From Patescibacteria group bacterium (GTDB lineage Bacteria > Patescibacteriota > Minisyncoccia > Phycocordibacterales > UBA2100), in NCBI GenBank assembly GCA_038062075.1, contig JBBTXY010000003.1, forward strand, positions 17,589-81,588: a DNA stretch of 64,000 nucleotides, written 5' to 3'. The translations under genes were made by a program, and so were the position numbers. This document shows positions 1 to 64,000 of the stretch, one piece after another. A model generated the notes under the pieces. That model was not told the origin of the DNA. It saw only the letters and a list, made by a program, of their open reading frames with translations, and made no database searches. Numbering within the stretch: position 1 is the first letter of the stretch; each line of letters starts with the position of its first letter.

Positions 1-2
1 AC

Positions 3-464
3 GTCATTGTCGGGGCGCAGATTGACGAGCCGAACTACGTCCAGAAGTTAATGCAAACGGTGCGCGAGAGCGGCGTCGAGGACAGTGTCGATTTCGTGAA
101 AGATATCTCAGATGAACGTCTGCGCGAGCTCTATCAAGGAGCGTCGCTTTTCATGCTCACGTCGGTGAACGAAGGAGGCCACTTCGAAGGATTCGGGCTC
201 GTCTTTCTAGAGGCGGCGGCGTACGGGCTCGCGAGCATCGGGACGAAGGGGAACGGCATCGAAGATGCGATTATCGACGGGAAGACCGGCATCTTGGTGC
301 CGCAATACGACGTCGAAGCGACCGCCGCCGCCATTGTGCGTCTCATGCGCGATACTGAATTGCGCACGCGCCTTGGCGCGGCCGCGAGAGCGCACGCGGA
401 GGCTCGCGCGTGGCCACATGTGGTGCGCGAGTACGAACAGCTCTACAAGAGGGTTCTTTCCTGA
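3..464 (+). CDS. Glycosyltransferase family 4, C-terminal fragment (5' end outside window)
   Basis: Open frame from window edge; GT4 C-terminal signature 'SVNEGGHFEGFGLVFLEAAAYGLASIGTKGNG...GILVP' (EX7E-like). Confidence 0.6.
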   Translation, partial: VIVGAQIDEPNYVQKLMQTVRESGVEDSVDFVKDISDERLRELYQGASLFMLTSVNEGGHFEGFGLVFLEAAAYGLASIGTKGNGIEDAIIDGKTGILVPQYDVEATAAAIVRLMRDTELRTRLGAAARAHAEARAWPHVVREYEQLYKRVLS

Positions 465-504
465 TTATATGGTTTCCACGTGGAAATTTTAAATGATCGC
501 GTTT

Positions 505-1605
505 TCATTCTCCTGCCTTCGGACGGATTGAATGCATAATATCCCTAATCTGTTGTAAGCTTTTGAGAAAGTTCTCCGCTGAGTCGGTACTCTTGACCCC
601 TTCAGAAAAATCTTCGGGTTTGTATTTTGAGCGAAATATTTCGGAGAGCTTCCCATAAATACTTTCGTCTTCATGCCGACTGTACCCAAATCGCGATAAC
701 GCCTTGATCGAACCCCTATTCAAAACCATTTCCATTTCCTTTAAATAGCTTCGGTCACCGATCAAAAATTTTCTCGCATATTCTTTCCAGATGTCCATAC
801 ATGTAATGTCGGGATTGGTTTTCTCGCGGTTCTTTTTTACAAGGCCGATAATCATATAAAGCACGTGTCTGTAGTGTATATAAATACCATCTAGTAACTC
901 ATCGTCTATGGAACCATCTAAAATACCGCCTTGGATATTGAGTTCTTCAACAAACGCTTCCTCAAGTCCAGAAAAATAGCCTTTGATTTCTGGACGATTC
1001 CCACCAACCCTTTCTCGAACTATCTCTACACCGCCTCCACCTTGCACAAAGTCTTTATTGCTGGCGCTGTAAGCAACAAAATCGGTCTTGGTACGACTGT
1101 GCAAGAGTTCGTGGCTCATGTCATGAACAAGCTCACGGCGAGCGAATTCGCTTTTTTCATCACGTAAAACGATTTTGTTTTCCCGTCTGCGGTACATTCC
1201 GAATAAGGGCTGAATTTTGCCACTGTCTCTATCAAGGAGACCTTTCGCAAATACAATGCGAGGAACGGGTTCTTTGACTGATTCATCACGAGATACGCTG
1301 AGGTAGGAATAAATCTTGGCTACTCTCTGTTTCGCAATTTTAAATTGTTTCAGTTCTTCGGGCGTTGGTTCCCTTGACTCCACAAGTTCATCGGTGGGTG
1401 GAATATCCTTAAAGGCATTCAAAATTCTTTTTTTCTTGTCGGGGGACTCTGGCATCACAACAGTATAGAGCCGACAATCTATCCCTTCAATCAACCAAAC
1501 GGACCTCACACTTGAATACCTTTGCCCATCGGACAGCATGCTGTTTTTTCGGCTTAAAAGTGTTACAATCCAGCGGTTTCCAGCCGTAAAATATGAAGCT
1601 TCCAA
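505..1605 (-). CDS. Hypothetical protein with HExxH (HELLH) motif; lower GC than neighbours
   Basis: 366-aa ORF; AT-richer than flanking DNA; contains 'VHDMSHELLHS'. True start may be the internal ATG at 1539, because the divergent + gene starts at 1593. Confidence 0.45.
   Translation of the reverse strand: MEASYFTAGNRWIVTLLSRKNSMLSDGQRYSSVRSVWLIEGIDCRLYTVVMPESPDKKKRILNAFKDIPPTDELVESREPTPEELKQFKIAKQRVAKIYSYLSVSRDESVKEPVPRIVFAKGLLDRDSGKIQPLFGMYRRRENKIVLRDEKSEFARRELVHDMSHELLHSRTKTDFVAYSASNKDFVQGGGGVEIVRERVGGNRPEIKGYFSGLEEAFVEELNIQGGILDGSIDDELLDGIYIHYRHVLYMIIGLVKKNREKTNPDITCMDIWKEYARKFLIGDRSYLKEMEMVLNRGSIKALSRFGYSRHEDESIYGKLSEIFRSKYKPEDFSEGVKSTDSAENFLKSLQQIRDIMHSIRPKAGE
1561..1569 (+). promoter_or_regulatory. 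Extended -10 element TGTTACAAT upstream of GT2 gene
   Basis: TGnTAcAAT 24 nt upstream of ATG 1593; same motif upstream of 27640. Confidence 0.35.
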
Positions 1606-2390
1606 CCATCACCATAACTCTTATCGCGCGCAATGAAGCGCATAATCTCGACGCTTTTATCGAGACGATTGCGCCGATTGCCGATGAGCTTGTCGTCTGC
1701 TACACGCCATCGAGCGACGACACGCTCACGAGGCTCGAAGAATGGAAAGTGAAGACGTCGTATCCTGTCATCATATTCCAGTACGCGGATGTACCGTTCC
1801 ATTTCGGTAAATCACGCAATGAGACGATCAAGCGAGCGACCAAGGACTACATTTTTATGCTCGATGCCGATGAAAGGCTGACGCCCGCATTTTGTGCGCG
1901 CATCAAGCAATTTCTCGCGGAGAAACAGCCGAAGGCGGTCTCGATGCAGCGGCAGGACGACGTAACGCCGCATCTCATCGACCCGCAGACGCGCATCGTG
2001 AAAAACCACGAGCGTATTGTGTATGCGACGGATGTCGCAGGGCAGCTGCATGAGCACCTCGAATTGCCGGAGCCGGCGGTCTGGTTCGACGAGCCGTTCA
2101 TCCACAGCCAGGGGAAAGGTCATTGGGTCTATGACCACGATCGTCTGTTCATTCTTCTCGCGCGCGAGGTCGCACGAGGCGAAAACACCAAAGGGCTTTT
2201 CCGCGAGATCCTGCGCGCATTCGCGAGTTTCTTCTACAAGTTCCGCAAGGAATATATCCGCAAGCAAACGTACAAAGACGGAAAGATCGGCTTCAAGTAC
2301 GCATTCCTGCGTGGTTTCCATGCCTTCCTCATCCATATTTTCATCGGTCTCAAGCCGCGCGTTAAAGCTCATGTTGAAAATAACCACTAG
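1593..2390 (+). CDS. Glycosyltransferase family 2 (LPS-core KdtX/WaaE-like)
   Basis: N-terminal 'ITLIARNEAHNL...' GT-A fold, DADE (DxD) motif. Confidence 0.75.
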   Translation: MKLPTITITLIARNEAHNLDAFIETIAPIADELVVCYTPSSDDTLTRLEEWKVKTSYPVIIFQYADVPFHFGKSRNETIKRATKDYIFMLDADERLTPAFCARIKQFLAEKQPKAVSMQRQDDVTPHLIDPQTRIVKNHERIVYATDVAGQLHEHLELPEPAVWFDEPFIHSQGKGHWVYDHDRLFILLAREVARGENTKGLFREILRAFASFFYKFRKEYIRKQTYKDGKIGFKYAFLRGFHAFLIHIFIGLKPRVKAHVENNH

Positions 2391-3084
2391 CTGGGATGAC
2401 GGGGATGTTCTCGACGAACGCGTGATGCAGCTCCTCGAGAAGTATGGTCTCAAAGGGACGTTCTATATTCCGCGGGACTATTGGGGGGAACGGCTCTCAG
2501 ACGAGCGTATTCGTGAACTCTCCGAAAAGTTTGAGATAGGCGCCCACACGCTCACGCATGCCGATCTCACGAAACTTTCACTCGAGGAGGCGGAACGGGA
2601 GATCAGAGGAAGCAGAAAGTGGCTCGAAGAAGTGACCGGAAAACCCGTCGAGATATTCTGCTACCCGCGCGGACGGTATACGCCAGCGGTGCGGGAGCTG
2701 GTTACTAAAGCCAGATTTCGGGGCGCCCGTACGACGAAGCAATTCTCGCTTACAGTGGGGGATCCGTTCGAGATGGAAACGACCGTACACGTGTATCCTC
2801 TGCCAGTGCGTTTCAGTGCGGGAATACGACGAATATTTGGCCCCATCCGCGAGCGCTATCCCGGCTATCGCTCGCTTGGAGTCTCCATCTTTGATATGCG
2901 CAGTTTCGAATCCGCGGCGAAGGCGTCTTTCGATACTGCCCTAGCGCGCGGCGGCATCTTCCATCTCTGGGGGCACTCGTGGGAGATCGAAAAGTACGGA
3001 CTGTGGGAAGCGTTTGAGCGTGTGTGCGCATACATCGGCAACCGTGCGGATTGCAGATATGTGACGAATGCAGAACTCGTATGA
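2371..3084 (+). CDS. Polysaccharide deacetylase (CE4 / NodB homology domain)
   Basis: 'TTSWDDG' (TFDDG motif 1) plus 'HTLTH' His motif. Start at internal ATG 2371; upstream part of track ORF 2017.. overlaps the GT2 gene in another frame. Confidence 0.75.
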   Translation: MLKITTSWDDGDVLDERVMQLLEKYGLKGTFYIPRDYWGERLSDERIRELSEKFEIGAHTLTHADLTKLSLEEAEREIRGSRKWLEEVTGKPVEIFCYPRGRYTPAVRELVTKARFRGARTTKQFSLTVGDPFEMETTVHVYPLPVRFSAGIRRIFGPIRERYPGYRSLGVSIFDMRSFESAAKASFDTALARGGIFHLWGHSWEIEKYGLWEAFERVCAYIGNRADCRYVTNAELV

Positions 3085-4319
3085 AAATTCTCATTCTTCA
3101 AGACGATTTCCCGCCGCGCCACATCGGGGGCAGCGGATCTATCGCGTATGCCTTGGCGCAAGAACTCCGGAAGCGGGGCCATGAAGTCGAAGTGGTAACG
3201 GCGGTGCAGGATCGGGCGCTCGTTGGGGAGACGACATACGAGGGCATTCCCGTACACAACATCTTTGCGCCCTACTCGAAGCGCTTTAATGCATATACGT
3301 GCCTATGGAATCCGCCCGCGATCCGCGAGCTCACAAAAATTCTTGCTAATTTCAAGCCGGAGATTGTGCATGCGCACAGCGTGAACGGGTATCTCTCATA
3401 CGGCTCGCTCGTGATCGCGAAGAAAAGCGGCGCACGCGTCGTTCTCACGTGTCACGATGTCATGGCGTTCAACTACTCGAAGCTTACCGAATTCATAGAT
3501 CCCGACGACACGGCTGTCCACGAACGGTACGACTACCGCGTAAGTGCCTTCCGGCAACTGCGCGAATCCCGATTCCGCTACAATCCCTTCAGGAATATCG
3601 TCATTAGGCATATCCTGCACAACTACGTTGATGTTCTGACGGCGGTCTCCGATGCTCTGCGGCAGGCGCTCGAAGATAATGGCGTCCCAGGTGCCGTCGT
3701 CATCCATAACGGGATAGATGTTGCCGAATGGAAAGAAAATCCGGCACGCGATCGCGCGTTCAAGGAAAGGCACGGGCTCGGCGATTCCGTGATTCTTTTC
3801 GGCGGTCGCATTTCCGGCATTAAGGGAACGGATAAGATCCTCGACGCGCTCGCGCGAGTGCGCACGCAGGTGCCTGACGTCCAGCTTCTCGTTATAGCAA
3901 AAGAGGGCGAATCGCTCGACCGGATGCGGGCGCTGGCGAAAGAGCGCGCTGTCGCAGAGGCGCTCGTTGCGCCCGGCTGGCTTTCAGGGGATGATCTGAA
4001 AGCTACGTATCATGCGAGCGCTGTTGTCGCAGTTCCCACGCTCTCGTTCGATTCCTTCCCGACGATGAATCTTGAAGCCTTCGCATGCACAAAGCCGGTC
4101 GTCGCCACCTGCTTCGGCGGCTCGCGAGAGTTGGTCGAAGATGACATTTCGGGTTACATCGTGAATCCGTATAATGTGCCGATGCTCGCTGAAAAAATAA
4201 CCGATCTTTTGTCCGACAAAAGCAAGGCGGAGCGATTTGGAGAAAAGGGCCTTGAGCGCGTCGCGAGAGAATTCACGCTTGAAAAGCAAGCCGAGGGGTT
4301 TGAGAAGCTATACCGATAG
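3081..4319 (+). CDS. Glycosyltransferase family 4
   Basis: ATGA start/stop overlap with upstream gene; GT4 N-domain 'MKILILQDDFPPRHIGGSG', C-domain 'E..E' motif. Confidence 0.8.
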   Translation: MKILILQDDFPPRHIGGSGSIAYALAQELRKRGHEVEVVTAVQDRALVGETTYEGIPVHNIFAPYSKRFNAYTCLWNPPAIRELTKILANFKPEIVHAHSVNGYLSYGSLVIAKKSGARVVLTCHDVMAFNYSKLTEFIDPDDTAVHERYDYRVSAFRQLRESRFRYNPFRNIVIRHILHNYVDVLTAVSDALRQALEDNGVPGAVVIHNGIDVAEWKENPARDRAFKERHGLGDSVILFGGRISGIKGTDKILDALARVRTQVPDVQLLVIAKEGESLDRMRALAKERAVAEALVAPGWLSGDDLKATYHASAVVAVPTLSFDSFPTMNLEAFACTKPVVATCFGGSRELVEDDISGYIVNPYNVPMLAEKITDLLSDKSKAERFGEKGLERVAREFTLEKQAEGFEKLYR

Positions 4320-4322
4320 ACC

Positions 4323-5492
4323 ATGTTCACCATTTTTGCCAACATGTTCATAAACTCGGAGGAGCGCTTCGAGCACCTGAAGGATTCGTTCGAATCGTTC
4401 AGTACCGTGAGCGATGATTGGCTCATCAATATCCGAGGAAGATTTCGTGAACCTGTCATCGCCTGGCTTAAGGAGCGTCTCGGTGATAGAGCGACCTTTT
4501 TCGAACTCCTCGACGATTCGCGCGGCTGGACCGTGAATTCACTGGACATGGTTCGGCACGCCAGACACCCGTATGTCTTGTTCTGGCTGGAAGATCATAT
4601 GAATATCGCTCCGCAGTCGTATCTGCGCGATGTAGTCGAGGAGATGGCGGAGCACAAAGCCGACTACCTCCAGCATTCGTGGTGGCAGAACGGAAAATAC
4701 AGGCACTATTTTGACATCTTTGACCGACAACAGGGCACATCGATCGACACAGTCACCATTGGATATAACGAGTGGAAGAAGTGGCAAGACGCTGGCGACA
4801 ACGTGCAAATCATCTCTCTTCTCGGTATTTTCGAGAAGCATTTTCTCATCAAGATGCTGCAGTACGATCGCTTTATGCTTCCCATGTCGGTTAGGTCGTG
4901 GATTTTTCGCATCATGACTTTGTTGCAGCGGATGGGCCTGCGTTTCGATCAAAAGAAATGGTATCACCGGATCAATCGCTTGCTGCATTTCAAGATCCGC
5001 AGGCAACCGAAGGAAACCCCGCACGATTTCGAGAAAGAGCCGAATCGTTTTGACGTTCTTCCGATCCGGACTTCGGTTCCGCACCGCGAATTGTTCGCGT
5101 GCATGGATGATGATGACGATCCGGCGTGGAGGTCGTCTTTGATGACGCGCGGTCTCTACCCCTTGCGGGATCGCCTCGTGCGGTGGGACGAAAAAAAGCA
5201 GCCTGCGAAGCATTCACGCACCATCGCGGCGCTTAAGAAGGGCGCGTCGCTCCGGGAAGCGTACTGCTACTACAGCGCGAAAGGGGTGCGCCACGTGCTT
5301 TCTCGCGAATATATCCGCGTCGCGCGTGGGCGCGTCCGGGTTGCGGTGAAAGACGAACATGTCGAGCTGGGGGCGGGAGAAGGAGCCGCATTTTTCACCA
5401 ACATTCTACACGACATCGTCGCACTCGAAGACGCGGAGATCGAGCGATTCACGCCTGCAATCGGGCTTGCCCCGCACTATCTCCTGACGTAG
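4323..5492 (+). CDS. Hypothetical protein in glycan operon (no recognised domain)
   Basis: 389-aa ORF, tightly packed in operon; Trp/His-rich, no family recognised by eye. Confidence 0.5.
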   Translation: MFTIFANMFINSEERFEHLKDSFESFSTVSDDWLINIRGRFREPVIAWLKERLGDRATFFELLDDSRGWTVNSLDMVRHARHPYVLFWLEDHMNIAPQSYLRDVVEEMAEHKADYLQHSWWQNGKYRHYFDIFDRQQGTSIDTVTIGYNEWKKWQDAGDNVQIISLLGIFEKHFLIKMLQYDRFMLPMSVRSWIFRIMTLLQRMGLRFDQKKWYHRINRLLHFKIRRQPKETPHDFEKEPNRFDVLPIRTSVPHRELFACMDDDDDPAWRSSLMTRGLYPLRDRLVRWDEKKQPAKHSRTIAALKKGASLREAYCYYSAKGVRHVLSREYIRVARGRVRVAVKDEHVELGAGEGAAFFTNILHDIVALEDAEIERFTPAIGLAPHYLLT

Positions 5493-5501
5493 CATGGGCT
5501 G

Positions 5502-6044
5502 ATGACCGTATCGAAGGGCAAAAAGCCCAAGCATTTCATCCTTGACGTGGACGGTGTCATGACCGACGGCCAGTTTTATTACTCTGCCGAGGGGAAGGCG
5601 ATGAAGGCGTTCGGGCCGGATGACCATGATGGGCTTCTCTTATTGAAGCCCTATATCAACATCCATATCGTGACCGGCGACAAGAAGGGATTTCCGATAA
5701 CCAGGAAGCGTATTGCTGACGATATGAAGATGAAGCTCGACGTAGTGAGCACGGTTGAGCGGCTGCAGTGGATGAAGGAAAGCGGGTATGAGCTCGATGA
5801 GACGATCTACATGGGAGATGGCATTTTTGACGCCGTCGTCTTCGATAAAGTGGCGTATGCAATCGCGCCCGCGAATGCGTTCTACCTCACCAAAGAGCGC
5901 GCTGATTTTGTGACGCGATCCGTTGGCGGCGACAGCGCCGTTGCGGAAGCATGCGTGCACATTCTTGAGAAATTCTTCACGCCGTTCGACCCCCTCCACT
6001 TCAAGCTCGAGAAGTCGAGCGGCGAGTGGGGCGCACACGCATAA
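5502..6044 (+). CDS. HAD-IIIA phosphatase, KdsC/YrbI family (KDO-8-P / sialic-acid-9-P phosphatase-like)
   Basis: 'LDVDGVMTDG' motif I; typical KdsC length of 180 aa. Confidence 0.7.
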   Translation: MTVSKGKKPKHFILDVDGVMTDGQFYYSAEGKAMKAFGPDDHDGLLLLKPYINIHIVTGDKKGFPITRKRIADDMKMKLDVVSTVERLQWMKESGYELDETIYMGDGIFDAVVFDKVAYAIAPANAFYLTKERADFVTRSVGGDSAVAEACVHILEKFFTPFDPLHFKLEKSSGEWGAHA

Positions 6045-6046
6045 CT

Positions 6047-7621
6047 ATGAAGCACAAAGTCTGCATTCTCGCGGCAGGAGTGGGGAATCGGATGGGCGAG
6101 CTCTCCGAGCACGTCAATATCGCCGTCTTGCCCGTCAACAACAAAGCGGTGATTTCCTACATCATCGAGAAGTTCCCGATGCAGACCGAGTTTGTGATCG
6201 CGGTCGGCCACAAGAAAGAGACCGTCATCGACTATTTGAAACTTGCGCATCCCGAGCGAAGATTCACCTTCGTGCACGTCGACAAATACACCGGTCCGGG
6301 CACGGGCCCCGGGTACAGTATCCTGAAGTGCGAGAAGCACCTCCGGGAGCCCTTTATATTCTTTACGGCCGATACCATGGTCTTGGAGGATATTCCTCCG
6401 CCGGATCAGAACTGGATGGGAATCGCGCCGGTCAAGGAAACCGAGCTTTACTGCACGGTCCGCATGAGGAACAACCTCATCGTCCAGCTCGACAACAAGA
6501 TAAAGACCGACAACAAATTCGCTTTTATCGGGCTCGGCGGGGTGAAGGACTATGAAGATTTCTTCAGCGTGCTCACGCATGACCAGGAAATCCAGAAAGG
6601 CGAAGTGCAGGTCGTGACCGGATTTGCGCGCCTCATTGAAAAGAAACTCGTGCCCATAGGCTTCACGTGGTTTGACACCGGCTCCTTTAAGAACTACGCG
6701 GACACCAACCGCAACTTCTCCGGCGGCGGCACAAAATTCGATTTCAGCAAGGGCGATGAATTTCTGTATTTTGTGAACGGTCGTGTCATCAAGTTTTTTG
6801 CTGACGCGAAGACAGCGAAGAACCGCTATGAGCGCGCCACAAAACACCTGAAAGGTCTCGCGCCAAAAATGGAAGCGCACCGCGGCAATTTCTATTCGTA
6901 CAAACTCGTCGAAGGGCAGACGCTCTACAGCATGCTGAACGCGCGGCTCGTCAGGGAATTTCTCGCGTGGGCGTCCAAGCATCTGTGGAAACCGCTCAAG
7001 CTCGACGCGAAGAAGAAAAAAGAATTCGCCGCCGCGAGCAGGCGCTTTTATCGCGACAAAACGCTCGAGCGCGTCGAGGCATATCAGAAAAAAGTCGGGG
7101 AAGGAGAACGAGCAATCATCAATGGCCTCGAAGTGCCGCCGATTGCCGAGCTCCTCGGTAAGGTTGACTGGGACACGATGTCGGAGAGTATCCCCGTTCC
7201 CTTCCACGGCGATCTGCAGTTCGACAACGTTCTCTACGTGGGCGCAAAGAAAGGGCGGCATCCGTTCGTTCTTTTGGACTGGCGTCAGGATTTCGGCGGC
7301 CTCATCCACGCCGGCGACCTCTACTACGACCTCGCCAAGCTCTACGGCGGAGTGACGATGTCCTACCCCTTGATCAAAGAAGGCATGTTCACCTACACGG
7401 GCACGGACACCTCGGCCGACTACAAATTCTTCATCAAGAGCGATCTTCTGGAAGCCAAGGACGAGCTGGAAGATTTCATTCTCGCCAACAAGTACGACCT
7501 CAAAAAAATCCGGACGCTGACCGCGCTCATATTTCTCAACATGGCGCCCCTCCACCACGACCCGTTTGACCGGCTGTTGTACCACCACGGACGCTCGATG
7601 CTCCACAAAGCACTGAAGTGA
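6047..7621 (+). CDS. Bifunctional sugar-1-P nucleotidyltransferase (N) :: APH/choline-kinase-like kinase (C)
   Basis: N-terminal 'ILAAGVGNRMG' NTP_transferase P-loop; C-terminal 'HGDLQFDNVLY' Brenner kinase motif and 'DWRQD'. Same architecture as LicC-LicA and MurU-AmgK systems. Confidence 0.7.
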   Translation: MKHKVCILAAGVGNRMGELSEHVNIAVLPVNNKAVISYIIEKFPMQTEFVIAVGHKKETVIDYLKLAHPERRFTFVHVDKYTGPGTGPGYSILKCEKHLREPFIFFTADTMVLEDIPPPDQNWMGIAPVKETELYCTVRMRNNLIVQLDNKIKTDNKFAFIGLGGVKDYEDFFSVLTHDQEIQKGEVQVVTGFARLIEKKLVPIGFTWFDTGSFKNYADTNRNFSGGGTKFDFSKGDEFLYFVNGRVIKFFADAKTAKNRYERATKHLKGLAPKMEAHRGNFYSYKLVEGQTLYSMLNARLVREFLAWASKHLWKPLKLDAKKKKEFAAASRRFYRDKTLERVEAYQKKVGEGERAIINGLEVPPIAELLGKVDWDTMSESIPVPFHGDLQFDNVLYVGAKKGRHPFVLLDWRQDFGGLIHAGDLYYDLAKLYGGVTMSYPLIKEGMFTYTGTDTSADYKFFIKSDLLEAKDELEDFILANKYDLKKIRTLTALIFLNMAPLHHDPFDRLLYHHGRSMLHKALK

Positions 7622-7623
7622 GT

Positions 7624-8631
7624 ATGAGCCACGCGTTCAATGCACGCTTGGGCATTGGCCCGATGAGCACCGAAGCCATCGAGGCGACCTTTCACTATTC
7701 GCATTTCTACCGCAAAGAGCTGATGCTCATCGCGTCGAAAAATCAGATCGACTGGGGCGGCGGCTACGTCAACAACTGGACGACGAGGGACTATATAGAT
7801 TTCGTGCGTGCGATGCGTGCGAAATATCCTTTGGCCAACGTCCACGTGTGCCGCGATCACTGCGGGCCGGGATTCAACGGCATCCACGATTTGAAGGATG
7901 TCTACAAGACGATCGAAGACGACATCGCAAGCGGCTTCGATCTCATCCATATTGATTTCTGCCATTTTCTCGGCACCAAAGACGAGCAGTTCGACGAATC
8001 GAGACGGGCGATCAAGCACTGCCTCATGCTCAATCCGAAGATACGCATCGAGGTCGGTACCGACGAGAATATCGGTGTCACGTACGGTCTGCCGAACATT
8101 AACGAGCTTGAAAGGGAGATTGATTTCTTCAGAAGCGTCTGCGATCCGGAGTTCTACGTTGTCCAGACCGGCTCCTTGGTCTTGGAGACGCATCAGGCAG
8201 GCTCGTTCAACACGCCGTTCGTCGAGAAAATGTCCCTGCTCCTGCGTGAGAAGGGTATCAAAATGAAAGAGCACAATGCGGACTATCTCACGGAAGATGA
8301 CATTCTCCTCCGAAAGGGCCTTGTCGGCGCGATGAACATCGCGCCGCAACTTGGCGTGATTCAGACGCACTACATTCTTTCTAAATGCGCGGTGTATGGA
8401 CTCGACTCATCGGAATTTCTCAATAAAGTCTACGAGTCAGGCAAATGGAAGAAGTGGCTGAAGGATAACACTGCCGAGAACAAGATGCTCTGCTGTACGA
8501 TAGCGGGCCACTACCTCTTTGCTTCGGATGAGTACCGGCGTCTTGTTGATAAACTGGAGCGGTACGAAGATGTGCGGGAAGCTATCACGAACGAGCTTGC
8601 AAAGCTCATTGATCACTATGTTGCGCGGTAA
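7624..8631 (+). CDS. GatZ/KbaZ-family protein (tagatose-bisphosphate aldolase accessory / sugar-phosphate 4-epimerase family)
   Basis: 'LIASKNQIDWGGGYVNNWTTRDYIDFV...VCRDHCGP' resembles the GatZ 'ATSNQVNQFGGYTGMTP...GGDHLGP' block as recalled from memory. Confidence 0.55.
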   Translation: MSHAFNARLGIGPMSTEAIEATFHYSHFYRKELMLIASKNQIDWGGGYVNNWTTRDYIDFVRAMRAKYPLANVHVCRDHCGPGFNGIHDLKDVYKTIEDDIASGFDLIHIDFCHFLGTKDEQFDESRRAIKHCLMLNPKIRIEVGTDENIGVTYGLPNINELEREIDFFRSVCDPEFYVVQTGSLVLETHQAGSFNTPFVEKMSLLLREKGIKMKEHNADYLTEDDILLRKGLVGAMNIAPQLGVIQTHYILSKCAVYGLDSSEFLNKVYESGKWKKWLKDNTAENKMLCCTIAGHYLFASDEYRRLVDKLERYEDVREAITNELAKLIDHYVAR

Positions 8632-9331
8632 AACCATACTTATCACAGGCTCCTCCCGCGGTATCGGCGCCGCAACCGCGCGCCTCGCCAAAAAATACGG
8701 TGCGACTGTGATCCTACACGGGAAAGAGGATTCGAAAGAATTGAAGAAACTCTCCAAAGAGCTTGCCGCACAGTATGTTGTCTTTGATGTCGCAGACGAG
8801 CGCGCCGCTCGAAAGGCAATCGCGAAACGCGGCGTCGACATTCTGGTGAACAATGCGGGGATCAGCATCTCGAAGCCATTTCAGGAGCTCACGAGCAGGG
8901 ACTGGCATGAGACGCTTTCGACGAATGTCATGGGGGTCGTGAACGTCTCGAAAGCGGTTATTCCGGCGATGGTGAAAAGAAAGCACGGCACGATCGTCAA
9001 CGTCTCGTCAATAAAGGGGTACCCCCATACGGCCGGCCGTGCGGCCTTTGCCGCTTCGAAGGCCGCGATTATCACGCTTACGGCGAGCATGGCAAAAGAA
9101 TTCGCTCCGCAGATTCGCGTCAATGCCGTCGCTCCTGGATTCACGGAAACAGAGACGACGAAGAAAGCGTGGGGCGAGCGGATCTATACGCAGATCAGCA
9201 CAACGCCCTTAGGGAGAGCGGCACAGCCGGAGGAGATCGCACAAGCGATTCTCTTTCTCGCAAGCGACGCGTCAGCGTTCATGACGGGGCAGACGATGAT
9301 TGTTGATGGCGGATACAGTATCGCGGGGTAA
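8618..9331 (+). CDS. Short-chain dehydrogenase/reductase (FabG-like)
   Basis: 'TILITGSSRGIGAATA' Rossmann, 'NNAG', S-Y-K triad region; starts inside upstream gene end. Confidence 0.8.
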   Translation: MLRGKTILITGSSRGIGAATARLAKKYGATVILHGKEDSKELKKLSKELAAQYVVFDVADERAARKAIAKRGVDILVNNAGISISKPFQELTSRDWHETLSTNVMGVVNVSKAVIPAMVKRKHGTIVNVSSIKGYPHTAGRAAFAASKAAIITLTASMAKEFAPQIRVNAVAPGFTETETTKKAWGERIYTQISTTPLGRAAQPEEIAQAILFLASDASAFMTGQTMIVDGGYSIAG

Positions 9332-9340
9332 TATACCGGT

Positions 9341-9811
9341 ATGGATCGGAAAAAATGGAGTCAGGAGGAAAAAGATGTTAAGCTTGTCGCGAAGCCGTGG
9401 GGTAACGGCACGATTGGCGGCGTGGAAGGGGTTGGAGAACTGTGGCTCAATTACAAACGCGGGGAGAACGTGGGCGATGAAGAGAAGCGCTATGTGTTCA
9501 AGAAACTCTACATCAAGAAGGGAACCAAGACGAGCTTCCAATATCATATAAATAAATTGGAGACGAATCACCTCATCAGCGGTCTGGCAGAAGGACACAT
9601 GGAAAATGACAACGGAGAGATGGAGAAGAGTATTTTCGGGCCTGGTGATTCGTGGACTATTCCCTGCGGCAAAAAACATCGTCTCATCGCGCTTGAGGAT
9701 ATGGTCATGTTGGAAGCTTCGACGCCGGAAGTGGATGATGTGGTGCGCATCGCAGATGACACAGGTCGTGGAGACGGCCGCATCGAAAGCGAGCACCAAA
9801 AGGGAAACTGA
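9341..9811 (+). CDS. Cupin-fold protein, type-II phosphomannose-isomerase C-domain-like
   Basis: 'KPWG...ELW' and 'GPGDSWTIPCGKKHRL' cupin motifs. Confidence 0.6.
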   Translation: MDRKKWSQEEKDVKLVAKPWGNGTIGGVEGVGELWLNYKRGENVGDEEKRYVFKKLYIKKGTKTSFQYHINKLETNHLISGLAEGHMENDNGEMEKSIFGPGDSWTIPCGKKHRLIALEDMVMLEASTPEVDDVVRIADDTGRGDGRIESEHQKGN

Positions 9812-9812
9812 T

Positions 9813-10730
9813 ATGGCTGAAACACTCCAACAAAAAGAGCCGTCACTCGTAGAACGATTCAAAGAGATTGGTTTCGATGATCATGTGATGCTTGCGGCAC
9901 AAGGTGCCGCGCGACTGGGTGCGCGGCAGATATTGAAATTCCACGGTGCGAGTCAGGAGAAACTTCGAACGGAATTGAAGGCAGGCGATATGACTCCTGT
10001 TACGGCTGCGGATATTGCATCGGAAGAGGCGATTCTCAAAATCATAACGACTCGATTGTATTCTCCAGACGAAGTACATGCGGAGGAAAAAGGCCGCGCT
10101 GATACCGCTGAGCACAGTATTATGTGGTACGTTGATCCTCTGGATGGCACTCGGAGTTTTACGCGTGAACAAACAGCTTCCACTGTAGGTATCTGCATGT
10201 ATGAACACAACGAGCCACACACCGCAGTAATCTGTCGACCGTTCCAGTGTGAGCTATTACTCGCGGGTAAAGGAAGAGGCGCATTTGTATTTCCACTTGA
10301 CGACAAGCAGAAAATAATCGGTCCGGCAAAGCGCGTTCACGTAGCAGAGAGAAAAGATCTCACAGGTGGGATTTTCTATTGGGACGGCGTCATGACAGGA
10401 AAGAATGTCGATCGTGCCCTCAGGATGTTTGAAGGGGTGATAGCGGATACCGGAAAAACCGATTTCCGCGCGTTGGGGACGAATATAGGCGAGCAGGCCG
10501 AAGTTGCGCTCGGACACGGCGACTTAAAGTTAACGACCGGCGTCGGGGGATTCTACGATATCGCAGTGGGGGGGTTAATAATCCAGGAAGCCGGAGGGGA
10601 GGTTATTGATGAAAACGGCAAGCCGATAAGCCCGGGATCTAAAGCTGCGCTCTTTGGTAATCCGGAACTCATTAAAAAGTACGGCCCCTTGTTCCAACAG
10701 TGCTATGCGGGCTATGACGGTTTCGCTTAG
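9813..10730 (+). CDS. Inositol monophosphatase family protein (IMPase/FBPase/CysQ fold) paralogue 1
   Basis: 'WYVDPLDGTRSF' plus 'EE' metal-binding motifs. Confidence 0.8.
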   Translation: MAETLQQKEPSLVERFKEIGFDDHVMLAAQGAARLGARQILKFHGASQEKLRTELKAGDMTPVTAADIASEEAILKIITTRLYSPDEVHAEEKGRADTAEHSIMWYVDPLDGTRSFTREQTASTVGICMYEHNEPHTAVICRPFQCELLLAGKGRGAFVFPLDDKQKIIGPAKRVHVAERKDLTGGIFYWDGVMTGKNVDRALRMFEGVIADTGKTDFRALGTNIGEQAEVALGHGDLKLTTGVGGFYDIAVGGLIIQEAGGEVIDENGKPISPGSKAALFGNPELIKKYGPLFQQCYAGYDGFA

Positions 10731-10738
10731 AGCGCCCT

Positions 10739-11458
10739 ATGATCAACTATAAGGTTCTACTTCCGACATCTGGTACGGGTTCGCGACTGAAGGAAATAAC
10801 AAAAAATACCAATAAAGCATTAGTCTCTATTGCAGGAAAGCCTGCCATTGAATATATTCTTTCCTCTTATCCCAAAGAGGTACCAATAGTCGTCACGCTC
10901 GGGTACCTCGGAGAGAGCGTGAAAGCGTACCTCGAAAGCAATCACTCTGATCGGACATTCGAATTTGTGTGGGTTGATAAGTACGAAGGGCCCGGATCGA
11001 GCCTTGGCTATTCGATGCTGAAAGCAAAAGACAACCTCCAGTGCCCCTTCATCTTCCACGCCTGCGACGGCATCTTTGTGGAGCCTATCCCTACGCCGGA
11101 ATACAACTGGATAGGCGGATTTGTGGATGACTGGGAGACGACTAACTTGCCGCTTGAACAGTACCGGACACACACAATGAAGGACGGCGTGATACTCAAT
11201 CTCAATGACCGCGGAATTCCCGGATTTGATTCCATTCACATCGGCCTCGACGGCATCTTCGATTACAAAATCTATTGGGAGACCCTGCAGGCGATTTACG
11301 ATAAAGACCCGAACGACGCGCAAATATCCGATGTGCCCATTCTTGATGCGATGATACAAGCAGGCGTGCAATTCAAATGGATCCCCTACAAAGTCTGGCT
11401 CGACACGGGGAATATTCCCGCACTGCAGAGAACCACAGATTTTCTTTCTACTCAATAA
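10739..11458 (+). CDS. Sugar/alcohol-phosphate nucleotidyltransferase (LicC-like), paralogue of the N-domain of 6047-7621
   Basis: 'KVLLPTSGTGSRL'; 'FVWVDKYEGPGSSLGYSML..PFIFHACDGI' is collinear with 'FVHVDKYTGPGTGPGYSIL..PFIFFTADTM' in the fusion. Confidence 0.7.
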   Translation: MINYKVLLPTSGTGSRLKEITKNTNKALVSIAGKPAIEYILSSYPKEVPIVVTLGYLGESVKAYLESNHSDRTFEFVWVDKYEGPGSSLGYSMLKAKDNLQCPFIFHACDGIFVEPIPTPEYNWIGGFVDDWETTNLPLEQYRTHTMKDGVILNLNDRGIPGFDSIHIGLDGIFDYKIYWETLQAIYDKDPNDAQISDVPILDAMIQAGVQFKWIPYKVWLDTGNIPALQRTTDFLSTQ

Positions 11459-11464
11459 AGTAAG

Positions 11465-11488
11465 AAGCCCCGGTCCTTACCGGGGCTT
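11465..11488. terminator. Bidirectional hairpin terminator between convergent genes
   Basis: Perfect 9-bp stem AAGCCCCGG/CCGGGGCTT with 6-nt loop, directly after stop codon 11458. Confidence 0.5.
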
Positions 11489-11499
11489 CCACGTCACTG

Positions 11500-12186
11500 T
11501 CACTGAATGAGTTGTTCTCGCGCCCACGCGAGCAGTTCTATCGGCAGGTCAGGTTGAGGGTCGCTCCAACCCTTTCCCGGCCAGTCTGCTACACGCACAA
11601 ACTCGTTTAAAAGTTCTGCGCGATGCAGGGGGTTTTCTGCACACAAAGGATCATGCATACACACCACCTGATAGTCGGCAGAGAAACCTTTCTCATCCCG
11701 TGCGATTTTTGTGTGCACGGCATACACCCGCCGAGCACTCCTTGGGTGTACCACCAGAATGATCCGAGTATGTGGCAATCCAAGCCGCACGATCGTGTCT
11801 ATGCCGAAGCGGGAGTTTTCTGCCCCGTTCTTTGCTTTTGTCTCAAGGCGGATCACGTCGCAGGGTACACCGTGGTCAGCGACCAGCAGATTTCTTTGAT
11901 GTATCGCCTCGGAACCGGAAGCTCTGGATAGCTCGCCGGAGTCTTTGCCGATGCCGCCTGTAAGCAAGATCCAGTCGATCTTTCCCAGGCGGTACAGTTT
12001 GGCTGCCGCCCGCGCCACCTCCGCATCTTCCCTGCAGAAGACAAAAGCGCCATTGGCATATTGTACACGGGAGTCATCCGGGGGCAGGAGTCCCATACCC
12101 ATGTACAACGCAACCTGCTGAAGTTTCTCTGAGTCCTTCAAAGGACCCTCCTCTCTGTTCGCTCTTCGCTTCAGCAAGCGAAGCAC
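11500..12186 (-). CDS. DUF218 / YdcF(ElyC/SanA)-like envelope-associated protein
   Basis: 'WILLTGGIGKDSGELS..SEA...ETKAKNGAENS' DUF218 pattern. Confidence 0.55.
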   Translation of the reverse strand: MLRLLKRRANREEGPLKDSEKLQQVALYMGMGLLPPDDSRVQYANGAFVFCREDAEVARAAAKLYRLGKIDWILLTGGIGKDSGELSRASGSEAIHQRNLLVADHGVPCDVIRLETKAKNGAENSRFGIDTIVRLGLPHTRIILVVHPRSARRVYAVHTKIARDEKGFSADYQVVCMHDPLCAENPLHRAELLNEFVRVADWPGKGWSDPQPDLPIELLAWAREQLIQ

Positions 12187-12294
12187 GAGGAGAAAGCTTT
12201 GTCAATTGGAATGTAGCTGGGCGCAGGCGACATTACATGCGGCCGCGACAACGATCATGTCTGGTGGCTATCTTCGGGCAGAGGAAATATAGTA

Positions 12295-12333
12295 GGTAAA
12301 AAACAAACGGTCTCCCCAGCGGGCTGGGGAGAC
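12295..12333 (-). terminator. Rho-independent terminator for IMPase gene (minus strand)
   Basis: Perfect 10-bp stem GGTCTCCCCA/TGGGGAGACC; on minus strand followed by a T-run (GTTTGTTTTTT). Confidence 0.6.
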
Positions 12334-12351
12334 CGAAAGATCGTGTGCTCG

Positions 12352-13227
12352 CTAAACGCGCAACACCTTGTCGCATAGATAGTCGACGATTTGCGGTGAG
12401 TTGCCGGTAACGAGGACGTCATACGCGAGGACGTCAAGAGGGTCGCATTCGGTGAATGAAAAGAGCTCCTTCTTGAACGCCCGGCAGAATCCGCCTGCCT
12501 GCTCCACGAGCAGTGACCCGCAGACATCCCACGGGCCGCCGATTGCGAGCGTGAGCGATCCGGCGATGGAGCGAGCACCATTCGCGACGAGCGCCTGATG
12601 CAAGCCGTTCGAGCCCGGGAGCAGGATTTTCACCTCGCCGTTAAGCGAAGCAAAGAGCTTCGCAGTCTGCGCATCGGTGAGTATCTGCCGACCAGCGCGC
12701 TTAAAGCCATGCGAGACGTCGACGAGAATTGTCAGTTGCTCGTTGACCTCGCTCGTCCTCTTGCCGTCCCATTCGTTGCCGACTTGTATCGGGGCCGAGT
12801 TTTCTCCTGTGGCGAAATTGTGCCACAGAAGCTGGGTTAGCGTTATGTCGCTCGCTGACCATATCCGGCCGGTAGCCGGTTCGCCAATGACGCACCGTGT
12901 TACCTTATGTACATTGTGGTCGTACGTTGCCGCGATGACTGTTGATGTTGCCAATCCGATGGCGAAGGCTCGCGTGCCGTCCATCGGATCCACCAATATT
13001 TTGACTGGCGCATCCACCGTGTGTCGGTCGGACTCCTCGGCATGGATGTAGGTGCCGGGGATGCCTTGCAGAACCTCAAGCATTGCCGCTTGGCTCTGCT
13101 TGTCGGTCGGCGTCACTTGCGTGCCGTCCGTCTGCTTCACTGCGGTCGTGGTCGGCCGGCCTTGGTTGGCACGGACGACTTTCATGCCCGCGATCACTGC
13201 CGTCGTGAGACGGTCGAGCATCTCCAT
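12352..13227 (-). CDS. Inositol monophosphatase family protein paralogue 2
   Basis: 'ILVDPMDGTRAF' motif. Confidence 0.75.
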   Translation of the reverse strand: MEMLDRLTTAVIAGMKVVRANQGRPTTTAVKQTDGTQVTPTDKQSQAAMLEVLQGIPGTYIHAEESDRHTVDAPVKILVDPMDGTRAFAIGLATSTVIAATYDHNVHKVTRCVIGEPATGRIWSASDITLTQLLWHNFATGENSAPIQVGNEWDGKRTSEVNEQLTILVDVSHGFKRAGRQILTDAQTAKLFASLNGEVKILLPGSNGLHQALVANGARSIAGSLTLAIGGPWDVCGSLLVEQAGGFCRAFKKELFSFTECDPLDVLAYDVLVTGNSPQIVDYLCDKVLRV

Positions 13228-13363
13228 TTCTGTACTCCCTTAAAGAGCGAGTGGCATAATGCCACGAGGCAAAAACTATATCACGCCGATAGCAATGTGA
13301 CAAGAGTCGCATTGCCGCTTGTGCTCGAGTCAAAAAGGCTCCATTAATGATATTGTATGCACA

Positions 13364-14278
13364 ATGAAGAAGAAGATTTTGGTGACTGGAGTCGCTGGAT
13401 TCATCGGAAGCAATCTCGCGAAAAGGCTCGTCGAGGCGGGGTATGACGTGGTCGGCTTGGACAACTTTTCCCAGGGCATCCCCGAGCATGTGCCTTCCGG
13501 CATGCGTTTCAAGCAAGCCGATATCCGCTCCCGCGACATAGCACCACTCTTTCGTGGGATAGACGTCGTCTTTCACCTTGCCGCGAAGAATTCGCTTCGG
13601 GATTGCCAGGAAGATCCTGTGGGCACGATGGAGATGAATGTCGTCGGGACCGCGAACGTTTTCGACGTGTCCTTAAAAGCCGGCGTGAAGAAAGTGATCT
13701 ACGCGCAATCGTCGGTTGTTGAAGAAGGCGAGGAGCGCAGAAAAGGTTTCTATGCGATAAGCAAGATCACAGATGAGCTACTCGCGGGCGGGTTTCAGAC
13801 TATGGGTCTCACGACGGTCGGCCTCCGCTATTTCAATGTCTACGGCCCGGGGCAGGATTATCGCCGCTCCTCGCCGCCCATTATGAGCCGCTTCATCTCC
13901 ACGCTCCTCAAAGGGGAGCAGCCAGTTCTTTTTGAGGGTGATGAGAACAACAAGCGCGATTTCATACACGTCGACGACATCAACGATTTCCATCTCCTCT
14001 GTGTCGAAGACGAGCGGGTCGACAATCGAGTGTTTCGGCTAGGGACCGGGAAGAATTTCTCGATGGTTGAAGTGCTCGATACGGTTCAGAAAGTGCTCGG
14101 CACTCACACCGAGTCCTCCCACAAGCCGCGCCCTCCGCATGATCCTCCAGTCCAAACCCTCGCCGATATCAGCGAAACGACCGCACTCGGATGGCAGCCG
14201 ACAATCGGGCTTGAAGAAGGAGTCCGTAGTATGGTGCCCTATATCAAGGCTGAAATAGAGCGCGGGGCTCTCAAGTAG
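13364..14278 (+). CDS. NAD-dependent nucleotide-sugar epimerase/dehydratase (extended SDR)
   Basis: 'ILVTGVAGFIGSNL', 'YAISK' YxxxK. Confidence 0.8.
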   Translation: MKKKILVTGVAGFIGSNLAKRLVEAGYDVVGLDNFSQGIPEHVPSGMRFKQADIRSRDIAPLFRGIDVVFHLAAKNSLRDCQEDPVGTMEMNVVGTANVFDVSLKAGVKKVIYAQSSVVEEGEERRKGFYAISKITDELLAGGFQTMGLTTVGLRYFNVYGPGQDYRRSSPPIMSRFISTLLKGEQPVLFEGDENNKRDFIHVDDINDFHLLCVEDERVDNRVFRLGTGKNFSMVEVLDTVQKVLGTHTESSHKPRPPHDPPVQTLADISETTALGWQPTIGLEEGVRSMVPYIKAEIERGALK

Positions 14279-14310
14279 ACAAGCCCAGATCAAGGGAGTA
14301 CTCTGGCACA

Positions 14311-15303
14311 ATGATAATCACACGGACGCCATTTCGGGTGACTCTTGGCGGCGGCGGGACGGATTTGCCTGCCTACTACGAAAAACACGGCGGGTTCATC
14401 TTTTCCGCCGGACTCGACAAATACATGTATGTGACGGTAAACCGCCCTATGGAAGATGATCTCGTCCGCATCAAATACAGCGCGACTGAAGTCGTCAAGA
14501 AAGTAAAAGACATCAAGCATCCGATCGCACGAGAAGCTCTTACCATGCTGGGCGTTGAGAAGCAGGTCGAGATCAGTTCGGTTGCGGATGTTTCTGCGGG
14601 TACTGGTCTTGGCTCATCGAGCTGTTATGCGGTCGGGATTCTCCACGCGCTCCACGTGATGAAGCGCGATTATGTGCCGCTCCAGACGATCGCGGAAGAA
14701 GATTTTCTTCTGGAGAATAAGAAACTTGGCCGTCCGATAGGGAAGCAAGACCCCTACATGGCCGCGTTCGGCGGGCTCACGGTCTTAGATATCGCCAAAA
14801 ACGGTTCTGTGAAAGTCCGCAAAGCAAATGTATCGCAAGAAGCGGCCGACACGCTGAATCGCAACATGCTCATGTTCTTTACGGGGGTCACACGCAGTGC
14901 CGACGACATTCTCAAGCAACAGTCAAAGGCCTTCAAAGGAAACAAAAAAGACGCGACCGAGAGCATGCACTACATCAAGGAGATTGGGCACGAGATACTT
15001 GCGGCCATGGAGGATGACGAAGTTGATGAAGTGGGAAGGCTCTTCGATGCACACTGGCGACACAAGAAGAAGACAGCAAGCGGCATGTCGAACTCGAAGT
15101 TTGATGCGATCTACGAGACGGCGAAAGATGCCGGGGCGCTTGGGGGGAAGATTTCCGGCGCTGGCGGCGGCGGATTCTTTACATTCTATGTCCCGGAGAG
15201 GCACAAAGAATTCAGGAAGGCAATGCAGAAGTACGGCCTTCGCGAACTTCGCTACCACTTTGACTTCGAGGGATCAAAAGTCTTGGCCGACATCAGCCAG
15301 TAG
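14311..15303 (+). CDS. hddA: D-glycero-alpha-D-manno-heptose 7-phosphate kinase (GHMP kinase)
   Basis: 'MIITRTPFRVTLGGGGTDLP' HddA-type N-terminus; GHMP 'GLGSSS' motif. Confidence 0.7.
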   Translation: MIITRTPFRVTLGGGGTDLPAYYEKHGGFIFSAGLDKYMYVTVNRPMEDDLVRIKYSATEVVKKVKDIKHPIAREALTMLGVEKQVEISSVADVSAGTGLGSSSCYAVGILHALHVMKRDYVPLQTIAEEDFLLENKKLGRPIGKQDPYMAAFGGLTVLDIAKNGSVKVRKANVSQEAADTLNRNMLMFFTGVTRSADDILKQQSKAFKGNKKDATESMHYIKEIGHEILAAMEDDEVDEVGRLFDAHWRHKKKTASGMSNSKFDAIYETAKDAGALGGKISGAGGGGFFTFYVPERHKEFRKAMQKYGLRELRYHFDFEGSKVLADISQ

Positions 15304-15305
15304 CT

Positions 15306-16040
15306 ATGAAGGATCCGAAGCCGGTGCACAAACTGCGTCTGAAGATATTCGCTGATGGCGCAGAGAAAGACGGCATGCTCGCGCTTGCGAAAGAGCCTTT
15401 TATTAAGGGGTTTACCACCAACCCGACTCTCATGAAAAAGGCGGGTATTACTGATTATGCGGCGTTTGCAAAAGATATTCTCGCCTCCATAACAAAAAAA
15501 CCCATCTCATTCGAGGTTTTTTCCGACGATTTTGATGAGATGGAGCGGCAGGCGCGCATCATCAATGCGTGGGGGGAGAATATCTACGTGAAAATTCCGG
15601 TTACCAACACGAAAAAGAAGTCGGCCGCGGCGCTCGTCAGAAAGCTCTCTCATGAAGGGATTCGACTCAATGTCACGGCGCTTCTTACGCTTGTGCAAGT
15701 GAAGGAAATGACCGCAGCGCTCTCGCCGAAAACTCCCGCGATCATTTCTGTCTTTGCCGGCCGCATTGCGGATACGGGTTACGACCCGCTTCCTATCATG
15801 AAAGCCGCAAAAGCGATCACCTTGAGAAAGAAAAATATTGAGCTTCTCTGGGCGTCGCCGCGCCAGCTCTTTGACATCTACAATGCCGAGGCTGCGGGAG
15901 CCGATATTATTACGGTGACGCACGACGTTCTCAAAAAACTCGACAAGATCGGGTACGACCATACGGCACTTTCCCTGGACACGGTGAAAATGTTCTATGA
16001 CGACGGCCAGAAAGTTGGCTACACACTCTATGAAGCGTGA
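15306..16040 (+). CDS. tal: Transaldolase (short Tal/Fsa type)
   Basis: 'LKIFADGAE...GFTTNPTLM' transaldolase signature; lies between hddA and gmhA. Confidence 0.8.
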   Translation: MKDPKPVHKLRLKIFADGAEKDGMLALAKEPFIKGFTTNPTLMKKAGITDYAAFAKDILASITKKPISFEVFSDDFDEMERQARIINAWGENIYVKIPVTNTKKKSAAALVRKLSHEGIRLNVTALLTLVQVKEMTAALSPKTPAIISVFAGRIADTGYDPLPIMKAAKAITLRKKNIELLWASPRQLFDIYNAEAAGADIITVTHDVLKKLDKIGYDHTALSLDTVKMFYDDGQKVGYTLYEA

Positions 16041-16047
16041 GGCAAAA

Positions 16048-16710
16048 ATGAGAACGAAGAAGAAGCGCACTCGCACAAAAAAGCGGATCGCAAGAAAAAC
16101 GAGCTACCACGATCACATTCACGGCTACTTGGACGAAGTGAAGCTTATCGCGGAGCGGATTGATCGCGAAGCGATCAATGACATGATCAACCTGCTTGCG
16201 GATGTGCGCGATAAAAAGGGGCGGCTCTTCATTCTTGGTGTTGGCGGCTCTGCGGCCAACGCTTCTCATGCCGTCAATGATTTTCGAAAAATCGGGCACA
16301 TCGAGGCATACACGCCGGTGGATAATGTCGCAGAGTTAAGCGCCCGTACGAACGACGACGGATGGGAATCGGTCTTCGCCCGATGGCTGGAGCGCAGTGG
16401 CGTTCGGAAAGATGACGCCGTCATGGTGTTTTCTGTTGGCGGCGGGAATGCCGAGAAGAATATAAGCGCCAATATCGTGCATGCACTTAACACTGCCAAA
16501 GCTGCAGGCGCGAAGATCATGGGTATCGTGAGCCGTGATGGAGGTTATACCGCACAAGTTGCCGATGCCTGTGTCATCGTGCCAGTCGTAAATCCCGACA
16601 ACGTGACCGCGCACGCGGAGGCGTGGCAGGCGGTCGTCTGGCACGCGATGGTCCTCCATCCGAAATTCAAGCGTATTGAGGCAACATGGGAGTCAATCCA
16701 AAAAAGATAG
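16048..16710 (+). CDS. gmhA: Sedoheptulose-7-phosphate isomerase (SIS domain)
   Basis: 'LFILGVGGSAANASHAVNDF' SIS motif; N-terminal Lys/Arg-rich extension. Confidence 0.7.
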   Translation: MRTKKKRTRTKKRIARKTSYHDHIHGYLDEVKLIAERIDREAINDMINLLADVRDKKGRLFILGVGGSAANASHAVNDFRKIGHIEAYTPVDNVAELSARTNDDGWESVFARWLERSGVRKDDAVMVFSVGGGNAEKNISANIVHALNTAKAAGAKIMGIVSRDGGYTAQVADACVIVPVVNPDNVTAHAEAWQAVVWHAMVLHPKFKRIEATWESIQKR

Positions 16711-17294
16711 AACTTATTCGCCAAGTGTGGGCAAAAGGGAACCGTGTCGCACGGCCCGCAGTTTTTTTTGACAGGGACGGGGTTGTGATCCGACAGCGTA
16801 ATGTGGTGAGCGAGGAGAAACATATGCGCCCGCTTGCGGGAGCAGCTGCAGGACTACGCTCACTTCAGGAGTGCGGATTTCTGCTCATCATCATCACGAA
16901 TCAGCCGTCCATTGAAAAGGGTATGGTGACGGAGGCGCGCGCGCGAAGACTTAATGAGTATTTATACCAGGAGCTCAAGAAAAAAAGAGTAACATTTGAC
17001 GCATCGTACACGTGTCCGCATCGTTTCGGGACGGAGTGCACCTGCCGCAAGCCGGGTCTCGAGCTCATCCGCGCGGCACAAAAAGATTTCAAAATTGATA
17101 TGAAGCAGAGCTGGCTTATCGGCGATACGACGCGTGATATGGAAACTGGACGCCGCGCCAAGCTAAAGACGATTCTCGTCAAAACCGGCGATGGCGGGAA
17201 AGATAAAAGATTTTTCAAAACGCGAGGGGACATTGAAACGCGAAATTTGCGCCTCGCGGCGCAGGCCATTGCAAAGAAGAAGGGCCGACTGTAA
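16686..17294 (+). CDS. gmhB: D,D-heptose 1,7-bisphosphate phosphatase (HAD-IIIA, Zn-binding CxHx..CxC)
   Basis: 'VFFDRDGVV' plus 'CPHRFGTECTCRKP' zinc motif typical of GmhB/HisB-N. Confidence 0.7.
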   Translation: MGVNPKKIELIRQVWAKGNRVARPAVFFDRDGVVIRQRNVVSEEKHMRPLAGAAAGLRSLQECGFLLIIITNQPSIEKGMVTEARARRLNEYLYQELKKKRVTFDASYTCPHRFGTECTCRKPGLELIRAAQKDFKIDMKQSWLIGDTTRDMETGRRAKLKTILVKTGDGGKDKRFFKTRGDIETRNLRLAAQAIAKKKGRL

Positions 17295-17307
17295 TGAAAG
17301 TCGGCCC
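17282..17307. terminator. Hairpin terminator between convergent gmhB and HAD genes
   Basis: 9-bp perfect stem GGGCCGACT/AGTCGGCCC; gmhB stop codon lies in the loop. Confidence 0.5.
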
Positions 17308-17317
17308 CCTCGTCCTT

Positions 17318-18019
17318 TTAGGAAAGGTTTTCGATAAGCGCAAGCATGTTGATCTCGCGCCAGTCGAAAAAGATGCGACAAACGCCAGCCTCGACAAGCG
17401 CGGCAACCGTCGTTGGTCGAATGACGACCGGCATTCCGATTGCTTTTGACCCGGCCCCTCTCAGAGCCTTGACGCCGCGGGGTGAATCTTCGAAACCAAT
17501 CTGATCTCTAGGGTCAATTCCCATGACATCGGCGGTCCGCAGGAACACATCTGGAGCGGGCTTCTCGTTTCTGACGTGCTCGCGGAGAACGATTGTCTTT
17601 TTGTCGAACAGCTCACTGAGTCCTGATCGCTCAAGAAGTGTCATGGCTTGCCCTTCTGGTGTAAGAGAACCAATGGCAAGCTTTAAGCCCAGCGCTTGTG
17701 CTATCCTGAATGCCTCAAGAAATCCTGGGCGGGTCTCAATGGGCACTGTCGCGAGCAGACGCTCGTAGTAGTATTTGTCGCGGCTTAGCACTTCACCAAC
17801 TGCTATGCTGGTGCGTGCTGCTGGATCGAGCAGGGCAAAAATGTCTTCACACACTCGCTCATCCGGCCCACCGATGAAGTGCGGTAATTTCACATACGCC
17901 TCTTCGAGTGTGAGGTTAACTCCGAATTCTGCCGCCGTCGCGAGATGGCCGTAGTGGTGTGCAGTTTCAACGTTAACAACAGTACCTTCGAGGTCGAAGG
18001 CGATTCCTCTTATGGGCAT
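17318..18019 (-). CDS. HAD-IA hydrolase (beta-phosphoglucomutase/phosphatase-like)
   Basis: 'IAFDLEGTV' motif I; HAD core. Confidence 0.7.
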   Translation of the reverse strand: MPIRGIAFDLEGTVVNVETAHHYGHLATAAEFGVNLTLEEAYVKLPHFIGGPDERVCEDIFALLDPAARTSIAVGEVLSRDKYYYERLLATVPIETRPGFLEAFRIAQALGLKLAIGSLTPEGQAMTLLERSGLSELFDKKTIVLREHVRNEKPAPDVFLRTADVMGIDPRDQIGFEDSPRGVKALRGAGSKAIGMPVVIRPTTVAALVEAGVCRIFFDWREINMLALIENLS

Positions 18020-18031
18020 GACACCCTCCTT

Positions 18032-18466
18032 TCATTTCAAAGATGTGAATGCGAGTCCGACGACGCCGATTACGATAAAAGCCGTGAAGGCGATTTTGGG
18101 GCCGGTCACCGGATCACCGAAGAAGATCGGCCCGCCGATAGCATTCGTGACAATGACAAGTGCCGGCATCAGCGTCATGTAGAGCGAGATCTGCGTCCCC
18201 GCAGCTGTTTGCAGCTTGGGGAACAACATATGCCCAGCGAGATTGAGACATCCCGCAATGAGCATATATTTCGCTCCGGTTGAAACAAGTGTTGCCGAAG
18301 ATATCCTTCCCGGTAAGAAGGGAAGAAATCCGATCGTCGTGACCGCATTCAAGAGAAAGCCTCTGACGAACGGGTCGGAGATGTCGCTTGCCTGCGCCAC
18401 AAGGGGCCAGCCGCCCCAAAATACGACTCCGATCAGCGCCACAAGCGCCAATGAGGTGATGTCCAT
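18032..18466 (-). CDS. Small 4-TMS membrane protein (DMT/EamA-like; ArnE/F-like candidate)
   Basis: 144 aa, four hydrophobic spans. Confidence 0.4.
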   Translation of the reverse strand: MDITSLALVALIGVVFWGGWPLVAQASDISDPFVRGFLLNAVTTIGFLPFLPGRISSATLVSTGAKYMLIAGCLNLAGHMLFPKLQTAAGTQISLYMTLMPALVIVTNAIGGPIFFGDPVTGPKIAFTAFIVIGVVGLAFTSLK

Positions 18467-18565
18467 CGGTTTATCCTTTCAAGGTGCAGTTTGAACGCAG
18501 CCAAGATAGTACCACAAGTATTGAGTATTACAAGTGGGCGGGGGTGCAGTTCGTAATCAGCCTGC

Positions 18566-19552
18566 CTACGCAGTTGCATCAGGTCTGCGGACCGACCACC
18601 CATGCTTTGGCAGTTGGTCGAAGAGCCACTCTGCGATTGCTGGTTCGCCGGCGACGAAGCCGAGGCGGTTTTCGCGGCTCGCCACGGAAAAGGAACGCTC
18701 GTCGTATTCTGCTGCTGGAACGAGTTTCGAAGTCCCGTCGTTTGCATCCATGTCCGGGACGAGACGAAAGAATTTGAAGACCCTTCCGCTCTCGAGGACG
18801 GCGCGGTACATCGGTGCCCAATCCCATGGTTTTTGCGGCGTTTGGATCAGAGCCTGAAGTCTTCCGGTGGCTATTTGTGCAAGCGCTAAGAGGCCGGAGT
18901 TTGCCAGTGTCCACGCACGGATCTGCGACGCGATAGACGGGACGGCGGACATGAACGGCTGGTGGAGCGTCGCGTCAACTCCCATCGCTACAATTGCATC
19001 TTTGCGCGCTGTGCCTTCGTGCAACGGCTCGATGCGCTCGGGCTTCTTGGCACCCCATTCAGTAATGTACACACCTTTCCCTTTTTCTGCCGTAACCGTC
19101 ATACCGCCGTTGAGCGCCGGCGCGTGCAGGACGCTTCCTATAAGCTCGCCATGCTGCATAAGCCCTGCGCCAACCGACCAGGTGCCCAGTTTGTTCGCGT
19201 ATCCGGCCGTGCCATCTATGGGATCCATGACGACAACGTTGGCCATTTCGAGTATTCCCTTAGGATTATTGATATCAAGCACCTTCCCGCCGCCTACACC
19301 TCCTTCTTCGGAGAGAATGTAGGCCTCGGGAAATGCGTGGCCGATGTTCTCAAAAAGTATGTCTTGTGCGCGCACGTCCCCGCTGGTGATACCAGAACGA
19401 TGGCTTTCGTCTCCCTTGATCTCGAATGCCCGCTCTTCAAGCTCTTTTATCGATGAACCCGCTGAAACAACCGCACCTAATAATCGAGCGATTGATCTTG
19501 GATTTTCGAGTGTTACGTCAGTCCTTTCGATCATGTCATTCTTTGTGCGCAT
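18566..19552 (-). CDS. Inositol monophosphatase family protein paralogue 3
   Basis: 'VVMDPIDGTAGY' motif. Confidence 0.7.
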   Translation of the reverse strand: MRTKNDMIERTDVTLENPRSIARLLGAVVSAGSSIKELEERAFEIKGDESHRSGITSGDVRAQDILFENIGHAFPEAYILSEEGGVGGGKVLDINNPKGILEMANVVVMDPIDGTAGYANKLGTWSVGAGLMQHGELIGSVLHAPALNGGMTVTAEKGKGVYITEWGAKKPERIEPLHEGTARKDAIVAMGVDATLHQPFMSAVPSIASQIRAWTLANSGLLALAQIATGRLQALIQTPQKPWDWAPMYRAVLESGRVFKFFRLVPDMDANDGTSKLVPAAEYDERSFSVASRENRLGFVAGEPAIAEWLFDQLPKHGWSVRRPDATA

Positions 19553-20291
19553 CTCCGAGTATCGCGTCCTCGACGAGCATGCGGAGATCCGAGGGAGCCA
19601 GGAATTTCTGCGACAGCTGCGGATTATTCTCTTTTACGAGCTCGAACAGCTCTTTTTCTACTATTTCCGTTATTTCTTCCTGTTTGTCGAAAAGCGGGGT
19701 ACCGCCATACAGCTCATTCCCAACATCAATATTCATTTTCGGGCTCCGTTTCCGCAGAGCTTCGAAACGTTGGTGCCAATCTTGCAGATATGCACGCCCG
19801 TCAGGCGTCGTACCGAGACACGAGTCCACATACCTCATTATCTTTTCTTTCATGTTCCATGTATCGAAATCCCGCAAGTCATGTCCCGTCACTCTCTCAA
19901 TGCCGCGTTTCTCCCGCTCCATTTGATCAAGTATCTTTGAGTCCGATCCGGTCATGACGAGTCCCTCTGATGTCCGCGTTCCCGGCAATTGCGCCTGTTC
20001 TTTCTGCAGACGCTTGTCCCAATCATGGGTCAGGGCGGCGGACGTGAGCTCGTGCAGGTCGGCCTCCTCAAGCCCCGCGAGCCTGCCGAGCATGTATGCG
20101 GTGACGCCCGCAAGCAAGCAGTGTTCGGCGATATTGCGCCAACCTTCGGATCCGTGGCCCAATATCTTCCCTTTCTTTAGGACGCGCATCGCATCAATGT
20201 GGGACAACGCGAAACGCGAGAAATATTTCGTCTTTGCATCTTCTTGTACGGGCTTCTCTAATGGCATATTTTTGCTGGGAACATAGAACAT
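19536..20291 (-). CDS. HD-domain phosphohydrolase
   Basis: 'H..LLAG' ... 'LTHDWDK' HD motif. Confidence 0.65.
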   Translation of the reverse strand: MFYVPSKNMPLEKPVQEDAKTKYFSRFALSHIDAMRVLKKGKILGHGSEGWRNIAEHCLLAGVTAYMLGRLAGLEEADLHELTSAALTHDWDKRLQKEQAQLPGTRTSEGLVMTGSDSKILDQMEREKRGIERVTGHDLRDFDTWNMKEKIMRYVDSCLGTTPDGRAYLQDWHQRFEALRKRSPKMNIDVGNELYGGTPLFDKQEEITEIVEKELFELVKENNPQLSQKFLAPSDLRMLVEDAILGDAHKE

Positions 20292-20313
20292 TATACGTTA
20301 CAGTGAGGGCGTC

Positions 20314-21618
20314 ATGAGTTCGGGATATATCATAGGCGTCATAGGATTATGGCACTTGGGGGAGGTGTATTCGGCATGTTTGGCGGAGATCGGCCACACG
20401 GTCGTTGGGTTGAGTGAAGACATAACCCTCATTGAGAATTTCCAGAAGAACATTCCGCCGCTTGCGGAACCGAAACTCACCGAGTTGCTTGAAGCGAACC
20501 AGAAAGCCGGGCGGCTCTCATTCTCGACCGATCTATCGAAGGTGAAAGATTCCACGATCGTGTGGTTTACAGAAGATGTCCCGACTGACGAGAACGACAC
20601 GGCGGATGTCTCAGGACTTATCGGCACTGCGAAAAAGATCGCGCCATATCTCTTTCAAGGAGTTACCATCGCCGTTTCAAGCCAGCTTCCTGTTGGTACT
20701 TCTGCGAACATTATTGAGACGATCAAAGCCACACGACCTGATTTACAGTTTGAGTATTTCTATTCGCCGGAAAACCTGCGCTTAGGAGACGCGGTCAGGT
20801 GCTTCATGGAGCAGAAACGAGTCGTCGTGGGTGCACAAACACCGCGCGGACTGGAGGTGGCAAGGGAGATTTTCGCGCCCTTGAAGACGGAAATCGTAAG
20901 CATGTCGCCAGCATCTGCGGAAATGGCCAAGCATGCTCTGAATGCGTGGCTTGCGACGTCCATCGGATTCGCAAACGACCTCGCCGACGTGTGCGAGAAA
21001 GTCGGCGCTGATGTCGAGGATGTTATCAAAGCATTAAAGAGCGAGCCGCGGGTGGGGGAGAAAGCCTATCTTTTCGCGGGGCTCGGATTCGCAGGCTGGT
21101 CCATTGCTCGCGACTTGAAAGTACTCATGGCAGTAGCTGGAGAGAAGCACATTGAGCTTCCCATCATCGCTGGTGCCTACGCGAAAAACCGCGCGCGCAC
21201 GAGCATCGTCCTTGCCCGACTGCGCGAACGCTTCGGCGAGATCAAAGGTAAAACATTCGCCATTTTTGGCGTCACCTATAAGGCAGGAACGCCGACTTTG
21301 CGCCATTCGCAATCTCTTCAGGTAGAAGCGGAGTTATGGGCTGCGGGCGCGACGATCCGGCTCTACGATCCGCTCGCAAGAGCTGATGATGTTGCGGTCG
21401 TAACGCCCGCAGCGTTCTTTAACGATCCGTATGAGGCAGTGCAGGGTGCTGATGGCGTCCTTATCCTCGTTCCCGATAGAGCCTTACAGGAGTTGGATTT
21501 CAAAAAAATCGCATCTATAATGCGAACGCCGTTTCTTTTTGATGCACAAAACATTTTGGTTTCGAAAGAGACAACCATTCGCGCCGAAGGCATTGAGTAT
21601 AGTAGTATTGGACGATGA
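20314..21618 (+). CDS. Nucleotide-sugar 6-dehydrogenase family (UgdH/TviB/WbpA-like) with catalytic Cys replaced by Ser
   Basis: 'IGVIGLWHLGEVYSA' NAD fold; 'VCEKVGADVEDVIKAL' central domain; active-site block 'GLGFAGWSIARD' aligns to the canonical 'GxGxGGSCFPKD' (Ser codon TCC at 21100-21102). Confidence 0.75.
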   Translation: MSSGYIIGVIGLWHLGEVYSACLAEIGHTVVGLSEDITLIENFQKNIPPLAEPKLTELLEANQKAGRLSFSTDLSKVKDSTIVWFTEDVPTDENDTADVSGLIGTAKKIAPYLFQGVTIAVSSQLPVGTSANIIETIKATRPDLQFEYFYSPENLRLGDAVRCFMEQKRVVVGAQTPRGLEVAREIFAPLKTEIVSMSPASAEMAKHALNAWLATSIGFANDLADVCEKVGADVEDVIKALKSEPRVGEKAYLFAGLGFAGWSIARDLKVLMAVAGEKHIELPIIAGAYAKNRARTSIVLARLRERFGEIKGKTFAIFGVTYKAGTPTLRHSQSLQVEAELWAAGATIRLYDPLARADDVAVVTPAAFFNDPYEAVQGADGVLILVPDRALQELDFKKIASIMRTPFLFDAQNILVSKETTIRAEGIEYSSIGR

Positions 21619-22604
21619 ATCCCGGGATGAAAATCGCGCTTGTTGGCGCAGGAGGCATAGGGAGCACGTGGGCGAAAGCGCTTCAGAAGAGCGGCGCGCA
21701 CGTATCTGTTGTCGTTGATACAGACGAGTCGAGAGCCAAAGAAGCTGCCGTCATGCTTGGAGCGGAGTCTACGACCGACTGGAAGGAAGCCGTGGGAAGA
21801 GCGGACGCGGCGATTGTTGCCGTGCCGCACGTGTATTTGGCGCCGATAGTGAAAGGATTTCTCTCAGGAGGAGTACATGTGCTGTGCGAAAAACCAGGGG
21901 GGATTTCGTCGCACGAGGTGGCGGACGTAGTCGCACTCGCATCACAGAAAGGCCTCGTCTACATGCCCGGCTTCAATCATCGCTATCATCCTGCGTTTGC
22001 GGAGGCGAAGAGGCGCTTCGACGCGAGCGAGATAGGAGACCTCATGTTCATCCGTGCCCGATATGGTTTCGGCGGGCGGAAGGACTTTGAGAAAGAATGG
22101 CGGTTCGATGCGGGAGTTTCCGGCGGGGGTGAGCTTCTCGATCAGGGCATCCACATGATAGACATAGCGCGCTGGTTCATGAGGGACATTGTCGACGTCA
22201 AAGGCTTCGCGGAGAATATGTTCTGGGGCGGAGGAGTCGAAGATAACAGCTTTCTCCTTCTGCGGAATGCCGCGCATCGAGTCGCGCAGATCCATGTGTC
22301 GTGGACGAATTGGGACTGGATACACTCGTTCGAGATATTTGGCACAAAAGGCTATCTCATTATCGACGGTCTTGATTCGCGCTATCGCGGCCCGGAGCGG
22401 CTGACAGTGGGGCATGCCGATCCGCGTGCCGGGACTTTTCCTACGGAAGAAACCATCACGTATGCGGAAGAGAAGAAAGAAGATTCCCTGCGGCGGGAGG
22501 CTGAGGCGTTCGCAGAAGCCGTCGCGGGGAAAGCAGTTGCCATTCCGAGCGGAGCCGATGCGGTCGCAGCACTTCGTATTGTCGAAGAGGTATATGGGAA
22601 ATAA
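21615..22604 (+). CDS. Gfo/Idh/MocA-family NAD(P) oxidoreductase
   Basis: 'MKIALVGAGGIG' N-terminal Rossmann, 'EKP' motif. Confidence 0.75.
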   Translation: MNPGMKIALVGAGGIGSTWAKALQKSGAHVSVVVDTDESRAKEAAVMLGAESTTDWKEAVGRADAAIVAVPHVYLAPIVKGFLSGGVHVLCEKPGGISSHEVADVVALASQKGLVYMPGFNHRYHPAFAEAKRRFDASEIGDLMFIRARYGFGGRKDFEKEWRFDAGVSGGGELLDQGIHMIDIARWFMRDIVDVKGFAENMFWGGGVEDNSFLLLRNAAHRVAQIHVSWTNWDWIHSFEIFGTKGYLIIDGLDSRYRGPERLTVGHADPRAGTFPTEETITYAEEKKEDSLRREAEAFAEAVAGKAVAIPSGADAVAALRIVEEVYGK

Positions 22605-23409
22605 AACGGCATTGATCACGGGTGGCAGTCGCGGAATAGGGCTCGCGATCGCGCGAGGCTTGGCAAACGACGGATACGAGGTGATCCTGGTTGCGCGTAA
22701 ACAGGAAGAACTTAACGATGTGCAAAAGAGCATGCCGTCTCGCGCACAGACGTTCGCGGTTGATGTCACTGATGCGGAGGCGGTCGCTGGAATGTGTCGG
22801 ACGATTCCTGCACTCGATATTCTCGTCAACGCCGCAGGCGTGATAGAGCCGATCGGATCGATCGAGAATGTCGATCCGGAGCAATGGCTCCAGCTCTTGA
22901 AAATCAATGTGTTCGGGACATTCCTCATGACACACGCCTGCGTCCCGCTCCTTGCAAAACGCGGTGGCACCATCATTAATTTCGTGGGAGGTGGAGAAGG
23001 CGCGTTTCCGAATTTCAGCGCGTATGCCGCAAGCAAGGGCGCAATCGCGCGCTTCACCGAAACCGCTGCGGTGGAGCTGAAGACAAAGAACATCACGGTG
23101 AACGCCATAGCGCCGGGGCCGGTCAACACGAAGATGACGGACAACATGATAGCTGCAGGGGAGGACGCGGGAGCACAATACGAACGGGCGCTTAAGCAAA
23201 AAGAGAGTGCCGCGGCGACGCCGGAGAAGGTCGTGCGTCTCGCACTCTGGCTGTGTTCCGATGCGTCTCGCGGCATCACGGGGAAAATTATCTCCGCGCA
23301 ATGGGATGACTACGAGAAGTTTCCGGAACATAGAAAAGAGATTTCCTCGACCGACGTGTACACAATGCGGCGTGTGCGGCCGAAGGACCGCGGACTCTCA
23401 TGGGAATGA
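22594..23409 (+). CDS. Short-chain dehydrogenase/reductase
   Basis: 'TALITGGSRGIGLAIA', 'NAAG', 'YAASKGA'; start at internal ATG 22594. Confidence 0.75.
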   Translation: MGNKTALITGGSRGIGLAIARGLANDGYEVILVARKQEELNDVQKSMPSRAQTFAVDVTDAEAVAGMCRTIPALDILVNAAGVIEPIGSIENVDPEQWLQLLKINVFGTFLMTHACVPLLAKRGGTIINFVGGGEGAFPNFSAYAASKGAIARFTETAAVELKTKNITVNAIAPGPVNTKMTDNMIAAGEDAGAQYERALKQKESAAATPEKVVRLALWLCSDASRGITGKIISAQWDDYEKFPEHRKEISSTDVYTMRRVRPKDRGLSWE

Positions 23410-24125
23410 TCACGCAAGCAGTCATATCAGCAGGAGGATTCGGGACTCGTTTGAAGCCATTTACTGATACTGCACCAAAGCCCATGGTGCCAATTTTAGG
23501 TAAACCGCTTCTGGAGTGGCACATCGAGCAATTTAAGAAGCATGGTGTGACCGAGTTTTTTCTTACGCTGCATTATTTGCCCGAGGTTATAAGGGAGTAT
23601 TTTCAAGACGGTTCATCCCGAGGCGTGCATATTGAGTATGTGGTTGAAGCAGAGCCACTCGGCTCTGCGGGAGGATTGAAACTCGTAGAGAAGAAATTAG
23701 ACACGCGATTCTTTTACATCTACGGCGATACCTTCAGTCTCATGGACTATTCCGCGATGGCACAAAACTACGCGACAAGAAAGGATCCTCTTGGCATGCA
23801 GAGGATGAAGCAGACCGGCGACTACGCTGATGCTGACGTTGCAGAACTCGATGAAAATTGCAGGTTTGTCGGCATTCATGCGAAGCCACATTCGCATATA
23901 TACAAAAACGCCTATCGTATGCGCGGCGTCTTTATTCTTGAAAAGGAGATATGCAACTTCATTCCAGATGGCCCGTCAGACTTGGCTAAGCAGGTGCTTC
24001 CAGCGGTGCTTGCCGCGGGCAAGAATTTCTACGGCTACGAGTGCGACGATTACTCGAAAGGCATTGATACTGTCGAAAAACTGCGGGAGGTTGAAAGCTA
24101 CCTCACAACGCGCGGGTTAGGATAG
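23400..24125 (+). CDS. Sugar-1-phosphate nucleotidyltransferase (HddC/GMPP-like)
   Basis: 'AVISAGGFGTRLKPFTDTAPKPMVPILGKPLLEW'. Confidence 0.7.
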   Translation: MGMITQAVISAGGFGTRLKPFTDTAPKPMVPILGKPLLEWHIEQFKKHGVTEFFLTLHYLPEVIREYFQDGSSRGVHIEYVVEAEPLGSAGGLKLVEKKLDTRFFYIYGDTFSLMDYSAMAQNYATRKDPLGMQRMKQTGDYADADVAELDENCRFVGIHAKPHSHIYKNAYRMRGVFILEKEICNFIPDGPSDLAKQVLPAVLAAGKNFYGYECDDYSKGIDTVEKLREVESYLTTRGLG

Positions 24126-25103
24126 TTCTGAAAGACGCACAACACGTTTCTCTTGGAAGGAGCGACGTCCCGCATCTACAACATGCGCCTGTACGAGCAG
24201 GTCTTCTTCGTAGCGTTTTGTGCTTGCTTCGCCCAAGGCCACCTCGCTGCAAAAGTCATCAACCATGAGTTTGAAATGATCGGCCGGCTCGATGCATATT
24301 TCTTCGCGGGCATTTCCGACTTCTAGAAATATTCTCACGGCCAAGTCTTTGGGAACCGCATAGGCCCGCTCCATACTGATGCTTCCTTTCGTTCCGAGCA
24401 CGCGGTATGTGGAGCGATAGTCGGAGTCGAACGCGCTTGAGATAGAGGCAGTGCGGCCGGAATACGTAAGAGTGGCGTCAGCTTTCACATCCACTCCGAG
24501 CGCGGGATCTATCGTCAGGTTGCAGGTGATACTTTGCGGCTCTTCGCCGAAAGCAAAGCGGCTGGCGCGGATGGGATAAACAAGCGCGTCATAGTAAATG
24601 CCTCCGCCTAAGCGTGCATTGAGCCGGATATTGCCAACGTCAGGCATGGGGAATGCAAAGCGGCCTTCGAATCCGGTTATTTCTCCGAGTGTGCCGCTCT
24701 GGATGATCTCGCGTACCCGTTTCTGTTGCGGGTGGTAGAGGAACATGAAGCCCTCCATCAGGCGCACATTATTTGCGCGCGCGGCAGTCACCATTTTTTG
24801 TGCTGACGCATACGAAAGCGCGGCGGGCTTCTCGCACCACACGTGTTTGCCTGCTTCGAGTGCGCGAACACTCCATTCTTCGTGGAGGGAATTGGGAAGG
24901 GAAATATAGACCGCGTCTATGTTCGGATTCGCGAGCACGTTTTCGTACGAACTGGCCGGGCAATCGAATCCCTGCACATTCGCAGGAGTGCGGCTCCCTA
25001 CCATTGCCAACTCCGCGTGCGTGCTTGCAATAATCGCGGGGATCGCGGCTTTTTTCGCGATGCGTGATGCGCCCAAAACCCCGAATCGTATCTTGTTGTG
25101 CAT
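24117..25103 (-). CDS. Gfo/Idh/MocA-family oxidoreductase
   Basis: 'IRFGVLGASRIA', 'EKP' motif. Confidence 0.75.
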   Translation of the reverse strand: MHNKIRFGVLGASRIAKKAAIPAIIASTHAELAMVGSRTPANVQGFDCPASSYENVLANPNIDAVYISLPNSLHEEWSVRALEAGKHVWCEKPAALSYASAQKMVTAARANNVRLMEGFMFLYHPQQKRVREIIQSGTLGEITGFEGRFAFPMPDVGNIRLNARLGGGIYYDALVYPIRASRFAFGEEPQSITCNLTIDPALGVDVKADATLTYSGRTASISSAFDSDYRSTYRVLGTKGSISMERAYAVPKDLAVRIFLEVGNAREEICIEPADHFKLMVDDFCSEVALGEASTKRYEEDLLVQAHVVDAGRRSFQEKRVVRLSELS

Positions 25104-25111
25104 CCAAAGGT

Positions 25112-25537
25112 TTACGCGGCAGGCGGTTTGTAGTTCGGATCGCCATGATCGCCGACACCCATGCCGAGGTTTTCGTGGATGATCGGGACCTTGCAGTCAT
25201 CCCATTTTTTGGTGAGAAATGTCACGATGTTCATGTCGGTGATCGCGTAAAGGACGTGGACGACGCCGCGCGGCGTATAGGTGCAATCGCCTTTCCCCAC
25301 ATAGAGGAAATCTTCCTTCCCGTTCTCATCCTTCGAGACGAGGACGCCGTGGCCGTCGGTGATGACGTAGTACTCGTCGAATTCGGGGTGGGAGTGGTTG
25401 CCGCGGATCTTGCCCTTATTGATGAACTGAAAATTGAATTCGACAATGGGTTTTTCGGGGTAGAAGGTGAAGATGCCGCCGCGCCCGTCGCGGACGGTAT
25501 CAAGGTTGCACGCAGGCTGGATCTTTCTCGTATTCAT
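25112..25537 (-). CDS. Cupin, FdtA/QdtA(WxcM)-like NDP-4-keto-6-deoxyhexose 3,4-ketoisomerase
   Basis: 'RGNHSH' (RGxHxH) motif; ~140 aa. Confidence 0.5.
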   Translation of the reverse strand: MNTRKIQPACNLDTVRDGRGGIFTFYPEKPIVEFNFQFINKGKIRGNHSHPEFDEYYVITDGHGVLVSKDENGKEDFLYVGKGDCTYTPRGVVHVLYAITDMNIVTFLTKKWDDCKVPIIHENLGMGVGDHGDPNYKPPAA

Positions 25538-25620
25538 AGGGCTACTGTATCAGAAAGACATGACCTCGCAACGGAACGCAAGCGTCTTCCCATTCGCTCC
25601 GGATTCTGTAGACTGGTGCG

Positions 25621-26271
25621 ATGGGTTTCATCTTTCAGCCGAACCGTCACGTGCTGTTGCAGCAGGTGACGAAGTATGCCTATTACATCCATGGCAGGAC
25701 GCTTGATGTCGGCTGTGGGCCAACCCCCCGGTACCGTCACTTGTTCAAGGAGTGCACGGAATACGTGAAGATGGACATCGAGGCGGGAGAAAATGTTGAT
25801 GTCGTTGGTTTCGCCGAAGCGATACCGTTTCCTGACGATTCGTTCGACTCCATCGTCTGCACCGAGACCATTCAGGATGTTTTTGAGCCGGTCAAAGGCA
25901 TAACCGAATTCGCGAGGGTATTGAAGAAAGGCGGTGTTGTGCTTATGACGGCGCCAAGCATTTCAAGGCAATCGGAGAGCCGGACCGATAATTGGCGATT
26001 CACTCGGCATAGCTTCAGGAAGCTCGCAGAAGACGCCGGCTTCAGAGTCGAGGTATTCGAACAACGCGGAGCATTCTGGAGCACGCGAGCACAGCTCACT
26101 ATAAGCTACTGGATTGCCAAATTCGGGGTCTATGGCGCATGGTACGAACGACCGTTCGGAATTCTGGCATCGGCGTTCGGAAGGTTCTCAATATGGCTCG
26201 ATGGGTTCGAGAAGGAGCCGTTGCGCAACGCATTCACGAACGGGTATCTCCTTGTCGGGAGGAAATCATGA
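25621..26271 (+). CDS. Class I SAM-dependent methyltransferase
   Basis: 'LDVGCGP' motif I, Methyltransf_11-like. Confidence 0.7.
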   Translation: MGFIFQPNRHVLLQQVTKYAYYIHGRTLDVGCGPTPRYRHLFKECTEYVKMDIEAGENVDVVGFAEAIPFPDDSFDSIVCTETIQDVFEPVKGITEFARVLKKGGVVLMTAPSISRQSESRTDNWRFTRHSFRKLAEDAGFRVEVFEQRGAFWSTRAQLTISYWIAKFGVYGAWYERPFGILASAFGRFSIWLDGFEKEPLRNAFTNGYLLVGRKS

Positions 26272-27549
26272 GGAGGTGTGTTCTTTGTTTCGGATCGCGT
26301 ACCACAGATACCACGTAATGACGCACGACGCCGCATAGGTAAGCACTTGCCCGGCGACCGCGCCCCAGAGACCGAATGTCTTGATAAGAAGAAGAGCGCT
26401 TATCGCGGCAATGATGCTGGGGATGTTCCACAGATACAAGAGGCGTCTCGGGATGAGCGTGACGCGGGAATCAATAGCGGCACCCACGAGTGCAGTCCCG
26501 ACCTGGAGGAGGATCGTGATGGAAAAGAAGAGTGAGAGCGGGACGGCTTCGATGTATTGGGGGAAGAAGATAAAGTAAAACGGATATGCGAGCAGACAGT
26601 AGGCGAGCGTTATGCCAGCCCCCAGGATGAAGAGCACGCCGGTGCGCTTCATGAGGATGCTCTTGATGGCCGCAGTGCTCTGTCCTGCAAGTTTCGGCAG
26701 CGCAAGGATGGTCGGCGTATTCACGATGGTTCGCAGGTGGGAGACCGGTGCCATCGCGAATGCAAACAGTGCGAGTTCGGCAGCGCCGAGGTAATGGAAA
26801 ACGAGGATGGCGTCGAGTGACGATATCACGATGTTGGATGCGTTGATGGCGCTGGAGTGGAGCGCGTAGGAGAGCGCGCCGGGTTCGTTTGTGTCGTTTG
26901 AGGGGAATTTACGGAGCGTTATCTGCAGGGAAATATATCGTGTGAGCGTCCAGGCGCTGGCATACACTGCAAAGATAATAATGGGATTGTCGGTGAAGAA
27001 GAGTGTGGCGATAAGCGCCGCGGCAGCGGCGATCTGCCCGAGGACGCCAAGAATGCTTGAGAGCTTGAAATCTTTCTTCCCCACAAGAACCGCATTGAAT
27101 ATCCCAAACGGCTCCATGAAAGGAATGAAGAACGCCGCGAAGATGAGCCCAGTGCCAAGCGTATCGTTCCCGTTGTAGAAGTAGTACGCCGCGCCGCAGA
27201 GGGCGCCCAAGGAGCCGAGAAGGCTCCAGCGCATCTTCGCCCAGAGCCCCATCATGACCGTGCCGTCGTTCCCGCGTGCGGCACCCTGCGTGACGGCGGT
27301 GTCCATCCCGCGCAGACAGGCGACGCAGAAGATGCCGAAGAGGGTGAGAATGTATTTGTAGACGCCGTAATCGTGCTGGGTGAGAAGATTTGCAAAGGCA
27401 AGCGCAAGGAGAAATGAGACTGCGGCAGTTATAATGGAAGAACTTGAGAGCCAAAAACTGCCCCGCGCAAGGTAGACCATGTCGGTCCCGGTATATTTCT
27501 CGCTCCAGCGCAAGGCGCGCACGAGCTGTTCCTTCGAGTACCGATACAT
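26266..27549 (-). CDS. Wzx-like oligosaccharide flippase (MOP superfamily)
   Basis: 427 aa, ~12 TMS, polysaccharide-biosynthesis-protein pattern. Confidence 0.65.
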   Translation of the reverse strand: MYRYSKEQLVRALRWSEKYTGTDMVYLARGSFWLSSSSIITAAVSFLLALAFANLLTQHDYGVYKYILTLFGIFCVACLRGMDTAVTQGAARGNDGTVMMGLWAKMRWSLLGSLGALCGAAYYFYNGNDTLGTGLIFAAFFIPFMEPFGIFNAVLVGKKDFKLSSILGVLGQIAAAAALIATLFFTDNPIIIFAVYASAWTLTRYISLQITLRKFPSNDTNEPGALSYALHSSAINASNIVISSLDAILVFHYLGAAELALFAFAMAPVSHLRTIVNTPTILALPKLAGQSTAAIKSILMKRTGVLFILGAGITLAYCLLAYPFYFIFFPQYIEAVPLSLFFSITILLQVGTALVGAAIDSRVTLIPRRLLYLWNIPSIIAAISALLLIKTFGLWGAVAGQVLTYAASCVITWYLWYAIRNKEHTSS

Positions 27550-27624
27550 CGCACCATCCTAGCGCGAAGAGCGTGTTTTTGATAGACAGAGCGCGAGACA
27601 GTTCCCTTGTGGTTCGTCGGCGGA

Positions 27625-27633
27625 TGATACAAT
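27625..27633 (+). promoter_or_regulatory. Extended -10 (TGATACAAT) immediately upstream of NYN gene; near-leaderless
   Basis: TGnTAcAAT 7 nt upstream of ATG 27640. Confidence 0.35.
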
Positions 27634-27639
27634 CGCCGC

Positions 27640-28140
27640 ATGCGCAAGCCAGATAGCAACTACGCGTTCATCGATGCGCAGAACGTGTACATGGGGACGA
27701 GGGCGACTGGATGGACGATAGACGCATTCAAACTCCGCGTGTATCTGCGCGAGACATTCGATGTTGAGCGCGCATATTGGTTCGTCGGTTTCCTATCAGA
27801 CATGCAAGACTTCTACACACTGCTTCAGCGCGCAGGATATGTGCTCATATTCAAGGAAGTATCGCGTGATCACGAAGGGACACCGAAAGGGAATGTCGAC
27901 GTCGACCTCACGCTTCATGCTGTGGATTTGCAGTCGGAGTACGACAAGGCTGTCCTCCTCACGAGCGATGGGGATTTCGCCAGTCTGGTGCGCTACTTAC
28001 GCGAGCGCGGCAAGCTTCGTGCGATCTTGAGCCCGAATCGCGCACGTACATCAAGACTCCTTCGCAAGGCGGTCGGCAGCAGTGCGAGCTTGCAGTATCT
28101 CGAAGATGCAAAACAAAAGATCGCACGCGCAGCGTTATGA
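27640..28140 (+). CDS. NYN/LabA-like (PIN-related) domain protein
   Basis: 'AFIDAQNV' ... 'VLLTSDGDF' NYN motifs. Confidence 0.65.
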   Translation: MRKPDSNYAFIDAQNVYMGTRATGWTIDAFKLRVYLRETFDVERAYWFVGFLSDMQDFYTLLQRAGYVLIFKEVSRDHEGTPKGNVDVDLTLHAVDLQSEYDKAVLLTSDGDFASLVRYLRERGKLRAILSPNRARTSRLLRKAVGSSASLQYLEDAKQKIARAAL

Positions 28141-28340
28141 GAACCAATAGCCCCTCAAAAAAGAAAAAGCCCTCCGAGGGACGAACCCTTTGGCGAGCTT
28201 CTTCATAGTGATTAGCTACATACTAGCAACCATCCGTAAAAAGTCAATGAGAAAAATGGGGATTGGGCAGGGCTGTGCGGCTGAAGTCGCGTCTGATACT
28301 GCAGCTAGCGCATGTAAGCCATTTTTGATAGATTGCGCGG

Positions 28341-29438
28341 ATGCAAGGGAAGAAAGTCTCCCGACGAGCTGACCATCGGTATGCTGTAATCATGGCCGGT
28401 GGGACTGGCACGCGGCTTTGGCCCTTGAGCCGTAGAGAGAAGCCGAAGCAATTTCAGCAGTTAGTGGGGGATACGACATTGCTCCAGGAAATGTACAGAC
28501 TTCTCTCAAACTCTTTTCCACCAGAACATATTTTTATTCAGACCACGCCCTCGTACCTGCATTTCGTCAAAGAACAGCTTCCGCAGGTTTCGTCGGAGCG
28601 CATTCTAGTGGAGCCTGAGATTCGAGACACGGCCCCCGCATTTGCGTATATGGCGGCACGCATCGCAGCGCTTGATGAAAAAGCGAATGTCGGCATTTTC
28701 TTTTCCGACCATCTCATCGAGACGCCCTCCCGATTTACCGCCGCAATCGAGCACGCATTCAAGGTTGTGACCGCATTTCCCGAATACATGGTACTGGTGG
28801 GTGTGTCGCCGCTTTTCCCGCATACAGGGCTTGGCTATATCCAGCTGGATCCGAAGAGGAAGGTAGGTGCCAATACCTATAGGGTGAAGTCGTTCGTCGA
28901 AAAACCCAATGCTACAGAGGCCCGCCGACTTGCGCGGTCGGATACGTATTTGTGGAACACCGGCTACAAAATCATGTCAGTGCAGAGAATGTTGCACCTG
29001 CTTTCAAGTACGAAAGAATATGCATCCGCTATACAAATGCTTAAGAAGGCCATACGAGAGGACGATGACACGGCGTTGCGCGCCGTATATACAAAGTTTA
29101 AAAAGAAATCCTTTGAGTACGTTTTCACCGAACGTGCGAAGAATCTCGCGGTTGTCCGCTCGAATATGCGGTGGTCGGATGTGGGCGATTGGGAAACAGT
29201 CCATCGAATCTTAACAAAGAAAAAGAAATCAGGCCTGCATACTGGCGGAAAAGTCATCCAGCATGATTCTAAAAATACGCTCCTTTTGAGCAATCATCGC
29301 TCCATTGTCGCCGTAGGTGTCGAGGGCTTGATTGTGGTCGAAACGGAGAATGCGGTTTTGGTGATGTCGAAATACCAAAGCCAGGACATCAAACGGACGA
29401 TAGAAAAATTGATCAAGCAGGAACCGGATCTACTCTGA
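28341..29438 (+). CDS. manC: Mannose-1-phosphate guanylyltransferase (no C-terminal cupin)
   Basis: 'YAVIMAGGTGTRLWPLSRREKPKQF'. Confidence 0.75.
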   Translation: MQGKKVSRRADHRYAVIMAGGTGTRLWPLSRREKPKQFQQLVGDTTLLQEMYRLLSNSFPPEHIFIQTTPSYLHFVKEQLPQVSSERILVEPEIRDTAPAFAYMAARIAALDEKANVGIFFSDHLIETPSRFTAAIEHAFKVVTAFPEYMVLVGVSPLFPHTGLGYIQLDPKRKVGANTYRVKSFVEKPNATEARRLARSDTYLWNTGYKIMSVQRMLHLLSSTKEYASAIQMLKKAIREDDDTALRAVYTKFKKKSFEYVFTERAKNLAVVRSNMRWSDVGDWETVHRILTKKKKSGLHTGGKVIQHDSKNTLLLSNHRSIVAVGVEGLIVVETENAVLVMSKYQSQDIKRTIEKLIKQEPDLL

Positions 29439-29444
29439 TTTTTT

Positions 29445-30401
29445 ATGAAAGAACATATATTAGTTACGGGTGGCGCGGGGTTTATCGGCTCGAATTGCGC
29501 GAATATTCTTGCTGAGAAGGGGTATGATGTTGTTGCGCTCGACAATCTGTCGCTCGGCACCGTGGCGAATCTTGAGAAGCGTGTTCGTTTCGTTGAGGGA
29601 GATGTACAAGACCCGCGCACGCTTGAGGCGATCGGTCCAGTTGCATATGTGATACATCTTGCCTCATCTTCATCTGCTCCAATGTTTGCGGACGATCTCG
29701 TAGGGAGTGTTGGGAACAACATCCTCGGGCATGTCCAAATCTTAGAATACGCACGTCGCACTGGCGCACGCAAGGTGCTCTACGCCTCTACCTCATCCAT
29801 CTACGGCAACAATCCCACGCCGCTCTCGGAAAATCAGTCTGTGACGCCTCCGAATTTTTATGCTGCCACAAAGCATAGTCAGGAAGAGCTCTCACAGGTC
29901 TATCAGCAGGTGTACGGTCTCGAGATCATCGGATTTCGCTTCATGAGCGTCTACGGTCTGCACGAGGAACATAAGGGGCGATTCGCAAATCTCGTTTCCC
30001 AGTTCATCTGGGGCATGGAACAAGGGAAGCGGCCTGTGCTCTATGGCGATGGGAGTCAGACGCGCGACTTTGTGAATGTGCGCGATGTGGTGAATGCGTT
30101 CGAGCTCGCCATAGGTACGGCCAACAGATTCGGCTCGACGGTGTTTAACGTTGGCACGACACGCGCGACATCACTTTTAGAACTAGTGCACATCATCAAT
30201 CGCGTTATGGGGACACATATCGAACCGGAACTGGTTCCCAATCCCGTCAAAGCGGGCTACATCATGGCGCAGCAAGCCGATCTCTCGAAGATCCAGAGCG
30301 AACTTGGCTATGCACCGGCGGTCGCCCTCGAGGCGGGAATTCGTGAAATCGTCTCGTATCGAAAGGGTAATCCGGTACCACCTCCTTCTTTAAGTTTTTA
30401 G
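29445..30401 (+). CDS. NAD-dependent nucleotide-sugar epimerase
   Basis: 'ILVTGGAGFIGSN', 'YAATK'. Confidence 0.75.
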   Translation: MKEHILVTGGAGFIGSNCANILAEKGYDVVALDNLSLGTVANLEKRVRFVEGDVQDPRTLEAIGPVAYVIHLASSSSAPMFADDLVGSVGNNILGHVQILEYARRTGARKVLYASTSSIYGNNPTPLSENQSVTPPNFYAATKHSQEELSQVYQQVYGLEIIGFRFMSVYGLHEEHKGRFANLVSQFIWGMEQGKRPVLYGDGSQTRDFVNVRDVVNAFELAIGTANRFGSTVFNVGTTRATSLLELVHIINRVMGTHIEPELVPNPVKAGYIMAQQADLSKIQSELGYAPAVALEAGIREIVSYRKGNPVPPPSLSF

Positions 30402-30419
30402 GGGCTAAAAAGCGAAAAC

Positions 30420-31382
30420 TTACGCGTTATAGTGCGGATTCTGGACGTCAATCAGGTGAGCCGCGCGGATGAGCTCATCAATTCCTTGTTCCATAGAAAC
30501 GGTCGTTTTGTATCCGAGGCTTCCGAGTTTTTTATATGACACGAGGTAGTCCCGCTGGTCGATATCCTTACCGACATCGGCGAAGTGAAGAAAGTAGTCG
30601 GTCTTTTTCTTGATCATCAGGCACACCTCTTCTTTGGTGAAGTTCAAACTATCGTCTCCCACGTTGTATATTTCTCCTTGCATCTTCTTGTACTGCTCGA
30701 GTGCAAAAAGAAACGCCCGCGCCATGTCGCGCACATGGATAAAGGTTCGCATAAAATGTTTTTCGTAGACGATGAGGCTTCGATCACGCACTGCGCGGTA
30801 CGTAAAATCGTTGGGCATAAGGTCAAGGCGCATCCGCGGCGAGATGCCAAAAGCGGTCGCGAATCGGAAGATGACATACTCTTTGTTTTTCTTTACGATC
30901 TCCTCGGCTTTGGTTTTCTGTCTGCCGTAGTGCGAAAGGGGGTTGAGCGGCGTCGTTTCGGTGCAGATCGCTTCTTTCATCTTTCCGTAGTTGCTTCCGG
31001 TGGAAGCGAACACGACGGGGATCTTTCTTCCAGCAGCTTCTACGAGGATCTTCGTTCCGTTCACGTTCGTGTCGTACGAAAGCTTCGGGTCTTTCTGACA
31101 CGCGGGGGCGCCCACGATCGCCGCAAGGTGAATGACCGCATCTACCCCCCGCATGGCTTTCGCAACGTCTGCTCGATTCCGGACATCCCCTCGTATGAAT
31201 TCGAGGTTTGGATGCGCGAGGACAGGAAGAAGCCCTACGCCGCCGAGGCGCAGTGAATCAAGGACGCGCACCGTGTAGCCGTTGCTCAAAAGGAGCGGGA
31301 CCAAGGACGTCCCGACATAGCCGGCGCCCCCGGTGACGAGCACGGTGTTGAATACACGCTTCTTCCGCGAAGGTCGAGCCAT
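30420..31382 (-). CDS. NAD-dependent epimerase/dehydratase
   Basis: 'VLVTGGAGYVGTSL', 'YGRQK'. Confidence 0.7.
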   Translation of the reverse strand: MARPSRKKRVFNTVLVTGGAGYVGTSLVPLLLSNGYTVRVLDSLRLGGVGLLPVLAHPNLEFIRGDVRNRADVAKAMRGVDAVIHLAAIVGAPACQKDPKLSYDTNVNGTKILVEAAGRKIPVVFASTGSNYGKMKEAICTETTPLNPLSHYGRQKTKAEEIVKKNKEYVIFRFATAFGISPRMRLDLMPNDFTYRAVRDRSLIVYEKHFMRTFIHVRDMARAFLFALEQYKKMQGEIYNVGDDSLNFTKEEVCLMIKKKTDYFLHFADVGKDIDQRDYLVSYKKLGSLGYKTTVSMEQGIDELIRAAHLIDVQNPHYNA

Positions 31383-31391
31383 GGGAGCACG

Positions 31392-32717
31392 TTATACGGA
31401 ATGAGGAGTTTTTTCAAGTCGGTGCGCATGCGTGCGCCGGAAGAGAATAAGACCGAGAAATCCGATAAGAATAAAGAACGGGAGGTAGGGCGTATTGAAA
31501 CGCGGGACAACGTTGAAGAAGCTCAAGGTGATGATATTATAAAAAATGAAAAGGAGCGCGAGGATGCCGAGCGCTCGGACATCCCCCTTGCCTTTGGTGC
31601 GTATTAGCTGGTAGAGACCGAAGAGAAAGAATGAATAGATGAAGAGGTACTGCACCGGCCTGAAATAGCGGTTGAGGGTGTCGGAATAATCGTGCTCGAT
31701 GTAACCGAGTTTTACCATCTCCACCACATTGCCGTAGAGGTAGTGCCCGGGGCGGGAGAGTATCGTATGAATGTTCTTCGCCCTGATGCGCGCGACGGCT
31801 TCGCTCGTGGTCGCAAGCGTCTCGTATTCGTAGCCGAGCTTTTTGAATTCGTTGTCGGTCAGGAACTGCGTGTTCTCGCCGCCGGAGATACTGCGCCAGA
31901 GCCAGTCGCGGAGATACCTCGTGATCTCGCCGTAGGAGAGCTCGGCGCGGACGGCGCGATAGTACAGCATGTCATTCTGCCGGCCGCTCGTGACTGCAAA
32001 GACGCCGGTGTTTGCGTAGATGTAGGATGCAAATGAAAGGGGGATCACGGCGAATACTGCGAGTGCGATGATAGTGTTGCGCATGACCTGCCACGATAGT
32101 GGCCGGGCATATATGAGATAGAAGAAGGCAATGAAGAATGGGAAGAGAACGAATTGGAACCGCACCAGCGCTTCATAGCCGAAGGCGAGTCCGAGGAGCG
32201 CGTACCAATACCATGGCGCTGCCGCGGGAGAGCGCATGATACGCACACAGAGGAGAAGGATCACGCCGAGCATGAAGATGAACAGAGGCTCTGCACCGGT
32301 TTCGTTGGTGTGGTGGCCGAGTATCGGCTGTGATGCGATGCAGATGCCGGCCACAAGTGCGATCCATGTTTCTCCGTAATGTTTTAAAATGCGATAAATG
32401 ATGAATCCGAGAAGTCCGAGAAGGAGCGCCTGCGTGAACGATGCGGCGAGAAGGGCGAGGGGCGTTTCGATGCCGAAGATCTTGTAGAAGGGCAGAAGAT
32501 AGAACGACACGCCCGGCTCACGGTAGATGCTGAACGTGACACCGTCGAGGCTGTAGCCATTTCCGAGCGAAAGATTCTTTGCGTAGGCGCTGTAATCAGC
32601 CGCATCTTTCCAGCCAGGGTCATGGATGAGTCCGAAAACGAAGAAATTTGCGATTGCGAGCGCCATCAACAAGACAAGTATCCAAATGTCTTTTGAACGG
32701 GATGTCATGGTGAGCAT
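31392..32717 (-). CDS. GT-C fold membrane glycosyltransferase (ArnT/PMT, GT39/83-like)
   Basis: Multi-TMS; 'DPGWKDAADY' first-loop acidic motif. Start trimmed to ATG 32717 to avoid overlap with divergent gene. Confidence 0.55.
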   Translation of the reverse strand: MLTMTSRSKDIWILVLLMALAIANFFVFGLIHDPGWKDAADYSAYAKNLSLGNGYSLDGVTFSIYREPGVSFYLLPFYKIFGIETPLALLAASFTQALLLGLLGFIIYRILKHYGETWIALVAGICIASQPILGHHTNETGAEPLFIFMLGVILLLCVRIMRSPAAAPWYWYALLGLAFGYEALVRFQFVLFPFFIAFFYLIYARPLSWQVMRNTIIALAVFAVIPLSFASYIYANTGVFAVTSGRQNDMLYYRAVRAELSYGEITRYLRDWLWRSISGGENTQFLTDNEFKKLGYEYETLATTSEAVARIRAKNIHTILSRPGHYLYGNVVEMVKLGYIEHDYSDTLNRYFRPVQYLFIYSFFLFGLYQLIRTKGKGDVRALGILALLFIFYNIITLSFFNVVPRFNTPYLPFFILIGFLGLILFRRTHAHRLEKTPHSV

Positions 32718-32783
32718 TAAGTATACGGCACAAGGTCTGTGGATATCCCTCAAAGACGTCTTGTTCTGTTGTATCATCCTGAC

Positions 32784-33809
32784 ATGGGAAAAATCGCATC
32801 GAAACGAGACCTTATTGTTCTTGGTGTTTTGGGAACATTTGTTCTAGGAGTTTTTTACCTGACGCCGGTCGCATCCGGAGGGCCCAATAAGCAACTGGCC
32901 CCGAAGATTTCAAATATCGCTGTGACCTATATTACCCCGTACACGGCGATCATCACGTGGGATACGGACATGCCTACGACAGGAATGGCCCACTACGGGC
33001 TCAAGGCCGGTAGTATGGGCGCGGGCGCGGGCGGCTCGCCGGGTCCCGTCACGGCTCATGCTGCGACACTGGGCAATCTCTCTCCATCAATGAAATATTA
33101 TTTTTACGTTGATGCGAGCAATCCAGTGACCAATGGATTTTCAAAATCAAAGCCGTTCTCATTTACTACGCTTACGTCCGCTCCGCGAGACGTCACCCCT
33201 CCTCCGCCACCGACGGTTACTGGTAGTGCGGCTTCAGCTTCTCAAATCAACCTGACCTGGAGCGCGTCTGCTGATATCAGCGGTATTGCGGAATATCGTG
33301 TATTCCGTAACGGACGCGTGGTCGGGATTGTTAATGGAATTACGAGAAGCTACGTTGATACAGGTCTTGGCGATGGCGGTCTTCAGCCGTCAACCACGTA
33401 CAGCTATACAGTTAATGCCGCTGATGCGGCAGGCAACTGGTCAGTGCAATCATCTCCAGTCTCGATCACAACACTTGCAGGTCCCCCCGATATAATTACG
33501 CCCACGACTCCTGCAGGGCTTGCCGTCATCTCCACCACAGCATCTTCTGCTTCGCTTTCATGGTCTCCCGCAACCGACAATGTCGCAGTCAGAGGATACA
33601 AGGTGTATCGTGATGGAGCACAAGTCGCCACTCCGGGAGGGACAAGCCATACCGACTCTGGGCTCACCGCATCAACCGCGTATAATTATATGGTCGCGGC
33701 GTATGATGCGGCAGGCAATACGTCGGCCCAATCAGCACCAATAACTGCTACGACCCTTGTAGCTCCTCCAGCCACTACGACGTCGCCGACCGCCACCAGC
33801 ACTCCCTAG
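32784..33809 (+). CDS. Membrane-anchored protein with three fibronectin-III-like repeats, Thr/Pro-rich tail
   Basis: N-terminal TM; two ~90-aa internal repeats ('..LTWSASADISGIAEYRVFRNG..' / '..LSWSPATDNVAVRGYKVYRDG..'). Confidence 0.6.
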   Translation: MGKIASKRDLIVLGVLGTFVLGVFYLTPVASGGPNKQLAPKISNIAVTYITPYTAIITWDTDMPTTGMAHYGLKAGSMGAGAGGSPGPVTAHAATLGNLSPSMKYYFYVDASNPVTNGFSKSKPFSFTTLTSAPRDVTPPPPPTVTGSAASASQINLTWSASADISGIAEYRVFRNGRVVGIVNGITRSYVDTGLGDGGLQPSTTYSYTVNAADAAGNWSVQSSPVSITTLAGPPDIITPTTPAGLAVISTTASSASLSWSPATDNVAVRGYKVYRDGAQVATPGGTSHTDSGLTASTAYNYMVAAYDAAGNTSAQSAPITATTLVAPPATTTSPTATSTP

Positions 33810-33810
33810 A

Positions 33811-33967
33811 GCATGTCTGGAAACCCGTGGTACCCAGGTAGAACTGTTTTGTTTTCGTTGCGAGACGCCTCTTCGGAGCCTGAAGTGTAGCCGAGCTACA
33901 TTGAGGGCGAGAAGAGGTGTCGAGTAGAAAACAGAACAGTTCTAGCAGGGGAGGTTTCCAGATATGC
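33811..33967. repeat. 157-bp imperfect palindrome (MITE/ERIC-like element or giant bidirectional terminator)
   Basis: Terminal inverted repeats GCATGTCTGGAAACC / GGTTTCCAGATATGC; internal matched blocks TAGAACTGTT, TTGTTTTC; central hairpin TGTAGC-cga-GCTACA. Confidence 0.6.
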
Positions 33968-33981
33968 TCTAGCACGGGCTA

Positions 33982-35301
33982 TCACTTCGCGAACACAAGG
34001 AACTTGTAGCCGAGGAAGTTGCCAAGGATCGCGGTGAGAATCGTAAAGAGGAGCGCGATGTTGGCCCACAGGGTGGTTGATATCCCTGCAGGAGCTCCGA
34101 CGATGTTCACTAATACATGGATGATGCCGAGGTTCACCAGCGCGGTTGTTGAGGTGACGGCGAAGAAACGCATGTACTGCCGTGTGCGGTTCTGGGGCGG
34201 CGTGTGGTGGAACGTCCAAAACATATTCCAGAAGAACGACTGCGAAATGACGATGGCGAAGGTAATGAGCGCGAAGAACGTCACGATAAGACCCTCGGAA
34301 ACGCCGCTTATGAAGATCAACGAATTGAAGATCGCCATGTTGAGCGTGGTATTGAAAATGCCCACGATGCCATAGCGGCTGAATTCCGCGGCACTGTGCT
34401 TGTGCAGGGGGAGAAGCGCGAGCCCCATCGCGCCGCAGACGAGCCCGGCAGGCACGACAAGAAGCAAGAATGCGATCGTAAGGGATGTGGGAATGCCGCG
34501 CTCGGTAAGGATCGCGAATATACCGAGATTGTGCAGGATCGGGATGAGGAGGACCGCGACGGCGATGCCAAGCGTTGCGATAAAATACGCGTCGCGCCGC
34601 GAGAGGCTGGTGCGGGTGCGCATGTAGAGCGCAAAAAGAGCGAGCCCCATGCTCGGACCGTCGCGAAGGAGCCGGATTGAGGTCTGTGATTCGTTCACGA
34701 GGGTGACCGGTATGAATGCGATCGAATCGCCCCTGTGTTGTGCGAGGTAGAGCACGTCCACATCAAAGGTGTACCCATCCGTCTTAAGCTCGCGGAAAAT
34801 GATTCGTCCGATGTCGGCGCGCACCCCTTTAAACCCGCACTGCGTGTCAGCGACCGGTTCGAGAAGTATCGTGTTCGCAAGCAGGGAAAAAATGACACTT
34901 GAGAGCTGGCGTTCGGGGCGTCGCTTGGTCTCGAATCTCGAATCCGGAAGGTGCCGCGAGCCGCAGACGAGATCCGCGCCCTTTGAGAATTCTTTGAGCG
35001 CGGTATCGATCGCGCTGAAGTCATAGGGCAAGTCTATGTCCGTGAAGAACACATACTCGCCTTCTGCGGCAAGCACGCCGGCGCGCACGGCCGCTCCTTT
35101 GCCGCGGTTGGCTGGCAAGGTAATAACCCGTATCGGGGCAGGTACATCCCGTAAGATCGCCGGGGTGCCGTCGGTCGAGCCATCGTCGACGAGGATGATC
35201 TCGAGGACGTCAGAACGCGATCGGACCCAACGATCCAGGTGCGTGATGGTGGCGCGGAGCTTGCCTTCGAAGTTATAGACTGGGATGACGAGCGAGATCA
35301 T
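33982..35301 (-). CDS. Polyprenol-phosphate glycosyltransferase (GT2, DPM1/ArnC/GtrB-like) fused to C-terminal GtrA-like 4-TMS domain
   Basis: 'ISLVIPVYNFEG', 'VDDGSTDGT', 'DIDL' DxD; C-terminal hydrophobic GtrA-type domain. Confidence 0.7.
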   Translation of the reverse strand: MISLVIPVYNFEGKLRATITHLDRWVRSRSDVLEIILVDDGSTDGTPAILRDVPAPIRVITLPANRGKGAAVRAGVLAAEGEYVFFTDIDLPYDFSAIDTALKEFSKGADLVCGSRHLPDSRFETKRRPERQLSSVIFSLLANTILLEPVADTQCGFKGVRADIGRIIFRELKTDGYTFDVDVLYLAQHRGDSIAFIPVTLVNESQTSIRLLRDGPSMGLALFALYMRTRTSLSRRDAYFIATLGIAVAVLLIPILHNLGIFAILTERGIPTSLTIAFLLLVVPAGLVCGAMGLALLPLHKHSAAEFSRYGIVGIFNTTLNMAIFNSLIFISGVSEGLIVTFFALITFAIVISQSFFWNMFWTFHHTPPQNRTRQYMRFFAVTSTTALVNLGIIHVLVNIVGAPAGISTTLWANIALLFTILTAILGNFLGYKFLVFAK

Positions 35302-35335
35302 ACGGAAGGCGATAGTAGCACGAATGCTCGGGCGG

Positions 35336-36793
35336 TTATTTGCGCTCCAACATGAGATACGCCGCTGCCATCCCGCTTTCGTGGTAGCCGCTGAAGAGCG
35401 CCTGCTTTTGTTCGTAGGCCTCGTGAGAGAGGAGGATTATGTCGGGGACGCCTTTTTCGATGAGGTGGAGCTGCTCCTCCCCATAGAGAATCGTCTCCGT
35501 CGGCTGCAGGTACTGGTAATACTTTGTGGTAGGGAGGAATATTACCGCTGCAGGGCTGTTGTAGATGAAAATACTCTTATTCTCCGGGAACGAAGAGAAG
35601 TATTCTATCATTTGGGCGGTACGCGTCGTGTTGTAATGTTCGGCGACCCACGATGCGTAGTTAAGCTGATAGAACTGCATGAGCGTAAGAGCGGCGACGA
35701 TAAAGATGACGCCGAACGTAGCATACGGCCGAAGATATGCGCGGCGCTGTCCTGCTGCTTCGGCAAGGACTTGCAGGGATTGCGGCATAAAGAGAAGCGC
35801 AAACACCATCGCTTGGAAAAGGTAGCGATACCATCCGGCGGTTCGTAAGTATGCGAAGAGAACCATAACGGCAAAGACGAACGCAGACTTCTCGACGAGC
35901 GATATCTGCCCTTTCTGGTAGAGCCGGATGAGAAGTCCAGCGGTCCACACGAGCATGAGCGCTGCGCAATAAAGCGGCGTCGTCTCCGTGAAGAATCCAA
36001 TGAGATTGTGCATCACGGTTTCCGGTATTGAGGCGACGCCGTAGGGATTCGCATAATAGGAAAGTATGAGGGAAGGGTCCACGTGTCCGAATTGGAGATA
36101 CATCCAGAGGGCAAGCGGTGCGATGAATGCGACGAGGGCCGCACCGATGTTCCTCACGTGCAGCGGGATGGACCGAACATGGAAGAGAAGGACGAGACCT
36201 ATCGCCGCCGGCATGAGGAGAAAGATGGGTTTTGTCGCGGCGACGAGACCTGTTGTAAGCCCAAGAAAGACGTAGTGCCAAATGCCCTCGAAGTTCCGCT
36301 CGCCGAGGCGATGGAGCGCGAGAAGCGCGAGCATCGAATAGAAAAGACCGGGGATCTCCCCGAGCACGTTCTTGCCGTTGCCATAGATGATGGGGAACGT
36401 CGCGAGGAGCGCGAGTCCGAGAAGAGCGTTACGCGATCCCGCGACGCGGACGAGAAGCACCCAGGCGGAAAGGGCAAACAGTATGATGAAAAGTACCATT
36501 GGGATGCGTGCTGCGAGAAGTGAGTTACCAAAGAGTTTGAGCGATGCCGCAACTGGTGCAATAAGCGGATAGCCGACCGTGAGGAAGTCAATCTGACGGA
36601 ACTCACCCGGTGCGACCTGGACGGTCTGCTCTCCGCGCTCACCGAACGACTGGGCGACCTGGATGTAGATACCCTCGTCATACCATGTCGGCGGGCTTTC
36701 GGTCAGGCGGTACGTCGCATAGAAGACGACGACTCCGAGGAGGCACGCGAGGATACCGACATACGCTTTCGAGGGGAGTGCCGAAGTGGGCAT
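35336..36793 (-). CDS. GT-C fold membrane glycosyltransferase (ArnT/PMT-like)
   Basis: 'TWYDEGIY' DE motif in first extracytoplasmic loop; ~12 TMS. Confidence 0.6.
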   Translation of the reverse strand: MPTSALPSKAYVGILACLLGVVVFYATYRLTESPPTWYDEGIYIQVAQSFGERGEQTVQVAPGEFRQIDFLTVGYPLIAPVAASLKLFGNSLLAARIPMVLFIILFALSAWVLLVRVAGSRNALLGLALLATFPIIYGNGKNVLGEIPGLFYSMLALLALHRLGERNFEGIWHYVFLGLTTGLVAATKPIFLLMPAAIGLVLLFHVRSIPLHVRNIGAALVAFIAPLALWMYLQFGHVDPSLILSYYANPYGVASIPETVMHNLIGFFTETTPLYCAALMLVWTAGLLIRLYQKGQISLVEKSAFVFAVMVLFAYLRTAGWYRYLFQAMVFALLFMPQSLQVLAEAAGQRRAYLRPYATFGVIFIVAALTLMQFYQLNYASWVAEHYNTTRTAQMIEYFSSFPENKSIFIYNSPAAVIFLPTTKYYQYLQPTETILYGEEQLHLIEKGVPDIILLSHEAYEQKQALFSGYHESGMAAAYLMLERK

Positions 36794-36826
36794 ACAAAGA
36801 GATTTCTATGATACCCTGCAAGCACT

Positions 36827-37726
36827 ATGGAAGCCACCGTGCGTTCGCTCGCGCGCAGAGCCGTCACGGGACTTCTCCACCTCCTTCCGAGCGGCGCGCC
36901 GCCGCGTATCTATGCCACGCTCTTCCGTGGCCCGTTGGGAAAAATAGGGAACCCGCTCATCAAGGCGCTTCTGCCGGTGCAGGTACGTCTCCCTGAAGGC
37001 CTCATCATCCTCAACCGCGAGGATCCGACCGTCTCTGCCGCGATTGCCTTCGGGGTTTTCGAACCGTATGAGACGCAGCTTTTCAGGGAAGCGGTGCGGC
37101 CCGGGATGACGGTCGTCGATATTGGTGCGAACATTGGCTACTTCACGGTGATCGCCGCCCACCTCGCGGGGAAAACGGGCCGCGTTATCGCCTTCGAACC
37201 GGCGCCGGAGAATTTTCGCGTGCTCACCGAGACGTTGAGCGTGAACGGATTCGTAACGGCACGTGCATACCAGGTGGCTATTGCAGACAAGGAAGGGACG
37301 CTGATCTTGAACCTCTTCGATTCCAACAAAGGCAAGCATTCGCTCGTCAAAGACAAGAGCGACGAGAAAGGTTTCGACGGATCGATACGCGTGAGCGCCA
37401 CGACACTCGATGCGTTCTGTGCATCGCACGATGTCGGTACGATCGATGTCATTAAGATGGACATCGAGGGCGCGGAATCACTCGCGCTCTCTGGCATGCA
37501 CCAGGCGCTCGCCGATACGAAGGTCCTTTTTATGGAATTCACGCCCTCCGCGATACGGAAAGTAAGGGATGAGCCCGAAGCAGTCCTGCGCTTCCTGCGT
37601 GAGAAAGGATTCAAAGTATCCTCGATCGAAGAGCACACGAGATCGACGCGTCCGATCGCGGACGTCCGAGCATTCATACGTTCAATACCGGATGGCGAGT
37701 GTGCAAATCTACTGTGCAAGAAATGA
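36827..37726 (+). CDS. FkbM-family methyltransferase
   Basis: 'VVDIGANIGYFT' plus 'IDVIKMDIEGAE' FkbM motifs. Confidence 0.7.
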   Translation: MEATVRSLARRAVTGLLHLLPSGAPPRIYATLFRGPLGKIGNPLIKALLPVQVRLPEGLIILNREDPTVSAAIAFGVFEPYETQLFREAVRPGMTVVDIGANIGYFTVIAAHLAGKTGRVIAFEPAPENFRVLTETLSVNGFVTARAYQVAIADKEGTLILNLFDSNKGKHSLVKDKSDEKGFDGSIRVSATTLDAFCASHDVGTIDVIKMDIEGAESLALSGMHQALADTKVLFMEFTPSAIRKVRDEPEAVLRFLREKGFKVSSIEEHTRSTRPIADVRAFIRSIPDGECANLLCKK

Positions 37727-37735
37727 CGGGTGTTT

Positions 37736-38800
37736 CTAGGCGCCGCGCTCGCGCAAAAGGCGATACCACGCGAGCATCCGCTTCAGACCTTCTTCGAGTG
37801 TCACGTCCGGTTCGTAGCCGAGTTCGGTGCGCGCCTTCGTGATGTCCGGCAGACGGCGGCTCGGATCGCCGACCGGATACCCTTCCGGATATTCCGCATG
37901 TTGGATATCAAGGGGCGATCCGTAGACGCTTTCCACCTTCTTTGCGAGGTTGTAGATGGAGATCTCTCCCTCGTCGGTCCCGATGTTATACGCTTCGCCG
38001 CTTCTTCCAAGGAGAAGGGCGCGCAGAAAACCGTTGAGACAATCGGTCGTATAGGCGAACGTACGGGTTTGCGCGCCACGATTATGGATCTCGATCGTGC
38101 TGCCGTCGAGCGCGGCATTGAGGAAATTCGGCAGAACGCGCTTGTCGTCTATTTTCATACCGGGACCGTAGGCATTGAACGGCCGCACGCTCACGACGGG
38201 GACCCCGTGCACGCGGTGATAGATCGTCGCGATGGTCTCGCCGACACGCTTCGATTCGTCGTAGCAGGCGCGCAGGCTCGTGCAGGAGACATGGCCGTGG
38301 TACTCCTCTGTGGTCGGGATGTTCTCGGGGGTCGGATCGCCGTAGATCTCGCTCGAGCTGAAGTAGAGGACGCCTTTCGCTTTCTTTGCGCGCGCCAACT
38401 CGAGCGTATGCCGCAGGCCGTCGATAGTCGCCGTCAGCGTTTCCATCGGGTATTTCGCGTAGTAGACGGGGGATGCGATCGATGCCGCGTGCATGATGTA
38501 ATCGATATTCCGCTCGGTCTCGAATGGCACGCATACGTCATGCTGTATGAATTCAAGATTCGAGTCGTCCATGGTGAAGAGCGGACTGCCCTTCACGCCG
38601 GTGATGAAATTGTCCAGCGCGATCGTGTGCACGGGCTTTGTGAAGCGCGTGCGATTGAGGTATTGCATCAGGCCGACGATATGGTTCCCCAAAAAGCCGC
38701 CAGCGCCATTGATGAGGATCGTGGTGCCTTCCAAACGGTCGGCTACGTCTCCGAGTTTGCGAGCGACTTCGGAGAATTGCGCTTCGATAAATGCGGGCAT
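37736..38800 (-). CDS. UDP-glucuronate decarboxylase-like (UXS/ArnA-C-like) extended SDR
   Basis: 'ILINGAGGFLGNH', 'ACYDESKRVGET' (cf. UXS 'ACYDEGKRVAET'), 'FNAYGP'. Confidence 0.7.
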   Translation of the reverse strand: MPAFIEAQFSEVARKLGDVADRLEGTTILINGAGGFLGNHIVGLMQYLNRTRFTKPVHTIALDNFITGVKGSPLFTMDDSNLEFIQHDVCVPFETERNIDYIMHAASIASPVYYAKYPMETLTATIDGLRHTLELARAKKAKGVLYFSSSEIYGDPTPENIPTTEEYHGHVSCTSLRACYDESKRVGETIATIYHRVHGVPVVSVRPFNAYGPGMKIDDKRVLPNFLNAALDGSTIEIHNRGAQTRTFAYTTDCLNGFLRALLLGRSGEAYNIGTDEGEISIYNLAKKVESVYGSPLDIQHAEYPEGYPVGDPSRRLPDITKARTELGYEPDVTLEEGLKRMLAWYRLLRERGA

Positions 38801-38838
38801 ACGAGACGGCAGTGTAGCAGATAACGGCTGTTTCGGGA

Positions 38839-40197
38839 ATGGTCAAAGCGCTCTGCAGAGGCGCGTGTGCATTGTTGACACAGTCCACATCCTGGACAAT
38901 GATGCTACGGATGAAGGCACGCTATCCGAAACATCATGCGATACGGACCGGCCACATCGCGCGCTGTCAGATATGCAATTCCTTGAAACTGCATCTCATT
39001 CTGGATCTCGGGTTCCAGCCGCCGGCTGACTCGCTCTTAACGACGCAGATGCTCAATGAGCCGGAGAAGACGTATCCCCTGCGGATGGTGTGGTGCGAGA
39101 AATGCACGGGGGTCCAGCTCGATTACTGCGTCGACGGAAAAGAGGTGTATCACCCGAACTATCCATACCGAAGCGGCATCACGAAGCCCTTGGCAGAATA
39201 TCAGCGGAACATCAGCCACTCTCTCATTGAGAAGTACAATCTCGGCCCGAAAGACCTCGTGATAGACGTTGGCTCCAACGACGGGACGCTCCTTAGCGGC
39301 TTCAAGGAAAAAGGCGTGCGGGTCTTAGGCGTTGAGCCGACGAACACTGCCGATATCGCGAACAAAAGCGGCATCAAAACCGTCAAGTCGTTTTTCGACA
39401 TCAAAACAGCGCGTGCGATACGGAAGAAATACGGCAAGGCCGCAGTCATGACCGCGACCAATGTCTTTGCGCACATGCAGACTTTGGGCGAGGTGATCAT
39501 GGGTATCTATGAACTTCTCGAGGACGACGGCGTGTTCGTTTCCGAATCGCACTATCTTTTGGATGTCATCAAAGACAATCAATTCGATACGATATACCAC
39601 GAGCACCTGCGGACGTATTCACTGCACTCCCTTATCGCGCTTTTCAAGCAGTATGATTTCACCATAACGGATGTCGAGCGGGGGAGCCGGTACGGCGGCA
39701 ATATCCGCGTGCATGTCACCAAAGGGAAGGGGAGAAAGGCGAGTCCCGCAGTCGGGAAGCTGCTCGCGGAGGAGAAGAAATTCGGGCTCGGCAAGCTGAA
39801 GACTTACACGACGTTCGCAAAGCGTGTCCGGAAGGCGCGGCTAGAACTCATAGACTTCCTTATTCAGGCGAAGAAGAAAGGCAAGCGCATCGCCGGGAAA
39901 TCAAGTCCCGCCCGTGCCGCGACCCTTCTTAATTACTATGGCATCGACACCGAGCTCATTCCGTATCTGGCTGAACAGCCGACCTCGCTGAAACTTAATC
40001 AGTATCTGCCCGGCGGGCACATTCCGATTGTTGATGAAAAGATTCTTCGTAAAGACAAGCCTGATTACATCGTTTTAATGGCGTGGCATTATGCGAAGGA
40101 GATCTCCAAACGTCTCAAGGTTGAAGGCATACGATCGGACTTTGTCGTGCCGCTTCCCGAAGTGCGCGTGATAAAAAATGCGGCGGTAAAAGCGTAG
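38839..40197 (+). CDS. Zinc-ribbon NDP-sugar C-methyltransferase family (TylCIII-like; Methyltransf_13 + MTase + C-MTase C-domain), copy 1
   Basis: 'CQICNS...CEKC' zinc ribbon, 'VIDVGSNDG' motif I, C-terminal domain. Start probably an internal Met (~38899). Confidence 0.6.
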   Translation: MVKALCRGACALLTQSTSWTMMLRMKARYPKHHAIRTGHIARCQICNSLKLHLILDLGFQPPADSLLTTQMLNEPEKTYPLRMVWCEKCTGVQLDYCVDGKEVYHPNYPYRSGITKPLAEYQRNISHSLIEKYNLGPKDLVIDVGSNDGTLLSGFKEKGVRVLGVEPTNTADIANKSGIKTVKSFFDIKTARAIRKKYGKAAVMTATNVFAHMQTLGEVIMGIYELLEDDGVFVSESHYLLDVIKDNQFDTIYHEHLRTYSLHSLIALFKQYDFTITDVERGSRYGGNIRVHVTKGKGRKASPAVGKLLAEEKKFGLGKLKTYTTFAKRVRKARLELIDFLIQAKKKGKRIAGKSSPARAATLLNYYGIDTELIPYLAEQPTSLKLNQYLPGGHIPIVDEKILRKDKPDYIVLMAWHYAKEISKRLKVEGIRSDFVVPLPEVRVIKNAAVKA

Positions 40198-40200
40198 CGC

Positions 40201-41226
40201 ATGCTCAACGTTGCTATTGTCGGCTCGGGTTTTGGTCGGTACGGTCTCCTGCCTGCGTTTGCTGCGGTGCCGCAGTGCACGGTTGTCGCGGTATGCGGGA
40301 AGAAAACAGATTCCCTTCGTAAAGATTGCCGGCGTTTTGGTGTTGAACATATCTACGAAGACTGGCGTGCGCTTTTGAAGAACGAGCGTATTGACGCGAT
40401 TGCGCTCGCGGTAACGCCGCGCGCGCAATACACGATTTCGAAAGCGGCGCTTCGCCAAGGCATCCATGTTTTCGCGGAAAAGCCGCTGGCGGTGGATCTC
40501 GCGCAGGCGAACGAACTCTTGCGCCTCGCACGGAAAAAACGCATTGTCACTGCGGTTGATTTCACCTTTCCGGAAATCGCCGCATGGCAGAAGGTCAAGC
40601 GATTGCTCGATGCGAAGACCTACGGCGAATTGCGGCATATCACAGCGAATTGGGATTTTTTGAGCTACGATATTGCGCACAAACGGAAGTCGTGGAAGAC
40701 CATCGCCGCCGAAGGCGGCGGAGCGCTGTCATTCTTTTTCTCGCACGGGTTGTACTATCTCGAGCATTTCGCGGGGACAATCTCGGATGTGCAGAGTAAC
40801 TTCTCGTACGCGAAGGAAAGTCTCGGCGGCGCGGAGGCGGGCGTCGATATGCTGCTCACGTTCCAGAGCGGAGTCATGGGAAGTGCGCACATCTCCTGCG
40901 CCGCGCGGGGTCTCCACCGCCACCAGCTTCTCTTCCACTGCGCACGTGCGACGATCGTGCTTGAGAACGAAGGGAGCCATATGAGCGGCTTCACGCTCAC
41001 CGTCTACGAGAAAGGGGCGCGGCGCATCGCGGTTTCTGCCGAGCGAGTCGTCAAGCATCAAGATCCACGCGTTCCTTTCGTGAAAAAGATCGCCGCACGG
41101 TTTGTCAGGAGCTGCCGGAGCGGCGCAACGATGCACCCGGGTTTTAAGGAGGGAGTGCGTGTGCAGGAGCTGATAGCACAGATACGATCCCGGCACACAG
41201 GTACGAAACCACGAGCTGCACGTTGA
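40201..41226 (+). CDS. Gfo/Idh/MocA-family oxidoreductase (cassette copy 1)
   Basis: 'VAIVGSGFGRYG', 'EKP'. Confidence 0.7.
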   Translation: MLNVAIVGSGFGRYGLLPAFAAVPQCTVVAVCGKKTDSLRKDCRRFGVEHIYEDWRALLKNERIDAIALAVTPRAQYTISKAALRQGIHVFAEKPLAVDLAQANELLRLARKKRIVTAVDFTFPEIAAWQKVKRLLDAKTYGELRHITANWDFLSYDIAHKRKSWKTIAAEGGGALSFFFSHGLYYLEHFAGTISDVQSNFSYAKESLGGAEAGVDMLLTFQSGVMGSAHISCAARGLHRHQLLFHCARATIVLENEGSHMSGFTLTVYEKGARRIAVSAERVVKHQDPRVPFVKKIAARFVRSCRSGATMHPGFKEGVRVQELIAQIRSRHTGTKPRAAR

Positions 41227-41245
41227 TAAAGGCCTGTACAATGGT

Positions 41246-42685
41246 ATGTCTCGTATGAAAGAGCAGACATTCGATTATATTGTTCTTGGCGGCGGTGTCT
41301 CGGGTTTGGGATTCGCGAAGCGGGTGAGCGAGAACAGCAGGTCGGTGTTGGTCCTCGAAAAAGAAGCAGTTGTCGGCGGCCTCTCGCGGAGCCTCCAGCA
41401 TAAGGGGTTTTATCTGGACTTTTGCGCGCATCGCTTCCACACAAAGAACAAAGCTCTCCTTGATGAGATCCGTTCGCTTCCCGGTCTCACGATGGAGCGC
41501 CATATCAAGAAGAGCCGCATCTACATGTTCGGGAAGTATTTGAAGTATCCGTTCGAGATACAGAATCTCCTTCGCGCCATGCCTATCACCCAGAGCTTCC
41601 TTTCAGGGCTCTCGTTCCTCAAGAACCTCGCGTTGAAATCGCTGCGAACGACGCGAGACCTGCGCTCATATAAAGATTGGTTCGTTCATCTCTATGGTAC
41701 ACGCCTGTATGAAGTCATGTGCCGGCCGTATACCTCGAAGATATGGCATCGTGATCCCAGCGAGATATCCGCAGATTGGGCCGATCAGCGTTTCCAAGGA
41801 GAGAACCTCTCCAAGCTTCTCGGGCGGATCATGAAGAAGATACTCACGCTGGATTTCAGTTCATACAATCTGGAGGACGACAGCCTCGCCCCGGATGGCG
41901 GCGCATTCTACTATCCACTGCGCGGCATCCAGGAGATGCCGGACGCGCTCGCGCGCTCAGCGGAGCGGAATGGCGCTCGCATTCTCACGAAGACAACGGT
42001 CACTAAGGTGAATACCGCTGCACGTACGGTTACGTTCGAGCACGAGGGGGTTCCTCGTACGGTCTCCTATGCTCAACTGATATCGACGATCCCCCTGCAT
42101 GCATACTATGCGCTCCAGGAGCGGCGCGATCCAAGGATCGAAAAGCACCTCACCAGCCTCACGTACATGGACATCATCTTTGTCTATCTATTTCTGGACA
42201 TTCCCCAGGTCTCCAACGACCACTGGTTGTATTTCCCGGACCCGGACATTATCTTCAATCGCGCCGTTGAGTTCTCGAACTGGTCGCCGCAGATGTGCCC
42301 ACCGGGGAAGACCGCGATTTGTTTCGACATCACGGTATTCCTCGAATCACCGGAATGGCAGATGAGCGATGAGGTGCTCATCGAGCGGACGATCGCCGAC
42401 GCGGCGCGCGTGGAGTATGTTAGAAAAGAGCATGTCGAAGAGGGGTTGGTTTTCCGCGTCACGCACGCGTATCCGTTCTACGACCTCGACTATCGAACGA
42501 AACTGGATGCGATCGTCCGCTTTCTTGAGACGGAACACGTGCATCTTCTCGGTCGCACTGGCATTTTCCGCTACAACAACTCCGACAACTCCATCGAGAT
42601 GGGCTTCGAGCTTGCGGAGAAGATGCTTGCCGGGAGATCTGCCGCGAGCGCTCACGAATATCGGGTAAAAGAAGTGAGCTACTGA
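41246..42685 (+). CDS. FAD-dependent oxidoreductase (amine-oxidase/PPO/Glf-like Rossmann), copy 1
   Basis: 'DYIVLGGGVSGLGFA...VLEKEAVVGG' dinucleotide-binding motif. Confidence 0.65.
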   Translation: MSRMKEQTFDYIVLGGGVSGLGFAKRVSENSRSVLVLEKEAVVGGLSRSLQHKGFYLDFCAHRFHTKNKALLDEIRSLPGLTMERHIKKSRIYMFGKYLKYPFEIQNLLRAMPITQSFLSGLSFLKNLALKSLRTTRDLRSYKDWFVHLYGTRLYEVMCRPYTSKIWHRDPSEISADWADQRFQGENLSKLLGRIMKKILTLDFSSYNLEDDSLAPDGGAFYYPLRGIQEMPDALARSAERNGARILTKTTVTKVNTAARTVTFEHEGVPRTVSYAQLISTIPLHAYYALQERRDPRIEKHLTSLTYMDIIFVYLFLDIPQVSNDHWLYFPDPDIIFNRAVEFSNWSPQMCPPGKTAICFDITVFLESPEWQMSDEVLIERTIADAARVEYVRKEHVEEGLVFRVTHAYPFYDLDYRTKLDAIVRFLETEHVHLLGRTGIFRYNNSDNSIEMGFELAEKMLAGRSAASAHEYRVKEVSY

Positions 42686-42690
42686 CGGAT

Positions 42691-44079
42691 ATGCATCTCC
42701 TGCGGAGCATGTTCGGCGAGAAAAGGATACGCTTTACGCTTTTCGCGATCTCTCTCCTCGCGCACCTCGTCGTATTCGCGCTGCTCCTCGTGCACTACGG
42801 TCCGTCGGCATCTTTTTTTTCGGTCGACGGGTCGTTGAATGGCAACGACGCGCAGCACTACGTGACGATCGCGAAGAATCTTGCGGAGGGGAACGGGTAC
42901 TCCCGTTTCCCGGACGCGCCATTCGAGCCGGATGCGTTCCGTACGCCACTTCTCCCGCTCTATTTCGTCCCCTTCGTCTTTTTCGGCGGCCTGCCCCTCA
43001 TATGGCTCCCCATTCTTCTTTTAAATCTAATCCTCGCATTCGCGGCGGTCCTCATGTACAAGCTGGCACGGCTCTTCCTCCCGCATGGATATGCGGCGGC
43101 CGCCGGGCTCGCCATGGCGCTTGACCCCTTGTTTTTGTACCGCAGCCAGCTCGCGGAACCGGACGCGCTCTTCGTGTTTCTCACGCTCGGTGCTGCATAC
43201 TTCTGCGCGCTGTTCTGGGGGACCGCGCGTCCTCGCTACATCCTCTTTTCGTCGGTCATCTTAGGCATCTCCATCCTTCTCAAACCGACCGGACTGTATG
43301 TCGCGATCATCCTCTTTGCATGCCTCGCCGCGTTCGTCTTTTTCTTCAGACGAGGAGAGTGGCGCATGCATGCGAGGCATCTCATTTTCGGGGCATTGAT
43401 ACTACTGGCGCTTCTTGCGCCATGGCTGATACGCAACCACGCGTCCTTCGGCGTCTGGGGTATCTCGAGCGTCGGCGGATTTAATCTCTACGAATTCTAT
43501 ACGGTGAACCAGCGGTTGCCCGGTGAGCAAGTGCCCGAGAACATAGCGACGAGCAGTCGGGAACCGAGCCGACACCTTCCGAACCAGTCATACTTTACGG
43601 ACGTTGCAATGGAGAGGATACGAGAGGCGCCGCTCTCCTATGCGAAAGAACAGGCGGTGGGGACGTTGCGCAACCTGTTCGTTTCGGAGTTGCCGGTCAT
43701 CTACTACTATGGCCATAGCGCTCTCTTGCCTTTTCCCTACAATCCGGAGTCAACAACAAACCTGCGCGAACTTCTGCTCCAAGGGGACGGAGCGAGCGTC
43801 TTCTTTGCGCTTGCCCACAATATCCCGAAGGTTCTCTGGTTCGCCGCGCTTCTTTTTGTCTATATCCTTACCTTTCTCGGCTGGCTGTACGCATGGAAGA
43901 AGGATCGTGTCGTCTTCCTCATGTTCACCTCCTTCATCCTGATCTTCGGGTATTTTGTCGTCGCCTCGGGACCGTATGTCGACGCTAAATACCGGATGCC
44001 CGCAATGCCGCTCATCGTGATAGTGTGTGCATATGGCGTTTATGAGTTGCGGAGTCAATGGTGGCGAATACGACCATGA
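42691..44079 (+). CDS. GT-C fold membrane glycosyltransferase (ArnT/PMT-like)
   Basis: Multi-TMS, Dol-P-sugar transferase-like topology. Confidence 0.55.
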   Translation: MHLLRSMFGEKRIRFTLFAISLLAHLVVFALLLVHYGPSASFFSVDGSLNGNDAQHYVTIAKNLAEGNGYSRFPDAPFEPDAFRTPLLPLYFVPFVFFGGLPLIWLPILLLNLILAFAAVLMYKLARLFLPHGYAAAAGLAMALDPLFLYRSQLAEPDALFVFLTLGAAYFCALFWGTARPRYILFSSVILGISILLKPTGLYVAIILFACLAAFVFFFRRGEWRMHARHLIFGALILLALLAPWLIRNHASFGVWGISSVGGFNLYEFYTVNQRLPGEQVPENIATSSREPSRHLPNQSYFTDVAMERIREAPLSYAKEQAVGTLRNLFVSELPVIYYYGHSALLPFPYNPESTTNLRELLLQGDGASVFFALAHNIPKVLWFAALLFVYILTFLGWLYAWKKDRVVFLMFTSFILIFGYFVVASGPYVDAKYRMPAMPLIVIVCAYGVYELRSQWWRIRP

Positions 44080-44954
44080 GTATTGAAAAAGCATTTGACC
44101 ATAATTCCTTCAGAGGCGAAATACTGCGCCCTGATTTTTTGCGGAGCGTCGTTGAGGCGGGGAATCTCGCACTTAACGTTCGACAAGAGGGTCTTACATC
44201 CGAGGTTAAATCAACAAAGGAAGACATTGTCACCCGCGGCGACCTTGCTGTTTCTTCGATGCTGCGCGAGCGGCTCTCACAGCTTTTCCCGGGGATTGTC
44301 TTTATTGACGAAGAAGTCCCGGAGAGCGACTCGCTTGATATAACAGCGCATGCGATGGTCGCCATCATTGACCCCATTGATGGCACGACGAATTACTATA
44401 ACAAGGGAGAAAAAGATTCTTCGGAAGCTCCCGCAAACCCGAACTGGGCCGTTTCGGTTGGGATCACACGAGAGGGAAAACTACACGCCGGGGTCATATA
44501 TCAGCCAATGCTGCAGAAGTTATTTTATGCGGAAAGGGGTCGTGGTGCCTATATGAATGGCAAACGTCTTCATGTCTCGACGACCCAGTCGCTTTCGGAT
44601 GCGCGGCTCATCTACGATTACCCCTATCCTAAAGACAAGAAGGAATACGAGCTTACCGGCCGTGTACTTGCTGCGCTGGAGCCGCAGATAACGTCTGCAG
44701 AGCGGCTCGGGAGCGCTGTCGTAGAGACCATGGAAGTGGCAGAGGGGAAAAGCGACTTCTTTATGCTTTTGAGGACCCAGCCATGGGATGTGGCCGCCGC
44801 GGCTGTTATCGTCGAAGAGGCGGGCGGGACAGCTTTTAATGCAACAGGTGAGCCGTTCAAAATCGGCAACCGCTCGATCGTACTCACAAATGGAAAGATT
44901 GAAATCGCGCCTCTGATACATCTCATTTACCAGAAATTGGGGAGTGATTCATAA
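44058..44954 (+). CDS. Inositol monophosphatase family protein paralogue 4
   Basis: 'AIIDPIDGTTNY'. Confidence 0.7.
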   Translation: MVANTTMSIEKAFDHNSFRGEILRPDFLRSVVEAGNLALNVRQEGLTSEVKSTKEDIVTRGDLAVSSMLRERLSQLFPGIVFIDEEVPESDSLDITAHAMVAIIDPIDGTTNYYNKGEKDSSEAPANPNWAVSVGITREGKLHAGVIYQPMLQKLFYAERGRGAYMNGKRLHVSTTQSLSDARLIYDYPYPKDKKEYELTGRVLAALEPQITSAERLGSAVVETMEVAEGKSDFFMLLRTQPWDVAAAAVIVEEAGGTAFNATGEPFKIGNRSIVLTNGKIEIAPLIHLIYQKLGSDS

Positions 44955-45004
44955 GTCCGGTGCACTGCCTTGCACCCAAGCGCAAAGTAGTGTTTATTGT
45001 GCGG

Positions 45005-46060
45005 ATGCAAAGAAAGATCGAGAAGTCCTCCAAGCCCAAAGGGGAAAAGCCACCAAAAAAAGTCCTCATTACCGGCGCGGCGGGGTTCATCGGTCATCAC
45101 CTGCTGGACTATCTCTTGCAAAAGACCGATTGGGATTTTGTCCTCCTCGATCGGCTCGATGTGTCGGGGAACCTCGATCGTGTTCGGGACATTCCTTCGT
45201 ATGAAGCGAACCGGCATCGCATCCAATTCGAATGGCATGATCTGAAAGCGCCCGTGAATGATTCCCTCGCAAAGCGTCTGGGCAACCCGCACTACATTTT
45301 ACATCTTGCCGCATCAAGCCACGTCGATCGTTCCATCGAGGATCCGATGCTCTTTGCAATGGATAATGTCGTCGGCACGGTCAATATTCTCAATTTTGCA
45401 CGCACATGCAGCAACCTCGAGAAATTCATAAATTTCTCGACCGACGAAGTATTTGGTCCTGCACCCGAAGGGCACGCGCACAAAGAAGACGAGCCGCACC
45501 GGCCCTCAAACCCCTATTCGGCATCGAAAAGCGGGCAGGAAGCATTCGGCTACGCGTTTTTCGTCACGTACGGCCTTCCTGTCGTCACAACGCACACCAT
45601 GAATAATTTTGGGATCCGGCAGCATCCTGAAAAGCTCCTGCCAAAGACCATTTGTTCCGTTCTAAACGGAACGCCGATGCCTATTTTTGCGAAATTGAAC
45701 GCCAAAAGAAAACTTGAGGCTGTTGGCAGCCGCTACTGGATCAACTGCTGGAACACATCGTCTGCTGTGCACTTCCTTCTTGAGCACGGCTCGCCCGGCG
45801 AGAGCTACAACATCATCGGATTCGACGAATTCACGAATCTCGAGATCGCGGAAAAGATCGCAAAGATCATCGGCAAAAAACTCATCCCGAAATTCGTCGA
45901 CTTCCACGCCGTCCGTCCCGGCCATGACCGGCGCTACGCTCTCGACGGCAGCAAGATAAAGAAAATGGGGTGGAAACCTGAAATCCCTTTCGACACATCG
46001 CTCCGTGATACGGTCGAATGGTACCTTGAGCCGAAGAATCGGCATTGGCTGAACGATTGA
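45005..46060 (+). CDS. rmlB: dTDP-glucose 4,6-dehydratase-like
   Basis: 'VLITGAAGFIGHHL', 'STDEVFG', 'YSASKSGQE'. Confidence 0.75.
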   Translation: MQRKIEKSSKPKGEKPPKKVLITGAAGFIGHHLLDYLLQKTDWDFVLLDRLDVSGNLDRVRDIPSYEANRHRIQFEWHDLKAPVNDSLAKRLGNPHYILHLAASSHVDRSIEDPMLFAMDNVVGTVNILNFARTCSNLEKFINFSTDEVFGPAPEGHAHKEDEPHRPSNPYSASKSGQEAFGYAFFVTYGLPVVTTHTMNNFGIRQHPEKLLPKTICSVLNGTPMPIFAKLNAKRKLEAVGSRYWINCWNTSSAVHFLLEHGSPGESYNIIGFDEFTNLEIAEKIAKIIGKKLIPKFVDFHAVRPGHDRRYALDGSKIKKMGWKPEIPFDTSLRDTVEWYLEPKNRHWLND

Positions 46061-46065
46061 TTGAT

Positions 46066-46776
46066 ATGAAAGGTCTCATACTCGCCGGTGGGAAGGGGAC
46101 GCGGTTGCAGCCCGTGACGTACGTGGTGAACAAGCACATGGTGCCCATCATCAACCGTCCGATGATACTCTACCCCCTTGAGACCCTGAAGTATTTGGGC
46201 GCAACCGACATCATGGTCGTTTCAGGAGGCGGGCACATCGGCGGCATCGCGGAATTTTTGGGCGATGGGTCGGAGTATGGTGTCTCGCTCACGTACCGGG
46301 TCCAAAAAGCCGCGGGCGGTATCGCGCAGGCACTTGGGCTCGCCAAAGATTTTGTTGACGGGCATTCTGTTGCGGTCGTTTTAGGTGACAACATTTTTGA
46401 GAATACGAAGCTTCCGAAAGTACCGAAGAGTGCAGGTGTTGATGAAGCATTCCTCTATTTCGCGCGCACTAAAGATCCAAGCCGCTTCGGCGTGCCGGTT
46501 TTCAAGAAGAACGGCGCGGTCGCGAAGATAGAAGAGAAGCCTACAAAACCTAAGAGCAAGTATGCGGTGACGGGCCTCTATGTGTATCCGCCGAACGTCT
46601 TCGATATCGTCGCCAAACTTAAACCGTCGGCGCGCGGCGAGCTTGAGATCACCGATGTCAACAATTGGTACATCGAAAAGGGGAAATGCAGCCACGCGCT
46701 TTTCAAAGGATTCTGGTCCGATGCGGGGACGCGGGAGTCACTCAAGCAAGTGATAGACTGGGCATACAAGGCCTGA
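46066..46776 (+). CDS. rmlA: Glucose-1-phosphate thymidylyltransferase-like (short form)
   Basis: 'MKGLILAGGKGTRLQPVT'. Confidence 0.7.
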   Translation: MKGLILAGGKGTRLQPVTYVVNKHMVPIINRPMILYPLETLKYLGATDIMVVSGGGHIGGIAEFLGDGSEYGVSLTYRVQKAAGGIAQALGLAKDFVDGHSVAVVLGDNIFENTKLPKVPKSAGVDEAFLYFARTKDPSRFGVPVFKKNGAVAKIEEKPTKPKSKYAVTGLYVYPPNVFDIVAKLKPSARGELEITDVNNWYIEKGKCSHALFKGFWSDAGTRESLKQVIDWAYKA

Positions 46777-46781
46777 ATGAT

Positions 46782-47492
46782 ATGGACACGGCGATCGAAG
46801 GGAAGCTCTCGAGCGTTTCTTTCTTTTGCCCTGCCTATCATGATGAGAAGAACTTGCCGGTTTTGATACCGCGCGTGCACGCATTTCTCTCCGAGATCGC
46901 GCACCGATTCGAGATCGTCATCGTCGAAGATGGGAGCCCTGACACAACGGGGGAGGCGGCTGACGCACTTGCCGCACGATACAAAGAAGTCCGCGTCATA
47001 CATCATCCGAAGAACCTCGGCTATGGAGGTGCTATCCGCGACGGGTTCCTCAACAGCCGTCTGGACTATGTCATGTATACCGACGGCGACAACCAATACG
47101 ACCCCCGCGAATTCGAGGCGGCACTCCCGCTTTTAAGAGAGGCAGATGTCGTGAGCGGGTATGTCCGCGAAAAGGCCGTGAGCGACCTCCGGAAACTGCA
47201 ATCCACTATCTTCAACCTTATGGTCGCCGTGTTGTTTTTTGTCTGGATCCGGGACATCAACTGCTCGATGAAGATATACAAGCGGAAAGTGCTTGATGCG
47301 ATCGAGATAAAAAGCATGAGCGCTTTTATCGATGCGGAAATGCTGGTGTGCGCGCGCCGTGCGGGGTTTCGCATCGCACAATTCCCGGTCACGCACTTTC
47401 GCCGGACCGAGGGCCTTCCGAGCGGATCGAAACTTGCCGTCATCGTCCCCACCATTATGGATATGCTGAAATTTAGATTCGGGCTATTATAA
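46782..47492 (+). CDS. Polyprenol-phosphate glycosyltransferase (GT2, DPM1-like)
   Basis: 'VSFFCPAYHDEKNL', 'VEDGSPDTT', 'TDGD' DxD. Confidence 0.7.
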   Translation: MDTAIEGKLSSVSFFCPAYHDEKNLPVLIPRVHAFLSEIAHRFEIVIVEDGSPDTTGEAADALAARYKEVRVIHHPKNLGYGGAIRDGFLNSRLDYVMYTDGDNQYDPREFEAALPLLREADVVSGYVREKAVSDLRKLQSTIFNLMVAVLFFVWIRDINCSMKIYKRKVLDAIEIKSMSAFIDAEMLVCARRAGFRIAQFPVTHFRRTEGLPSGSKLAVIVPTIMDMLKFRFGLL

Positions 47493-47498
47493 AGCCCC

Positions 47499-48398
47499 AT
47501 GATTACCACGAACGATACAGTGCTCATCACCGGCTGCGGTGGCATGCTCGGCGAAGGCGTCTACAAGCGCTTTAAGGATCATGTGAAGGTGTTTGCGACC
47601 GATATTGATCTGAACGAGCCGTGGCTTACGCATCTCGATGTGCGGGATGCGACAGAGGTTGAGAAACGCCTCGACGAGATACGGCCTGACTACATCGTCC
47701 ACCTCGCTGCGCTCACGGACATGGAATACTGTGAGACGCATCCGGAGGACGCGCAGGCGACGAATGCTGACGCAGTCGCTCATTTCGCGCCGTATGTGGA
47801 AAAGAACGCGACGCCGTTCGCGTATATCTGCACTGCCGGCATCTTCGACGGAGAAAAAGAAGTGTATCAGGAAGACGACATTCCCAATCCTTTGAGCGTG
47901 TATGGGAAGACGAAATACAGCGGGGAGCTGAACGCAAAGAAATATCAAAAACATGTCGTCGCGCGCGCCGGCTGGATGATGGGCGGGGGTCCTACAAAAG
48001 ACAAGAAATTCATCAATAAGCTCATCAAACAGGTGAAGGGTGGAGCGAAAGAGCTCTTTGTCGTGGACGACAAATTGGGGACACCCTGCTACACCTACGA
48101 TCTCGCCAATATCCTCTATACGCTCCTGGATAAAGGGCACCACGGCGTCTTCCACGGGGTCTGTGAAGGGGGAGGTTCGCGAGCGGAAATCGCACGCTTT
48201 CTTTTACAATGTCTCGGTCGCGAAGATGTGAAGATAACAGAAGTTGCTTCTGATTATTTCAAGACAACCTATTTCGCGCCGCGTCCGCGATCGGAGAAGA
48301 TGATCAATAAGCACCTGCATGACCTCGGCCTCAACCTGACGCGCGATTGGCATGACGCCGTCGAGGACTACGCCCGCACGTTCGACTGGGGCGTATGA
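47499..48398 (+). CDS. rmlD: dTDP-4-dehydrorhamnose reductase-like
   Basis: 'VLITGCGGMLG', 'YGKTK'. Confidence 0.7.
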   Translation: MITTNDTVLITGCGGMLGEGVYKRFKDHVKVFATDIDLNEPWLTHLDVRDATEVEKRLDEIRPDYIVHLAALTDMEYCETHPEDAQATNADAVAHFAPYVEKNATPFAYICTAGIFDGEKEVYQEDDIPNPLSVYGKTKYSGELNAKKYQKHVVARAGWMMGGGPTKDKKFINKLIKQVKGGAKELFVVDDKLGTPCYTYDLANILYTLLDKGHHGVFHGVCEGGGSRAEIARFLLQCLGREDVKITEVASDYFKTTYFAPRPRSEKMINKHLHDLGLNLTRDWHDAVEDYARTFDWGV

Positions 48399-49693
48399 CG
48401 GCATCGGGCTTTGCATCATTTGTGCAACGCCACAAAACCGAGCTCATCATTTTCAGCGGCGCGCTCCTCATCCGCGTGCTGTACGTGGTCCTGATCCAGG
48501 CGGTTTCGGGTGCGCACGGCTTTATCTCGCATGCCGATGCCTACTTTTTCTACTACCGCGCCGCACTCAATCTTCTCGAACACCACGTGTTGAGCATCGC
48601 GGAAATGGCCCCCTATTACCCAGATGCGTACCATACGCCGCTCTACGCACTCTTCCTCGCCGGGCTTATCGCGCTCAAGGTGCCGTTAGGGGGGGTTGTT
48701 CTGGTGCAGAGCGTGTTTTCTTCGCTGACGGCGGTCCTGGCCTATAGGATCGGCATCATCCTCTCCCGCCGTGCATGGATCGGGGTTTTTGCCGCAGTGC
48801 TTGTCGCGCTCGAACCGATGTCCTTGTACTGGAACGGGCTTCTCATGTCTGACGTCCTTTTCGGATTCTTGCTGACGGTATCCTACTACCTTCTCATAAC
48901 CGGACGGTATCGTATAAGCGCGGTCGCACTCGGGCTTTCTGCCCTCACCCGCCCGATCATGCTCTACCTTGCTCCGGTCTTTTTTCTTGCCATGGTGTTT
49001 GGAGAGTTCCGGCGCGAGAGGACATTCTGGGAGAACAGTGCGCGTACGCTCGCTTCGTTCGCGATCTTCGTTGCGATTATCTTCCCGTGGTTCGTGCATA
49101 ATAAGATAACGTCAGACACGTGGGCATTCACGAGCGCAGGATGGTATGAGATTTATGTCGCACCACTTCAGGAGTTCACGAAGCGGTATGGATATGAAGT
49201 GCCGGACGTAGAGACGTTGGGAGCCTCTGATTTCTCGCGCTTTAACTTTTCCTACTCTTCGCGCTATCGTGATGTGGCGCTTCCACTCATCATCCAGCAT
49301 CCGATTCAATACGGCCTTACGCATCTGTCCCGTTCGGCGAGGTCGGTGGTCACGAACCGCTACGAATACCTCGTGAACGTCGTCATTAAGTCACAAGTGC
49401 CGTCTCTATACGAGCGTTTTTCTAGCATTTTTTCACTGCTGCTTGTCGTAGGATGGTTGTTTTGGATCATCGTGTATCTTCTGTGCGCGGTCGCATTCTT
49501 CGAGAAGGAGATACGAATCTGGTGGTTCTTTTTAGCTGGACTCTTTCTCATCAACATCCTACTCTCGGGCGGGATCAATCCCGGAGGCGCCGAGATGAGC
49601 CGCTACATGCTTGGGCTCCATGCGTTCTTTTTCGCATTCGCGGGCGTCGGTGTACAGGTAATATCGCGATGGCGGAATTCGTTCAATGAGTGA
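48395..49693 (+). CDS. GT-C fold membrane glycosyltransferase (ArnT/PMT-like)
   Basis: Multi-TMS, overlaps rmlD stop (ATGA). Confidence 0.55.
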   Translation: MTASGFASFVQRHKTELIIFSGALLIRVLYVVLIQAVSGAHGFISHADAYFFYYRAALNLLEHHVLSIAEMAPYYPDAYHTPLYALFLAGLIALKVPLGGVVLVQSVFSSLTAVLAYRIGIILSRRAWIGVFAAVLVALEPMSLYWNGLLMSDVLFGFLLTVSYYLLITGRYRISAVALGLSALTRPIMLYLAPVFFLAMVFGEFRRERTFWENSARTLASFAIFVAIIFPWFVHNKITSDTWAFTSAGWYEIYVAPLQEFTKRYGYEVPDVETLGASDFSRFNFSYSSRYRDVALPLIIQHPIQYGLTHLSRSARSVVTNRYEYLVNVVIKSQVPSLYERFSSIFSLLLVVGWLFWIIVYLLCAVAFFEKEIRIWWFFLAGLFLINILLSGGINPGGAEMSRYMLGLHAFFFAFAGVGVQVISRWRNSFNE

Positions 49694-49820
49694 TAAAATG
49701 CTGCCCTATATGCCCGTACACACGAAATGGCATAGCGCTTAGAATTGTAATCGGTTATTCTACAAACTCTATGGTGTCAATTTACAAGTCATCTGTAGGG
49801 GCATTCGTTGCGCAGCAACA

Positions 49821-51026
49821 ATGCCATTTCGTGTGACGGGTATGCACTGTCGCCTGTGCCGTCATGAGAACACGCTTGAGTTCCTGGATCTGGGGAAACA
49901 GCCTCTCGCCAACAAATATCCGAAAAAAGAGGAGTTTGAGACCGAGGATTTCTTTCCCGTAAAGGTCTTTTTCTGTCCAGAGTGCAAGAGCGTGCAGCTC
50001 GGAACACAGGTCTCGCGCGAGAGGATGTTTGAAGACTACTTTTATCTTTCGTCGGTGAATACGGGACTCGTGAAGCAGTATGAAGTATTTGCGAAGACTC
50101 TTGCGGATTCGAGATTTGTTGTCGACATAGGCTCGAATGACGGCATATTATTGAAACCTCTGAAAGAGATGGGGGTCAAAGCCGTCGGCGTCGAACCCTC
50201 CATCAATGTGTCAAAGATAGCGAACGATGCGGGCCTCACCACGATCACCTCATTCTTCGATGCGAGAGCGGCCGCACAGGTAGAGAAAGAGTACGGAAAG
50301 CCCGATGTGATCACAGGCTTCAGCATGTTCTCGCACCTGGGGGACCCGCATGATTTTATCGAAGATGTGAAAAATCTCCTGATGGACGACGGCAGATTCA
50401 TCCTGGAGATCGAATATGTCGATACCATGCTGAAGAACATGTCCTTCGAACGATTTTACTTGGATAGGATCTCCTACTATTCCGTAACCTCGCTTGAGAA
50501 CTTGTTCCAGCAGCACGGCATGTACCTCTCCGACGTGGAGGAGACGGATTCTCATGGGGGGTCATTGCGCGCAACGGTGCAAAAGAAAGGAAAGGGTCAG
50601 GTGCCAACGGAGCGCGTCGCGCGTCATATCACGTATGAGGCGAAGAAGCTGACAGCAGAGAGCCTGACCGAATTCGGGAATGAGGCCATGGCGCAGATAG
50701 CAGCGCTTCGCGGAAAATTAGAGGAATTCAAAGCTGCCGGACTGAAGGTTGCTGGCTTCGGTGCGCCGGCACGCGTCTCCACATTATGCAATTTCGGCCG
50801 TATCGGCCCCGAACTCATTGCATGTATCGTGGACGAGACCCCGCTAAAGCAAAATCGACACAGCCCCGGGACACACATTCCCATCGTGCCGATGTCGCAT
50901 CTGGAAAAGTACCGACCAGACATCTTTGTCGTTTTTGTACATGAATACTTCGACGTCGTGAAGAAAAAGTTATCTGGGGCATCATATCGCTACCTGTTCC
51001 CGATACCGCCAAAAGAAGTACACTAA
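49821..51026 (+). CDS. Zinc-ribbon C-methyltransferase family, copy 2
   Basis: 'CRLCRH...CPEC', 'VVDIGSNDG'; collinear with 38839-40197. Confidence 0.65.
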   Translation: MPFRVTGMHCRLCRHENTLEFLDLGKQPLANKYPKKEEFETEDFFPVKVFFCPECKSVQLGTQVSRERMFEDYFYLSSVNTGLVKQYEVFAKTLADSRFVVDIGSNDGILLKPLKEMGVKAVGVEPSINVSKIANDAGLTTITSFFDARAAAQVEKEYGKPDVITGFSMFSHLGDPHDFIEDVKNLLMDDGRFILEIEYVDTMLKNMSFERFYLDRISYYSVTSLENLFQQHGMYLSDVEETDSHGGSLRATVQKKGKGQVPTERVARHITYEAKKLTAESLTEFGNEAMAQIAALRGKLEEFKAAGLKVAGFGAPARVSTLCNFGRIGPELIACIVDETPLKQNRHSPGTHIPIVPMSHLEKYRPDIFVVFVHEYFDVVKKKLSGASYRYLFPIPPKEVH

Positions 51027-51031
51027 TCAAC

Positions 51032-51958
51032 ATGACACGCCTTGCACTCTTCGGGCACGGACGGTGGGGGAAAGCTATTCTCCGGACGCTCGAGGGGTTC
51101 CCCGAAGTGTCGGTTACTGTCGTGGGCCGCGGCGAAACGCCAGGAGCGAACGTTGATGGCGCCATTATCGCAACGCCTGTCTCGACGCACGCCGAACTCG
51201 CGCTCCCGCTTATCGAGCGCGGAGTTCCCCTACTCATAGAAAAACCTCTGACGGCTTCCGTTGAGGAAGCGAACCGTCTCGAGGCTGCTGCCGAAAAGGC
51301 AGACACGCTTGTGCAGGTCGGGCATATTCATCTGCATAATCCGGCATTTATGAAAGTACAAGAACTGCTGCCAACACTAGGCCGCATCCGATATCTCTCA
51401 TTTGAGGGGATGAATAACGGGCCGGCGCGCAATGACGCATCGGTTTTATGGGACTGGCTTCCGCATCCCTTGTCGATGACGTTACGTCTTGTGGAGGCCG
51501 CGCCTCTATCGGTGCAGGCGTGGGGAATAAACTGTTTACGCCCCGACACGCAGGCGCTGTACGACATTGGCATCGTGAGATATGTATTTGAAGGAGGTGC
51601 GTCCTTGCTATGTTCGGTGAATTGGCTCTCGCCCGAGAAGCGCACCAAAATGACAATCGTCGGCGAAACGAGCTCGTTGGTTCACACCGATACGGATGCG
51701 CAGAAACTCGTGCTCTACGAAGGGATGGGCCCGGCTGTTGACGGGATGCAGGTGACGCACCAGGCTCCGTCCGTCTCGTATCCTGCCTATGGGGGTGGCT
51801 GGCCGCTGGAGCACGAACTGCACGCGTTTATTGACGCTCTGCAGAAAGGGTCTCGTGACCGATCAGAGTTGGCATTCGGTGCTCGGATCGTGCGATTGAT
51901 CGCCGCCGCGCACACATCGATCGAAACGGAAGGCCGAGCGGTGACCCTCAATATATAA
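51032..51958 (+). CDS. Gfo/Idh/MocA-family oxidoreductase (cassette copy 2)
   Basis: 'LALFGHGRWG', 'EKP'. Confidence 0.65.
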   Translation: MTRLALFGHGRWGKAILRTLEGFPEVSVTVVGRGETPGANVDGAIIATPVSTHAELALPLIERGVPLLIEKPLTASVEEANRLEAAAEKADTLVQVGHIHLHNPAFMKVQELLPTLGRIRYLSFEGMNNGPARNDASVLWDWLPHPLSMTLRLVEAAPLSVQAWGINCLRPDTQALYDIGIVRYVFEGGASLLCSVNWLSPEKRTKMTIVGETSSLVHTDTDAQKLVLYEGMGPAVDGMQVTHQAPSVSYPAYGGGWPLEHELHAFIDALQKGSRDRSELAFGARIVRLIAAAHTSIETEGRAVTLNI

Positions 51959-51966
51959 TCCACCCC

Positions 51967-53406
51967 ATGTCTTCCGGTATCACACGTAAGAAGTTTGTTA
52001 TACTCGGCGCGGGGCCTGCTGGCATGGGGGCTGCGTGGGAACTCCATACAAAGGGCGCGAAAGACATCACGGTCGTCGATCGCAACGACCGTGTCGGCGG
52101 TCTCGCACGCACGTTTACGTTCAAAGGCTATCGTTTCGATGTTGGGCCACACCGATTTCTGACGAAATATCCGGAAGTCGAAGTTCTGTGGAAGCAGCTC
52201 TTAGGCGACGACCTCTTGACCCGTCCGCGACTCACGCGCATTTATTATCGCGGACGTTTTTTTCTATATCCTCTCAAGATGGTGAACGCACTCTGGAATC
52301 TCGGATTTTGGCAGAGCATCCTCGCGGGCTTGAGTTTCCTGAAGGCGCAGATACTGTGGCGTGGGAAGGAGCCGAAGAATTTCGCCGAGTGGACCACGAA
52401 GACCTTCGGCAACCGGATGTCCCAGGCGTTTTTCCGGGACTATTTCAGGAAGGTGTGGGGGATAGGCGCGCACGAGGTCGGGATAGAGTGGGCCGGCCAG
52501 CGCATCAAAGGGATACGTATTCGTGATTTTTTTGGCAATAAGCTGAAAGAATTCGTCTGGCAGCAGAGGTCCGAGAATATCGGCAATCAGTTCTTGTATC
52601 CACGCCACGGTGCAGGGCAATTCTACGAAGCGATGAAACAGGAACTCGAGAGGGCCGGCGTGCATTTCAACCTCGGGCACGAGGTAGTCGCGGTGTGCCA
52701 CGAGGGCGAACATATCACTACGGTTGAAACCGAAGGACCGAATGGCGCGCACGAAATCTTCTCGGGCGACGTGTTCATATCGAGCATACCGGCGAATTTC
52801 CTCGTACAGTCACTCACGCCGGCAGTTTCTGCGAACGTGCTGGCTCTGACGGATACGATGCGTTTCCGTGCGCATATCGCGGTCAATATGATAATCAAAC
52901 GGAAGGATCTCTTTGCTGATTCGTGGTTCTATATCCAATCGTCCGAATTCCGCATCGCTCGCATCGGGAATTACGGCGCATTTAGCCCGGACATGTTGGG
53001 ACGGCCCGACACCTCCGCAATAGGGGTCGAATTCTTTTGCCACGCGGGCGATACGTTCTGGAAACAGAGCGACGAGGATATTATCGCACGTGCGGTAGAT
53101 GAATTGGTCCAGCTCGGGTTTATTGCGCGGGAAGAATTCGACGGCGCGTTCGTCGTCAGACATGCAGATGCATACCCGATGTATTACTTAGGGTATCGTG
53201 AGGAGTTCGCGCGCTTGCGGACGTATCTGGAAGGCTTTGAGAACTTACGGCTCACCGGCCGTGCGGGGATGTATAAGTACAAAGACCAAGATCACGCGCT
53301 CTATACGGGGATCCTGACGGTTCGGAACCTCTTCGGAGAGCATAACGACGTATGGGAGCTCGGAGAAGAAAAGGAATTTTTTGAAGAGAAAACAGTTTCT
53401 AAATGA
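51967..53406 (+). CDS. FAD-dependent oxidoreductase, copy 2
   Basis: 'KFVILGAGPAGMGAA...VVDRNDRVGG'; paralogue of 41246-42685. Confidence 0.65.
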   Translation: MSSGITRKKFVILGAGPAGMGAAWELHTKGAKDITVVDRNDRVGGLARTFTFKGYRFDVGPHRFLTKYPEVEVLWKQLLGDDLLTRPRLTRIYYRGRFFLYPLKMVNALWNLGFWQSILAGLSFLKAQILWRGKEPKNFAEWTTKTFGNRMSQAFFRDYFRKVWGIGAHEVGIEWAGQRIKGIRIRDFFGNKLKEFVWQQRSENIGNQFLYPRHGAGQFYEAMKQELERAGVHFNLGHEVVAVCHEGEHITTVETEGPNGAHEIFSGDVFISSIPANFLVQSLTPAVSANVLALTDTMRFRAHIAVNMIIKRKDLFADSWFYIQSSEFRIARIGNYGAFSPDMLGRPDTSAIGVEFFCHAGDTFWKQSDEDIIARAVDELVQLGFIAREEFDGAFVVRHADAYPMYYLGYREEFARLRTYLEGFENLRLTGRAGMYKYKDQDHALYTGILTVRNLFGEHNDVWELGEEKEFFEEKTVSK

Positions 53407-55658
53407 TGCCAAGTCCTTCCCGTGCTACAATCCTCTCCATGTTCGAAAAGGCATTGCGCACCATAGTCCTTGCGGGAGTGTTCGCGCTCCCGTTTCTCGT
53501 CCTCTACGTCTCGACGTCGCTCTTCTTTCCCTTCATTACGGGCAAGAATTTTGCCTTTCGCATCATCATCGAGATCATTGCCGGTGCATGGTTTTCTCTT
53601 GCACTAGTCAAGACCGAGTACCGGCCGCGGCGCTCGTGGCTTTTGTGGGCCTTCGCGGCCTTCGTACTTCTGATCGGTATTTCTGATATCTTCGGCGTCT
53701 ATCCGGAGAAGAGTTTTTGGAGCAACTATGAGCGCATGGAAGGGTGGGTGACGCTTGCGCATCTCTTTGTATATTTCGTCGTCGCGGTTTCGGTCCTCAA
53801 CACCGAGCGTCTCTGGAAGTACTGGTGGCACACGACACTTGGCGTCTCCGTCATCGTCGCTTGCATTGGTCTTTTCCAACTTGCGGGATGGGTCCCCATT
53901 AATCAAGGGGGAGCCCGCGTCGATGCGCGCATTGGGAACGCCACCTACCTCGGCGTCTACATGCTGTTCCATGTGTTCATGGCGGCGCTCTTTCTCGCAC
54001 GAGCGTGGGTTGAGCGGGCAAATGAGCGTACTCTGTACGTATCGCTCTATGGGGGAATCATTCTCCTCAATTCATTCGTTCTCTTTTTCACCGCGACGCG
54101 CGGCGCGATCTTAGGGCTCCTTGGCGGATTCCTCTTGAGTGGTCTCATTCTCATCCTACTTGCACCGCGCTCCCGCGTCGCATGGCGAGTTGGGAGCGTT
54201 ATTGCGGCGTTCATCATTCTTACAGGGGCGTTCTGGGCTGTGCGCGATCAGGCGTGGGTCCATCGGATAGAGCCCTTGCACCGCCTCGCGACCATTCTCT
54301 CCGACGGCACGACATTCTCGCGCTTCCTAAACTGGGGGATGGCCCTGCAAGGCTTCAAAGAGCGACCGATACTCGGCTGGGGTCAAGAGAATTATGCGGC
54401 GGTCTTCGACAAATACTACAACCCTGCCATGTACGCGCAGGAGCAGTGGTTCGACCGCACCCATAACATCATCTTTGATTGGCTCATCGCGGGCGGTATC
54501 CTCGGGCTTCTCGCATATTTCTCACTCTATCTTTTCGCACTCATCACTCTGTGGCGAAGCGGTCCGCCTGCGCGCGACGGATCGGGCGCGCGGTCAGGCG
54601 CATTCGCGCTGTATGAGCGCGCGATCCTCACCGGGCTCTTCGCAGGCTACTTCTTCTACCTCCTGTTCACCTTCGACAACATCACGAGCTACCTGCTCTT
54701 TATTTCGCTCTTGGCGTACATCGCGGCGCGCGCGACGGCGGGCGCGTCACCTCCGGTGCGCCCACCGATAACGCCGCTCTCACTCACGAGCTTGCCGATT
54801 GTAGTGGCAGTTATGCTTGTGGGAACGGGCGGGCTCGTGTGGTACGTGAATGCTGATGCGCTCGCCGCGAATCGGGCGCTCATCCAGGGACTTATGCCGT
54901 ATGCCGAAGGAGCATCGAAGAACCTTGCGTTTTTCGAGCAAGCGCTTGAGCGTGGGCATGGGAAGCAGGAAATACGCGAACAGTTCGCGCAGGCGGCGAT
55001 GAGCGTGATTGGTGCTCCCGGAGTGCCCAACGACTTGAAACAGCGTTTTGTACAGCGTGCGGCCGAGGAACTGGTGAAGCAGGCGAATGATGCGCCGCAA
55101 CACGCACGTGGCGCATTCTTTCTCGGCATCCTTCTTGATCGCGCCGGCGCATATGCGGACGCGAAACTGGCGCTTGAGCAAGCGCACGAGCGCTCACCAC
55201 AGAAACAAGGCGTTCTCTTCGAGTTTGGGTTGAATGCGTTCGCGCGCGGTGCAAACGACGAAGCACTTCAGTACTTTAAGTCGGCGTATGAAAGTGCGCC
55301 GCAGTATGCGGAAGCGTTTGCGTACTACGGTGCCGCGCTGATCCAAACGGGGCATGAGAAAGAAGCGGAGGAGCTTCTCGCGCCGTTGATAGGTACACGC
55401 ACTGCGGCGCATCAGCGCATCGCTGCCGCATATGCCGCTCGCGGGAAGTTCGATGCGATTATTGCTATCTGGAGTCCCTACATAGAGAAAAATCCTACCG
55501 ATTTCGACTCACGGCTTGTTATCGTCAGCGCATACTATTCCAAAGGAGACCGCGCGCGAGCGCTGCAGGAGCTTGAGCGTATGCGGCAGGAAATCCCCGG
55601 CGCAGCTGCGCAGATCGATGAACTGATCCGTCAGGCACAGAGCGGGGCGATACAGTAG
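53403..55658 (+). CDS. O-antigen ligase/polymerase-family (Wzy_C) membrane protein with C-terminal TPR domain
   Basis: 'FFTATRGAILGLLGG' Wzy_C motif; ~10 TMS; C-terminal ~250 aa of TPR-like Ala-rich repeats. Confidence 0.6.
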   Translation: MMPSPSRATILSMFEKALRTIVLAGVFALPFLVLYVSTSLFFPFITGKNFAFRIIIEIIAGAWFSLALVKTEYRPRRSWLLWAFAAFVLLIGISDIFGVYPEKSFWSNYERMEGWVTLAHLFVYFVVAVSVLNTERLWKYWWHTTLGVSVIVACIGLFQLAGWVPINQGGARVDARIGNATYLGVYMLFHVFMAALFLARAWVERANERTLYVSLYGGIILLNSFVLFFTATRGAILGLLGGFLLSGLILILLAPRSRVAWRVGSVIAAFIILTGAFWAVRDQAWVHRIEPLHRLATILSDGTTFSRFLNWGMALQGFKERPILGWGQENYAAVFDKYYNPAMYAQEQWFDRTHNIIFDWLIAGGILGLLAYFSLYLFALITLWRSGPPARDGSGARSGAFALYERAILTGLFAGYFFYLLFTFDNITSYLLFISLLAYIAARATAGASPPVRPPITPLSLTSLPIVVAVMLVGTGGLVWYVNADALAANRALIQGLMPYAEGASKNLAFFEQALERGHGKQEIREQFAQAAMSVIGAPGVPNDLKQRFVQRAAEELVKQANDAPQHARGAFFLGILLDRAGAYADAKLALEQAHERSPQKQGVLFEFGLNAFARGANDEALQYFKSAYESAPQYAEAFAYYGAALIQTGHEKEAEELLAPLIGTRTAAHQRIAAAYAARGKFDAIIAIWSPYIEKNPTDFDSRLVIVSAYYSKGDRARALQELERMRQEIPGAAAQIDELIRQAQSGAIQ

Positions 55659-55785
55659 CACGAAAAAGATCCACTGCGGAGGACGGGTGCGAGCTCCAAA
55701 AGTGAAAGTCAAATTGTGAGTGCCGCCGCCCTCCACAGTAGATCCTTCTTTCCCAAGTGTATCGACTTCCCATAAAAACGCAAAA

Positions 55786-55800
55786 CCCGCCGAAGGCGGG
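55786..55800 (-). terminator. Hairpin CCCGCC-gaa-GGCGGG with T-tract on minus strand
   Basis: On minus strand followed by TTTTGCGTTTTT; no annotated minus-strand ORF upstream. Confidence 0.35.
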
Positions 55801-56066
55801 ATCTGCGCGACTTTCTCTGGGCATCACATCTTTGTGACACTCACGTAGTTATCATAGCGCATCGAACTGGAAACGCAATCGTATGCATACTGATCTTTTC
55901 TTAGTTTCCATTTTTGATTTTTGTCTCTCTTTAGTTATCCACAGAAAAAATAAAAAACACATGCATGACGCACATAGAGTGCAATAATTCAGAAAACGCA
56001 TCAACATACGCAAAGCAACGATGCGGGTCGAATGTTTTAGTCCCTAGGGAAAACTAAAAAAATACT

Positions 56067-56117
56067 ATGGCCAAGAAAAAGAAGGCGAAGAAGGCAAAGA
56101 AGTCTCGCCGCCGATAA
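56067..56117 (+). CDS. 16-codon Lys/Arg-rich mini-ORF (MAKKKKAKKAKKSRRR) upstream of secA
   Basis: ATG..TAA intact, AGGGA 14 nt upstream, followed immediately by a strong terminator; too short for the ORF track. Confidence 0.3.
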   Translation: MAKKKKAKKAKKSRRR

Positions 56118-56137
56118 GACCTCCTCGGTCTATCCGA

Positions 56138-56170
56138 GAAGAACCCTCCTCTGGAGGGTTCTTCTCTTTT
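56138..56170 (+). terminator. Strong rho-independent terminator/attenuator
   Basis: 12-bp perfect stem GAAGAACCCTCC/GGAGGGTTCTTC, 3-nt loop, then TCTTTT. Confidence 0.65.
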
Positions 56171-56255
56171 GAGGCCAAACATTTTTTCAATGCAAAAACG
56201 TTCGTCCGATGAGTCGCCAAAGCGACTCGTTTAGGGTAGGATATTCCAACTGCAT

Positions 56256-58799
56256 ATGTCGTTTCTCAATCAATGGTTCGGAGATGGCTCCGGGAGCGCC
56301 TTACGCCGGGCCGAACCTATAGTCGGGAAGGTCAATGCTCTTGAGGAGAGTTTCAAAGTGCTCTCGGACGAGGCGCTGAAGGCGAAAACGACCGAATTTA
56401 AGGGGCGTCTCGAGAAAGGTGGGACCTTGGACGATCTTATGCCCGAGGCCTTTGCGGCGGTGCGGGAAGCCTCCCGCCGCACGCTTGGTCAGCGTCATTT
56501 CGATGTGCAGCTCATTGGCGGTGCGGTCTTGCACCAAGGCGGCATCGCAGAGATGCGCACCGGCGAAGGGAAGACCTTAGTCGCGACACTTCCAGCCTAT
56601 CTAAATGCACTCGAAGGGAAAGGCGTGCATGTCGTGACCGTGAACGACTACCTCTCGCGGCGCGATGCCGTGTGGATGGGACAGATCTACTGGGCGCTCG
56701 GGATGACGACTGCTGTCCTGAACCACGAAAGTTCGTTCCTCTACGATCCAAGCGCGGTACCGCAGGAAGAGAAGGCGGAAGATGAGAAGGTACAGGATGA
56801 ACTCGGCGCATTCAAGGTTGTGCATGAATTCCTCCGTCCCATCTCGCGCGAAGAAGCCTACGCGGCGGACATCACCTATGGAACCAACAACGAGTATGGT
56901 TTCGACTACTTGCGCGATAACCTTGAATACGAGCCGGGAAAGATCCGCCAAAAGCAGCACCACTTCGCTATTGTTGACGAAATTGACTCCATCTTGATCG
57001 ACGAAGCGCGCACGCCCCTCATCATCTCTGCGCCGGTTGCCGACGCCGAGGGTCTCTATCAGACATTCGCGCAGATCGCTACGACGATGAAAGAAGACGA
57101 AGATTATACTGTCGAGCATAAGCATCGCGCCATCATCATGACCGACGCGGGCATCGAGAAAGCCGAAGCAGCGCTTGGTCTTGGCTCCATCTACACCGAT
57201 GCCGGTATCAAGTATGTGCACCATCTGGAGACGGCCGTGCGCGGGAAGGCCCTGTTCCAGCGCGATAAGGAATATGTCGTGCGGGGCGGGGAAGTCATCA
57301 TCGTGGATGAATTCACGGGCCGCATGCAGCCAGGCAGACGCTGGAGTGAAGGCTTGCACCAGGCGATCGAGGCCAAAGAAGGCGTCGCCATACAAAAAGA
57401 GAGCCGCACGTTCGCGTCCATCACGTTCCAGAATTATTTCCGTCTTTACACGAAGCTTGCCGGGATGACGGGCACTGCCGCGACCTCTTCGGAAGAGTTC
57501 TTCAAGGTCTATGGGTTGACGACCGTCGCCATCCCAACGAACAAGCCGCCGAAGCGCGTTGATCACGATGACATGATGTTCCAATCGGAGAGCGGGAAGA
57601 TGCACGCGATCGCGAAGCGCGTCAAAGACCTGCACGAAAAAGGGCAGCCCGTCCTCGTCGGCACCGTTTCCGTCGAGAAGAACGAACTTCTCTCCACCCA
57701 TTTCAAACAAGCAGGTATCCCGCACGAACTTCTCAACGCGAAGAACCACGAGCGGGAAGGCGAGATCATCGCACAGGCCGGACGCAGGGGCGCCGTCGTC
57801 ATCGCGACGAATATGGCCGGCCGCGGCGTCGACATCAAGCTTGGAGGAAATCCGGCAACTGACGAGCAGTATGAGGAAGTGAGAAACGCAGGCGGTCTTT
57901 TCGTCCTCGGCACGGAGCGGCACGAAGCGCGGCGCATTGACAATCAGCTGCGCGGCCGTGCTGGCCGCCAAGGAGATCCTGGTGAGACGCAATTCTTCGT
58001 TTCCCTCGAAGATTCGCTGATGAAGATATTCGCCTCTGATGTTATCAAGCGAGTGATGGGCACCTTCAAGATCCCCGAAGACGAGCCTATTTACAATTCG
58101 ATGATAACGAAATCGTTGGAGCGTGCGCAGACGAGGATCGAGGAGATGAATTTCGATTCGCGCAAACATGTGCTTGCCTACGACGACGTCTTGAACGTGC
58201 AGCGCAAGAGCATCTACGAGCGTCGCCGCGCTCTTCTTGTTGGCGGCAACGAGACCGTCGATGGAGAACTCGGCCGCGTCGCGGAATTCATTCTCGAAGA
58301 GAAAGACGCGTGGAGGGGAAAGATCCAAGAACTAAAAACTAAGAACGGGGAAGCATTTTATCCCGCTGTGAGGCGTTTACTTCTGCAAACCGTCGATCTT
58401 CTGTGGGTCGAGCACCTCGAAGCGATGGAATACCTGCGCTCCTCGGTGAACCTGCGCGCGTACGGCCAGCGCGATCCTTTGGTGGAATACAAGAAAGAAG
58501 GCCTGCGCCTTTTCCAAGGGATGGAAGCATCCTACACGTTGCACGTTGCCTCAACTGTGCCTGGCCTGTTCGGAGCGCAACAGCGCGAAGGCCTGCCTGC
58601 CGCAGTCTTGACGAAGGCGGGGGAAGTCGTGCAAAAAGCTGCGCAATCTATTACCGCATCGCACGTGCACACCGGCATCAAAAAATACGGCCGCAACGAC
58701 AAGGTCACCATCACCGACGGCACGACGACGCAGGAAATGAAATTCAAGAAGGCAGAGCGGCTCTTACAAACTGGTCAGTGGAAAATTGTTGAGCGTTGA
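56256..58799 (+). CDS. secA: Preprotein translocase ATPase SecA (short form, no C-terminal zinc finger)
   Basis: 'RTGEGKTLVATLPAYLNAL', DEAD-like 'IVDEIDSILIDEARTPLIIS', 'TNMAGRGVDIKLGG'. Confidence 0.95.
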   Translation: MSFLNQWFGDGSGSALRRAEPIVGKVNALEESFKVLSDEALKAKTTEFKGRLEKGGTLDDLMPEAFAAVREASRRTLGQRHFDVQLIGGAVLHQGGIAEMRTGEGKTLVATLPAYLNALEGKGVHVVTVNDYLSRRDAVWMGQIYWALGMTTAVLNHESSFLYDPSAVPQEEKAEDEKVQDELGAFKVVHEFLRPISREEAYAADITYGTNNEYGFDYLRDNLEYEPGKIRQKQHHFAIVDEIDSILIDEARTPLIISAPVADAEGLYQTFAQIATTMKEDEDYTVEHKHRAIIMTDAGIEKAEAALGLGSIYTDAGIKYVHHLETAVRGKALFQRDKEYVVRGGEVIIVDEFTGRMQPGRRWSEGLHQAIEAKEGVAIQKESRTFASITFQNYFRLYTKLAGMTGTAATSSEEFFKVYGLTTVAIPTNKPPKRVDHDDMMFQSESGKMHAIAKRVKDLHEKGQPVLVGTVSVEKNELLSTHFKQAGIPHELLNAKNHEREGEIIAQAGRRGAVVIATNMAGRGVDIKLGGNPATDEQYEEVRNAGGLFVLGTERHEARRIDNQLRGRAGRQGDPGETQFFVSLEDSLMKIFASDVIKRVMGTFKIPEDEPIYNSMITKSLERAQTRIEEMNFDSRKHVLAYDDVLNVQRKSIYERRRALLVGGNETVDGELGRVAEFILEEKDAWRGKIQELKTKNGEAFYPAVRRLLLQTVDLLWVEHLEAMEYLRSSVNLRAYGQRDPLVEYKKEGLRLFQGMEASYTLHVASTVPGLFGAQQREGLPAAVLTKAGEVVQKAAQSITASHVHTGIKKYGRNDKVTITDGTTTQEMKFKKAERLLQTGQWKIVER

Positions 58800-58843
58800 A
58801 ATGGAATGTGTACCTCTCATGGGATTGTTAGAGGCAGCGGAGT

Positions 58844-58880
58844 CCAGCACCAATGTTTCTTCAAGAAACATTGGTGCTGG
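58844..58880 (+). repeat. Perfect 17-bp-stem hairpin downstream of secA
   Basis: CCAGCACCAATGTTTCTT-ca-AAGAAACATTGGTGCTGG; no U-tract follows. Confidence 0.45.
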
Positions 58881-58953
58881 GCGGAGCCCTTGCTTGCAAC
58901 AGGGAAGTGGAAGATCATAGCGTAGCCGACTGGAATTTTTAAGGGAAGCGGGT

Positions 58954-60405
58954 ATGATTGCCCGCATGTCCGAATTCGTTCCTACGATAGGTCTTGAGAT
59001 TCATGCGGAGCTGAAGACGCGCACTAAGATGTTCTGCAACTCGAAGAATGACCCCGAAGAAAAGCGGCCGAATGTGAATATCTGCCCCGTCTGTCTCGCG
59101 CATCCTGGAACGCTTCCGGTCATCAATAGGGAAGCTGTGCGACATGTTCTGCGCGTGGGCGTCGCGCTTGGCGGCGAGCTTGCTGATTACACTGAATTTG
59201 ACCGCAAGAATTATTTCTATCCTGACCTCCCCAAGGGTTACCAGGTCAGTCAGTACGAATTCCCGCTTGTTTCTAGGGGGTCGCTAAACGGCATTGTCAT
59301 CACGCGCGTGCATCTTGAAGAGGACACGGCGAGCTCCATCCACGATGCCAAAACGGGAGCTACACTTATAAACTTTAACCGCTCCGGCGTTCCTTTGATG
59401 GAGCTGGTGACAGAGCCCGTGATACACACGGCGGAGGAAGCGGGGAACTTCGCACGCGAGCTGCAGATTCTCCTGCGCTATCTTGATGCGAGCGATGCCG
59501 ATATGGAGAAAGGGCAGATGCGCCTTGAAGCGAATGTTTCCGTTTCCGATTCTGACGTGCTTGGCACCAAAGTGGAAGTGAAAAATATCAACTCGTTCCG
59601 CGCGATGGAGCGGGCAATCGCCTATGAGATCAAACGCCAGAGCGACGTTCTTGCTCGCGGTGAGCGCGTAATTCAAGAGACCCGCGGTTGGGACGATACG
59701 AAGCAGCAGACATTCTCGCAGCGTGTAAAAGAAGTTGCCGCCGATTACCGATATTTTCCCGATCCCGATCTGCCATCATTGAAACTCTCGGAGATCTCTG
59801 AGTTTTCGCATGACGTACTTATGCAGTCGATCCCCGAATTACCAGAGGCGCGCAGGGGGCGCTATGCAGAGTGGGGGATAAAGCCGGCTGACGCGGAGCA
59901 GTTCGTGAGCTATCCCCGCCTCGGTGCTTTCTTCGACGAGGTGGCAGAAAGGCATCTTGGCGACGCTGCCTTTATCCAACGCTCGGCAAATTACATTGCG
60001 AACGATTTAGTGAAGATAATCCGAGATACCGGAGAGCAAGATACGGAATTGATTGCTGAAATACCGATTTCAGCTACCAGATTCGAGAAAATAATCAGGC
60101 TCATAGGAGAGGGGAAGATCTCCTCTCGGGTGGCCAAAGACCTACTAGTGCACACGATAGAAGAGGGCAAAGAGCCTGAGACGATCGCCAAGGAGCGCGG
60201 GCTCTTTACTGAAGCCCAAGGTGCAGGCGTCGAACCCATCATCGAAAAGATTCTCGAAGAACATGCTTCGGTGGTCGCTGATTATAAAAAGGGGAAAGAG
60301 GCTGCGCTGCAATTTCTCATCGGCCAGTGCATGCGTGTGCTTAAAGGCGCAGCGGATCCTGTAGAGCTTCGCGCGAGGATACTTGAGAAAATTACTACAA
60401 AGTGA
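58954..60405 (+). CDS. gatB: Asp/Glu-tRNA(Asn/Gln) amidotransferase subunit B
   Basis: 'PTIGLEIHAEL', 'NICPVCLAHPGTLPV', 'VHLEEDT', C-terminal GatB/YqeY domain. Confidence 0.9.
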   Translation: MIARMSEFVPTIGLEIHAELKTRTKMFCNSKNDPEEKRPNVNICPVCLAHPGTLPVINREAVRHVLRVGVALGGELADYTEFDRKNYFYPDLPKGYQVSQYEFPLVSRGSLNGIVITRVHLEEDTASSIHDAKTGATLINFNRSGVPLMELVTEPVIHTAEEAGNFARELQILLRYLDASDADMEKGQMRLEANVSVSDSDVLGTKVEVKNINSFRAMERAIAYEIKRQSDVLARGERVIQETRGWDDTKQQTFSQRVKEVAADYRYFPDPDLPSLKLSEISEFSHDVLMQSIPELPEARRGRYAEWGIKPADAEQFVSYPRLGAFFDEVAERHLGDAAFIQRSANYIANDLVKIIRDTGEQDTELIAEIPISATRFEKIIRLIGEGKISSRVAKDLLVHTIEEGKEPETIAKERGLFTEAQGAGVEPIIEKILEEHASVVADYKKGKEAALQFLIGQCMRVLKGAADPVELRARILEKITTK

Positions 60406-60985
60406 TCATAGTCGCCAGGAACCTACGGATCTCAACATCTCCTCAGCTTACAGAGATGAGGTCCAGACAAAATAATTTTGGTGCGATGATTCTTACTTCC
60501 ACACCGAACTGGTCTTAAAAGAGACGCTAGTTATGGTATGGGAACCATACGAGCTATCTGAATGTGTGCTTGATGCTTTTCGGCAACAAGAGAATACATT
60601 TTGTAATTGACCAGAGAGAGCTTGAGTGTATGACTCATGCTTCGATATTCAAGAATTTCAGGCTCATTTCACCGGTCGTATATTCCACTCCCAGCTGAAA
60701 AGGGAGTAGATCGCTCAATGCAAGGATCGCATCAATTTCAATCCCGGTCGCAATAATGGCACTTCAAGCATTGTAGGGGAGTCACATCCATGATCATTCT
60801 GGTTAGAAATGAGTGGTGGAGAATATTGTAATTATTTTTACAACATATCTTCGCTAGGTTGCGCCCTTAAGGATACGATCGTGCCTCGTCTAGGTCCCAA
60901 ACGGGGATTTCGAGGGTCAAAATGGCAAAATCTGCTGTGATTTCAGGCTGGCGTGGGGATTGTGGTAGCCATTTTATGGCTTATT

Positions 60986-61027
60986 TAGCAAGGCTAAACC
61001 TCGCATGTGCGAGGTTTAGCCTTGCTA
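60986..61027. repeat. Perfect 40-bp palindrome (TAGCAAGGCTAAACCTCGCA|TGCGAGGTTTAGCCTTGCTA)
   Basis: Exact reverse-complement arms with no spacer, 108 bp upstream of the HuH transposase start. Confidence 0.65.
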
Positions 61028-61134
61028 GGTGAGCCAAGATATCCAGATTTTAGGCTTTTGAGGTCTTTTCAGTCCTAAAGTAGGTGCAATAATGGTTCCT
61101 GAAGCCCGGGGAGGTATTTTCGAGTCAGGAAAGT

Positions 61135-61815
61135 ATGAGACGGACCACATTTGCTGAAGGTGAATACTACCATTTGTATAATCGTGGGGTCGATAAGCGC
61201 ACTGTTTTCAGCACGCGCGGCGATTTCGAACGCTTCAAAGCGTATCTATATCTTCTGAACGACGAAGAGAGCACGCGGGCATCAAATTTCTTTGAAGGTA
61301 CGCGAGGGAAAGACCCTTATGAAAACGCGCGGGGAAACCCCCTTGTCGCGATCGGCGCGTACTGCCTCATGCCAAACCATTTCCATCTCCTCGTCACACC
61401 CCTTCTTGAACATGGCGTCCCGCGCTTCATGCAAAAACTCCTCACCGCTTATACAATGTACTTCAATGAGCGTACCCTTCGCTCCGGAAGTCTTTTTGAA
61501 GGAACATACAAGAGCCGTCATGCGGAGAGCGACACGTACCTCAAGTATCTCTACGCCTACATCCATCTTAACCCGGCGCGTTTTTTTATTACTGATTGGC
61601 AGAAGGCAACCGAAGGAGATCTGCATTCACTGGAACATAAGATCGCGACATATCCGTATTCAAGCGCGCACGAATATTTCACATCGAAGTATGTCATCAC
61701 ATCGCCATCGCATTTTCCGCGGCACTTTGTGCGGGCGAAAGACATACGATCACACCTTAATTTCTGGTTGAGGTTCAGAGTAGGTGAGGAGAAGCCTGTT
61801 CTCGGGGAAACGTAA
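61135..61815 (+). CDS. IS200-like / REP-associated tyrosine (HuH Y1) transposase
   Basis: 'YHLYNRGVDKRTVF', HuH 'CLMPNHFHLLV', catalytic Tyr region 'YLYAYIHLNP'. Confidence 0.7.
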   Translation: MRRTTFAEGEYYHLYNRGVDKRTVFSTRGDFERFKAYLYLLNDEESTRASNFFEGTRGKDPYENARGNPLVAIGAYCLMPNHFHLLVTPLLEHGVPRFMQKLLTAYTMYFNERTLRSGSLFEGTYKSRHAESDTYLKYLYAYIHLNPARFFITDWQKATEGDLHSLEHKIATYPYSSAHEYFTSKYVITSPSHFPRHFVRAKDIRSHLNFWLRFRVGEEKPVLGET

Positions 61816-61870
61816 AAAAGAGATATTGACACATCAGTTATCTCGTTGGATACCCAACAATATCTTTTTT
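61815..61870 (+). promoter_or_regulatory. Consensus -35 TTGACA (61826-61831) bracketed by inverted repeat AAAAAAGAGATATTG / CAATATCTTTTTT
   Basis: Lies between tnpA stop and HTH gene 61931; either IS right-end hairpin or operator/promoter. Confidence 0.35.
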
Positions 61871-61930
61871 AGCCTTATTCTTGCTGCCGAGATTCTCCAC
61901 AGGGGCGGTCAATGAGTAGAGACAACCTGC

Positions 61931-62929
61931 ATGTTCGTGGATATAATCCGAGACATGGCTCAGGAGATAAATCTCGGAGGGACGATATACATTTCTTCAA
62001 AGCAGGCAGCCGAGATTACCGGCTACGCCCAGGATTATGTCGGCCAACTTGCACGTAGCGGTGCTATCGAAGCGAAGCGGATCTCAGGGCTTTGGTATAT
62101 TCATGAGGACTCGATCCGACAACACAAAGAGAAGACCGATGCGTACGTCCCACAGCCGCCGCAGCCAGAGCGAGTTCAAGAAGCTGAAGTAAGTTTGTCA
62201 TTGGACGGAAAGGACTATGTCTCTGCAAAACGTGCATCAAAGCTCACAGGCTATTCCCAGGACTATGTGGGGCAATTGGCGCGCTCTGGACAGGTGTTGT
62301 CACGCCAGATCGGGAACCGGTGGTATGTTGACCGTACGTCGCTCGTCGAACACAAGAAAAAGAAAGATTCGTTGCTAGCCACAGTCCAGAGGGACTCGGT
62401 TGGCCTTGCCTCGGCATCAGAGGAAGGAGAAAACATCACAGAAGAGGCGATATCGGAGAGCCGAGACACGCATTTTACATATATTAATGAGGATAATCAG
62501 CCGATTCCTCAAATCCCTGAGAAAGAATCCAGCTATCCCGACACCAGTCTTGAAGGTCGTTCTGCTCCAGAAGAGACTCTCGAGAGCGATGTTGTCAATC
62601 AGATCCCCATACATGTCGTCTGGGCGCCAAGGCAAGGCCGTCTGGGCGCTTCATCTGGACCCGGAGGGAGGTCACATGCCAATCTCTCAAAGAGAAGCAT
62701 CTTACTTGCAGCCGGAGGTTCCTTGCTTGTTGGCATGCTTGCGCTGGTCTTATACTTAGGAGTTAGTGGTGTCTTTACTTTGCCTATTCACAATCTCGGA
62801 TTACCGAGAAATGAAGCAGCCAAAGGGTACCTTGGCAATAGTATTATTGTCAGGAGGGTGGGTGATAGTATTCACCAACTCGCTGAGATTCTCTTTTCAA
62901 AAGAAGTAGTTTATCAAAGGGTCCCATAG
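61931..62929 (+). CDS. Membrane-anchored protein with two tandem excisionase-type HTH (HTH_17-like) repeats
   Basis: Repeats 'SSKQAAEITGYAQDYVGQLARSGAIEAKRISGLWYIHEDSI' / 'SAKRASKLTGYSQDYVGQLARSGQVLSRQIGNRWYVDRTSL'; C-terminal TM 'ILLAAGGSLLVGMLALVLYLGV'. Confidence 0.55.
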   Translation: MFVDIIRDMAQEINLGGTIYISSKQAAEITGYAQDYVGQLARSGAIEAKRISGLWYIHEDSIRQHKEKTDAYVPQPPQPERVQEAEVSLSLDGKDYVSAKRASKLTGYSQDYVGQLARSGQVLSRQIGNRWYVDRTSLVEHKKKKDSLLATVQRDSVGLASASEEGENITEEAISESRDTHFTYINEDNQPIPQIPEKESSYPDTSLEGRSAPEETLESDVVNQIPIHVVWAPRQGRLGASSGPGGRSHANLSKRSILLAAGGSLLVGMLALVLYLGVSGVFTLPIHNLGLPRNEAAKGYLGNSIIVRRVGDSIHQLAEILFSKEVVYQRVP

Positions 62930-63181
62930 GTAGAGGGAGAAATGTCATATTAGGACAACGCGGAAGCCTTTTCAGGCTCTTTTGACTTTAATCTACCCAT
63001 ATAGGGCATATCGGGGTGCCGAGAATACTCTCCGTCAGTCGTAACCCCGTCAGCTACTTACGTAGTGCTTGGTTTCTGGAGCAAAAAGACGTGAGTTCCC
63101 GGTTGAGTTCCCGGAGAGATCTGATAAAAAGCTATGTGATCTTTGTTATCCCCACATGAATAATGCAAGCGGGTCTGAGAG

Positions 63182-63211
63182 CCGACTTAGCTAATAAAAT
63201 ATAGCTAAGTC
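63182..63211 (+). promoter_or_regulatory. Perfect 10-bp-stem hairpin with AT-rich loop (candidate operator / -10) upstream of HTH gene
   Basis: CGACTTAGCT-aataaaatat-AGCTAAGTCG, 17 nt upstream of ATG 63228. Confidence 0.35.
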
Positions 63212-63227
63212 GAATATCCGACTACGC

Positions 63228-64000
63228 ATGGGAAACAGCGAGGACGAACTTTTCTTTGACGGCATTCGGTATCTCTCTGCGGCGGATGCAGCAGCGTCTT
63301 CTGGTTTGCATCGCGACTATGTCGCGCGTCTCGCGCGTGAAGGAAAAATACGCGCGAAGCGCATTGGTAAGAGTTGGTACGTCAACAAGGCGTCATTCGA
63401 AGAGTTTCTCGTTCGTCAGGAATACGAACACGCGAAACGCCGCAAAGAGCTCATGCACGATCGTCGGCGCGAGTATATTCGCGCATCGCGCATCGCGCAT
63501 GGGAAGGAAGCAACACTCTCTTTCTCGAAAGATGTACTGACTTCTCTTTCTTCTACTACAACGGAGACGAAAGAAAAGGCAAAAAGTTTAGTTCGCACGG
63601 GTACGTACAATGTTCAGCGCGCTCTTGCCATTGCGGCGTCGCGCGCACAAGCGCACGCGGGAGTTCCTGTTTCGCACTTCGCGGCATTCCACGTGCCGCA
63701 CCCGGTGACCGAATTCGCGCATAAGGCCGTCGCGCTCATCACCGCGTTCGTTCTCATCTTCGGCGCATACTCGCTTGTCGATGCGCGCTATGCGCGCTTC
63801 GCACTCGAGACGATGCGTCATTCGACAGAGAGGATCATGCAAACAGGAACGTATGCTCTTAAGGGAGGTGCGGTGGAATGGGCGCGCGATGCGGCATCGC
63901 AGCTCGCGGCCGCGGCCACGAATTCCGGTGCGACCCTCGATGCTCTGTATGGTTCTTTCACACCGGATGCGGACACATCGTTCTCCCTATTTGCACGCAC
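63228..64000 (+). CDS. Excisionase-type HTH + TM protein, paralogue of 61931-62929 (3' end outside window)
   Basis: Open frame to window end (no stop, hence absent from ORF track); 'SAADAAASSGLHRDYVARLAREGKIRAKRIGKSWYVNKASF'; TM 'AVALITAFVLIFGAYSLV'. Confidence 0.5.
   Translation, partial: MGNSEDELFFDGIRYLSAADAAASSGLHRDYVARLAREGKIRAKRIGKSWYVNKASFEEFLVRQEYEHAKRRKELMHDRRREYIRASRIAHGKEATLSFSKDVLTSLSSTTTETKEKAKSLVRTGTYNVQRALAIAASRAQAHAGVPVSHFAAFHVPHPVTEFAHKAVALITAFVLIFGAYSLVDARYARFALETMRHSTERIMQTGTYALKGGAVEWARDAASQLAAAATNSGATLDALYGSFTPDADTSFSLFAR

Follow-up and report, generated by a model that had tools for sequence, protein, structure and literature searches.

The question raised by this locus is whether the spacer in front of secA (55659-56255, 597 nt) is a leader that controls secA or whether it carries genes of its own. 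The sequence-only reading described it as a 600-bp AT-rich leader having a lysine-rich mini-ORF and a strong terminator, and it considered both a leader peptide or attenuator of the SecM type and a gene for a very small basic protein. The AT-richness is indeed found, the GC content being 0.37-0.39 at 55800-56100 as compared with about 0.54 for the window (the whole stretch of 64 kb that was analysed), but the spacer is not a leader of secA. It is made up of three separate units, namely a small-RNA gene on the minus strand, the unit with the mini-ORF, and a -10 box, resembling that of a promoter, for secA. In the reading that we prefer, with a probability of about 0.6, the mini-ORF would be a micro-gene in its own right, translated and independent of secA, in ultra-small bacteria of the Kaiserbacteria type (CPR, the Candidate Phyla Radiation or Patescibacteria), and it would then rank among the shortest free-standing bacterial genes known. 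The features of the spacer are collected in Table 1.

Table 1. Positions of the sequence features in and next to the spacer upstream of secA.
Feature	Position	Strand	Remarks
Hairpin small-RNA gene, about 90 nt, with a U-run at the end	55664-55748	-	Conserved; covariance model
-10-like hexamer TACACT	55756-55761	-	Of the small RNA; relatives have GTGATACACT or GTGGTACGCT
Terminator-like hairpin CCCGCCTTCGGCGGG + TTTTGCGTTT	55776-55800	-	Terminator scan; upstream of the small-RNA promoter
DnaA box, AGTTATCCACA	55933-55943	+	Perfect consensus TTATCCACA at 55935-55943
Extended -10-like element, TGCAATAAT	55980-55988	+	Putative mini-ORF promoter
5'-terminal stem-loop of the mini-ORF mRNA, CGCAUC ... 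GAUGCG	55997-56025	+	Transcript fold
GGTCGA motif (GCGGGTCGA at 56023-56031)	56026-56031	+	5' UTR; invariant in A1
Hairpin UUUUAGU / ACUAAAA, loop CCCUAGGG	56034-56059	+	Fold of the predicted transcript
Mini-ORF, 16 codons and stop	56067-56117	+	Encodes MAKKKKAKKAKKSRRR
Small hairpin H1	56113-56134	+	Overlaps the mini-ORF stop codon; seen in folds
Intrinsic terminator	56136-56170	+	Perfect 14-bp stem, 3-nt loop, then UUUUG
7-bp hairpin GAGTCGC / GCGACTC	56211-56228	+	Between the terminator and the secA promoter; fold
TAGGAT, -10-like box	56237-56242	+	Putative secA promoter; 13 nt before the secA ATG
secA, 847 aa	56256-58799	+	Homologues with SecA Pfam domains, named SecA of Kaiserbacteria or Patescibacteria

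The mini-ORF reads ATG GCC AAG AAA AAG AAG GCG AAG AAG GCA AAG AAG TCT CGC CGC CGA TAA, and it is the sole ATG-initiated ORF of 10-30 residues with at least 50% lysine in the 64 kb; no comparable lysine-rich ORF is generated in 20 shuffles. The 12-18 codon MAKKKK...RR frame is present at the same place in 9/9 relatives found via SecA (six genome loci, in which SecA is 68-80% identical, and three further loci). In these SecA-anchored loci, the frame has 13-17 codons and is located 5' of secA, and the ATG and the in-frame stop are always retained. The lysine-rich ORF of 16 residues, as described from the sequence alone, is thus confirmed by its frame, its uniqueness in the 64 kb and its conservation upstream of secA. 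The SecA homologue search covered relatives of at least 72% identity, with the more distant CPR classes being outside the survey. A metagenome scan with the ORF pattern adds about 70 contigs with a 12-18 codon frame (64 distinct DNA sequences, encoding 39 distinct peptides), loci from Hainich and JGI samples among them, of which only the interior codons can be considered unbiased, together with the nine SecA-anchored loci, since the pattern fixes the start, four lysine codons and the C-terminal codons. When considering the wider neighbourhood, the order of a Wzy_C/TPR gene, the small RNA, the mini-ORF, secA and gatB is syntenic, and the mini-ORF/secA synteny persists to about 55-60% SecA identity. 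The frame is uncalled in every public annotation of the relatives' contigs examined, and the literature searches brought up no account of a poly-Lys ORF in front of secA.

The region upstream of the mini-ORF has the elements of a promoter of its own. The DnaA box, which is the only perfect match to TTATCCACA in the 64 kb, is invariant in alignment A1, and 61 of 76 loci have it within the 200 nt that precede the mini-ORF; its 58 perfect copies are located 100-190 nt 5' of the ORF, at a fixed spacing to the -10 element. The latter block is conserved as GTGCAATAAT or TTCGATACT, 36-39 nt past the DnaA box, in the A-type as well as in the B-type loci. The start of transcription is predicted near 55995, and the centre of the DnaA box is then about 56 nt upstream of it. 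It is also observed that TTATCCACA recurs, in the same orientation, in other promoter regions of these loci, and it may be a general promoter-associated site rather than a control specific to the mini-ORF.

The predicted transcript of the window is structured, with a z-score of -4.7. In the A-type loci, the 5'-terminal hairpin is closed by CGCA/UGCG in 33/33 distinct sequences, with inner stems that differ (mean z -2.3); this hairpin is seen in single-sequence folds, as RNAalifold on the MAFFT alignment, in which the inner stem is misaligned, gives 3 pairs. The 5' UTR of the B-type loci has three helices, with 88.5% of the cells paired and compensatory changes in 13/20 pairs, values that are matched by 0/500 shuffles, and the 28 matches of the covariance model of this leader are all directly upstream of the mini-ORF. 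The GGTCGA motif, which most loci have at 25-45 nt 5' of the ATG, is within helix P1 of the B-type leaders, where the apex of P2 carries the CCUAGG motif again. In the folds, GGUCG can pair with the start codon region, by no more than 4 weak pairs when codon 2 is GCA. A search with Rfam 15 at the gathering score finds no match in the window, and for 55600-56300 only sub-threshold matches at chance level are listed; Rfam searches of 13 related loci find no family over the module of leader, transcript and hairpin small RNA.

At the 3' side, a hairpin with a 12-bp stem and a U-tract had been proposed about 85 nt before the secA start. The stem is stronger than claimed, as it is a perfect helix of 14 bp (arms 56136-56149 and 56153-56166; -24.4 kcal/mol), and the terminator spans the stretch from 18 nt past the stop codon to 85 nt short of the secA ATG. 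A simple scan misses it because its T-run consists of four rather than five T. A terminator-like hairpin with a T-tail is located 3' of the ORF in 66/66 distinct sequences. At the position of H1, the relatives have a hairpin of another sequence, and the GAGTCGC / GCGACTC hairpin is common only to the window and its closest relative (L083). Further downstream, 49/51 distinct sequences have a TAnnnT hexamer with its end 6-13 nt 5' of the secA ATG, and in its variants TAGGAT, TATAGT, TATTGT and TACTAT the T-A...T signature is kept, whereas a Shine-Dalgarno core is not. The same signature precedes 17/51 gene starts in the window. The TAGGAT box is described here as a putative secA promoter, from which the leader of the secA mRNA would be very short or absent.

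The minus strand carries the third unit. The covariance model of the hairpin small RNA matches 55651-55754 with 96 bits on the minus strand and with 22 bits on the plus strand, and each of 59 loci has a single copy of the small RNA. The apical core, GCACUCACA...UGGAGCUCG, does not vary, and compensatory changes are seen in 11/29 pairs in one analysis and in 11/25 pairs in another. The position of the TACACT hexamer, some 7 nt ahead of the hairpin base, is conserved in the alignment of 25 loci, which suggests that this hexamer is the promoter of the small RNA. The other minus-strand hairpin, with its TTTTGCGTTT tract at 55800-55786, had been taken as the end of an antisense small RNA. The hairpin and its T-tract are real and a conserved minus-strand gene is present, but the hairpin is not the end of this gene, which begins a little past it and covers about 55748 to 55664. 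Whichever the orientation class of the block, the CCCGCCTTCGGCGGG hairpin is found upstream of the small-RNA promoter, and in the class other than that of the window it is located directly after the upstream Wzy_C/TPR gene. A pairing of 7 bp between the small-RNA loop and the mini-ORF mRNA (UUAGGAC with GUCCUAG), seen in some B-type loci, was rejected as a chance match; it is absent in L066, L070 and L120, where the small-RNA loop differs.

It is unlikely that the plus-strand transcript is a non-coding or dual-function small RNA, in which the purine tract and the helices would be functional and the frame would be incidental or used for a regulatory pioneer translation. The short, highly structured transcript, which terminates without a downstream gene, agrees with such a function, as do the conserved 5' and 3' UTRs and the adjoining second conserved small RNA. 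The composition of the frame does not. Acidic GAN codons are absent from the 472 interior codons, whereas about 79 are expected from the pooled composition, and selection for purines does not explain this absence, since G is a purine. The third positions of the alanine codons wobble freely (GCA, GCG, GCC and GCT all occur), AAG and AAA are exchanged among the variants, the length variants differ by whole codons throughout, and the stop codon is TAA or TAG. When the nine unbiased loci with their retained start and stop codons are also considered, together with the canonical Shine-Dalgarno sequence GAGAGGAGGTGA at 7 nt 5' of the ATG in one lineage (L068) and the A/U-rich start region, which is unpaired when the predicted transcript is folded, the codon pattern suggests that the mini-ORF is translated. 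The nearly invariant codons 3-6 (AAG AAA AAG AAG) and a codon usage that deviates from the genome average, which are in favour of the small-RNA reading, show that a constraint at the nucleotide level is also present. It can be noted that slippage alone could give indels in threes in an (AAG)n-like tract. A programmed -1 frameshift at G AAA AAG was considered and rejected, as the -1 frame is unconserved and has stops in 11/64 ORFs. A tmRNA-like or T-arm-like reading of GGGUCGAA was likewise rejected, as there is no tRNA-like 3' end and an AUG start is present; ARAGORN finds neither a tRNA nor a tmRNA.

A function of the mini-ORF in cis, as a leader peptide or attenuator for which the supply of Lys-tRNA or stalling on poly-Lys would set the read-through of the terminator into secA, is rather improbable. 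The order of ORF, hairpin(s), terminator and gene is the classical layout, lysine accounts for 8-13 of the 12-18 codons, and secA follows on the same strand within 150 nt (50-150 nt) in 52/63 loci. The adjacency to secA, kept over the range of SecA identities given above, is unspecific, since the whole neighbourhood is syntenic. An antiterminator is not found: the upstream pairing of the 5' arm of the terminator gains -2.65 kcal/mol, as do shuffled arms, compared with -20 kcal/mol on average for the terminator hairpin (-1.1 versus -24.4 kcal/mol in the window), and a ribosome at the stop codon would fall short of the terminator stem. Moreover, secA has its own -10-like box and is unconnected to lysine supply. 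In several genomes, unrelated genes are inserted between the mini-ORF and secA: a PaaX-like gene, kinase-like genes, a GIY-YIG gene, an IS200-like transposase gene and, in the complete genome CP066682.1, a T-box together with an ORF of 99 residues. Some other lineages have tRNA genes or an HPF-like ORF (as judged by its N-terminal sequence) downstream of the mini-ORF, and not secA. Some coupling to secA is nevertheless conceivable, given how closely it follows on the same strand. A secretion-monitor arrest peptide, of which the stalling would report Sec activity and raise secA as for SecM, MifM or VemP, agrees with the location of the mini-ORF, just 5' of secA and co-oriented with it, but is scarcely credible: the only hydrophobic residues are Met and Ala, so that there is no signal or transmembrane segment for the translocon, a peptide of 12-18 residues is shorter than the ribosomal exit tunnel, and the downstream element is a terminator and not a helix that sequesters a Shine-Dalgarno sequence, which secA lacks. 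The SecM-like proposal is not supported, and the alternative of a very small basic protein gene fits everything found. It is also very unlikely that the AT-rich spacer is the chromosomal replication origin, with the mini-ORF being incidental. A perfect and invariant DnaA box is present beside AT-rich, repeat-containing sequence, but it is the single box within one mismatch in the spacer, at a fixed distance from the -10 element, and other genes are preceded by the same 9-mer in the same orientation; furthermore, the flanking genes are co-oriented and the cumulative GC skew climbs steadily across the 64 kb, without a switch.

In the preferred reading, the micro-gene would be transcribed from its own promoter, formed by the extended -10 element and the perfect DnaA box, and the presence of this box suggests that its transcription is possibly tuned by DnaA, which is an established transcription factor (PMC11317965). 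The RNA, of about 175-230 nt, would have the stem-loop at its 5' end, then conserved single-stranded motifs, an arrangement suited to stability or to feedback control, followed by the unstructured start region, the 12-18 codons and the strong intrinsic terminator, and secA would be transcribed apart, from the -10 box just before its start codon. The product would be an oligo-Lys/Ala peptide ending in Arg, with 64-71% Lys and Arg; the 39 distinct peptides consist of M, A, K, R, G, S, T, H and V only and have no hydrophobic stretch. Such a peptide may be a trans-acting polycation that works on nucleic acid, with the ribosome or rRNA as the likeliest target, as for bS22/eL41, bL37 and Thx, and DNA as the alternative. 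The peptide is of low complexity and its length ranges over 12-18 residues. This variability fits a generic polycation better than the filler of a defined ribosomal pocket. The more far-reaching proposal, that this is a genetically encoded oligolysine under the control of a DnaA box, a ribosomal or nucleoid polycation of these ultra-small cells and the product of the shortest conserved bacterial gene for a trans-acting protein so far described, is put forward tentatively, as possible rather than probable.

If this proposal is true, the oligolysine may fill an rRNA pocket left empty by the loss of ribosomal proteins like uL30, or it may replace polyamines, and the structured 5' UTR would give its gene feedback control. 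The absence of uL30 in CPR bacteria has been described, as has an Ala/Lys-rich extension of uS19 in Parcubacteria (PMC9297842); a structure of a CPR ribosome was not found in the literature searched. CPR bacteria have reduced ribosomes and few regulators, and the peptide is a candidate for a missing part in the neutralising or organising of their nucleic acids. Genes of such length escape gene callers, and a gene of 12-18 codons that is conserved across a whole CPR clade would push down the size limit of functional genes. Other regulatory features also come to light here: several promoters share a DnaA-box element, secA has a putative promoter of the leaderless type, and a second small RNA is conserved.

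When compared with known systems, the mini-ORF is within the bounds of the tiny basic proteins (at most 35 residues, more than 50% Lys and Arg, free-standing). Such proteins in ribosomes occupy rRNA pockets by charge (PMC10618245, PMC5876184); bL37 has 24 residues (PMC5876184), eL41 has about 24 residues and bS22 consists for 61% of Lys and Arg (PMC10618245). As for bS22/eL41, bL37 and Thx, the gene is free-standing, below gene-calling length and, as is often the case for these, unannotated, and its product is likewise very rich in Lys and Arg. The known proteins are larger (24-33 residues), with a defined conserved sequence and a helix, unlike the short, low-complexity peptide of variable length considered here, and a DnaA-box promoter with an elaborate 5' UTR is not described for their genes. 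The attenuators trpL, hisL, pheL and thrL share with the mini-ORF a short ORF dominated by one type of codon, hairpins, an intrinsic terminator and a gene on the same strand; they differ in having a mutually exclusive antiterminator, whereas secA is unrelated to lysine and has its own promoter-like element, with genes being insertable in between. Similarly, SecM-secA, MifM-yidC2 and VemP-secDF2 also have an ORF upstream of a protein-export gene, but the mini-ORF is about one tenth of their size and has no signal or membrane segment, arrest motif or SD-sequestering helix. The promoter would resemble the DnaA-regulated promoters of model bacteria, such as those of dnaA, nrdAB and sda, in having the consensus TTATCCACA at a fixed place near the promoter. 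One of these targets, sda of Bacillus subtilis, also encodes a small protein. Here, TTATCCACA is found upstream of several genes, and it may mark a wider regulon or the site of another factor. The AKKAKK-type composition of the peptide is typical of DNA-condensing tails, as in Chlamydia Hc1/Hc2 and in proteins of the AlgP type. These proteins have more than 100 residues, with domains or long repeats, whereas the mini-ORF encodes a single peptide of 12-18 residues.

The 16-codon Lys-rich frame that precedes secA in the window (the mini-ORF) is best read as an independent translated micro-gene, whose polycationic product would act in trans; we put the probability of this reading at about 0.6. 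The spacer between the upstream 751-aa ORF and secA is 597 nt long, with a GC content of 0.37-0.39 at 55800-56100, compared with about 0.54 for the window. The codons of the mini-ORF are ATG GCC AAG AAA AAG AAG GCG AAG AAG GCA AAG AAG TCT CGC CGC CGA TAA, the stop codon is separated by 18 nt from the terminator repeat, and the end of the terminator lies 85 nt ahead of the secA ATG. The arrangement of mini-ORF and hairpin before secA, as described in a sequence-only reading of the window, is indeed present and far beyond chance: among ATG frames 10-30 codons long, the mini-ORF is the only one in the 64 kb whose Lys content reaches 50%, and no such frame occurs in 20 shuffles.

Features of the mini-ORF, its spacer and the flanking genes in window coordinates
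Feature	Position	Strand	Remarks
Upstream ORF	53403-55658		751 aa
Small RNA	~55748 to 55664	-	~90 nt; long hairpin, U-run at end, -10-like box before
DnaA box AGTTATCCACA	55933-55943		consensus core TTATCCACA; sole perfect copy in 64 kb
Extended -10-like element GTGCAATAAT	55979-55988		fixed 36-39 nt after DnaA box
5' stem-loop	55997-56002 / 56020-56025		CGCAUC / GAUGCG
GGUCGA	56026-56031		invariant; after 5' stem-loop
Hairpin with CCCUAGGG in loop	56034-56059		predicted fold; found among nearest relatives of the window
Mini-ORF	56067-56117	+	encodes MAKKKKAKKAKKSRRR
Small hairpin after stop codon	56113-56134		usual in family
Terminator inverted repeat	56136-56149 / 56153-56166		perfect 14 bp, 3-nt loop, then TTTTG
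secA	56256-58799		

The window is assigned to Candidatus Kaiserbacteria / Paceibacterota (CPR, that is, Patescibacteria) by its SecA relatives: the identical SecA on record is a Patescibacteria MAG protein, and many matches with an identity of 72-89% are named Kaiserbacteria. A frame of 14-16 codons, MAKKKKAKKAKK..RR or MAAKKKKKAKKKHR, is found upstream of secA in six of six genome loci with SecA identities of 68-80%, and three more loci, fetched via their SecA proteins and including the complete genome CP066682.1, have the frames MAKKKKKASKKKRR, MAKKKKAKKKKRL and MAKKKKAKKKAKRSKRR. The mini-ORF is thus conserved upstream of secA in nine of nine relatives, sampled via SecA so that the ORF was not presupposed, and in these public records it is left uncalled by the gene callers. 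An ORF-pattern scan of metagenomes returns 92 stretches, about 70 of which are family frames of 12-18 codons, the remainder either being the N-terminal ends of ordinary proteins or matching out of frame.

When the upstream regions are aligned, conserved blocks alternate with spacers that vary. Two subfamilies differ in their leader, the A-type, to which the window belongs, and the B-type (SecA about 57-66% identical); in the second subfamily TTCGATACT takes the place of GTGCAATAAT as extended -10-like element. From the -10-like element a transcription start near 55995 is predicted, which places the DnaA box at about -52 to -60. The 5' end of the A-type RNA forms a stem-loop closed by CGCA/UGCG, with an inner stem that varies between genomes, and this fold is predicted for 33 of 33 distinct sequences (mean z -2.3). 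The 5' UTR of the B-type folds into three helices: P1 (GCAUCG/CGAUGC) encloses GGUCGAA, P2 is long and carries CCUAGG at its apex, and P3 lies directly ahead of the AUG. In an unfitted alignment 88.5% of the cells are paired and compensatory changes are seen in 13 of 20 pairs, values that neither shuffling nor sliding the register approaches. The B-type covariance model has 28 matches in 863 kb, all directly upstream of a mini-ORF, and no match to the A-type window. At the 3' side, all 66 of the 66 distinct sequences have a terminator-like hairpin with T-tail after the ORF (mean -20 kcal/mol), and for the window transcript, predicted at 55995-56172, the fold has a z of -4.7. Between stop codon and terminator, A-type 3' UTRs (e.g. 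L004, L051, L058 and L094) keep a hairpin UUCUCUAG-n-CUAGAGAA and B-type 3' UTRs (e.g. L066 and L090) a single-stranded AUCCUCUCGAAAGAAAA; palindromes with CUAG recur in the 5' and 3' UTRs of the family.

Translation of the mini-ORF was assessed with 64 distinct ORF sequences, encoding 39 peptides and providing 472 interior codons outside the search pattern. These comprise 243 AAG, 52 AAA, 77 GCA, 21 GCG, 18 GCC and 15 GCT codons, together with a few codons for Gly, Ser, Thr, Arg and Val. GAN codons are absent (0/472), where about 79 would be expected with one pooled base composition at all three codon positions. Purine selection by itself is insufficient to explain this, since it would not exclude GAG or GAA. 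Judged from these sequences, the interior codons behave like those of a coding region. Members of the family differ in length by whole codons only, a pattern that slippage within an AAG-rich tract would also produce, and they end in TAA or TAG. Around its start the mini-ORF is A/U-rich, and the fold prediction leaves this stretch unpaired; the frame of L068 has GAGAGGAGGTGA, a canonical SD, 7 nt ahead of the ATG. This locus (L068:2700-2920) belongs to a separate lineage, with a tRNA gene and a Wzy_C/TPR gene upstream of the mini-ORF and a leader that is neither A- nor B-type, having a perfect 13-bp long-range stem ACCCCGUUAGAAG / CUUCUAACGGGGU. Codons 3-6 are nearly fixed across the family (AAG AAA AAG AAG), and codon usage is atypical, with 82% AAG and GCA preferred, versus 54% AAG and GCG preferred in the genome average of the window genes. 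By these measures, which are a caveat to the coding reading, the family shows nucleotide-level or expression-level selection, added to the constraint on the peptide.

The spacer also contains a small RNA. A minus-strand hairpin, CCCGCCTTCGGCGGG with TTTTGCGTTT, is present at 55800-55786, and the sequence-only reading had an antisense small RNA ending there; such an RNA is encoded on the minus strand, but it starts beyond this hairpin. Its lower stem covaries, with compensatory changes in 11/29 and in 11/25 pairs, and the apical core GCACUCACA...UGGAGCUCG does not vary. A covariance model of this conserved RNA detects it once in each of 59 loci, which cover both subfamilies; at window 55651-55754 the score is 96 bits for the minus strand and 22 bits for the plus strand. 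It has no match among the Rfam families. The block of terminator hairpin, putative small-RNA promoter and small-RNA hairpin (window 55660-55800, compared with L001, L004-L006 and L046) is found both ways round with respect to secA, in about 11 cases as in the window and in 27 inverted. Because of its orientation in the window, where it is inverted, the 55786-55800 hairpin faces away from the upstream gene. Some loci (L001, L046, L079, L098, L058 and L106) have a partial inverted copy, GGACGGGTGCGAGCTC, about 30 nt past the small RNA, which could have mediated such inversions.

A replication origin in the spacer is rejected, given its one DnaA box, the steadily rising cumulative GC skew across the window and the co-oriented flanking genes. 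In 734 kb of related loci 83 perfect TTATCCACA are found, 58 of them at 100-190 nt upstream of a mini-ORF; the other 25 compare with about 6 expected, and the orientation is the same in all. Several of the extra copies are in promoter-like regions of other genes, in the orientation of the gene, which makes TTATCCACA an element that recurs close to promoters in these genomes. A notable case is a cluster of two or three box-like repeats ahead of an HTH_17-like gene that lies downstream of gatB. Copies upstream of other genes are at L004:10411, L005:11087, L006:10850, L058:10119, L062:9245 and L097:7297 (mini-ORF-strand coordinates; the last three loci reverse-complemented), and degenerate ones at window 61830-61905. 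This recurrence fits DnaA, with putative binding, as a transcription factor (PMC11317965), and suggests a small regulon of DnaA or of a DnaA-box-binding factor.

It was also proposed that the mini-ORF is a leader peptide with attenuator for secA, in the manner of SecM. Adjacency is strong, with secA 50-150 nt past the ORF stop on the same strand in 52/63 loci; it is no more specific than that of the upstream gene, since the whole neighbourhood of Wzy_C/TPR membrane protein gene, small RNA, mini-ORF, secA and gatB is syntenic. Pairing of the terminator 5' arm anywhere upstream, including the ORF, gains on average -2.65 kcal/mol, the same as for shuffled arms, and in the window -1.1 versus -24.4 for the terminator. 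A TAnnnT hexamer ends 6-13 nt ahead of the secA ATG in 49/51 distinct sequences, its variants (TAGGAT, TATAGT, TATTGT, TACTAT, TAAAAT) keeping the -10 positions and not the SD core, and the secA mRNA is probably leaderless or nearly so. Leaderless transcription seems common in the window genome, as such a box lies 5-13 nt ahead of 17/51 gene starts (e.g. 27640, 28341, 47499 and 51967, and 27549 on the minus strand) and SD-like motifs are rare (16/51).

Depending on the genome, a PaaX-like gene, kinase-like genes, a GIY-YIG gene or an IS200-like transposase, all named by eye from sequence alone, are inserted between terminator and secA. At this place CP066682.1 (L132:2357-2561) has a 99-aa ORF and a T-box leader, which with 60 bits (E 6e-11) falls short of the gathering score of 93. 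The site after the terminator seems to tolerate insertions; mobile-element genes (GIY-YIG nuclease-like, IS200/REP-type transposase-like) directly follow it at L067:2815-3165, L100:12979-13578 and L114:2035-2727 (mini-ORF-strand coordinates). What comes after the mini-ORF differs in other lineages: an HPF-like ORF in L048, and tRNA genes instead of secA in L069 (by Rfam), L096 and L130 (both tRNA-like by eye). These last three loci have the mini-ORF MAKKKKKGGKKKRR and similar, an SD-like AGGGAGAC and a differing 5' hairpin, and they lack a DnaA box within 170 nt; the peptide gene therefore extends past the secA-linked clade. Without an antiterminator, with an own -10-like box and with a link that inserted genes can break, the attenuator is not supported; a SecM-type monitor is rejected, the peptide being shorter than the exit tunnel and having no hydrophobic segment.

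The other possibility raised from the sequence, a very small basic protein gene, agrees with the evidence, its function being putative. The peptide is 64-71% Lys+Arg, with nearly all of the remainder Ala, Gly, Ser and Thr. No Rfam family matches any part of the mini-ORF unit in the window or related loci, and the unit of DnaA-box promoter, structured leader, 12-18 codon oligolysine frame and terminator has no description in Rfam or the searched literature. Among known proteins the nearest counterparts are very small basic proteins of the ribosome, which were unannotated until cryo-EM revealed them. Considering the precedents of bL37 (24 aa; PMC5876184), bS22 (61% K/R) and eL41 (about 24 aa; PMC10618245), the absence of uL30 and other proteins from CPR ribosomes and the Ala/Lys-rich extension of Parcubacteria uS19 (both PMC9297842), the most economical reading is that the micro-gene product would bind rRNA or DNA by charge. 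That the oligolysine serves as a ribosomal or nucleoid polycation, encoded by what would be the shortest conserved gene for a trans-acting protein described from bacteria, is proposed tentatively and is on balance doubtful. The structured 5' UTR would be suited to feedback control, as in ribosomal protein operons. The variable length and low complexity of the peptide count against a tightly fitted ribosomal pocket.

Follow-up and report, generated by a model that had tools for sequence, protein, structure and literature searches.

To our knowledge, domesticated RAYT-type HuH nucleases and their REP/REPIN partners have been characterized almost only in Proteobacteria, Cyanobacteria and Bacteroidetes. 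RAYTs have been described as low in copy number, vertically inherited and housekeeping-like in behaviour (PMC5581495). The class 2 enzymes carry the signature Y---NP, and TnpA-IS200 (subclass 1.1) carries Y---Q and consists of the core only, about 150 aa (PMC6006769, Table 1). Subclass 2.1 (Quentin et al. 2018, PMC6006769) corresponds to the Group 1 RAYTs of Bertels et al. (2017, PMC5581495), which are largely TIRYTs. Its members are about 238 aa long and are recognized by the motifs NH[YF]H or NHVH, FQ or W[EQ], Y[IV]HLNP or YIELNP and an SS tail (PMC6006769). Genes of this subclass have been reported to lack REP-like hairpins nearby and to have GGGG[AT][CG]A[CG] terminal inverted repeats, and the proteins to have a C-terminal HTH-like domain (PMC6006769). 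The domains found there are Bac_DnaA_C, HTH_23 and HTH_28.

The locus discussed here lies in a stretch of 64,000 nucleotides, the window, from the metagenome-assembled genome of a Patescibacteria group bacterium (assembly GCA_038062075.1, contig JBBTXY010000003.1). It is fairly probable, in our judgement, that the locus consists of a domesticated, vertically inherited RAYT-like Y1 HuH ssDNA nuclease and one cognate REPIN-like site. Its features are collected in Table 1. The gene order SecA-GatB-gap-Y1-HTH is common to the window and six contigs of an 81%-identical relative (L005). Loci L001-L004, compared within the sampling site, are 100% identical to the window and show no strain variation. 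The GC skew is above zero across the entire 64 kb.

Table 1. Features of the Y1 HuH locus, in positions of the window
Feature	Position	Strand	Basis or remark
Non-coding spacer, gatB stop to conserved island	60406..60962		AT-richer, unconserved
Conserved non-coding island	60963..61079	+	Holds the palindrome and the flank motifs TTTATGGCTTATTTAG (5') and AGCCAAGATATCCAGATTTT (3')
Small flanking hairpin AGCCAT-TTT-ATGGCT	60967..60981	+	Sequence and DNA fold of 60960-61060
Extended palindrome, 29-nt arms, 2-nt spacer	60977..61036	+	Inverted-repeat search, DNA fold
Left perfect arm TAGCAAGGCTAAACCTCGCA	60986..61005	+	Family unit GCAAGG-CTAAA-CCTCGC, contains AGG-N5-CCT
Right perfect arm TGCGAGGTTTAGCCTTGCTA	61008..61027	+	Inverted copy of the family unit
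Candidate Y1-gene promoter TTTTCA-16 nt-TGcAATAAT	61066..61093	+	Consensus match only
Y1 HuH gene, 226 aa	61135..61815	+	Pfam PF01797, family alignment, AF2 model, Foldseek
Weak internal AGGG-AAAGA-CCCT stem-loop, +170 nt in the Y1 gene	61305..61317	+	Sequence
Imperfect inverted repeat 3' of the stop codon	61816..61870	+	Terminator-like, unrelated to the palindrome

A preliminary description of this DNA had recognized a Y1 HuH transposase gene by the motif NHFHLLV, and this identification holds. The motif lies at residues 81-87 of the encoded protein, which matches Pfam PF01797 (Y1_Tnp) over residues 71-144 with 29.4 bits against a cutoff of 23. The protein bears the class-2 TnpA-Y1 signature of HuH, Y---NP and an SS tail motif. 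The HuH motif is N81-H82-F83-H84, followed by LFEG at 120, Y142-IHLNP (the match to YAYIHLNP begins at residue 140), YPYSS at 173 and a helical C-terminal tail in which Pfam finds no HTH domain. In an alignment of 34 homologues H84 is invariant, H82 and Y142 are nearly invariant, and S176/S177 are conserved. The AF2 model has a pLDDT of 88 and the order of strands and helices expected for a HuH fold. The top Foldseek match in the PDB is 4ER8, the E. coli RAYT with REP DNA (E 1e-5), followed by the TnpA proteins of ISDra2 and IS608; IS200 TnpA is also among the fold matches. These results support a Y1 HuH enzyme of the IS200/RAYT superfamily. The relationship to RAYTs is remote, since the NCBIfam RAYT equivalog model NF047646 gives 31 bits, far under its cutoff of 80, and PDB sequence searches with the single protein and with a profile returned no TnpA or RAYT and no meaningful match.

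Comparison of the Y1 gene with that of L005 gives a dN of 0.108, a dS of 1.8 and a dN/dS of about 0.06, similar to GatB and SecA. Homologous flanks are found in 11 of the 13 closest Y1 pairs (all at least 77.7% identical), including all six pairs of at least 81%, and Y1 proteins found on many contigs always have the same neighbours. There is no second Y1 copy in about 72 kb of the contig, and the context is the same in all contigs carrying the protein. Paralogues in one genome are only 48-62% identical, each with its own hairpin type. Homologues on plasmids and phages are only distant (at most 33% over long matches); one of them, a plasmid-borne subclass-2.1-type 'transposase' with NHVH/WE/YIELNP/YPWSS, is 31% identical. 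By these sequence comparisons, the Y1 gene is vertically inherited, under purifying selection at housekeeping level and probably domesticated.

An exact, spacer-less palindrome had been placed at 60986-61027, 108 bp upstream of the gene. The inverted repeat is perfect and lies at these coordinates; however, it has a 2-nt spacer, TG, so that the 42 nt are made up of 20 nt, TG and 20 nt. The distance is also right, as the palindrome ends 107 nt before the ATG. In its extended form the arms are 90% complementary, with three mismatches, each of them T.G on the + strand. The folding energy of the single-stranded DNA is -27.2 kcal/mol for the + strand and -26.0 for the - strand (z about -10). When the 20-mer arm was searched in the window at up to 3 mismatches, the partner arm was the only other match, with 0.01 expected by chance. 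Scans for tRNA, tmRNA and Rfam families over the whole window and over 60300-62000 gave only generic miRNA-hairpin matches, on the palindrome. The candidate promoter of the Y1 gene scores 9/12 with TG, and promoter-like sites in the region are not above shuffled expectation.

The island around the palindrome is the sole conserved intergenic DNA of the locus. Its 117 nt are 84.6% identical to L005, at a dS between both genomes of 1.1-1.8, and shorter matches link it to the palindrome regions of L012, L013, L014 and L095. Comparison of the non-coding flanks of six related loci found no similarity outside the palindrome regions. The right arm differs from that of L005 by two compensatory double substitutions (C:G to G:C and A:T to G:C). 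Among eight related palindromes the core helix is 96.6% paired and 10 of the 19 core pairs have changed on both sides, values attained in none of 500 shuffles, and the core AGGCTAxxCCT is invariant in their alignment. Symmetry and compensatory changes would equally persist in a double-stranded operator bound by a dimer, and both could equally result from DNA-level templated repair within the palindrome. The small flanking hairpin is a weak candidate, since it is found in L012 and absent in L005, and TGGCT, its 3' half, has an alternative pairing partner in AGCCA at 61032-61036. The conserved flank of the window palindrome is flipped relative to other relatives, and its motif points from the Y1 gene towards the gap. 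The role of the palindrome in this lineage may differ from that in the family because of this flipped flank and the 107 nt to the ATG.

Hairpins accompany the homologues as a family. In 493 kb of 83 homologous loci there are 160 AGG-N5-CCT units, compared with 1.7 in shuffles. A unit lies just 5' of the start in 55 of the 83 loci, at the stop in 49, and at both places in 43. The window has one doublet 5' of the gene and none 3', and on its letters the palindrome is an inverted doublet of the family unit. Related long doublets adjoin homologues away from gatB (L012, L013, L058, L074). The neighbours of the homologues vary (GAPDH operon, Laminin_G genes and others), and hairpins of the same design persist beside the gene. 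Many homologues form a unit of about 700 bp with an identical hairpin at either end, in the order hairpin-gene-hairpin; the two flanking hairpins have the same orientation in 22 loci and are inverted in 19. Homologous loci also have 42 extra units at distances of up to a few kb; 30 are of the type that belongs to the local gene, and 20 lie outside long open frames. In most loci the further copies differ from the gene-flanking unit by 0-2 mismatches of 21. An in-frame copy of the gene's own hairpin lies inside the gene, at +160..+200, in 13-14 of 84 homologues. The internal stem-loop of the window gene is possibly a relic or chance, and does not qualify as a unit under the definition applied to the internal hairpins of homologues. 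Some family units have GTAG...CTAC feet.

The clade is large, with 7,582 database matches and at least 565 stretches of GTDB species genomes. All 80 loci kept are from MAGs, and the named affiliations are all Patescibacteria/CPR lineages. Literature searches found no description of the family in Patescibacteria. Since like hairpins accompany homologues in other contexts and the window palindrome shows compensatory conservation, the palindrome is very probably the cognate hairpin of the Y1 protein.

The region between gatB and the palindrome (60406-60985) had been described as having no ORF of 60 aa or more, a lower GC and several small hairpins, and it was thought that it may be an element remnant or an ncRNA. 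The largest ORF is indeed 44 aa and the GC profile gives 0.43-0.44 in the gap against 0.50-0.60 in the neighbouring genes. The small hairpins are unremarkable, as the fold of the whole gap has a z of about -2.0 on the + strand and -1.9 on the - strand. The suggestion of a remnant or an ncRNA found no support in any of the tests (Rfam, family HMM, Pfam, protein databases and conservation). An Rfam scan of the gap gave no match at gathering or at E≤10 except generic hairpin matches. The six frames of the gap, joined as one query, had no match at E≤0.01 among 5.8 billion proteins. The gap cannot be aligned with the equivalent gap of the 81% relative or of other relatives. The 557 nt between gatB and the island are probably a fast-evolving or neutral spacer with no detectable function.

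Three specific candidates in this region were rejected. The family HMM found no Y1 pseudogene in the six-frame translations of the gap (positive control 367 bits), and Pfam on the six frames gave nothing below E 0.08 that could be a remnant of TnpB or another domain. A 143-aa ORF is called in the gap of the 81% relative; by tblastn its similarity to the window covers only the palindrome, and it has no counterpart ORF in the window and no Pfam match. Apart from this gap the window has almost no large gaps, and dense packing is otherwise the rule in CPR genomes. In two lineages of a streamlined genome, about 560 nt of DNA without apparent function has persisted.

How else could the locus be read? 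As an IS200/IS605 element it would be a complete or recently active insertion sequence that moves by single-strand 'peel and paste', with the palindrome as left end and the downstream repeat as right end. The Y1_Tnp domain fits, as do a hairpin 5' and some inverted repeat 3' of the gene, and the bracketing of the 700-bp unit by identical hairpins in many homologues is as in IS200. However, the tyrosine motif is Y---NP and not the Y---Q of TnpA-IS200, and the protein has 226 aa against about 150. The imperfect inverted repeat noted after the gene is present (arms 61816-61828 / 61858-61870, 92% complementary and 29 nt apart, with a nested GTTGG-ATAC-CCAAC stem and then a T-rich tail, fold z -2.55), but as a second end it does not stand. 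The repeat has no relation to the palindrome, and the 81% relative does not share it; conservation of the downstream spacer with that relative is limited to 61885-61930. No arm copy or arm-like sequence was found 3' of the gene, and there is no matching right-end hairpin. The Pfam search in six frames found no tnpB remnant. The gene has no second copy in 72 kb, occupies the identical position in the 81% relative despite saturated dS, and is under purifying selection (dN/dS about 0.06). The mixture of direct and inverted flanking hairpins in the family also speaks against this reading because IS200/IS605 ends are strand-specific. An insertion sequence is therefore very improbable. A canonical RAYT with a genome-wide REP/REPIN population, of which the palindrome is one of many disseminated copies, is rather unlikely. 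The best fold match is a RAYT-REP complex, the palindrome has a doublet architecture, extra hairpins lie a few kb from homologues (the 42 units, 30 of own type), and every paralogue comes with a separate hairpin family, a trait reported for RAYTs (PMC6006769). What argues against it is above all the lack of copies in the DNA covered. Beyond the partner arm, no match to the arm was found at up to 3 mismatches in the 64 kb or, at up to 4, in another 7.8 kb of contig, and the core AGGCTARRCCT occurs in this DNA only inside the palindrome. In JGI metagenomes containing the 81% relative the arm was found only at the relative's orthologous locus, and GTDB representative genomes, a set that excludes this MAG, gave 0 palindrome matches. 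There is no excess of degenerate copies either, since the best ungapped arm matches in the gap or downstream equal the shuffled expectation. At the place of the 5' GT[AG]G foot typical of REPs the window has TTAG, and only 11 of the 160 units of the family have such a foot; the score with the NCBIfam RAYT model is also well short of the cutoff. The preliminary description had named two results that together would speak against it, a lack of similarity to a Y1 HMM and a unique palindrome without REP-like copies; only the second was observed, since the similarity exists and no such copies were found where they were searched.

It is also quite unlikely that the palindrome is a host regulatory element unrelated to Y1, such as a terminator or insulator after gatB or a double-stranded operator for a dimeric regulator like the neighbouring HTH_17 protein. 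It does sit between gatB and the downstream genes, a perfect dyad suits a dimeric DNA binder, and substitutions that keep the symmetry are as compatible with an operator as with a hairpin. The palindrome, however, lies 580 nt past the gatB stop, and it was not called by a terminator scan because it has no T-tract. The same invariant core is found beside Y1 homologues with other neighbours. In the P0064 genome gatB and the HTH_17 gene are adjacent with no palindrome between them, and a decayed palindrome is found beside the Y1 gene on its other side, so that it stays with Y1. The last alternative concerns the gap, which could encode a fast-evolving function (a lineage-specific ncRNA, a small protein, or a decayed cluster of hairpins or a gene). 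A gap of about 600 nt of unrelated sequence persists in the 81% relative, and the closest Y1 relatives lie amid 270-700 nt of non-coding DNA. The near absence of other large gaps from the window, in a densely packed CPR genome, points the same way. The flank motif points towards the gap, and an ncRNA would perhaps be transcribed leftwards from the palindrome flank. Against this, the Rfam, Pfam, protein-database, Y1-remnant, arm-remnant and conservation searches were all negative, the fold z of about -2 is equal on both strands, and no ORF exceeds 44 aa. A functional gap is therefore doubtful, with a small but real chance.

If the locus is a domesticated RAYT-like nuclease with one cognate site, the palindrome would fold when the DNA is single-stranded or extruded as a cruciform. 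The positive GC skew and the restriction of the mismatches to T.G make it probable that the + strand folds, as the lagging-strand template. From homology, a Y1 dimer is expected to bind the stem and tip of the hairpin, the HuH histidines to hold a divalent metal, and Tyr142 to nick and rejoin a single strand near the hairpin foot. The window copy should not be able to move the gene, since one site is left and it has no right-end partner. What has been retained is more likely a binding of the enzyme to its own flank, for regulation or maintenance, than transposition.

A broader proposal can be made for the family, although only tentatively and with a low probability. A Patescibacteria-wide clade of domesticated Y1 nucleases may form self-contained 'mini-REPtrons', whose main or only substrates would be hairpins at their own promoter, at their own stop and sometimes in frame. 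The promoter hairpin lies directly 5' of an extended -10 box that is 6 nt before the ATG, and the mRNAs would therefore be leaderless. The hairpins co-evolve with the protein, and the near-identical copies within one locus are consistent with homogenisation. Their orientation flips freely, as seen in the 22 direct and 19 inverted loci and in the window flank, which is flipped relative to sister lineages. Such a system would be an extrusion-dependent autoregulatory or DNA-flipping circuit with a host function in ultra-small genomes, and not one for REP spreading or transposition.

The proposed cognate pair, if correct, would add a very large clade with a recognizable AGG-N5-CCT-tip hairpin wired into the promoter and the stop codon of the gene. 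An uncultured phylum would also offer a protein-hairpin pair that is compact and amenable to experiment, and because the substrate adjoins the gene, it would be a case for testing what a domesticated transposase does for its host. The window copy would be what remains when one site is kept, with gene and palindrome under selection and the surroundings in decay. As an annotation, 'transposase' is misleading for the Y1 gene, and the 143-aa ORF called over the palindrome in relatives is spurious and is best removed.

The known systems resemble this locus to different degrees. The TnpA proteins of IS200, IS608 and ISDra2 (subclass 1.1) have the Pfam family and the core fold in common with the window protein. 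They recognize subterminal hairpins on single-stranded DNA, and many homologues of the window gene form hairpin-gene-hairpin units of about 700 bp. The window, however, has Y---NP for Y---Q, one hairpin site, a single syntenic copy and no tnpB. Subclass 2.4 comprises cyanobacterial and Bacteroidetes RAYTs whose REPs are of the 'double-foot' kind and also occur as in-frame insertions in the gene; the in-frame hairpins of 13-14 of the 84 homologues and the units with GTAG...CTAC feet are like these. The insertion point in the homologues is before HuH (about residues 55-65), whereas in subclass 2.4 it is between HuH and Y. The subclass 2.4 signature of WQ and YIxNNP differs from that of the window family, and in the window gene any relic at the insertion place is at best weak. 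Subclass 2.1 has its motifs in common with the window protein. The window set NHFH / FQ-type / YIHLNP / SS is the second variant in Table 1 of PMC6006769, a match of motifs only. The window protein shows NHFH, LFEG/LFQG, YIHLNP and YPYSS in 226 aa, and a length of about 230 aa and low copy number are alike. In contrast to that subclass, the window and its Patescibacteria homologues have gene-flanking hairpins and the tail has no Pfam HTH; TIRYT-type GGGG[AT][CG]A[CG] terminal repeats are absent from 60301-62100. The E. coli RAYT (TnpA-REP, YafM; 4ER8; subclass 2.2) is only about 11% identical to the window protein in a structural alignment, and the window protein, at 226 aa, has a longer tail and extra residues inserted ahead of the HuH strand. 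The window hairpin differs from E. coli REPs in having an AGG-N5-CCT tip instead of a GT[AG]G foot and in that no dispersed copies were found. The two proteins nevertheless share the HuH and single-tyrosine fold and the Y---NP motif followed by an aromatic-SS motif, and the two systems share low copy number, vertical, syntenic inheritance and a gene beside its hairpin, which here takes the form of a REPIN-like inverted doublet.

The 226-residue product of the Y1 gene scores 29.4 bits against the Pfam Y1_Tnp profile (cutoff 23), which bears out the transposase family proposed in the preliminary description. The protein falls far below the NCBI RAYT equivalog threshold, at 31 bits versus 80. Its AlphaFold model is confident (pLDDT 88, pTM 0.87) and has the Y1 HuH fold. 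The top match among solved structures is 4ER8, the E. coli RAYT with its REP hairpin (E 1e-5), followed by the ISDra2, IS608 and IS200 transposases; a search of the PDB by sequence alone found nothing. The catalytic motifs are present as N81-H-F-H84, LF(E/Q)G at 120, Y142-IHLNP and YPYSS at 173. Across 34 aligned relatives, H84, Y173, S176 and S177 never vary, and H82, Y142 and H144 hardly do. The protein collection holds about 7,600 relatives. The best 120 of these are 198-264 residues long, most of them 216-244, and the few source names among them are Patescibacteria lineages or generic labels ('putative transposase', RayT). The window itself is a stretch of contig CAYIIW010000001.1 from a Hainich groundwater Patescibacteria MAG (GCA_964363605.1), on which its position 61135 corresponds to 88831.

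Features of the Y1 locus and the second hairpin unit of the window
Feature	Position	Strand	Remark
AGG-N5-CCT unit, ACGAGG-GGGTT-CCTCGT	42045-42055		in 479-aa ORF 41246-42685 (502-codon open frame)
SecA	56256-58799	+	first in local gene order
GatB	58954-60405	+	downstream of SecA
Intergenic DNA, 729 nt			between GatB and Y1 ORF
Gap, 557 nt	60406-60962		non-coding
Conserved island	60963-61079		non-coding
Flank TTTATGGCTTATTTAG	60963-60985
Palindrome, extended	60977-61036		arms of 29 nt
Left arm TAGCAAGGCTAAACCTCGCA	60986-61005
Right arm	61008-61027		exact reverse complement of left arm
Weak promoter match	61066-61093		between palindrome and Y1 ATG
Y1 ORF, 226 aa	61135-61815	+
Imperfect repeat	61816-61870		terminator-like
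332-aa protein, two HTH_17 modules	61931-62929	+	downstream of Y1

The palindrome upstream of the gene had been described as exact and spacer-less. The inverted repeat is exact, but its arms are separated by TG. Both arms extend outward at the cost of three mismatches, each of them a T.G pair when read on the + strand. Folding of the single-stranded DNA yields -27 kcal/mol (z about -10). Taken alone, either arm resembles a small hairpin, with the unit GCAAGG-CTAAA-CCTCGC. Because this is the unit of the whole family, the palindrome is an inverted, REPIN-like doublet of the family's cognate hairpin. It lies 107 nt from the Y1 ATG, versus about 20-35 nt usual in the family.

All mobility tests point towards residence of the Y1 gene. 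The order SecA-GatB-gap-Y1-HTH is found on six independent contigs around P0002, the 81%-identical relative. Comparing the two lineages gives a dN of 0.108 and a dS of about 1.8 for the Y1 gene, 0.103 and 1.07 for GatB, and 0.069 and 1.48 for SecA. Since these dN/dS values are alike, purifying selection on the Y1 gene is as strong as on its housekeeping neighbours, at a distance where neutral DNA is saturated. Flanks were compared among 80 loci taken from GTDB species genomes. They proved homologous in 11 of the 13 closest Y1 pairs (each at least 77.7% identical), among them every one of the six pairs that reach 81%, and the share of pairs with common flanks dropped as distance grew. Y1 proteins found on 7-10 contigs always have identical neighbours. 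Genomes with two Y1 copies carry copies that are 48-62% identical, each with a separate hairpin type. Homologues on plasmids are remote (17 records, at most 33% identity over long matches), as is the one phage record. A tnpB remnant was searched for at the locus and none is present. The inverted repeat noted earlier after the gene does exist, but it is unrelated to the palindrome and is not kept in the 81% relative; no hairpin unit lies at or beyond the Y1 stop codon in the window.

The 332-aa protein has HTH_17/excisionase-like modules at residues ~20-68 and ~95-145, which repeat the motif GY(A/S)QDYVGQLARSG, as well as a run of hydrophobic residues near position 255. The protein keeps its place beside gatB in relatives both with and without Y1, and it is just 62% identical to the version in the 81% relative (dN 0.27).

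The AGG-N5-CCT unit is the hallmark of the whole Y1 family. Counted as this hairpin with at least four further pairs, it occurs 160 times in 83 non-redundant homologous loci (493 kb), versus 1.7 times in shuffled sequence, and gene and hairpin are physically linked throughout the family. The unit lies upstream of the start in 55 of the 83 loci, centred mostly 30-40 nt before the start codon (bins -40 to -21), and at the stop codon in 49 (overlapping it in 15), with both positions occupied in 43. A further 42 copies lie nearby; 30 match the gene's own type and 20 are outside long open frames. The consensus is T-(T/G)-A-(G/C)-C-(A/G)-AGG-N5-CCT-(T/C)-G-(C/G)-T-A-A, and the GT[AG]G foot that is typical of REPs is found in just 11 of the 160 units. 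The two copies that flank a gene have the same orientation in 22 loci and are inverted in 19, a mixture that does not fit the strand-specific ends of IS200/IS605 and is like REP arrangements. Between the upstream hairpin and the ATG, 51 of the 55 loci have a -10-like box, which ends exactly 6 nt before the ATG in 35 and carries an extended -10 TG in 32, and therefore leaderless mRNAs are implied.

Across the family (L013-L092, e.g. L017 2956-2978 and 3663-3685; L023 2347, 2953 and 3645) one hairpin abuts the upstream side of the extended -10 box, and the second copy, at the stop codon, often includes TAG or TGA in its stem (GTAGCAAGG..., TGAGCAAGG...). The gene's own hairpin is also found in frame within the coding sequence of 13-14 of 84 homologues, at +160 to +200 nt in the variable segment ahead of the HuH strand (including L016, L026, L028, L061, L066, L069, L072, L075, L076, L085, L088 and L091). 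It differs from the flanking copies at 0-2 of 21 nt in most of these, which suggests concerted evolution. Locus L065 (732-2927) has a local REP-like array upstream of Y1, with six or more copies of the hairpin arm TAACCCTCCGCA about 700 nt apart and four small ORFs (87-101 aa) in between. In L057 (1299-1708 and 1422-1688) the full gene is preceded, at a distance of 1.3 kb, by part of a second Y1 copy (residues 2-94) with four long palindrome arms around it; the arrangement looks like a duplication or decay intermediate. A second family member, P0107 (L101-L108), is 52% identical to the window protein and comes from the same metagenomes as the P0002 contigs. It is located between an S1-domain gene and peptidyl-tRNA hydrolase, and its stop codon is covered by a hairpin with a 17-bp stem (…CACAGG-TTTAG-CCTGTG…). 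It could be a paralogue in the same genome or a gene of another organism.

The intergenic DNA of the window cannot be aligned with that of the 81% relative save for the conserved island, which is 84.6% identical over 117 nt. The perfect arms differ at two positions, each compensated on the opposite arm (C:G to G:C and A:T to G:C). Related long palindromes lie beside homologues in other contexts (L012, L013, L058, L074) and flank the gene on both sides in L013 and L074. Across the aligned palindromes, pairing in the core helix of 19 pairs reaches 96.6%; both partners have changed in ten of the pairs, and the other nine are constant (column pairs 14-19/45-50 and 22-24/40-42, corresponding to AGGCTA and CCT in each arm). 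The observed pairing values were reached by 0 of 500 shuffles, and the pairing is under selection. In the window and the 81% relative the conserved outer flank points away from Y1, and in L012, L013, L014 and L095 its counterpart points towards the gene; from this opposite orientation, a flip of the palindrome module seems to have taken place. The genome that encodes P0064 (54% identity) has gatB immediately beside the HTH_17 gene with no Y1 between them; there Y1 lies across gatB from the HTH_17 gene, and a decayed palindrome precedes it by 110-160 nt. The palindrome thus travels with Y1 and not with gatB or the HTH gene, and on sequence evidence it belongs to the Y1 gene. On the P0064 contigs (L095-L098, 838-4663) gatB and the HTH_17 gene are on the opposite strand, and Y1 is divergent and upstream of gatB, with non-coding flanks of 530 and 700 nt. 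The Y1 module has moved or been inverted locally in this relative, still beside gatB.

Dispersed REP copies of the palindrome were looked for and not found. No other arm copy at up to three mismatches occurs in the 64 kb window (0.01 expected by chance), none occurs in the 7.8 kb of contig beyond it, and the invariant core AGGCTARRCCT is absent outside the palindrome from both. With two variable positions allowed, the arm was not found in the GTDB representative genomes, a set without the window's own MAG, and in JGI metagenomes it occurs only on two contigs with the orthologous locus of the 81% relative. The lone other unit in the window is inside an open frame and is probably due to chance (0.35 expected per window). 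As far as searchable DNA shows, there is no REP population in the lineage. Because a single site remains, mobility is considered less likely for the window copy than binding or a regulatory role at the flank of its own gene, which would be the interaction that has been retained.

The gap before the island had been proposed to be an element remnant or an ncRNA. Its lower GC (0.43-0.44) and its lack of any ORF of 60 aa or more stand, the largest being 44 aa. Neither origin is supported, since the gap contains no Rfam family, no Y1 gene remnant and no Pfam domain in any frame, and its frames have zero matches among 5.8 billion proteins. It also has no tRNA and no excess of arm-like sequences; its folding z is about -2, alike on both strands, and it resembles neither the gap of the same length in the 81% relative nor other relatives' non-coding flanks. 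The gap is without detectable function. Oddly for a streamlined genome, both lineages keep a gap of ~560-600 nt; the closest Y1 relatives in general have 270-700 nt of non-coding DNA on each side. Public gene sets list a 143-aa ORF across both gap and palindrome in the 81% relative (L005 5228-5659; also L006-L009). It is almost certainly spurious, with a GTG start, no Pfam match and conservation limited to the palindrome part.

From the structures and biochemistry of RAYT, IS608 and ISDra2 (PMC3479197, PMC6006769), the palindrome would fold once single-stranded and be bound by a dimer of the Y1 protein. The HuH histidines would hold the metal and Tyr142 would form a covalent 5'-phosphotyrosine nick near the hairpin foot. 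Throughout the window the GC skew is positive, and the + strand carries most of the genes, so this strand is probably the lagging-strand template; mismatches that are T.G only on the + strand fit this and, being three in number, lend it weak support.

A literature search found no description of the clade or its hairpins. Quentin et al. 2018 give Y---NP as the signature of their class 2, which covers the TnpA-REP/RAYT side, and Y---Q for IS200 transposases (PMC6006769). Subclass 2.1 is listed with NH[YF]H, FQ, Y[IV]HLNP, SS and a length of ~238 aa, and REP-like structures are reported missing from it (PMC6006769). A Pseudomonas aeruginosa plasmid 'transposase' has the other 2.1 variant (NHVH, WE, YIELNP, YPWSS); the window protein is 31% identical to it, with an extra 24 aa before the HuH strand and an extra 14 aa before YPYSS. 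Within what looks like an undescribed Patescibacteria variant of the RAYT kind, the window element is an ordinary member that is partly reduced. Rather than a new principle, it is a clean, compact protein-hairpin system with unusual site placement: at the promoter, at the stop codon and within the gene.

What the first reader, a model, noticed from the sequence alone, without database searches (positions are those of the whole stretch)
61931..64000. Paralogous membrane-anchored proteins with repeated excisionase-type HTH modules next to the transposase
The first protein has two tandem ~45-aa HTH_17-like repeats plus a C-terminal TM. The second (63228 to window end, missed by the ORF track because it has no stop in the window) has the same module plus a TM. 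Each is preceded by a palindromic candidate operator, one framing a consensus TTGACA and one a perfect 10-bp stem with a TAAAAT-like loop. Cytoplasmic DNA-binding domains tethered to the membrane, sited beside a mobile element, suggest a mobile-element regulatory or DNA-anchoring function. I know of no described function.
Basis: partly seen in the sequence, partly recalled or inferred. Interest (0 to 1): 0.5.

Follow-up and report, generated by a model that had tools for sequence, protein, structure and literature searches.

The report
Membrane-tethered DNA-binding pair with giant fibre
Two neighbouring genes of an ultra-small (Patescibacteria) bacterium encode membrane-anchored proteins whose DNA-binding heads face the cell interior; one is the start of a giant tail-fibre-like surface protein, and a conserved palindromic DNA site sits on that gene's promoter, which suggests a direct surface-to-gene control circuit that has nothing to do with the nearby "transposase".

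Summary
ORF1 (61955-62929) has two tandem HTH_17 winged-helix modules and one transmembrane helix near its C-terminus. ORF2 (63228 to beyond the window) has one module of the same subtype and a transmembrane helix. The two proteins are homologous only in that module.

In the parent contig ORF2 runs for at least 3,200 aa. Complete relatives end in a phage tail-fibre intramolecular-chaperone domain (Peptidase_S74), some with an Ig-like domain, so it is a membrane-anchored, probably trimeric, surface fibre.

The pair is a fixed chromosomal unit: SecA, GatB, ORF1, giant gene. An ORF2-type gene follows ORF1 in 75 of 79 species-level Paceibacteria/Kaiserbacteria loci. The Y1 "transposase" is present in only 15 of 83 loci, and its orthologues have lost the catalytic motifs. 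The mobile-element reading fails.

The palindrome before ORF2 is the local copy of a conserved dyad, CGAnnTAnCTA-(TAAAAT)-TAGnTAnnTCG. It lies over a -10-like box and shows symmetry without RNA covariation. In a blind metagenome scan, 46 of 51 testable hits lie just upstream of an ORF2-type gene. The palindrome before ORF1 is not conserved and looks like a terminator.

Best model, inferred rather than shown: transmembrane transcription regulators that gate fibre expression at this operator. I found no published description of the family.

The parts
61955..62929 (+). ORF1: 324-aa protein (332 aa from the upstream ATG at 61931). Layout: two tandem winged-HTH modules, a Pro-rich linker, conserved motifs, one TM helix, a short C-terminal tail.
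   Evidence: ORF list. At least 899 homologues, all Patescibacteria, 300-400 aa, most starting at MAQEI/MSD. AF2 pLDDT is above 90 over both modules.
61961..62140 (+). ORF1 HTH_17 module 1 (signature YAQDY[IV]GQLAR...GLWY)
   Evidence: Pfam HTH_17 residues 20-68. Local HMM. Nearly invariant across 80 loci.
62192..62371 (+). ORF1 HTH_17 module 2 (signature Y.QDYVGQLARSG...GNRWYV)
   Evidence: Second Pfam stretch. Local HMM. Foldseek aligns both modules to the tandem wHTH protein TraN.
62696..62782 (+). ORF1 transmembrane helix (residues 256-284); K/R-rich on its N-terminal side
   Evidence: Hydropathy. AF2 helix 254-278. A hydrophobic stretch preceded by K/R is present in the aligned homologues.
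62843..62926 (+). ORF1 C-terminal tail beyond the membrane, with the conserved motif LFSKE[LV].Y.R
   Evidence: Alignment A1. AF2 helix 305-322.
61893..61947 (+). ORF1 promoter region: box TTCTCCACA (61893-61901) about 40 nt upstream of a -10 TATAAT (61942-61947), which ends 7 nt before the ATG at 61955 (leaderless arrangement).
   Evidence: A -10-like hexamer ends 6-9 nt before the ATG in 77 of the 78 loci evaluated. The box lies 38-44 nt upstream in 44 of them.
61816..61870 (.). It contains the hairpin 61845-61858 plus a T-run. Judged a terminator of the upstream gene or chance, not an operator.
   Evidence: No counterpart upstream of ORF1 in other loci.
62965..62988 (+). Terminator-like hairpin plus T-run, 36 nt after the ORF1 stop
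63146..63154 (+). Box TTATCCCCA (DnaA-box-like), 40 nt upstream of the TAAAAT hexamer
   Evidence: Forward-oriented TTATCC[AC]CA copies cluster in this intergenic region and upstream of the secA leader across loci.
63183..63212 (.). Conserved dyad (candidate operator): CGACTTAGCTA - A TAAAAT A - TAGCTAAGTCG, centred on a -10-like TAAAAT (63195-63200).
   Evidence: Present in >=61 of 75 ORF1-ORF2 spacers and essentially nowhere else in 850 kb. Symmetry without covariation. In a motif-first metagenome scan, 46 of 51 testable hits lie upstream of an ORF2-type gene.
63209..63222 (+). Small hairpin GTCGA-ATAT-CCGAC (TCG...CGA) at the predicted 5' end of the ORF2 transcript
   Evidence: Recurs in about two thirds of loci but is only weakly stable (mean z -0.64).
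63228..64000 (+). ORF2, first 257 codons of a giant gene of at least 3,200 codons in the parent contig.
   Evidence: The ORF2 type has 566 cluster representatives at E<=1e-10, up to 3,439 aa, with the HTH at or near the N-terminus.
63270..63410 (+). ORF2 HTH_17 module (signature RDY[IV]ARL[AC]R.GK...GK.WYV)
   Evidence: Pfam 38 bits; TIGR01764 29.8 bits, above its cut-off. Conserved in orthologues.
63723..63785 (+). ORF2 transmembrane helix (residues 166-186), preceded by the conserved F.HK
   Evidence: Hydropathy. The same segment is present in orthologues.

Best explanation
What it is (well supported). This is a conserved two-gene chromosomal module of Paceibacteria/Kaiserbacteria-type Patescibacteria. 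ORF1 is a small single-pass membrane protein. Its cytoplasmic part carries two tandem excisionase/MerR-type winged-HTH modules, and only about 50 residues lie outside the membrane. ORF2 has one HTH of the same subtype, a linker and a signal-anchor helix. It then continues as a giant extracellular, Thr/Ser/Gly/Ala-rich protein of at least 3,200 aa. In complete relatives this protein ends with the intramolecular chaperone domain of phage tail fibres, sometimes followed by an Ig-like domain. It is therefore a membrane-anchored, probably trimeric, surface fibre.

How it most likely works (inferred). Both proteins act as transmembrane transcription regulators. From the membrane, their HTH modules bind the conserved dyad CGAnnTAnCTA-(TAAAAT)-TAGnTAnnTCG, which overlaps the -10 element of the giant gene's own promoter. 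Occupancy by ORF1 and/or by the N-terminal heads of fibres already made would gate further transcription of the fibre gene, most simply as negative feedback. The short outer tail of ORF1, or the state of the fibre, could modulate this.

The adjacent Y1 'transposase' plays no part.
For: Shown:
- HTH_17 above Pfam threshold in both proteins, twice in ORF1.
- The AF2 model is confident over both ORF1 modules. Foldseek's best matches are DNA-bound winged-HTH proteins: TraN (a tandem-wHTH repressor), Pukovnik Xis, RacA, BldC, pSK1 Par and MerR-family proteins. TraN's two recognition helices contact adjacent major grooves at a promoter (PMC6158623).
- One TM helix in each protein, with basic residues on the HTH side.
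- An ORF2-type gene lies directly downstream of ORF1 in 75 of 79 species loci with room, and GatB and SecA lie upstream.
- ORF2 is at least 3,200 aa.
- Peptidase_S74 is present in the complete syntenic orthologue L015 and in 10 of 29 representatives of >=1,000 aa. The Bact_surface_Ig-like domain is present in three.
- The dyad is present in >=61 of 75 spacers (more with a relaxed pattern) and essentially nowhere else in 850 kb. 78% of dyad positions are complementary against 20-44% in slid controls, with no covariation above shuffles. That is the signature of a protein site, not an RNA stem.
- In three loci the dyad lies about 500 nt before the ATG, so it acts at promoter level.
- In a blind motif scan of metagenomes, 46 of 51 testable hits lie just upstream of an ORF2-type gene and 41 of 44 follow an ORF1-type gene.
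- Recognition-helix and wing residues, including the wing Arg and Trp, are nearly invariant, matching an invariant DNA target.

From the literature: transmembrane transcription regulators that bind DNA from the membrane are a recognised and widespread class (PMC10269533).
Against: - No result here shows that either HTH binds this dyad or any DNA.
- The dyad could be the site of an unrelated regulator.
- A trimeric fibre would present three HTH heads, which does not fit a two-fold site neatly.
- In the AF2 model the two ORF1 modules do not pack like TraN's compact internal dimer (two-module rmsd about 26 A, pTM 0.37).
- The recognition helix (QDY.GQLAR) carries few basic residues.
- Topology rests on hydropathy and the positive-inside rule only.
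- The C-terminus of the window's own ORF2 was not available, so its chaperone domain is inferred from relatives.
- I found no co-variation between HTH sequence and operator variants.
Confidence: 0.42

Rival explanations
1. The membrane-tethered HTH modules are not sequence-specific regulators. They could be protein-protein adaptors, as the HTH of RodZ binds MreB. They could also be low-specificity nucleoid-to-membrane tethers that anchor the base of the fibre, or the chromosome, to the envelope. Some other factor would then bind the dyad.
For: - The topology (HTH, single TM, outer segment) is that of RodZ (my own knowledge, not tested here).
- The family is a single-copy core gene pair across a whole class, as expected for a structural role.
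- The HTH surfaces are nearly invariant and the recognition helix is poor in basic residues.
- RacA, a chromosome-anchoring wHTH protein, is among the fold matches.
Against: - The fold matches are all DNA-binding proteins, and the wing Arg/Trp residues are kept.
- An exceptionally specific dyad co-occurs with exactly this gene pair. That would be a coincidence under this view.
- The HTH type is HTH_17, not the XRE type of RodZ.
Confidence: 0.3
2. The palindrome before ORF2 works at the RNA level. It would be a terminator for ORF1, or a 5' stem-loop that stabilises or controls translation of the very long fibre mRNA. It would not be a protein operator on DNA.
For: - The window copy can form a perfect 11-bp stem.
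- A second small hairpin (TCG...CGA) recurs just downstream in about two thirds of loci.
- A 10-kb-plus mRNA would benefit from a 5' stabiliser (inference).
Against: - Variable positions of the arms are mostly non-complementary and do not covary: 34-36 of 54 sequences are unpaired at three pairs, and scores are within the shuffle range.
- The loop is a conserved -10-like TAAAAT.
- No T-run follows the stem.
- ORF1 has its own terminator-like hairpin at 62965.
- No Rfam family matches.
- The downstream hairpin is only weakly stable (mean z -0.64).
Confidence: 0.1
3. The ORF1-ORF2 spacer is a replication origin or a DnaA-controlled region, because it holds clustered DnaA-box-like TTATCCACA motifs. 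The membrane HTH proteins would tether it to the membrane.
For: - TTATCC[AC]CA and related boxes cluster in this spacer in many loci, up to four within 50 nt.
- An AT-rich element follows them.
- 104 of 131 exact forward copies are non-coding.
Against: - GC skew is positive along the whole 64-kb window with no switch at the locus.
- All flanking genes read through the region on one strand.
- The boxes are almost all in one orientation (117 forward, 12 reverse). In most loci they lie about 40 nt upstream of a -10 hexamer, and they occur at three separate promoters: the secA leader, ORF1 and ORF2. That pattern fits promoter elements, not an origin.
Confidence: 0.05
4. One reading: the proteins serve the neighbouring mobile element, as excisionase-like or element-regulatory proteins.
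For: - The HTH type is the one used by excisionases.
- The window copy of the Y1_Tnp-like gene keeps its HUH and Tyr motifs.
Against: - The pair is conserved in chromosomal synteny in about 80 species, most without any Y1 gene nearby (15 of 83).
- Y1 orthologues in the same slot have lost the HUH and Tyr motifs.
- There is no integrase.
- PADLOC gives only generic weak HTH hits.
Confidence: 0.03

Closest known systems
Transmembrane transcription regulators (ToxR, TcpP, CadC, VtrA; 'TTRs', PMC10269533)
   Same: An N-terminal cytoplasmic DNA-binding domain, one transmembrane helix and an outward-facing C-terminal part. They act on promoters while remaining in the membrane. They are often encoded next to a partner membrane protein, as ToxR is with ToxS.
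   Different: Those proteins use OmpR/PhoB-type winged helices; here the domain is HTH_17 (excisionase/MerR type). ORF1 has two DNA-binding modules and almost no outer domain. ORF2's outer part is not a sensor domain but a fibre more than 3,000 aa long. DNA binding is not demonstrated here.
TraN of plasmid pIP501 (PDB 4pm3/4p0z; PMC6158623)
   Same: One chain with two tandem excisionase/MerR-like winged-HTH domains. It was the best Foldseek match over both ORF1 modules. TraN represses a promoter by placing its two recognition helices in adjacent major grooves.
   Different: TraN is a small cytosolic protein of a conjugation operon with a compact internal-dimer fold. ORF1 has a 25-residue Pro-rich linker between the modules, a TM anchor and a chromosomal context. 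Sequence similarity is not detectable, and the two-module superposition is poor (rmsd about 26 A).
Excisionase / BldC / RacA / MerR-type winged-HTH DNA binders (Pfam HTH_17, TIGR01764)
   Same: Domain family and fold. Single-module matches have TM-scores of 0.58-0.75 normalised to the target. Profile scores are above threshold.
   Different: Those proteins are soluble. Excisionases act with integrases at att sites. MerR proteins have a dimerisation helix and an effector domain. None is fused to a membrane anchor and a surface fibre.
Phage tail fibres/spikes and endosialidases with a C-terminal intramolecular chaperone (Pfam Peptidase_S74)
   Same: Complete ORF2-family members carry the S74 chaperone domain near the C-terminus, with the SD.R.K motif. 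It follows a long Gly/Thr/Ser-rich region, as in trimeric fibres.
   Different: These are cellular proteins anchored by an N-terminal TM helix, not parts of a virion. They carry a cytoplasmic HTH head. No other phage genes are nearby.
RodZ
   Same: A cytoplasmic HTH, a single TM helix and an outer segment. It is a core, single-copy membrane protein.
   Different: The RodZ HTH is XRE-type and binds MreB, not DNA. No XRE hit was found here. This comparison rests on my own knowledge and no MreB link was tested.

Membership tests
Pfam HTH_17 (PF12728) / excisionase-family DNA-binding domain (TIGR01764) | Profile score at or above the curated cut-off | tested here: met
   Pfam: ORF1 44.5 bits and ORF2 38.0 bits against a cut-off of 27. 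TIGR01764: ORF2 29.8 against 28.8 (met); ORF1 26.5 against 28.8 (just below).
Pfam HTH_17 (PF12728) / excisionase-family DNA-binding domain (TIGR01764) | Winged-helix fold of the Xis/MerR type | tested here: met
   AF2 pLDDT above 90 with strand-strand-helix-helix-strand-strand elements in each module. Foldseek matches to Xis, BldC, RacA and TraN.
Recombination directionality factors (true excisionases) | Encoded in an integrative element next to an integrase and att sites | tested here: not met
   Conserved chromosomal synteny SecA-GatB-ORF1-ORF2 in about 80 species, with no integrase in the flanks.
MerR-family regulators | MerR-type profile match, plus a long dimerisation helix and a C-terminal effector domain | tested here: not met
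   No MerR/MerR_1 Pfam or NCBIfam hit at E<=1. The C-terminal parts are a linker plus TM helix, not an effector domain.
ToxR-like transmembrane transcription regulators | Cytoplasmic DNA-binding domain followed by a single transmembrane helix | tested here: met
   HTH modules lie N-terminal to one hydrophobic helix, with basic residues on the HTH side. Topology is predicted, not measured.
ToxR-like transmembrane transcription regulators | OmpR/PhoB-type winged helix (Trans_reg_C) as the DNA-binding domain | tested here: not met
   Only HTH_17 is found.
ToxR-like transmembrane transcription regulators | Binds a specific operator and controls transcription from the membrane | not testable with these tools
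   A gene-specific conserved dyad over a -10-like box exists, but binding was not tested.
TraN-like tandem winged-HTH 'internal dimer' | Two wHTH domains in one chain | tested here: met
TraN-like tandem winged-HTH 'internal dimer' | The two domains pack into a compact pseudo-dimer with the wings at the interface | tested here: inconclusive
   The two-module alignment to 4pm3 has an rmsd of about 26 A and the model pTM is 0.37. The relative orientation in the model is not reliable.
Tail-fibre-type proteins with intramolecular chaperone (Peptidase_S74) | S74 chaperone domain near the C-terminus | tested here: inconclusive
   Met in the syntenic orthologue L015 (37.8 bits against a cut-off of 22) and in P0176, P0181 and others. 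The C-terminus of the window's own ORF2 lies beyond the available DNA.
IS200/IS605 Y1 transposase or REP-associated tyrosine transposase (the neighbouring gene, 61135-61815) | Profile match with HUH and catalytic Tyr, and evidence of mobility | tested here: inconclusive
   Y1_Tnp scores 29.4 bits against a cut-off of 23 (met). REP_Tyr_transpos scores 31 against 80 (not met). HUH (NHFHLL) and YIHLNP are present in the window copy. Same-slot orthologues at 43-49% identity have lost them, which indicates vertical inheritance rather than recent transposition.

The most novel reading that the evidence does not exclude
The giant surface fibre is itself a transcription factor. Its own cytoplasmic N-terminal HTH, with ORF1 as co-regulator, binds the operator on the fibre gene's promoter. 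The number or state of fibres in the envelope (intact, sheared, or engaged with a host cell) would then be read out directly at the gene, with no second messenger. Because the HTH is the first part to leave the ribosome, it could even act in cis on the gene still being transcribed, so that only one multi-kilobase transcript is made at a time. This would be a contact- or assembly-sensing circuit of a kind not described in bacteria, sitting in organisms whose host attachment is their central unsolved biology.
Probability: 0.17. Interest if true: 0.8.

Novelty: new variant of a known kind. Interest (0 to 1): 0.6.

Why it matters
Patescibacteria make up a large share of bacterial diversity. Most are thought to live attached to host cells, yet how they attach and how they regulate anything is largely unknown.

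This locus gives a concrete and testable unit. It comprises a class-wide conserved giant tail-fibre-like surface protein, a partner protein, and a short well-defined DNA site on the fibre gene's promoter. If the membrane-tethered HTH modules bind that site, this is a new architecture of transmembrane transcription regulator: HTH_17 heads, one of them fused to a fibre of more than 3,000 aa. It would also be a direct link between the cell surface and gene expression in an ultra-small cell.

There is a practical point too. The fibre gene breaks most assemblies, and the stored gene calls for the parent NCBI contig (L001) do not include it. An abundant surface structure of these organisms is therefore systematically under-reported.

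Tried and rejected
- Word-indexed homologue searches with the ORF2 N-terminus returned almost nothing (3 hits, none), probably because of low-complexity words. The exhaustive HMMER search replaced them.
- PDB sequence searches found nothing useful for the ORF1 family profile or for the ORF2 outer region.
- Pfam finds no domain in the first ~1,500 aa of the outer region of ORF2. There are no DNA tandem repeats in the giant gene.
- Rfam found nothing credible in 55600-64000 (one hit, 19 bits against a gathering score of 56).
- An RNA-stem reading of the ORF2 palindrome was rejected for lack of covariation. The small downstream hairpin is only weakly supported.
- An origin-of-replication reading of the DnaA-box-like motifs was rejected on GC skew, motif orientation and the fairly constant spacing to -10 boxes.
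- I looked for co-variation between HTH recognition-helix sequence and operator type and found none. The three apparent 'operator-less' loci carry the dyad about 500 nt further upstream.
- PADLOC gave only weak generic HTH hits (mad1). The AbiEi_4 hit is below its cut-off.
- Literature searches found no description of this family or architecture: Patescibacteria with giant proteins or HTH, HTH_17 with a membrane anchor, S74 chaperone in CPR bacteria, leaderless promoters in Patescibacteria, and the transmembrane-regulator survey. The held library is incomplete, so this is absence of evidence only.
Full report
**1. Origin of the window**

The exact ORF1 protein is encoded on contig CAYIIW010000001.1 of a Patescibacteria metagenome-assembled genome (GCA_964363605.1). 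It also occurs on Hainich groundwater contigs. Window coordinate = L001 coordinate + 51930.

**2. The observation**

ORF1 is the 61931-62929 frame of 332 aa.
- It matches Pfam HTH_17 at 44.5 bits, above the cut-off of 27, with two stretches. PHROG excisionase families also match.
- A module HMM places the repeats at 61961-62140 and 62192-62371. It finds no further copy in the 64-kb window other than ORF2.
- Hydropathy gives one transmembrane segment at residues 256-284.

The frame from 63228 is open to the window end.
- It has HTH_17 at 38 bits (residues 15-61) and a hydrophobic segment at residues 166-186.
- ORF1 and ORF2 are similar only over the HTH module (33-42% identity, E 3e-11 and 8e-9).

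- The real ORF1 start is most likely M9 at 61955.
- The proteins are paralogous only in the module.
- ORF2 is not small.

**3. ORF2 is the head of a giant fibre**

- In the parent contig the frame runs from L001 11298 to a 100-N assembly gap. It then continues stop-free in another frame to the end of the fetched DNA. That makes at least 1,469 + 1,731 codons.
- Orthologues in other loci have the same N-terminus: HTH, basic linker, F.HK, TM helix. A Thr/Ser/Gly/Ala-rich sequence follows, and most of these genes run off their contigs.
- An exhaustive HMMER search with the 257 window residues finds 2,944 proteins at E<=1e-3 and 566 at E<=1e-10. In nearly all listed hits the match starts within the first 30 residues of the protein, and a few carry an N-terminal extension of about 60-100 aa. 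Lengths reach 3,439 aa.
- Pfam sees nothing in the first ~1,500 aa of the outer region of the window protein.
- Complete family members end with Peptidase_S74, the intramolecular chaperone of endosialidases and tail fibres. Some add a bacterial surface Ig-like domain.
- The complete syntenic orthologue in L015 (1,366 aa) has the S74 domain with the SDRRLK motif. Ten of 29 representatives of >=1,000 aa carry it 150-450 residues from their end.

I infer a type-II-anchored, probably trimeric, tail-fibre-like surface protein. Trimerisation follows from established knowledge of S74 domains and was not tested here.

**4. The ORF1 family**

- At least 899 homologues were found. Every named one is from Patescibacteria, Paceibacterota, Parcubacteria or Kaiserbacteria. 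Each is annotated 'hypothetical' or 'helix-turn-helix domain-containing', apart from one evident mis-annotation.
- Conserved features in the 41-sequence alignment are both modules, a P.PP linker, HKK.KD.LLAAVQ.ESVG after module 2, short HF.Y and IPIRV motifs, K/R residues before the TM helix, and a C-terminal LFSKE[LV].Y.R motif.
- The AF2 model is confident (pLDDT above 90) over both modules and the helix after module 2. Confidence is moderate for the TM helix and low for the linkers.
- Foldseek against the PDB ranks TraN of pIP501 first, aligned across both modules. Single-module matches to Pukovnik Xis, RacA, pSK1 Par and BldC follow, and MerR-family matches span longer stretches.
- TraN is a one-chain tandem winged-HTH repressor that puts its two recognition helices into adjacent major grooves (PMC6158623).
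- The two-module superposition is poor, so only the architecture is shared, not the packing.

**5. Genomic context**

The look-ups for three homologues on long contigs show the same order: Wzy_C/TPR protein, SecA, GatB, an optional ~250-aa gene, the ORF1 homologue, then the giant gene.

A protein-pattern scan of one genome per species returned 80 loci. BLAST of their six-frame ORFs gave these counts:

| Feature relative to ORF1 | Loci |
|---|---|
| GatB upstream | >=75 of 83 |
| SecA further upstream | 69 of 83 |
| ORF2-type gene immediately downstream | 75 of 79 with room |
| Y1_Tnp-like gene anywhere in the locus | 15 of 83, at several positions and on either strand |

- Where the Y1-like gene occupies the window's slot, it is an orthologue of 43-49% identity. 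Its HUH histidines and catalytic tyrosine are replaced: PRGFLIL and AVHLHP in L008, QEFHLL and GFIHLNP in L006.
- The window copy keeps these motifs. It passes Pfam Y1_Tnp but not the NCBIfam REP-transposase cut-off.
- The pair is therefore a core chromosomal module. Its adjacency to a transposase-like gene is incidental.

**6. The palindromes**

Palindrome 1 (61816-61870) begins immediately after the Y1 gene stop.
- It includes a GC-containing hairpin followed by a T-run, which the terminator scan flags.
- It has no counterpart upstream of ORF1 in other loci.

Palindrome 2 is different. Lining up the 100 nt before the ORF2-type start codons shows a composite element in almost every locus. In the window it comprises:
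- one or more TTATCC[AC]CA boxes (63146-63154);
- about 40 nt downstream, the dyad CGAnnTAnCTA(G)-TAAAAT-(C)TAGnTAnnTCG, with arms at 63183-63193 and 63202-63212 and TAAAAT at 63195-63200;
- a short TCG...CGA hairpin.

Evidence on the dyad:
- A strict pattern finds it in 61 of 75 spacers. Every other hit in 850 kb is the reverse read of the same site or a second copy in front of a second ORF2-type gene.
- A relaxed pattern, or inspection by eye, recovers most of the remaining loci. These include three where the dyad lies about 500 nt before the ATG.
- On a 54-sequence alignment, 78% of arm positions are complementary, against 20-44% when the partner is slid. The symmetric positions are the invariant ones, and the variable positions are mostly non-complementary. 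No measure exceeds the shuffles convincingly. This is what a two-fold protein-binding site looks like, not an RNA stem.
- As an independent test I searched 241 million metagenome records with the DNA motif alone. There were 55 hits. Of the 51 with room downstream, 46 have an ORF2-type HTH gene starting usually 13-56 nt downstream. Of the 44 with room upstream, 41 follow an ORF1-type gene.

**7. Promoters**

- In 77 of the 78 loci evaluated, a TA[TC]A[AC]T hexamer ends 6-9 nt before the ORF1 start codon. In the window this is TATAAT at 61942-61947 with the ATG at 61955. This implies a leaderless transcript.
- Similar -10-like hexamers close to the start codons of GatB and SecA suggest this is a habit of the lineage (by eye only).
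- An (A/T)NTCC(A/C)C(A/C) box lies 38-44 nt upstream of the ORF1 -10 in 44 of 78 loci.
- In most loci where I measured it, the box lies about 40 nt (31-42) upstream of the -10 at the ORF2 promoter. It is about 39 nt upstream at a conserved promoter ahead of secA.
- The box matches the DnaA-box consensus. Its single orientation, its spacing to the -10 and the uniformly positive GC skew of the window argue for a promoter element and against an origin. What binds it is unknown.

**8. Mechanism**

Shown:
- domain identities, single TM helices and gene-pair conservation;
- the giant fibre nature of the ORF2 family;
- a gene-specific conserved dyad over a -10-like hexamer.

Inferred:
- N-in topology, from the absence of a signal peptide, the basic flank and the extracellular-type C-terminal domains;
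- that TAAAAT is the -10;
- that the HTH modules bind the dyad.

The most economical model is that ORF1 and/or the cytoplasmic heads of the fibre act as transmembrane transcription regulators of the fibre gene. This class is known to work from the membrane and to be widespread (PMC10269533). I give the model about 0.4.

The main rival (0.3) is that the HTH modules are adaptors or nucleoid tethers, and that another protein uses the dyad. RNA-level, origin and mobile-element readings are minor.

**9. Comparison and novelty**

- By mechanism the closest analogues are the ToxR/CadC-type regulators. The DNA-binding domain type fails that family's defining feature, so this is 'works like', not 'member of'.
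- By fold the closest are TraN and the Xis/BldC/RacA group.
- By outer domain the closest are tail fibres with S74 chaperones.
- I found no description of an HTH_17 head fused through a membrane anchor to a giant fibre, nor of its partner or its operator, in the searches listed. The held library is incomplete.
- I rate it a new variant of a known kind, with interest 0.6. The architecture and the sharply defined operator make a central question about Patescibacteria directly testable: how surface structures are controlled. The key step, DNA binding, remains unproven.

Noticed in passing
window 55935-56160 (small ORF 56067-56117): Upstream of secA lies a conserved unit found in nearly all related loci. 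In order it holds a TTATCCACA box (55935-55943), a GTGCAATAAT -10-like element, a conserved leader (AACGCATC...GATGCGGGTCGA) and a tiny lysine-rich ORF (MAKKKKAKKAKKSRRR). A strong hairpin plus T-run follows. No Rfam family matches. Its function is unknown.
   Followed up: partly
window 61942-61955; also the GatB start (58954) and SecA start (56256); loci L012-L091: A -10-like hexamer ends 6-9 nt before the ORF1 start codon in 77 of the 78 loci evaluated. Similar hexamers (TAGAGT, TAGGAT, TACAGT) sit a few nt before the GatB and SecA start codons. Leaderless mRNAs may be the rule in this lineage, with the giant gene as an exception that has a 5' UTR.
   Followed up: partly
window 55935, 61893, 63146; related loci: A DnaA-box-like motif, TTATCC[AC]CA, occurs almost only in forward orientation, usually about 40 nt upstream of -10 boxes. 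It marks three neighbouring promoters: the secA leader, ORF1 (degenerate copy) and the giant gene. This suggests a small co-regulated 'fibre plus SecA' set. The binding protein is unknown.
   Followed up: partly
loci L010, L019, L024, L029 and others, inside secA near its 3' end: 26 of the exact TTATCCACA copies are the codons GTT ATC CAC AAG (V-I-H-K) in a conserved SecA segment. They are coding coincidences, not regulatory boxes.
   Followed up: yes
window 60977-61036: A 29-nt near-perfect inverted repeat (2-nt loop) lies about 100 nt upstream of the Y1_Tnp-like gene and is unique in the window. A similar hairpin (GGCTTA..AGCAAGG.TAAAC) precedes the orthologous gene in L008. It could be an IS200-type end hairpin or a regulatory RNA.
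   Followed up: partly
window 61135-61815 and orthologues in L006, L008: The Y1_Tnp/RAYT-like gene keeps its HUH and Tyr motifs in the window. Same-slot orthologues at 43-49% identity have lost them, so the gene appears domesticated or decaying and is inherited vertically in this subclade.
   Followed up: yes
window 60406-61134: About 730 nt between the GatB stop and the Y1-like gene hold no ORF of note and no Rfam match. Apart from the inverted repeat noted above, this stretch is unexplained.
   Followed up: no
intergenic regions of L006-L091 and window 62929-63228: The heptamers CCGAGAT/ATCTCGG, often as CGAGATAC, are very frequent in intergenic DNA of these genomes. They often occur in inverted pairs between the box and the -10. 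They may be a lineage-wide regulatory or promoter-associated word.
   Followed up: no
L001 11298-20998 (window 63228 onward): The gene calls stored for the NCBI contig list only short minus-strand genes over the giant gene, which also contains a 100-N gap. Most contigs in public assemblies end inside this gene, so the fibre is systematically missed or truncated in annotations.
   Followed up: partly
L019 6281-6821, L020 7333-7856, L030 7435-7923: In three loci about 500 nt carrying many CATTCG[CT]AG direct repeats are inserted between the conserved dyad/promoter and the giant gene's start codon. This is a long repeat-rich 5' leader of unknown role.
   Followed up: no
L013 2109-2339(-), L015 2481-2735(-), L063, L068, L069, L048 2957-3193, L060 7250-7498, L083 8781-9155: Additional ORFs with the same HTH module occur near the locus in some genomes, on either strand and sometimes in place of SecA upstream of GatB. 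The module family therefore has further members that I did not examine.
   Followed up: no
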